Source: Eledone cirrhosa
Taxonomy: Eukaryota
Assembly: GCA_964016885.1 (NCBI GenBank)
Contig: OZ024740.1
Location: forward strand, 169,322,001-169,386,000
Length of the DNA: 64,000 nucleotides
Direction: 5' to 3'
Shown piece by piece: positions 1-64,000 of the stretch. A program made the position numbers and the translations under genes. The stretch's first letter is position 1, and each line of letters begins with the position of its first letter. Under the pieces are notes generated by a model. The model had not been told where the DNA came from, did not search any database, and saw nothing but the letters and a program-made list of their open reading frames with translations.

Positions 1-43348: not shown

Positions 43349-43908
43349 TTCCATAACGGCCAGAGAGAGAAGGATGTGTGAGAGGGAGATAGAAAGAGAG
43401 GAGTGAGAGAGAGAGAGAGTAAAATAAAGAAAGAGAGGAGTGTGTTTGACGCGAATATGATAAATACAGCTTTTATAATTTTAACTTATTTATTACACTT
43501 CTTAACTCTCCCCCTTCCACAACGTCACGTCTTGGGATTGTGTGCGTATGTGTGTGTGTGTATGTGTGTGTGTTTGTGTGTGTGTGTGTATGTGTGTGTG
43601 TTTGTGTGTATGTGTGTGTATGTTTGTGTGTGTATGTGTTTGTGTGTGTGTGTACATGATGGATGTTTTAAAATATTATATTGTTCAACCGACACGGCTA
43701 ACGATACATTTCTCTATGTTCACATTTTAATGACACATATCTGTAAATAAAACTTGCTCTTTTTGAATACCGTCTCATTTTTTTTTATTGAAAGAGTTGA
43801 TCAGGTAAAATTATCCTCCATGTTAAACATACAACACGGAAATTGACCATTAACATTGCAGCCCTACCAAGAACTGACACCGTCCAATGGACGGGGGTCA
43901 TTTGCTAG
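42951..43908 (+). mobile_element. Non-autonomous Helitron, unit 1
   Basis: 5' TC(TATATATATAATTCCCG); 3' CCGTCC-AAT-GGACGG hairpin, then CTAG. Confidence 0.88.
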
Positions 43909-44245
43909 TCTATATATATAATTCCCGTTCTGTGTGTGTAAAAGAGTTTCACTTGGAAAATATTCCATCGATCTCTGTCAAATTAAACACATAGCCAAAA
44001 TAGGCTACGATTTGTAACATCAAGAAAAAATTATTTCATAATGATTAATTTCGAAGTCACAAACTTCGATTTTATAATCTTATAGACTTTTGCACTAACA
44101 AATTCCATGACGGCCATAAAGAGAGATAGCGTTTCTTTTACACACTTCTTAACTCTCCCCCTTCCACAACACGACGTTATGAGATTGTATGTGTATGTGC
44201 GTGTGTATATGTGTGTGTATGTGTTTGTGTGTGTATGTGTGAGTG

Positions 44246-44287
<42 letters not shown>

Positions 44288-47200
44288 TTCCATAACGGCC
44301 AGAGAGAGAAGGATGTGTGAGAGGGAGATAGAAAGAGAGGAGTGTGTGTGACGGTTTGTAACATCGAGAAAAAATTATTTCATAATGATTAATTTCGAAG
44401 TCACAAACTTCGATTTTATAATCTTATAGACTTTTGCACTAACAAATTCCATGACGGCCATAAAGAGAGAGAGCGTTCCTTTTACACACTTCTTAACTCT
44501 CCCCCTTCCACAACACGACGTTATGGGATCCATAACGGCCAGAGAGAAGGATGTGTGAGAGGGAGATAGAAAGAGAGGAGAGAGAGAGAGAGTAAAATAA
44601 AGAAAGAGAGGAGTGTGTGTGACGCGAATATGATAATTACAGCGTTTATAATTTTAACTTATTTATTACACTTCTTAACTCTCCCCCTTCCACAACGTCA
44701 TGTCTTGGGATTGTGTGCGTATGTGTGTGTGTGTATGTGTGTGTGTTTGTGTGTGTATGTGTGTGTATGTGTTTGTGTGTGTGTACGTGCGTATGTGTGT
44801 GCGTGTGTGCATGTGTGCGTGTATGTGTATAAATGTGTTAATTGTAAGAAATATCAGACGATACTTTAGCGATAAATACAGTCTTTATAATTTTAACTTA
44901 TTTATTACACTTCTTAATTCTCCCCCTTCCACAACGTCACGTCTTGGGATTGTATGTGTATGTGTGTGTGTGTATGTGTGTGTGTTTGTGTGTATGTGTG
45001 TGTATGTTTGTGTGTGTATGTGTTTGTGTGTGTGTGTACGTGCGTATGTGTGTGCGTGTGTGCATGTGTGTGTATAAATGTGTTAATTGTAAGAAATAAC
45101 AGACGATACTTTTTATTCAAAAAATTAAACGCTAAAGCAATTTTGATGTCATAAATCATATTTTCAAAGTGAAAATCGTCATTTCTTTAATACTTATTCA
45201 GAGGTTGAAATATATTTACTGTTTGTCTTCTGGTTTTTAATCAAATATTTACACATTGCTCAACCGACACTGCTAAACACGATATTAGCAAAATTATTTT
45301 GTAAGTATGAAAATCTAATATATAATTCCCGTGTAGAAAAAGCAGATGATAAAATATACTTTTTCGTCTTGCTTATTATTACAAAAATTTACACATTGTA
45401 CACAACTATTTATTTCTTTTAATTGATTTGTATCAGCTTTATTCAATTACATATTTTCGGTAGAATGCCTCGAAAAAGAAAGAGTAACATTGGAAAAAAA
45501 ACAAAAAACTTTTGCTTTGCGCAAAGAGCGCGCAAGCGAAACAGAAGAACAATGTGTGCTACGGCGTGCTCGCAATGCTGCTTCTACCTCGATCGCCAGA
45601 GCATTACAAACAACTCAACAAGTAGAACTCCGGCGTGCTCACAATGCTGCCTCTACTTTGAACATCAGAGCATTACAGAAAGCTGAACAAGCAGAACTCC
45701 GGCGTGCTCGCAATGCTGCTTCTAATTCCAATAGCCGTGCTTTAGAGACCGTTGACCAAAGGGCAACAAGGCTTGCGGCTGATTCTCAACGGAATATGCG
45801 TACTTATGTCTTTCCGAGGGATTCTTCCTGTTACTGGTCTAAGAAAGGTTTTCAATACAACCCCCAAGAGGACTACGCATCCCATCCACATATCATCATT
45901 GGTAGTATGTCAACTGTTTTCGTCCATTGTAATGCAATGAGGTGGCCAGCGGAATCTACCGGTATATGTTGCTCCAATGGAACGGTTACATTGCCTTATT
46001 TACAAGTCGGTGCCGAACCTTTGAATTCTCTGCTGCTTGGAGACCACCCTGATTCTAAACACTTTTTCAGAAATATAAGAGCCTACAATTCGGCTTTCCA
46101 AATGACAAGCTTTGGTCATACAACAATAAAAAGATGGGAATTATATGCCCACATTTAAAGTGCAAAGCCAAATTTACCATCAAATAGGATCACTTATTCC
46201 ACAAGATGGCAAAGAACACAGTTTTCTCCAGATCTACTTTATGGGCAACGGATCTGAAGAAATTGCACGAAGGGCTTCAGTTGCTAAAGGAACGACACCT
46301 TCTCTTCTGCAGCCCCTTCAATATATGCTTCATTCCATAAACCCGTACATCACCATTTTCAAAACTGCTTTACAACGTAGAGATGCTAACAACAATCAAT
46401 ACAAGGTTGTCATTCGAAATGACCGCGCTCCACCAGGGCAGCATCAGGGTTGCTTTAATAGACCCCAAACCGATGAAGTTGCAGTGATTATAACACGCCC
46501 TAATGAGAGCGCTTCAAACCGTGATATTGTTATTGAATGGCAGGACTCGCATCTTCAAAAAATAAATGAACTTCATCCCGCATATGATGCTCTCCAGTAT
46601 CCATTGCTGTTCCCCTTTGGCGACGATGGCTACCGCATTGATTTGCAAAAGTGTAATCCTGTAAGTTTAATGCATCTTACACCAGGGAAAGCCATTTCAC
46701 AAATGGAATTTTATGCATTTAGACTTATGTTTCGCAAAAACGACGTCAACATTCTGCATAGAACACGGATGCTCCTCAATCAATACTGTGTAGACATATT
46801 TGCTAAGATTGACACTGAACGCCTCCAATGGATAAGACATCATCAAAAGGAACTCCGTTCAGAAGAATACGGCAATCTACGTGACGAAGTAAACCGAAAT
46901 GATCAGGCTAATGCTTCGGATGTTGGGCTTTCTGTCATTCTCCCATCATCATACACTGGAGGCCCCCGTTACATGCATGAAAAAAATGCAGGATGCTCTG
47001 ACCTATGTCCATCATTGTGGCCGTCATGATCTTTTTATCCCCTTTACAGGCAATCCAAAATGGTTTGACATCCAGTCTCATTTACTGTTTGTCTTTCGGT
47101 TATTAATAAAAAATATTACATTGTTCAACCGACACGGCTAACGATACATTTCTCTATGTTCACATTTTAATGACACATATCTGTAAATAAAACTTGCTCT

Positions 47201-47347
47201 TTTTGAATACCGTCTCATTTTTTTTTATTGAAAGAGTTGATCAGGTAAAATTATTCTCCAAGTTAAACATACAACACGGAAATTGACCATTAACATTGCA
47301 GCCCTACCAAGAACTGACACCGTCCAATGGACGGGGGTCATTTGCTA
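43909..47347 (+). mobile_element. Helitron unit 2 with 5' part of RepHel
   Basis: Same termini (3' CTA, G missing), duplicated 5' subterminal block, Rep N-terminal coding sequence. Confidence 0.88.
45465..47080 (+). pseudogene. Helitron RepHel N-terminal region (zinc finger + Helitron_like_N), frameshifted and truncated
   Basis: MPRKRKS, ~21-aa Arg/Ala repeats, HCNAMRW...CCSNG, IRAYNSAFQMTSFG, FNRPQTDEVA, YDALQYPLLFPFG, ILPSSYTGGPRYM. Confidence 0.9.
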
Positions 47348-48233
47348 TCTATATATATAATTCCCGTTCTGTGTGTGTGTGTAAAAGAGTTTCACTTGGA
47401 AAATATTCCATCGATCTCTGTCAAATTAAACACATAGCCAAAATAGGCTACGGTTTGTAACATCAAGAAAAAATTATTTCATAATGATTAATTTCGAAGT
47501 CACAAACTTCGATTTTATAATCTTATAGACTTTTGCACTAACAAATTCCATGACGACCATAAAGAGAGAGAGAGCGTTCCTTTTACACACTTCTTAACTC
47601 TCCCCCTTCTACAACACGACGTTATGGGATTGTATGTGTATGTGCGTGTGTATATGTGTGTGTATGTGTTTGTGTGTGTATGTGTGCGTGCATGTGTGTA
47701 TGTGTGTGTGTGTGTGTGTGTGTGTAATTTCCATAACGGCCAGAGAGAGAAGGATTTGTGAGAGGGAGATAGAAAGAGAGGAGTGAGAGAGAGAGAGTAA
47801 AATAAAGAAAGAGAGGAGTGTGTGTAACGCGAATATGATAAATACAGCGTTTCTAATTATTACACTTCTTAACTCTCCCCCTTCCACAACGTCACGTCAT
47901 GGGATTGTGTGCGTATGTGTGTGTGTGTATGTGTGTATGTTTGTGTGTATGTGTGTGTATGTTTGTGTTTGTATGTGTTTGTGTGTGTGTGTACATGATG
48001 GATGTTTTAAAATACACATTGTTCAACCGACACGGCTAACGATACATTTCTCTATGTTCAGATATCTGTAAATAAAACTTGCTCTTTTTGAATACCGTCT
48101 CATTTTTTTTTATTGAAAGAGTTGATCAGGTAAAATTATCCTCCATGTTAAACATACAACACGGAAATTGACCATTAACATTGCAGCCCGACCAAGAACT
48201 GACACCGTCCAATGGACGGGGGTCATTTGCTAG
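47348..48233 (+). mobile_element. Non-autonomous Helitron, unit 3
   Basis: Near copy of unit 1; hairpin + CTAG at 48230-48233. Confidence 0.88.
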
Positions 48234-48580
48234 TACTATATAAGTCCCGTTCTGTCTGTCTGTGTAAAGTATTATAACTTGCGTACTGTTCACCCGATCT
48301 CGCTAAAATTTTACACATTGCCAAAGGAGGATGCGAGACGTGTCAATAACAACTATTTATTACATAATTGTTACTTTCAAAGTGATACTCGCAATTTTTC
48401 TAATCCGTGTGTGACTTTGCGTTAAAAAAATCTCCATTAGAACTGCCGTAAGCAGGAACGCAGTTGAGAAAGAGAAGGCAGTAGAAAGTGCAGAGTAGAA
48501 GAGAGAGCGGGACAGAAAAAGAAAGAAAGAGAATGTCTATAGGAGGGAAACAGCGACAGAAAGAAAGAGACACAGAAAAA

Positions 48581-48634
<54 letters not shown>

Positions 48635-48863
48635 CTGTGTGAGAGAAGGGACTGGCAAAAAGAGAGAGAAAGAAGAGGCTGTGTGAGAGGGGAAAGAAAG
48701 AGAGAGTGAGACAGTAAGTAACCACATGTGAGAAGAGAAGCAGACGACAATATAAAATATTAAACACGATATTAGAAAAATATGTTTGTAAAGCATAATA
48801 GTTTATAAGGCAATATTTTATATATGCATGCATGCATAGATAAATACATACATATGTTTACAG

Positions 48864-48896
<33 letters not shown>

Positions 48897-48966
48897 GGTA
48901 AGTTATTCCGGGTTGAATCGGAGGTAACCACAGTAAGTAAGGTACTCAATACATAGCAGAGTATAA

Positions 48967-49090
48967 AAGTTTTAGTATAGATGTGATTTTACAGGACTAG
49001 AATTGTTTCATTCTTTAGAAATCATCAGGATTCCTGATGATTTCTAAAGAATGAAACAGTTCTAGTCCTGTAGAATCTCATCTATATTAA

Positions 49091-49094
<4 letters not shown>
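48967..49094. repeat. Fold-back of a PLE pseudo-LTR centred at 49031, just 5' of a CUGAUGA...GAAA core
   Basis: Two ~64-bp inverted arms with a 1-nt spacer. Confidence 0.75.
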
Positions 49095-49149
<55 letters not shown>

Positions 49150-49209
49150 CCAAGGCTCTGATACCATCAACACTATACACACAGAGCTGGCATATCTAAG
49201 AACTGACTA

Positions 49210-49265
49210 ACTGCCTGATGAGGTCATAGCCATTCAATGGCTATCATCGAAATATATATAGCAGT
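49210..49265 (+). ncRNA. Type I minimal hammerhead ribozyme in a solo pseudo-LTR fragment
   Basis: ACUGC-CUGAUGA-GGUCAUAGCCAU UCA AUGGCUAUCAUC-GAAA-UAUAUA-UA-GCAGU. Confidence 0.88.
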
Positions 49266-49442
49266 AAATAAAGGATTATGAGTTCATGCAATTGACTTAT
49301 GTTTCGTCACTATATATATATATATATATATAGTAATAATACAAAATTTGAAGACTAAAATCCAAAGAGGGCTCGATAAGGATAAATATATATCAGATAT
49401 ATAAGAACCGTAGAGCAAATATTTATTAATATAACAGATTAA

Positions 49443-49493
49443 AATTTAAGCAAAGAATCGCTGCTTTCACCCTTAACGGGATCTTCTGAAATT
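49443..49493 (-). ncRNA. Hammerhead variant with CAGAAGA core, in pseudo-LTR 49333-49540
   Basis: AAUUU-CAGAAGA-UCCC GUUAA GGGU-GAAA-GCAG CGAUUCU UUGC-UU-AAAUU. Confidence 0.6.
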
Positions 49494-49540
49494 AAAAAAG
49501 TCAATCTGTGAACGCAGAAGTAAATATTAAAAAAAACGTT

Positions 49541-52500
49541 GATTTACTTTATGGGGAACGGACCTGAAGAAACTGCACGAAGAGCTTCAGTTGCTAAAGG
49601 AACAATATCTTTTCTTCTGCAGCCCTTTCAATATATGCTTCATACCATAAACCCCTACGTCACCATTTTCAAAACTGCTTTTCAGCGTAGAGATGCTAAC
49701 ACCAATCAATTCAAGGTTGTTATTCGAGGTGATCGCGCTCCACCAGGGCAGCATCTGGGTTCCTTTAACAGACCCCAAACCGATGAAGTTGCGGTGCTTA
49801 TAACAAGTCCTAATGAGAGTGCTTCAAACCGTGATATTGTTCTTGAATGGCAGGACTGGCGTCTTCAAAAAATAAATGAACTTCATCCTGCATATGATGC
49901 CCTCCAATATCCATTACTGTTCCCCTTTGGCGACGATGGCTACCGCATTGACTTGCCAAAGTGTAATCCGGTAACTTTAATGCATCTTCAACCACGGAAA
50001 ACCATTTCACAAATGGAATTTTATGCATTTAGGCTTATGGTTCGCAAAAACGACATCAACATTCTGCATAGAACACGGATGCTCCTCAATCAATACTGTG
50101 TAGACGTATTTGCTAAGGTAACTATTTCTTAGTTTATGATTTCGTTCAGAAAATGTCCTTAGCCAGTTCACTCAATATTTATCACAACAATTTCTTCCTT
50201 TTCCAGATTGACACTGAACACCTCCAATGGATAAGACACCATCAAAAGGAACTGCGTTCAGAAGAATACGGCCATCTACGTGACGAAGTCAACCGAAATG
50301 ATCACGTTATTGCTTCGGACGTTGGGCTTTCTGTCATTCTCCGATCGTCATACACTGGAGTCCCCGTTACATGCATGAACACATGTAGGATGCTCTCATC
50401 TATGTCCGCCATTGTAGCCGTCCTCATCTTTTTATCACCTTCACATGCAATCCAAAATGGTTTGACATCCAGTCTCACTTACTTCATGGCCAAAATCCTT
50501 CACACAGGCATGATATCACATCTAGAGTGTTTCACCTAAAGCTTATGAAAATGAACCTGCAGTTATTCACCTCAGCGTTCATTTGGAGAATGGTCAACGG
50601 GTGTATTTTAACCAAGAAAATATGCTTGACTGTGCAAGATAATCCCGAAGAACGACCCTTACCGGATTCTTTGAACTTTGTACTACTAACTCTCTTGCCA
50701 GAACACTTCTTTATGCGGAGTTGTCTACATTCTACACGCGGAATAAATCTTCAAAGAAGAAAGCGAGGACGCATTTCACAAAGGGATGCTTCAATGCGTG
50801 AGTCTGATGCCCTCTCAAGAGTGTACACAGTTCCCCTGCTCCATTCAGAATGCTTTCACTTTCTATTCTTTCGTCTTCTGTTGCACGTTGTCAAAGGTCC
50901 AACTTCCTTTGAAGACCTTCGTACCATCAATGGCCATATTTGTTCAACATTTAAAGAGGCCTGCTCCAAATTAGGCCTTCTCGACAGTGATGACCATTAT
51001 GACCACCCCCTCCATGAAGCATCAATGTTGCAGTCACCAATTGCTCTTCTTAAGCTTTTCGCCGTTATGCTGGTGTACTGCAGTCGTGGGAATCCACAGT
51101 CTTTCTGGGAGAAATATCGCGACAGCACGTGCTTAGACATCCTAATGCAATCTCGCTTCGCGTCCACACATGAATTTACAGTTTACACCTGAAATGTACA
51201 ACTGCGGTCTCATATTTCTAGAAGATATACTTATACTTTTGGAAATCGGTGGCCGTCCCTTGAAGAACTACTGTATGGAATCTCCTAAAAGAGAAAATGA
51301 GGCTGTTTGTAACCGCCCCCTACTAAGGGAGACCTGCTACGATGCTGCCAGGCTTCTGTCCTACGTTCAAGAAAGAGAAAAACTTTTGAATCTTGAACAA
51401 GCTGATATCTATACTTTTGTTTTGACCATGCTTGAAGACACCAGCGGTGGCATTCACTTCCTTGATGCGCCAGATAACACAGGAAAGATATTTCTCCTCA
51501 ACCTCCTTCTTGCCAAAGTTCGCCAACGTGGACAGATTGCCATTGCAATGGCGACTTCAGGAATACCAGCAACACTACTAGACAGTGGCAGAACAGCCCA
51601 TTCAACATTTAAGTTTCCCTTAACATCGGTCATGTTGAAAATCTGACCACCAATATAAAGAAGAATTCTGATGAGGCTGCTGTCTTTCAAAAATGCAAAT
51701 TGATTGTCTGGGACGAGGCAAAATGTTCCACAAGAATGCACTTGATGCAATCAATACAACGCTACAAGACCTGCGCTCCAACTCTAAACCGTTCGGTGGC
51801 GTCGTTCTGCTTCTTGCTGGGGATTTTCGTCAAACTCTTCCCATTGTCCCAAAAAGCCAACCAGTTGATGAAATAGATGCTTGCATTAAACATTCTCATC
51901 TTTGGCGCTTCGTCCAGTCGAGAAAGTTTACCATCAACATGCGATCGATTCTCCACCAACAAGACGGTGACAATTACTTTGCTTCAAAGTTATTGGATGT
52001 TGGTAATGGGAACTTACCAATCGACGTAAACGGTTTGGTTGACATAAGTACCATCAGTAACTACGTCTCCAGCCCTGAGGACATTTGCACAAGAGTTTAC
52101 CCCGACCTCTCAACAAATTACGTCAGTCATCAATGGATGTGTGAAAGGGCCGTCTTAGCTCCTACAAATGCCATCGTCCAAGCTCTTAACACAAGTCTGC
52201 TTCGTCAACTTCCTTCCCAAGAGCGATGTTATGCTTCGATTGATTCGATTACGGATCCGACGCAAGTAACGTTTTATCCAACAGAGTTTTTAAACTCACA
52301 AGAGCCATCGGGAATGCCACCGCATAAACTCTGCTTAAGACTTGGAAGTCCGATCATACTCTTGAGAAACTTGGAACCTCCTCGGCTTTGCAATGGCACA
52401 CGCTTGGTTATAACGCAAATGTTGGATGACGTTCTCGAGGCTACAATCATTACGGAAAAAGGCGCTGGCGACTGTTTTTATTTCCAGAGTTCCACTTATT

Positions 52501-52743
52501 CCAACTGACTGTGTCTTTCCGATGAAAAGAGTCCAATTCCCCATTCGATTAAGTTTTGCAATGACCATTAACGAAGCTCATGGGCAGTCACTAAAAGTGG
52601 TTGGGCTGGACCTCAGTACTCCATGCTTTTCACACGGACAACTGTATGTGGGATGTTCAAGAGTGGAAACTCGGCCAATCTCTATTACTACGCTCCCGGA
52701 AGATTGACAAAAAATGTGGTTTACAAGGCAGCCCTCCAATAGT
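49541..52743 (+). pseudogene. Helitron RepHel remnant: partial Rep + PIF1-family helicase, multiple frameshifts, intron at 50118-50206
   Basis: GPTSFEDLRT, LDAPDNTGKIF (decayed Walker A), [50 protein letters not shown]. Confidence 0.92.
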
Positions 52744-53239
52744 TTTTCCATGGAGTTGAAAGCCCCTTCAGGTTGATCCTTATTGCGATTACTTACTTTT
52801 CACAAAAGGTAATGTTACTCTTCCAAAAAATGCCCATTGATGAAATGAACCATTTTTTTCATTTCAATGGACAGCCTTCCACATACTCCAGGTTATTTCA
52901 TAATTCAATTAAACATGTAGTTTCTTACAGATTGACTTCATGTCACCGAACTGTCGCCTATGTTTTTTGTACCGATTCTTCAGCCATTCAGTCAATTAAA
53001 CGATATTTCCATTTTTCTCTATTTTCTATTTTCGATATTTCTCTATTTTCACATTTTAATGACAGATATCTGTAAATAAAACATATTCTTTTTGAATACC
53101 GTCTCATTTTTTATTGAAAGAGTTGATCACGTAAAATTATCCTCCATGTTAAACATCGACAAAACGAAATTTCACCATTAAGACTGCAGTCCTACCGAGA
53201 ACTAACACCGTCCAATGGACGGGGGGGCATTTGCTAGTA

Positions 53240-53300
<61 letters not shown>

Positions 53301-53303
<3 letters not shown>

Positions 53304-53588
53304 AAAATGGCGTAGACATACAATACAACAGGAGGAACATAATAGTACCACTGTTGATGTTCCAGATGTGCAACGAAAGAGCTTTGTTAGACTATATATA
53401 TGTGTTTATATCTATATTATATCTGTATTTTTGACCGTTGGTCAGTCAATGATAAACATTGACGACCAAATGAATTAACTGTGGAGATATAAAAGATACA
53501 GAAACGAAAACCAACCAAACAGTGAGTGTGTTCTGTTATTATTTCTGGCAATTATTACAACAATATGACCTTCCCCAAGTATAACGAT
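53301..53588 (+). mobile_element. Solo pseudo-LTR of the Naiad-type family
   Basis: Reverse-complement homolog of 26180-26475, with a decayed hammerhead-like CUGUUGA...GAAA at 53351-53378. Confidence 0.7.
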
Positions 53589-53939
53589 ATATATATATGT
53601 ATGTATATATGTATGTGCATGTATGTGTGTGTGTGTATACATATATATATGTACGTATGTGTGTAAGTGTGTGTATGTATGTATATGTATGTATGCGTGT
53701 GTATGTATATGTGTGTGTATATTTATATGTATACATGTATGTATATATATATATATATTTTATTTTTTGAGTATATGGTGGTTGTTTTTTTATATATATA
53801 TATATATAGATGTATGTATATATGTGTGTCTGTGTGTGTGGGTGGGTCTGTATATATATATATATATCTGTATATATATATGTGTGTGTATGTATATATG
53901 CTTGTATATATATATGTATGTGTGTATGTGTGTGTGTAT

Positions 53940-54030
<91 letters not shown>

Positions 54031-54032
<2 letters not shown>

Positions 54033-54228
54033 AGTTGTGGTAAGGAACCAGATGGACCATAACGAACCAGATGGGCCATAACGTACTCATTACTTAGGGT
54101 GGTAGAGTGGGTGATAGGAAAATGTATGACCCCGGCGGCAGAGCTCAAGCCGTTTCGACGGCTATTTCTGGACTGAAATAGCCGTCGAAACGGCTTTGCT
54201 CTGACGTTGGGGTCATACATTTTCCTAT
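54031..54228 (-). mobile_element. PLE pseudo-LTR fragment with fold-back
   Basis: Family of 25251-25400. Arms 54115-54168 and 54175-54228 invert inside ribozyme loop II. Confidence 0.75.
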
Positions 54229-54680
54229 ATATATATATATATATCAAAGGTATATATTGAGTTAAAAACGCAAAATAGTCTCTTACAATTAAATACCTCA
54301 AGGAAAGAGATTTTTCCGAGAGAGATAAACACAGATATAAACATATATGTGTTCAAATCGTAAGGGACCAGATTCGGTGAAAACAATACTAACTATGAAC
54401 AATAAGGTTTGCCAGACTCAATATAAAATAATAAATCAAGAATAAAAATACAAACCGATATTGGGCAACTGCCAGACACCCAGACAGCTTATGGTAGGTT
54501 GTTTCGCAATTTTAGCGATGGGAATAACCAATTTTCTTTGCTCATCAGTGGGTGTAAAATTAGTAAACCCTTCACTTCTAAGTATCTCAGAAGACTGAAT
54601 AGTGTGCGTATATAAAATAACGTATGACTTGAACACATATATGTATACATCTGTGTTTATCTCTCATTTATATTCAATTA

Positions 54681-54729
<49 letters not shown>

Positions 54730-54740
54730 ATTTGTAGAAC

Positions 54741-54804
<64 letters not shown>

Positions 54805-54855
54805 ATGTGTACATATATATATATGTATATATGTGTGTGTATATGTATGTATTTG

Positions 54856-54892
<37 letters not shown>

Positions 54893-55109
54893 ATGAGGGG
54901 TATACAAATATATGTGTATACATATACATGTATATATAAACATATATTTTTCACAAGTATGTGAGATTGTATGTTGTCGACCTTAAGCAGTGTTACTCTA
55001 TGATTATGAGAGACAAAATAATCGAAATAATTAAATTGACACAATATCAGAGTTATGTAAAATATTATAAAAAGGAATAATAGACACAATATACCTATTT
55101 TTCCTTTCG

Positions 55110-55200
55110 TCCCGACTGTACAGTTTCGCTGGTCACTATGCAAGAATATTATATCATAGATATACAACATTGTTGTGAGGTAAGCCAGCTTATCAAGGGA
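55110..55200 (-). ncRNA. Hammerhead ribozyme, U3-A8 variant
   Basis: Inverted copy of 55923-56013; differences lie only inside loop II. Confidence 0.85.
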
Positions 55201-55922
55201 GCACCTCAGGGAAGAGCCCTAACTACATACGTCCGTAGCATGCGAGAAAATCTCAGAAAGGCGGAGGGAGACTCTATCACACGATACACCGGTCAAGAAA
55301 GGGGATTAATCCCTTGTAGCAGTGAAAATATCTCAGAAGGCGGAGGGAGACATTGATATGATACATAGGCTACAGAAGGGTGGTAAGGTTGACTAGAAGT
55401 GTATATAGTGTAATATTATAAAAAGGAATAATAGATACAATATACCTATTGTATCTATTATTCCTTTTTATAATATTTTACATAACTCTGATATTGTGTC
55501 AATTTAATTATTTCGATTATTTTGTCTCTCATAATCATAGAGCAACACTGGTTAAGGTCGACAACATACAATCTCACATACTTGTGAAAAATGTATGTTT
55601 ATATATACATGTATATGTATGTATACACATATATTTGTATACCTCTCATTATTGTCTCTAATTCCCTCACGGTAGAGTAACCACGGAAGTATAGTGACTG
55701 CTTTCAAGCAAACACTATATACACTTCTAGTCAACCTTACCACCCCTCTGTAGCCTCTGTATCATATCAATGTCTCCCTCCGCCTTCTGAGATATTTTCA
55801 CTGCTACAAGGGATTAATCCCCTTTCTTGACCGGTGTACCACGTGATAGAGTCTCCCTCCGCCTTTCTGAGATTTTCTCGCATGCTACGGACGTATGTAG
55901 TTAGGGCTCTTCCCTGAGGTGC

Positions 55923-56013
55923 TCCCTTGATAAGCTGGCTTACCTCACAACAATGTTACATATCTATGATATAACATTCTTGCATAGTGACCAGCGAAAC
56001 TGTACAGTCGGGA
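55923..56013 (+). ncRNA. Hammerhead ribozyme, U3-A8 variant; predicted cut after C56009
   Basis: UCCC-UUGAUAA-GCUGG...CCAGC-GAAA-CUGUACAG-UC-GGGA. Confidence 0.88.
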
Positions 56014-56057
56014 CGAAAGAAAAAATTGGTATATTGTATCTATTATTCCTTTTTATA

Positions 56058-56115
<58 letters not shown>

Positions 56116-58050
56116 TGTGGTATGTATGGAAATGTATGCTTGACGAGAATGGGCTAACCACTACATATAAATAGTAGCGGCCTGAGTATGTGGGAAGGTT
56201 GGTACCAGTTCCACAGTTAGTATGTTGATAGTCACAGTTCGAGTTAGCGTGTTGGATTGTTGGTTTTTAAAAGTTTGTTGTTCCGTTACGTGTGTTTATT
56301 GCCGTGTGTTTCGAACATATTGTTATTACACGGTTGCAGTGTAGTCGTTTCTCCATTAGGACATGACATCTGGCGACGAAGACCGTTCGAAACTCACATT
56401 GATTATTTGACAATTTCTGCGTCATGGAAAACCTATTAGCCGCAGTAGTACAGCTTCAAGAGAAGCAATAGGAACAACTACAGGAGTTGCAAAATCAAAT
56501 ACTACAACAACATCAACTAATTGAGTTACAGCGACGAAGTCTGAAAATCCAGTAAACGCGTTCACGCTAGACGGTGTGGCTGACGAAATTTCTGAATTTA
56601 CGTATAATCCGGAGGGGGGGGGGGTATTAAGTTTCCTGCGTATTATAGAAGATACGAGGAAATTTTTACCAACGAGTCATGGTCAGAGGAGCAGAAAGTA
56701 AGGCTTTTACTACGCAGAGTAGCTCCTTCCGAACATAAGCGTTACTGTAATTTTATTCTGCCCAAAATGTCGAGTGAGATTGGTTTCCAAGAAACCGTGG
56801 AATTGCTTTCAACATTTTTTTTGTGATAGAAGTTCATTGTTTAAAACCAGAATGAAGTGTTAGAACTTAACAAAAAAATGAGGAGGAGGATTTTATCACC
56901 TACGCCGGAGTAGTCAACCGTATATGCGAATATTTCAAACTCCAGGATCTTACTCAGCATATGTTCAAATCACTTGTCTCCGTGCAAGGACTTATAGCAT
57001 CTGAAGATAGAGAAATTCGAGCAAGGATTCTCTCAAAAATTGAGCAAGCAAACCGAGATTTATCCCTACAGACCATGGCAGAAGAGTGTCAGTCTATGGC
57101 AAATCTTTAAAATAATATGAAAAAGATACAAAGACTCTGAAAAAATTCAAATGCATCGTCCCAGGAAGCACAATAAAACAAAAAAGTGTCAGGCCCCAAT
57201 CCGTGTTATGGTTGTGGAGGCCCACACTGTAAAAATGATTGTCCGTTTAAATACCAAAAATGCTATAGTTGTCAGAAGCTGGGACACAGGAGTTCTCACT
57301 GTAGAACAAGACTACGAGGTTCAAACACAACAAATTCTAAAGTGTTTTCAGCGGAGAGTGATCGCGACGGAAAAACAAGAAAATTCGTGCACGTAAAAAT
57401 AAATGATGTGAATACCAAATTACAGTTAGACAAGGTAGTGATATATCGATTATAAATGCGGATACTTTGAAAAAAATTGGTAAACCGAGATTACGTAAAA
57501 CAGGGAAAATAGCGCGTGATGTAACGGGCGATAAATTACATTTTCTTGGGCAAAACATGTATCGACGCCACATTTCGTGGAGAGATACACGAAGCAAAAT
57601 TATTCGTTGTGGATAATACAATCAATCTGTTTGGCACAGATGGTTGGAACTATTCGATTTATAGCACCTCCCCACAAATCTTTACTGCAATAACATAAAC
57701 GGTTGTCCCGTTAAAAACAAGACTTCGGGAGAGTTGAAAAAAATGTTCCCGCAAGTGTTATTTAGGTATATGTAGAAAGACGGAAGCCTATTTTCAAGTA
57801 AGTCAAAACACAGTACCTGTATTTAAAGCAAACAGAAAAGTACCGTTCGCGGCAATTGAAACCGTAAATGAAGAGTTGGACAGACTAGAAAACAGCGGAT
57901 TCATCAAAAAGGTAGTTTACTCGAAGTGGGCGGCACCCGCGGTATGTATTAAAAAAAGAAATTAGGCTGTGTACCAATTTCTCTACAAGATTAAATGACT
58001 GCTTAAAAATATACCACCATCCACTCCCGACTGTAGACATTTTTTGAAAG
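56116..58050 (+). mobile_element. Decayed Ty3/Gypsy LTR retrotransposon, 5' part (LTR ~56116-56368, PBS TGGCGACGA at 56371, gag, protease, start of RT)
   Basis: FPAYYRRYEEIF...KVRLLLR, zinc knuckles CYGCGGPH...C and CYSCQKLGH...C, LQLD-GSD-like protease site, RKVPFA...ELDRLE...SKWAAP; many stops. Confidence 0.82.
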
Positions 58051-60113
58051 TTAAATGGTAGAAAACTTTTTTCCAAACATGCTCGCCCACTACATAGAAA
58101 ACCTTAACTTCAATATCACAGAAAATAATCAAACACCTGGAAAAAACAACATGCTCCCAGAAGAACAGAAAGGATGCCGCAGAGGCTCGTATGGATGCAA
58201 TAACCTCTTAATAATAAATAAAGCCGTAACTGAAAACTGAAAAAGTAAAAAATAAATAAATAAAACAACAAAACAAAAACCTCGGCATGAATACTCAACA
58301 AACTAGCCATGAAGAAAATATCAGCAAAAATAACATTCATCAAACATGCCATGAGTAAATGGCAAAAAATTCTGCTGATACAAAGGATAAACCAATAAAA
58401 ACAGCCTATCCCAATCATGCCTATCATTAACACCACTATCTGAAACACTAAACAGAACTGGACTTGGGTATAAATGCTACAATGGGAAAATTATCCACCT
58501 CCTATATATGGATGATCTAAAACTGTATGCTACAAATGAAAAACAACTCCAAACACTGTTCCAAACTGTACACGGATTCACAAAAGAAAAAGGCATGACA
58601 TTTTGATCAGAAAAATATGCCAAAGCAACCCTGAAGAGAGGGAAACTAGTGAAAAGCAATATCATATTAGATAAAGAAACAGAAATAAGAGAATTAGATC
58701 AAACGCAGACATACAAATACTTAGATATCAACGAACTAGATAAGATCCAAAACACACAGATGAAAGAAAAGATTAGAAAAGATTACTACAGAAAAATTAG
58801 GTTAATTCAAAACTGAACTAAATGCAAAGAATAAGGTGATTGTCATCAACACACTAAAAGAACTAGATGGAATAGATAGAAAAAAAAAACGACCGCATTA
58901 AGAATATACCATCCAAAACCAGACGAGGAAAGATTATACCTACCAAGAATACAAGGAAGAAGAGGTCTTATGTAACTAGAACACTCTTATAAAATAACTA
59001 TTGCAGGACTACAAAAATGTCTAATAAAAAACAAAGGAAAGCTAATACAAGTAGCCACGAAACAAGAACAAAACAAAAAACTGTTCTCGGTCTTTAAGGA
59101 AGCCCAAAAATTCAAATCAGAAACTGGACTAACAAATAATTGTGCGGAAAATGAAAGCAAAGAAAAAAACAACAGAAATTGTAAAAGACATGAAATTTGA
59201 ATTGAAAACTGTCATCCAGAATACCATGTTAAAACGATGGTAAAAGAAATCTTTACATGGTCAATATCCCAAAAATCTAAATAGAAAGGAAGAAGACAAA
59301 TAAAACATACAAAACTGGCCCCGAAGCACTGGACTAAAAGCTGAGATGGAAAGATTTCCAATTGCAGCGCAGGACCAGAGTCTACCTAGCACAAACTATT
59401 AGAAGTACATAATGAAACAAAGCACAATAAGTAACTGTAGAATATGTGGAGAGAGAGAAGAAACAATCAACCACATAGTCTCTGGGATGCCCAGCTCTAG
59501 CTAAAAAGGAATATATCCAAAGGCATGATAGAGTTGGGACCTTCATACACTGGAAATTATGCCGGCATTAGGAAATACCAACAGAAAAAAATGGTACCAA
59601 AAAGAAATCCAAAAGAAAACGCAGCAGAAAAAGTGTCAGAGAATGACAAAGCATCCATTCTCCGGGATATGCCAATACATACAACCGACCAGATATTATA
59701 GTCAAATATCGCAAAGCAAAATAAGAAAAAGAAATACTTTCTAATGAATGTATCTATCCCCACAGACGACTATATCTTCCAAAGAAATAGAGAAACTCTC
59801 CAAATATATAGATCTAGAGATAGAAATAATTCGAATGTGGAAAATGAAAATAGAAACAATACCTATAATAATAGGTGCTCTAGGAATGATGAAAAACACA
59901 AACAAATACATAGCCCAAATCCCAGGACTTACAAATATATACAGATACAAAAGATAGCACTACTAGGCATTGCACACATATTACGAAAAGTACTATCAAT
60001 ATAATAGAAACATCAGCAAAAACTATACAGCTCATACCCAAGGCACACGGAGCTGTGTTCGGTAAATCAATAATGATGCGCAATAAAAATAATAATAAAA
60101 ATAATAATAATAA
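58050..60113 (+). mobile_element. Decayed R4/Dong-clade LINE (RT to restriction-like endonuclease) with (TAA)n tail
   Basis: EEQKGCRRGSYGC, HLLYMDDLKLY, AAQDQSL, CRICG...ETINHIVSG, RHD, KYIDL...PIIIGALG. Confidence 0.8.
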
Positions 60114-60480
60114 TGAAGTCCTGGGAGACAGAGATAACGCCAGGTGGAGAATCCTTGGCAGGAGAGAAGATCAAGAGAGGTATCTTCCAAGGAGATAGTT
60201 TGTCCCCTTTGTTGTTTGTCCTTACCCTCATACCATTATCTTTCATATTGCGAAAAGTGTAATCTTTCATATTGCGAAAAAGTGATACAAGCTGGGAAGA
60301 GAAGACCTTACCACCAACCACTTCCTCTTCATGGACGATCTAAAACTCTTTGTAAAGAGCGAGAAGTAGTTGGGTGTACTTATTAACACTGTCCGTATTT
60401 TCAACAATGATATATGTATGGAATTTGGTGTTAATAAGTGTAGGGTCCTAGTGATGAGGAGAGGTAAATTGAATGGATGG
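60114..60480 (+). pseudogene. R4/Dong-type RT fragment
   Basis: IKRGIFQGDSLSPLLFV, HFLFMDDLK, MEFGVNKC; similar to 62640-62975. Confidence 0.7.
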
Positions 60481-60484
60481 ATCT

Positions 60485-61190
60485 CATGGGAATGGCGCAA
60501 GTCTGTGCCTCTCCCACAAGACACCCGACGACAAGCACCAACCTCGTTGCTAATACTCTGGCCAAAATTTTGAACTCTGTATTCAGCAGAATTATGGGCT
60601 TGAAACTATCAACGTTGCTCCCTTTATTCGGGTTTTCTCAGCAGCGCCACCGCTCTCGGCTCACAGAACTGGGAATTCTCCCGTTTTGCTGCCAGTTGCA
60701 GTAGACGTCTACCAAAAGGTCACCGAACAAGTCTGGTTTGTGTACGCAAAACTGGTAGGGAAGACCATCCAAACCAGGCGATTTAATCCTCATGCAACCA
60801 GTCATTGCCTCCCGTATCTCAGCGACTGTTATCGGCCTTTCGCAGAACTCCGCCTCCGTTGCCTACAGCCGCGACAGGCCGTCGAAGTAGGAACTAAAGT
60901 CCATTACGCGATCCGGCCCGCCACTGCTCCCGAACAGTTGAACAAATTGCTGCTGAAAGGCCGCACAAATCTGCTCGGCATCGACTAACATGCGCCCGTC
61001 ATGGTCCTCCAAAGACCGGATCATGGCTTTGTTGCCATAACGCACCTCCGCCACTCGGACTTATCGAACGGTATTCGTCTGAGAGAACGCACCCTAACTC
61101 TGACAACACAGCCTTCGTGCTTTGCGTTGAAGAATTGGTGCTAGTGCAATCTGAAATTCGAAAGTTCTCTTTATGAGTGCTCAAATATCA
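60485..61190 (-). pseudogene. L1/Tx1-clade LINE ORF2 fragment
   Basis: Minus strand FKPIILLNTEFKILARVLATRL...LVGEAQTCAIP, plus a GRDSPG--GLPY-like motif. Confidence 0.65.
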
Positions 61191-61254
61191 AACCTAAATA
61201 ACTGTGTAAAGGAGGCGGGAACTTCCTGTCCTGTGAAGGATTCTCACCTGGAAA

Positions 61255-63180
61255 GTGCTCCCTGGTTCAGCGAAGGAATTGAATAAAACTGTAATGAAAT
61301 GTTATTTGAAAAGTGATTTCACTAATAAAGACTATAGGAAACGAATGCATCAAATTTGGACCGATATTGGTCTATTTGAATTAGGTGAACAAAAACTAGC
61401 GGATCAGGTTCGTGTAACAAGAACTAATGGATGGATAAGCGAGTTGGAATTGGAGGAACTGGGTAGAGAGATTAAGCTGGAAATTGAGAGTGGAATAGAT
61501 CAGGCAAATGAGTCCTTAGCAAGCGGAGCGAATCAGGCAAATGAGCCAGTAGAAAATAAGGGTGAAATGGTTGGGAGATCTGGGAAGTAACTAAATACGA
61601 TAATGATCTAAATGTTGAGATAAATAACATTTGGATACGGTCATTGAGAACACTGACAGGCTAGGAGAAAATATTGTTGAAATTCCGAATTTAATGGTGG
61701 ATGAAATTAATAATGATAGTGGAAAACCTATGAATCTAAGATTTATAGACAGAAAAAGTTAAAAGAAATGACAGATAAGGCAGACTGGGTCGTCCCAAAT
61801 CTTGAACGAAGAATCTTCACCAATGCAACAACATTCACATTTCAACTGAAAATGTAGTGAAAAAATTGCTTGGTATCAAAAGGAGGGAAAACAGACGAGA
61901 AAAGACCAAACCACGGTGGAAGAAGCAGTTGAATGGTCAAATCAAGAAAATAAGAAAATAGATCAAGAAATTTGAGTCTTTATTAAACGGGCCATTACAA
62001 AACATAAATAGTAAGGATAGATTGAAAATAAAATACAACTCTAAGGGGAAAGGGTTAAATGTTATAAGAGAAGAATTAAAACAACGTGTCAGTCAAAAGC
62101 GCAAAAACAATGTTTCAGTCAAAAGTGCAAAAATCAAAATATATGAGAGCAGAGTTAACCAGTATAGACAAAACCACATGTTCGACAACAACCATATGCT
62201 ATTTGAACAGTTTGAAGGGAAAGAAAGAGGCAATGATGCTACCGCTGAGGGTGAACAGACCAACACATTTTGGAGAGGGATATGGAAGCCAAGAGAAATG
62301 GCGTTACCAACTATAGGCCTATCACATGTCTGTACTTAATGTGGAAATTGCTCGCAAACATTATGTTTGAGGAAATTTACTACAACCTCGTCATAAATAA
62401 CTTATTGCCGGAGGGAGAGAAAGGATGCCGAAAGAAATCCCGTGGTACCATAGACCAGTTATTTATTGATATGATGATAATAAGGAACTGCAAGAGGAGG
62501 CATACTTGTCTTGACATAGAATGGATAGATTACAAGAAGGCATTCGACATGGTTCCTCATTCTTGGATAATAAAGTGTCTGGAAATCTTCAAGATGTTGG
62601 GTAACACCAGACTGCTATTAAGTAATAGCATGAATATCTAGAAGACAGAACTAACATCAGGTGGAGAATCCTCGGGAGGAGTGAAAATCAAGAAATGTAT
62701 CTTCCAAGGCGATAATCTGTCTCCCTTATTGTTTGTTCTTACCCTCATACATTTGTTCCTCGTCTTGCGAAGAGTGAAGGCAGGATAGGCACCAAGAAGA
62801 GAAGAGCTTATCACCAAACCAACGCCTCTTTATGGCCGACATAAAACTCTTCGAGAAGAGTGAGGAGTTGGTTGTACTTGTTAACACTGTTTGAATTTTC
62901 AACAATGATATATGTATGGAACTTGGTGGTAATAAGTGTGGAGTTCTAGTGACGAGGAGAGGTAAATTGAAGGAAAGTAGAGGAATTGATGTACAAACGA
63001 GTGAGGTGATAAAGGAGACCGACATCGAAGAAGGATATAGGTATTTGGGTGTACTAGATGCAGATAACACCAAGGACAATAAAATGAAGATAAGATCTAA
63101 AAACATGAGAGTAAGGAACATACTAATATCACATCTGAATAGTAGAAACGTCATAAGTGCAGTAAACTCCCGCATGGTTC
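61255..63180 (+). mobile_element. Decayed R4/Dong-clade LINE, N-terminal region and RT with internal deletions
   Basis: YRKRMHQIW...EQKLADQVR, NYRPITCL, KGCRKKSRGTIDQLFID, WIDYKKAFDMVPHSWI, IFQGDNLSP, GYRYLGVL. Confidence 0.78.
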
Positions 63181-63187
63181 TAAGAAA

Positions 63188-63263
63188 ATGGAGATAGAAT
63201 GTGTAGCAGTAAGGGCGGGGCTACAACATGGCCTCAGCCGGATGGCTGGAGGAGGTAAAAGGA
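63188..63263 (+). mobile_element. Diverged short 3' tail of the CR1-group LINE family
   Basis: TGGAGATAGAATGTGTAGCAGTAAGGGCGGGGCTACAACATGGCCTCAGCCGGATGGCTG aligns to 11287-11346. Confidence 0.75.
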
Positions 63264-64000
63264 TATATATATATATATATTATATATATATATATATGAG
63301 AGAGAGAGGGGGAGAAGGATGTGGAGGGAATAAGTGGGCAAGAAGGGAAACTATCTTTAATTTTAAACACCCGCTCAGAATACAGTACATTGATACATTT
63401 GTATATGAGAATAAAAAGGAAGACTCGCAGAGAAAATAATGTAAAGAGAACTAAAGAAAGCGCGAAGGAAAAACAGAGGATCATGTCGTTGAAATAAAAC
63501 ATTTTCAGTAAGAGACAAGTTTAGCATGCAATACAGGAGTTGTATGTCTTATTTGGTTTCTAAATTATATTTAAAAAAAAAGCAAGATAGACGCTTTTGA
63601 AATATATAAAATAATATAAAACAGAAGAGTTTTCTTTTATCTTAATTCATGATGTACTTACCACAAAAATATATTACCAACGCGATTTAGAAAGATATTA
63701 GTATAACAACACACTTTTTTACTTCCCATAACATGTATTATTTTTGCCAAATAAAATATAAATTCATTAATTATCGACAATTGTATGTAAGGATAATGTC
63801 TTAATTTCACCATATAATTTTGGGTATGGTGAAATCCGTAATAAATGCAATATTCTATGAAATTAAAATTTTTTCTATGCTACATTTTTTTCTAGTTCCC
63901 AAACACGCACCCGCTACATGTAATAAATACTATTGCTACAGAGTTCTATAGCATTGGCCACCGAACTTTTAATATCTCGTGAGAACAATTTTGAACAAAT

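Follow-up and report, generated by a model that had tools for sequence, protein, structure and literature searches.

The insertion at positions 54889-56065 raises the question of how a unit of 585 bp came to lie in simple (TA)n sequence as two head-to-head arms that begin at different points of the unit, and whether its template had no fixed ends, as an earlier note on this DNA had proposed, or was copied from preferred starting points. The insert is bounded on both sides by (TA)n tracts (a (TA)n-rich target flank on the left, 54744-54888, and a (TA)n target flank on the right, 56064-56112), and the positions of its ends are counted here in nt from the predicted ribozyme cut. The right arm (55447-56065, plus strand) consists of one 585-nt unit and a further 34 nt, in agreement with the period of 585 reported previously, with its inner end at +23 and its outer end at a site designated S1 (+55/56). 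The left arm (54889-55411, minus strand) contains 523 nt of the unit, with its inner end at +288 and its RNA-sense 3′ end pointing outward at a second site, S2 (+229). It aligns as the reverse complement of the doubled unit in a single run, from phase 264 to 585 and on to 205, and lacks unit phases 206-263 (58 nt); it does start at a different phase and read on beyond the position at which the right arm stops. The S2 position is read through within the right arm (55652-55653), where the sequence, on the 3′ side of a long hairpin, is predicted to be unpaired. The extra fragment noticed at the inversion junction is real and measures 39 nt (55412-55450, minus strand); it runs from +53 back to +15, starts at most 3 nt from S1 and is a 97% copy of left-arm positions 55061-55099. 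A 4-bp microhomology, TATT (55447-55450), connects it to the right arm, and together with the start of that arm it forms an imperfect palindrome of 66 bp (55412-55477).

The terminal redundancy of the right arm had been given as 31 bp; the redundancy is present, but the exact direct repeat spans 34 bp and encloses those 31 (copy 1, 55447-55480; copy 2, 56032-56065, ending at S1; both on the plus strand). Its length depends on the position of the inner end, and the right arm of a 591-bp homolog in the same stretch overshoots by 262 nt, which argues against treating the redundancy as a structural feature. A target-site duplication was rejected because one copy is internal to the insert and the left arm shows the same sequence in its unit context. 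Nor is the repeat the counterpart of a Penelope-like tail; the one-sided extension amounts to ~173 nt in the 585-bp insert and ~165 nt in the 591-bp insert. The longest ATG frame of the 585-bp unit is 97 aa and its G+C content is 0.38; none of its open reading frames encodes a telomerase-like RT with a GIY-YIG endonuclease, and repeat comparison found no long terminal direct repeats in the insert, hence no LTR layout. The two arms differ by 15 substitutions (12 of them transitions) and one 4-nt indel, a divergence by ageing of 3%. These differences, and the different phases at which the arms start, make it extremely unlikely that the arrangement is an assembly artefact produced by a fold-back read chimera, which would give a perfect mirror, although inverted repeats within long (TA)n tracts assemble poorly and the arms of the 591-bp insert are 100% identical.

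Each arm of the 585 locus carries one type I hammerhead, in the right arm at 55915-56013 (plus strand, predicted GUC cut after 56009) and in the left arm at 55110-55208 (minus strand, predicted cut 3′ of 55114). The core, UUGAUAA, has U3-A8 replacing C3-G8, and the other parts are a long (60-nt) stem II insert, GAAA, a palindromic stem III and a predicted 6-bp pseudoknot between loop I and loop II (UGAGGU/ACCUC(A/G)). Stem III is an 8-nt palindrome whose sequence differs between the 585 and 591 units. Both U3-A8 covariation of the core in nature and loop I/loop II pseudoknots have been described (PMC3088659); the U3-A8 core occurs in Schistosoma Penelope-like elements, and palindromic stem III is described as the mark of hammerheads acting as dimers (PMC4209133). 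Of nine predicted Xenopus dimers, eight failed to cleave (bioRxiv 10.64898/2026.07.22.740005). A descriptor scan of the window, i.e., the whole 64-kb stretch of DNA analysed, returned eight type I hammerhead-like sites, whereas 20 shuffles gave at most one each; it overlooked the copies of the 591-bp insert because of a bulge in stem II. The pattern shared by both units occurs at six sites in the window (two in the 585 locus and four in the 591-bp insert, one hammerhead per unit pass) and in 0 of 100 shuffles. Rfam gave no match in the window at the gathering threshold, and the 56 matches over the locus at E up to 10 included no ribozyme and none at gathering score. Covariation was assessed on a hand-drawn structure (stems I-III, the distal hairpin and the 6-bp pseudoknot) over an alignment of the two 585 arms with a single 591 copy: 75 of 78 cells are paired and five pairs are changed on both sides, a result as high in 3/500 shuffles, and slid-partner controls gave 28-44% pairing and no pair with a change on both sides. 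The compensatory changes are suggestive support for the hammerhead fold; the three rows represent really two lineages, hence no true probability attaches to the result. No two ribozymes stand in tandem on one strand of the 585 locus, each arm having one ribozyme and both arms crossing the unit junction; therefore, the locus could not release a monomer.

The comparator insert, with a unit of 591 bp, has a left arm of 1270 nt (31680-32949, minus strand) and a right arm of 853 nt (32950-33802, plus strand), comprising 2.15 antisense and 1.44 sense passes (3.6 in total). The passes are all letter-identical, for which reason the insertion is probably very recent; the arms cross four cut sites, and each arm matches a repeated single unit without any difference. 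This insert has the same U3-A8 ribozyme variant and consecutive head-to-tail units with a complete ribozyme. The 585-bp unit had been regarded as a second, diverged family with matching unit length, ribozyme type and upstream motifs, and it was advised to align the two consensus units as circles. The alignment, made from the cut, revealed homology over the entire unit, colinear round the whole circle (619 columns, 60.7% identity; 47.7% in 200 shuffles, alignment score z = 18.4). The matches in length, ribozyme and motifs thus stand and reflect descent, but the separation into two families does not: judging from this alignment, the 585 and 591 units are one lineage. The further suggestion that a unit length near 590 nt is constrained was not borne out, as the units are homologous and a net difference of ≤6 nt from the 26 indels between them fits chance (P = 0.18 under random signs). 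The upstream motifs, GGCGGAGGG, are present in both units and might have a DNA GC-box role; on the ribozyme strand they read CCCUCCGCC, two per unit, at 55260-55268 and 55339-55347 in the left arm (minus strand, sequence matches) and at 55776-55784 and 55855-55863 in the right arm (plus strand, predicted hairpin loops). The CCCUCCGCC motifs sit in or over predicted hairpin loops, the stems of which differ between the 585 and 591 units. Compared with 25 shuffles, the sense circles of the 585 and 591 units form more stable folds (z = -3.8 and -9.7); the antisense circles gave z of -4.3 and -1.0. The circles have 24 confident pairs in common, compared with 6.5 ± 4.7 (maximum 18) for 40 nulls in which the pattern of identity was preserved, although only one of the 24 is changed on both sides, which counts against the explanation preferred below.

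A comparison of the ends of the two inserts bears on whether the template was entered freely. The left outer end of the 591-bp insert is the homolog of S2 and the right one the homolog of S1; they lie at +239-245 and +77-80, respectively, ranges that reflect TA ambiguity, and the alignment of the units places +55 of the 585 unit at +81 and +229 at +243 of the 591 unit. If ends were uniform, two such matches would be expected about once in 1,000-2,000 cases by our own post hoc arithmetic. The start of the junction fragment at +53 is a third use of S1. Since the outer ends are homologous in both inserts and the fragment restarts at S1, the outer termini look fixed and the inner ends alone variable, in the two inserts considered, one per family (2/2). 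The inner ends lie at +288, +23 and +15 in the 585-bp insert and at +152 and +410 in the 591-bp insert. Two of these five are within 25 nt of the cut, a hint that inner ends might mark the ribozyme-cut 5′ end, and a hint only because both near-cut ends may be coupled by the palindrome. Selection of the outer ends by microhomology was rejected, because the register of the 585 outer ends with (TA)n extends over no more than 1-2 nt and 11 positions with a register of ≥5 nt were left unused. Both S1 and S2 lie shortly 3′ of a predicted hairpin, which for the 585 S1 is clear with the left-arm alleles only; in the circular ensemble, three of the four sites are predicted to be unpaired (0.6-0.9) and the 591 S1 to be paired (unpaired 0.2), the latter being a point against the explanation preferred below.

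These observations divide the earlier proposal of a template without fixed ends: no boundary exists at the end of the right arm, as it had stated, but the homologous outer ends do not agree with free circular permutation. A circular template without any preferred start, from which inserts arise as free permutations and outer ends match by chance or through A+T bias, would account for the variable inner ends and for the seamless read-through of the unit by the arms, and the sample comprises only two inserts. Such a template would explain neither the coincidence of both outer ends with those of a 61%-identical homolog nor the restart of the junction fragment at S1, nor the better TA microhomology sites left unused, and we regard this explanation as unlikely.

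We therefore prefer fixed starts, and the locus is probably a non-autonomous Penelope-type element (a non-LTR retrozyme), for which the layout and the ends suggest a Penelope-like enzyme starting at two fixed internal sites of a circular or multimeric template. Both 585 arms read through the ribozyme cut site, in support of a template that is circular or multimeric, and the letter-identical passes of the 591-bp insert are what a circle or a young multimer would produce; a circle copied by rolling reverse transcription, a young multimer left uncut and repeated jumps would fit equally well. Under the preferred reading, a transcript of tandem units would self-cleave, probably as a double hammerhead, and the cleaved RNA may be ligated into a circle. 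A Penelope-type RT-endonuclease would then nick both strands of the (TA)n target, with one target strand priming a cDNA at S1 (+55) and the opposite strand priming a second at S2 (+229). The S1 cDNA would extend over more than one unit, and the S2 cDNA would extend for 523 nt, jump back to S1 for 39 nt, and anneal by its 3′ end to the other cDNA via TATT, giving the central palindrome. The RT template jump that had been suggested for the junction is plausible; the start of the fragment, at +53, shows no exact microhomology. A fold-back (self-priming) has been proposed as the source of junction palindromes (PMC3846280), and this origin is possible for the 585 junction palindrome too.

The central 66-bp palindrome and the 4-bp microhomology are also typical of break repair, and the arms have aged by 3%, so a DNA-level origin, in which a satellite-like tandem was rearranged after insertion by fold-back repair, inverted duplication and deletion with the ribozyme as a passenger, was considered. 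Repair would not place outer ends at homologous sites, fused to (TA)n, in two families; moreover, the 591-bp insert has the same layout with letter-identical arms, and the RNA structure is conserved. This origin is accordingly very unlikely. Mobilisation of the unit by a LINE enzyme through L1-type twin priming was weighed as well. Elements with an AP endonuclease and LINE RT ORFs occur in the window, among them an apparently open frame of 1076 aa with AP endonuclease and RT domains (8065-11295). L1 twin priming likewise yields outward-facing 3′ ends and a central microhomology junction, both of which the present layout shares. In L1 twin priming, the direct arm is expected to begin near the internal priming point, but here it begins at +23 and not near +229; in addition, neither poly(A) nor a 3′ repeat is present, the two ends fall inside the unit, and the ribozyme type and the layout match Penelope-like elements. 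A LINE-driven origin is thus of very low probability.

A stricter form of the two-site reading can be put forward tentatively, and we give it only a small chance: a dimeric Penelope-type enzyme on one ribozyme-made RNA circle would nick both (TA)n strands and make two rolling-circle cDNAs from structure-defined sites 170 nt apart, one per strand, as an obligate step, perhaps gripping the circle via the twin CCUCCGCCU hairpin loops. If true, the tandem and inverted copies, the tail and the palindrome seen in Penelope-like insertions would be explained in one step, and the 585 and 591 units would be a minimal natural substrate. Two different ends were observed in all four twin-armed hammerhead inserts with placeable ends (4/4; offsets of ~70, 87, 165 and 173 nt), a count which excludes the 54243-54680 element and six further inverted repeats in the window.

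Among the other elements of the window, the truncated Hydra-like Penelope element at 39484-42748 has an inverted terminal arm and hammerheads at 39623 (minus strand) and 42696 (plus strand). Its ends lie ~52 and 139 nt past the cut, giving a one-sided extension of ~87 nt, longer than published tails, and its two-ended inverted layout, being the same as that of the 585 locus, was counted for the Penelope-type explanation. The element at 30707-31372 is twin-armed, lies in (TA)n and carries a minimal C3-G8 hammerhead with the cut at 30935 (minus strand); its ends lie at +228 and ~70 nt further, and a 40-nt copy of its right end sits at its centre, as in the 585 locus. Adjoining the 585 locus on the left, in the same TA tract system, is a hammerhead element with a short inverted piece (54243-54680; core at 54548, cut at 54483, minus strand). 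Two other hammerhead elements in the window are single-armed. The single-armed element at 17956-19658 has ~2.4 direct tandem units of 700-707 bp and both ends in TA; its hammerhead, on the minus strand, has a long stem II. A short hammerhead element lies between TA runs at 49147-49312; its 3′ end is 52 nt past the cut, an offset near the 52 and 55 nt of two other families.

ORF remnants in the window carry DKT, CxCX5C and RW(R), with R replacing K. The Hydra clade is described as (TA)n-targeting, with DKT and CxCX5C as diagnostics (PMC8557442), and the DKT/RWR/CxCX5C remnants appear close to these. Further Hydra-like ORF remnants were observed at 20300-21355 and at 1121-3440, the latter interrupted by a 3-kb (TA)n tract and having a hammerhead near its 3′ end (cut at 1159, minus strand). 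Another remnant, which has DKSG and a CxxxxCxxC finger, was read as Neptune-like (26183-29751, minus strand, frameshifted), with a solo 3′-end copy at 53307-53585; no hammerhead was found at the Neptune-like 3′ end. A protein atlas offered RT look-alikes and GIY-YIG (the latter for 31% of one cluster) for the window remnants, Pfam left seven Penelope-like stretches unnamed with a single weak RVT_1 hit, and a PDB sequence search with the RT remnant gave weak RT matches only (E 0.009). Local homology of the 585 and 591 units to 11 candidate stretches of the window, including Penelope-like 3′ regions, did not rise above shuffles; of 50 shuffles, the best score was equalled by two comparisons and slightly exceeded by one, these lying over AT-rich stretches. 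Matches that blastn gave between the unit and 834-909 and 49071-49169 were rejected on inspection as low-complexity TA. The window also contains an inverted pair in (TA)n around a second, nested inverted repeat (35090-36315), whose outer ends resemble tRNA-derived SINE heads pointing inward, and a short dispersed (TA)n-flanked family that is often palindromic (13448-13600, 19671-19811, 23886-24085, 25248-25370 and 54030-54228). Pieces at 10-446 plus 716-863 are 98-99% identical to 33881-34483, with their order swapped and microsatellite tracts separating them. The stretches at 45427-47086 and 49524-52508 we take to be two degraded Helitron-like Rep/helicase remnants. The LINE and Penelope-like content indicates an animal as host, and the load of microsatellites may point to a cephalopod.

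Beyond the window, a search of sequencing runs returned eight rows, five of which contain part of the 585 unit (0.10-0.46 of its words, none half or more); the rows with unit words come from two studies and two organism codes, no RNA run is listed among them, and none of the rows enters the evidence given here. A pattern scan for further families found none in viral contigs and none in prokaryotic genomes. Its six metagenome loci were dismissed as chance, because they have no pairing in stems I and II, no runs of TA and no homology to the unit (best E 0.008).

The origin of tandem and inverted Penelope-like insertions in microsatellites has been named an open matter (PMC8557442). A small protein-free unit with a young letter-identical relative and two start sites kept across 40% divergence provides a simple test template for it. 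Mobilisation of retrozymes by Penelope-like enzymes has so far been inferred from co-occurrence and sequence similarity, and the 585 and 591 inserts link the published internal-start mechanism to non-LTR retrozymes. Since the general layout is already known, the gain is mechanistic detail and not a new class. Neither start sites 165-175 nt apart nor the twin loops were described in the literature searched, which did not extend to supplements, Repbase, Dfam or subscription papers, and the 585/591 family, or tails of greater length, may have been recorded already.

A comparison with known systems places the locus close to several of them. Cercyon hammerheads of Schistosoma mansoni (Cervera and de la Peña 2014, PMC4209133) likewise have U3-A8, a helix I of 4-5 bp and a palindromic helix III, and their motifs occur in pairs on opposite strands 100-700 bp apart, compared with ~900 in the 585 locus; however, the Cercyon motifs are described as minimal, whereas the 585 hammerhead has the long stem II insert and the predicted loop I/loop II pseudoknot. 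For Poseidon of Anolis, it was reported that in vitro both strands are nicked and extended at A+T-rich DNA, and that reverse transcription initiates at two internal positions of the RNA that lack target homology and on which genomic ends fall (Frangieh et al. 2024, PMC11167929). The Poseidon start sites are described as adjacent, at one AC-rich stem-loop and with no strand difference (PMC11167929), unlike those of the 585 and 591 units, which are far apart, each 3′ of its own predicted hairpin, with one of each per insert.

Non-LTR retrozymes are described as non-coding hammerhead tandem units, proposed to be mobilised by Penelope-like elements via circular RNA (PMC7229834; bioRxiv 10.64898/2026.07.22.740005). 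The 585 locus resembles those of animals (Cervera and de la Peña 2020, PMC7229834; Li, Clavereau and Pollet) in its non-coding unit, of which the 591 homolog has complete copies in tandem, with one type I hammerhead each, a G+C content below 50%, a circular fold more stable than shuffles and the presence of Penelope-like elements in the same genome. Its unit length is within the 51-972 bp range of retrozymes (bioRxiv 10.64898/2026.07.22.740005) and exceeds the 170-400 nt circles seen by northern blot (PMC7229834; bioRxiv 10.64898/2026.07.22.740005). It differs from the retrozymes in the U3-A8 core, the 60-nt stem II insert and the predicted pseudoknot, and it shows head-to-head arms with two defined outer ends; insertion ends are not treated in the parts of these accounts that were consulted (PMC7229834; bioRxiv 10.64898/2026.07.22.740005). 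Published features of Penelope-like elements, in turn, include copies in tandem and in inverted orientation, palindromes at the junctions, a (TA)n bias and a one-sided tail of 30-40 bp, as long as the spacing between two RT start sites (PMC8557442; PMC3846280; PMC8969392). With the endonuclease-bearing ones (Arkhipova et al. 2013, PMC3846280; Craig et al. 2021, PMC8557442), the locus shares tandem and inverted truncated copies placed head to head, a one-sided extension, a palindrome at the inverted junction and a (TA)n target that conceals any target-site duplication; it differs from Penelope-like elements in that the unit has no ORF and the end offset is ~165-175 nt against 30-40 bp. Overall, the 585 locus resembles a Penelope-mobilised retrozyme in its sequence features, with a tail that departs from the published length.
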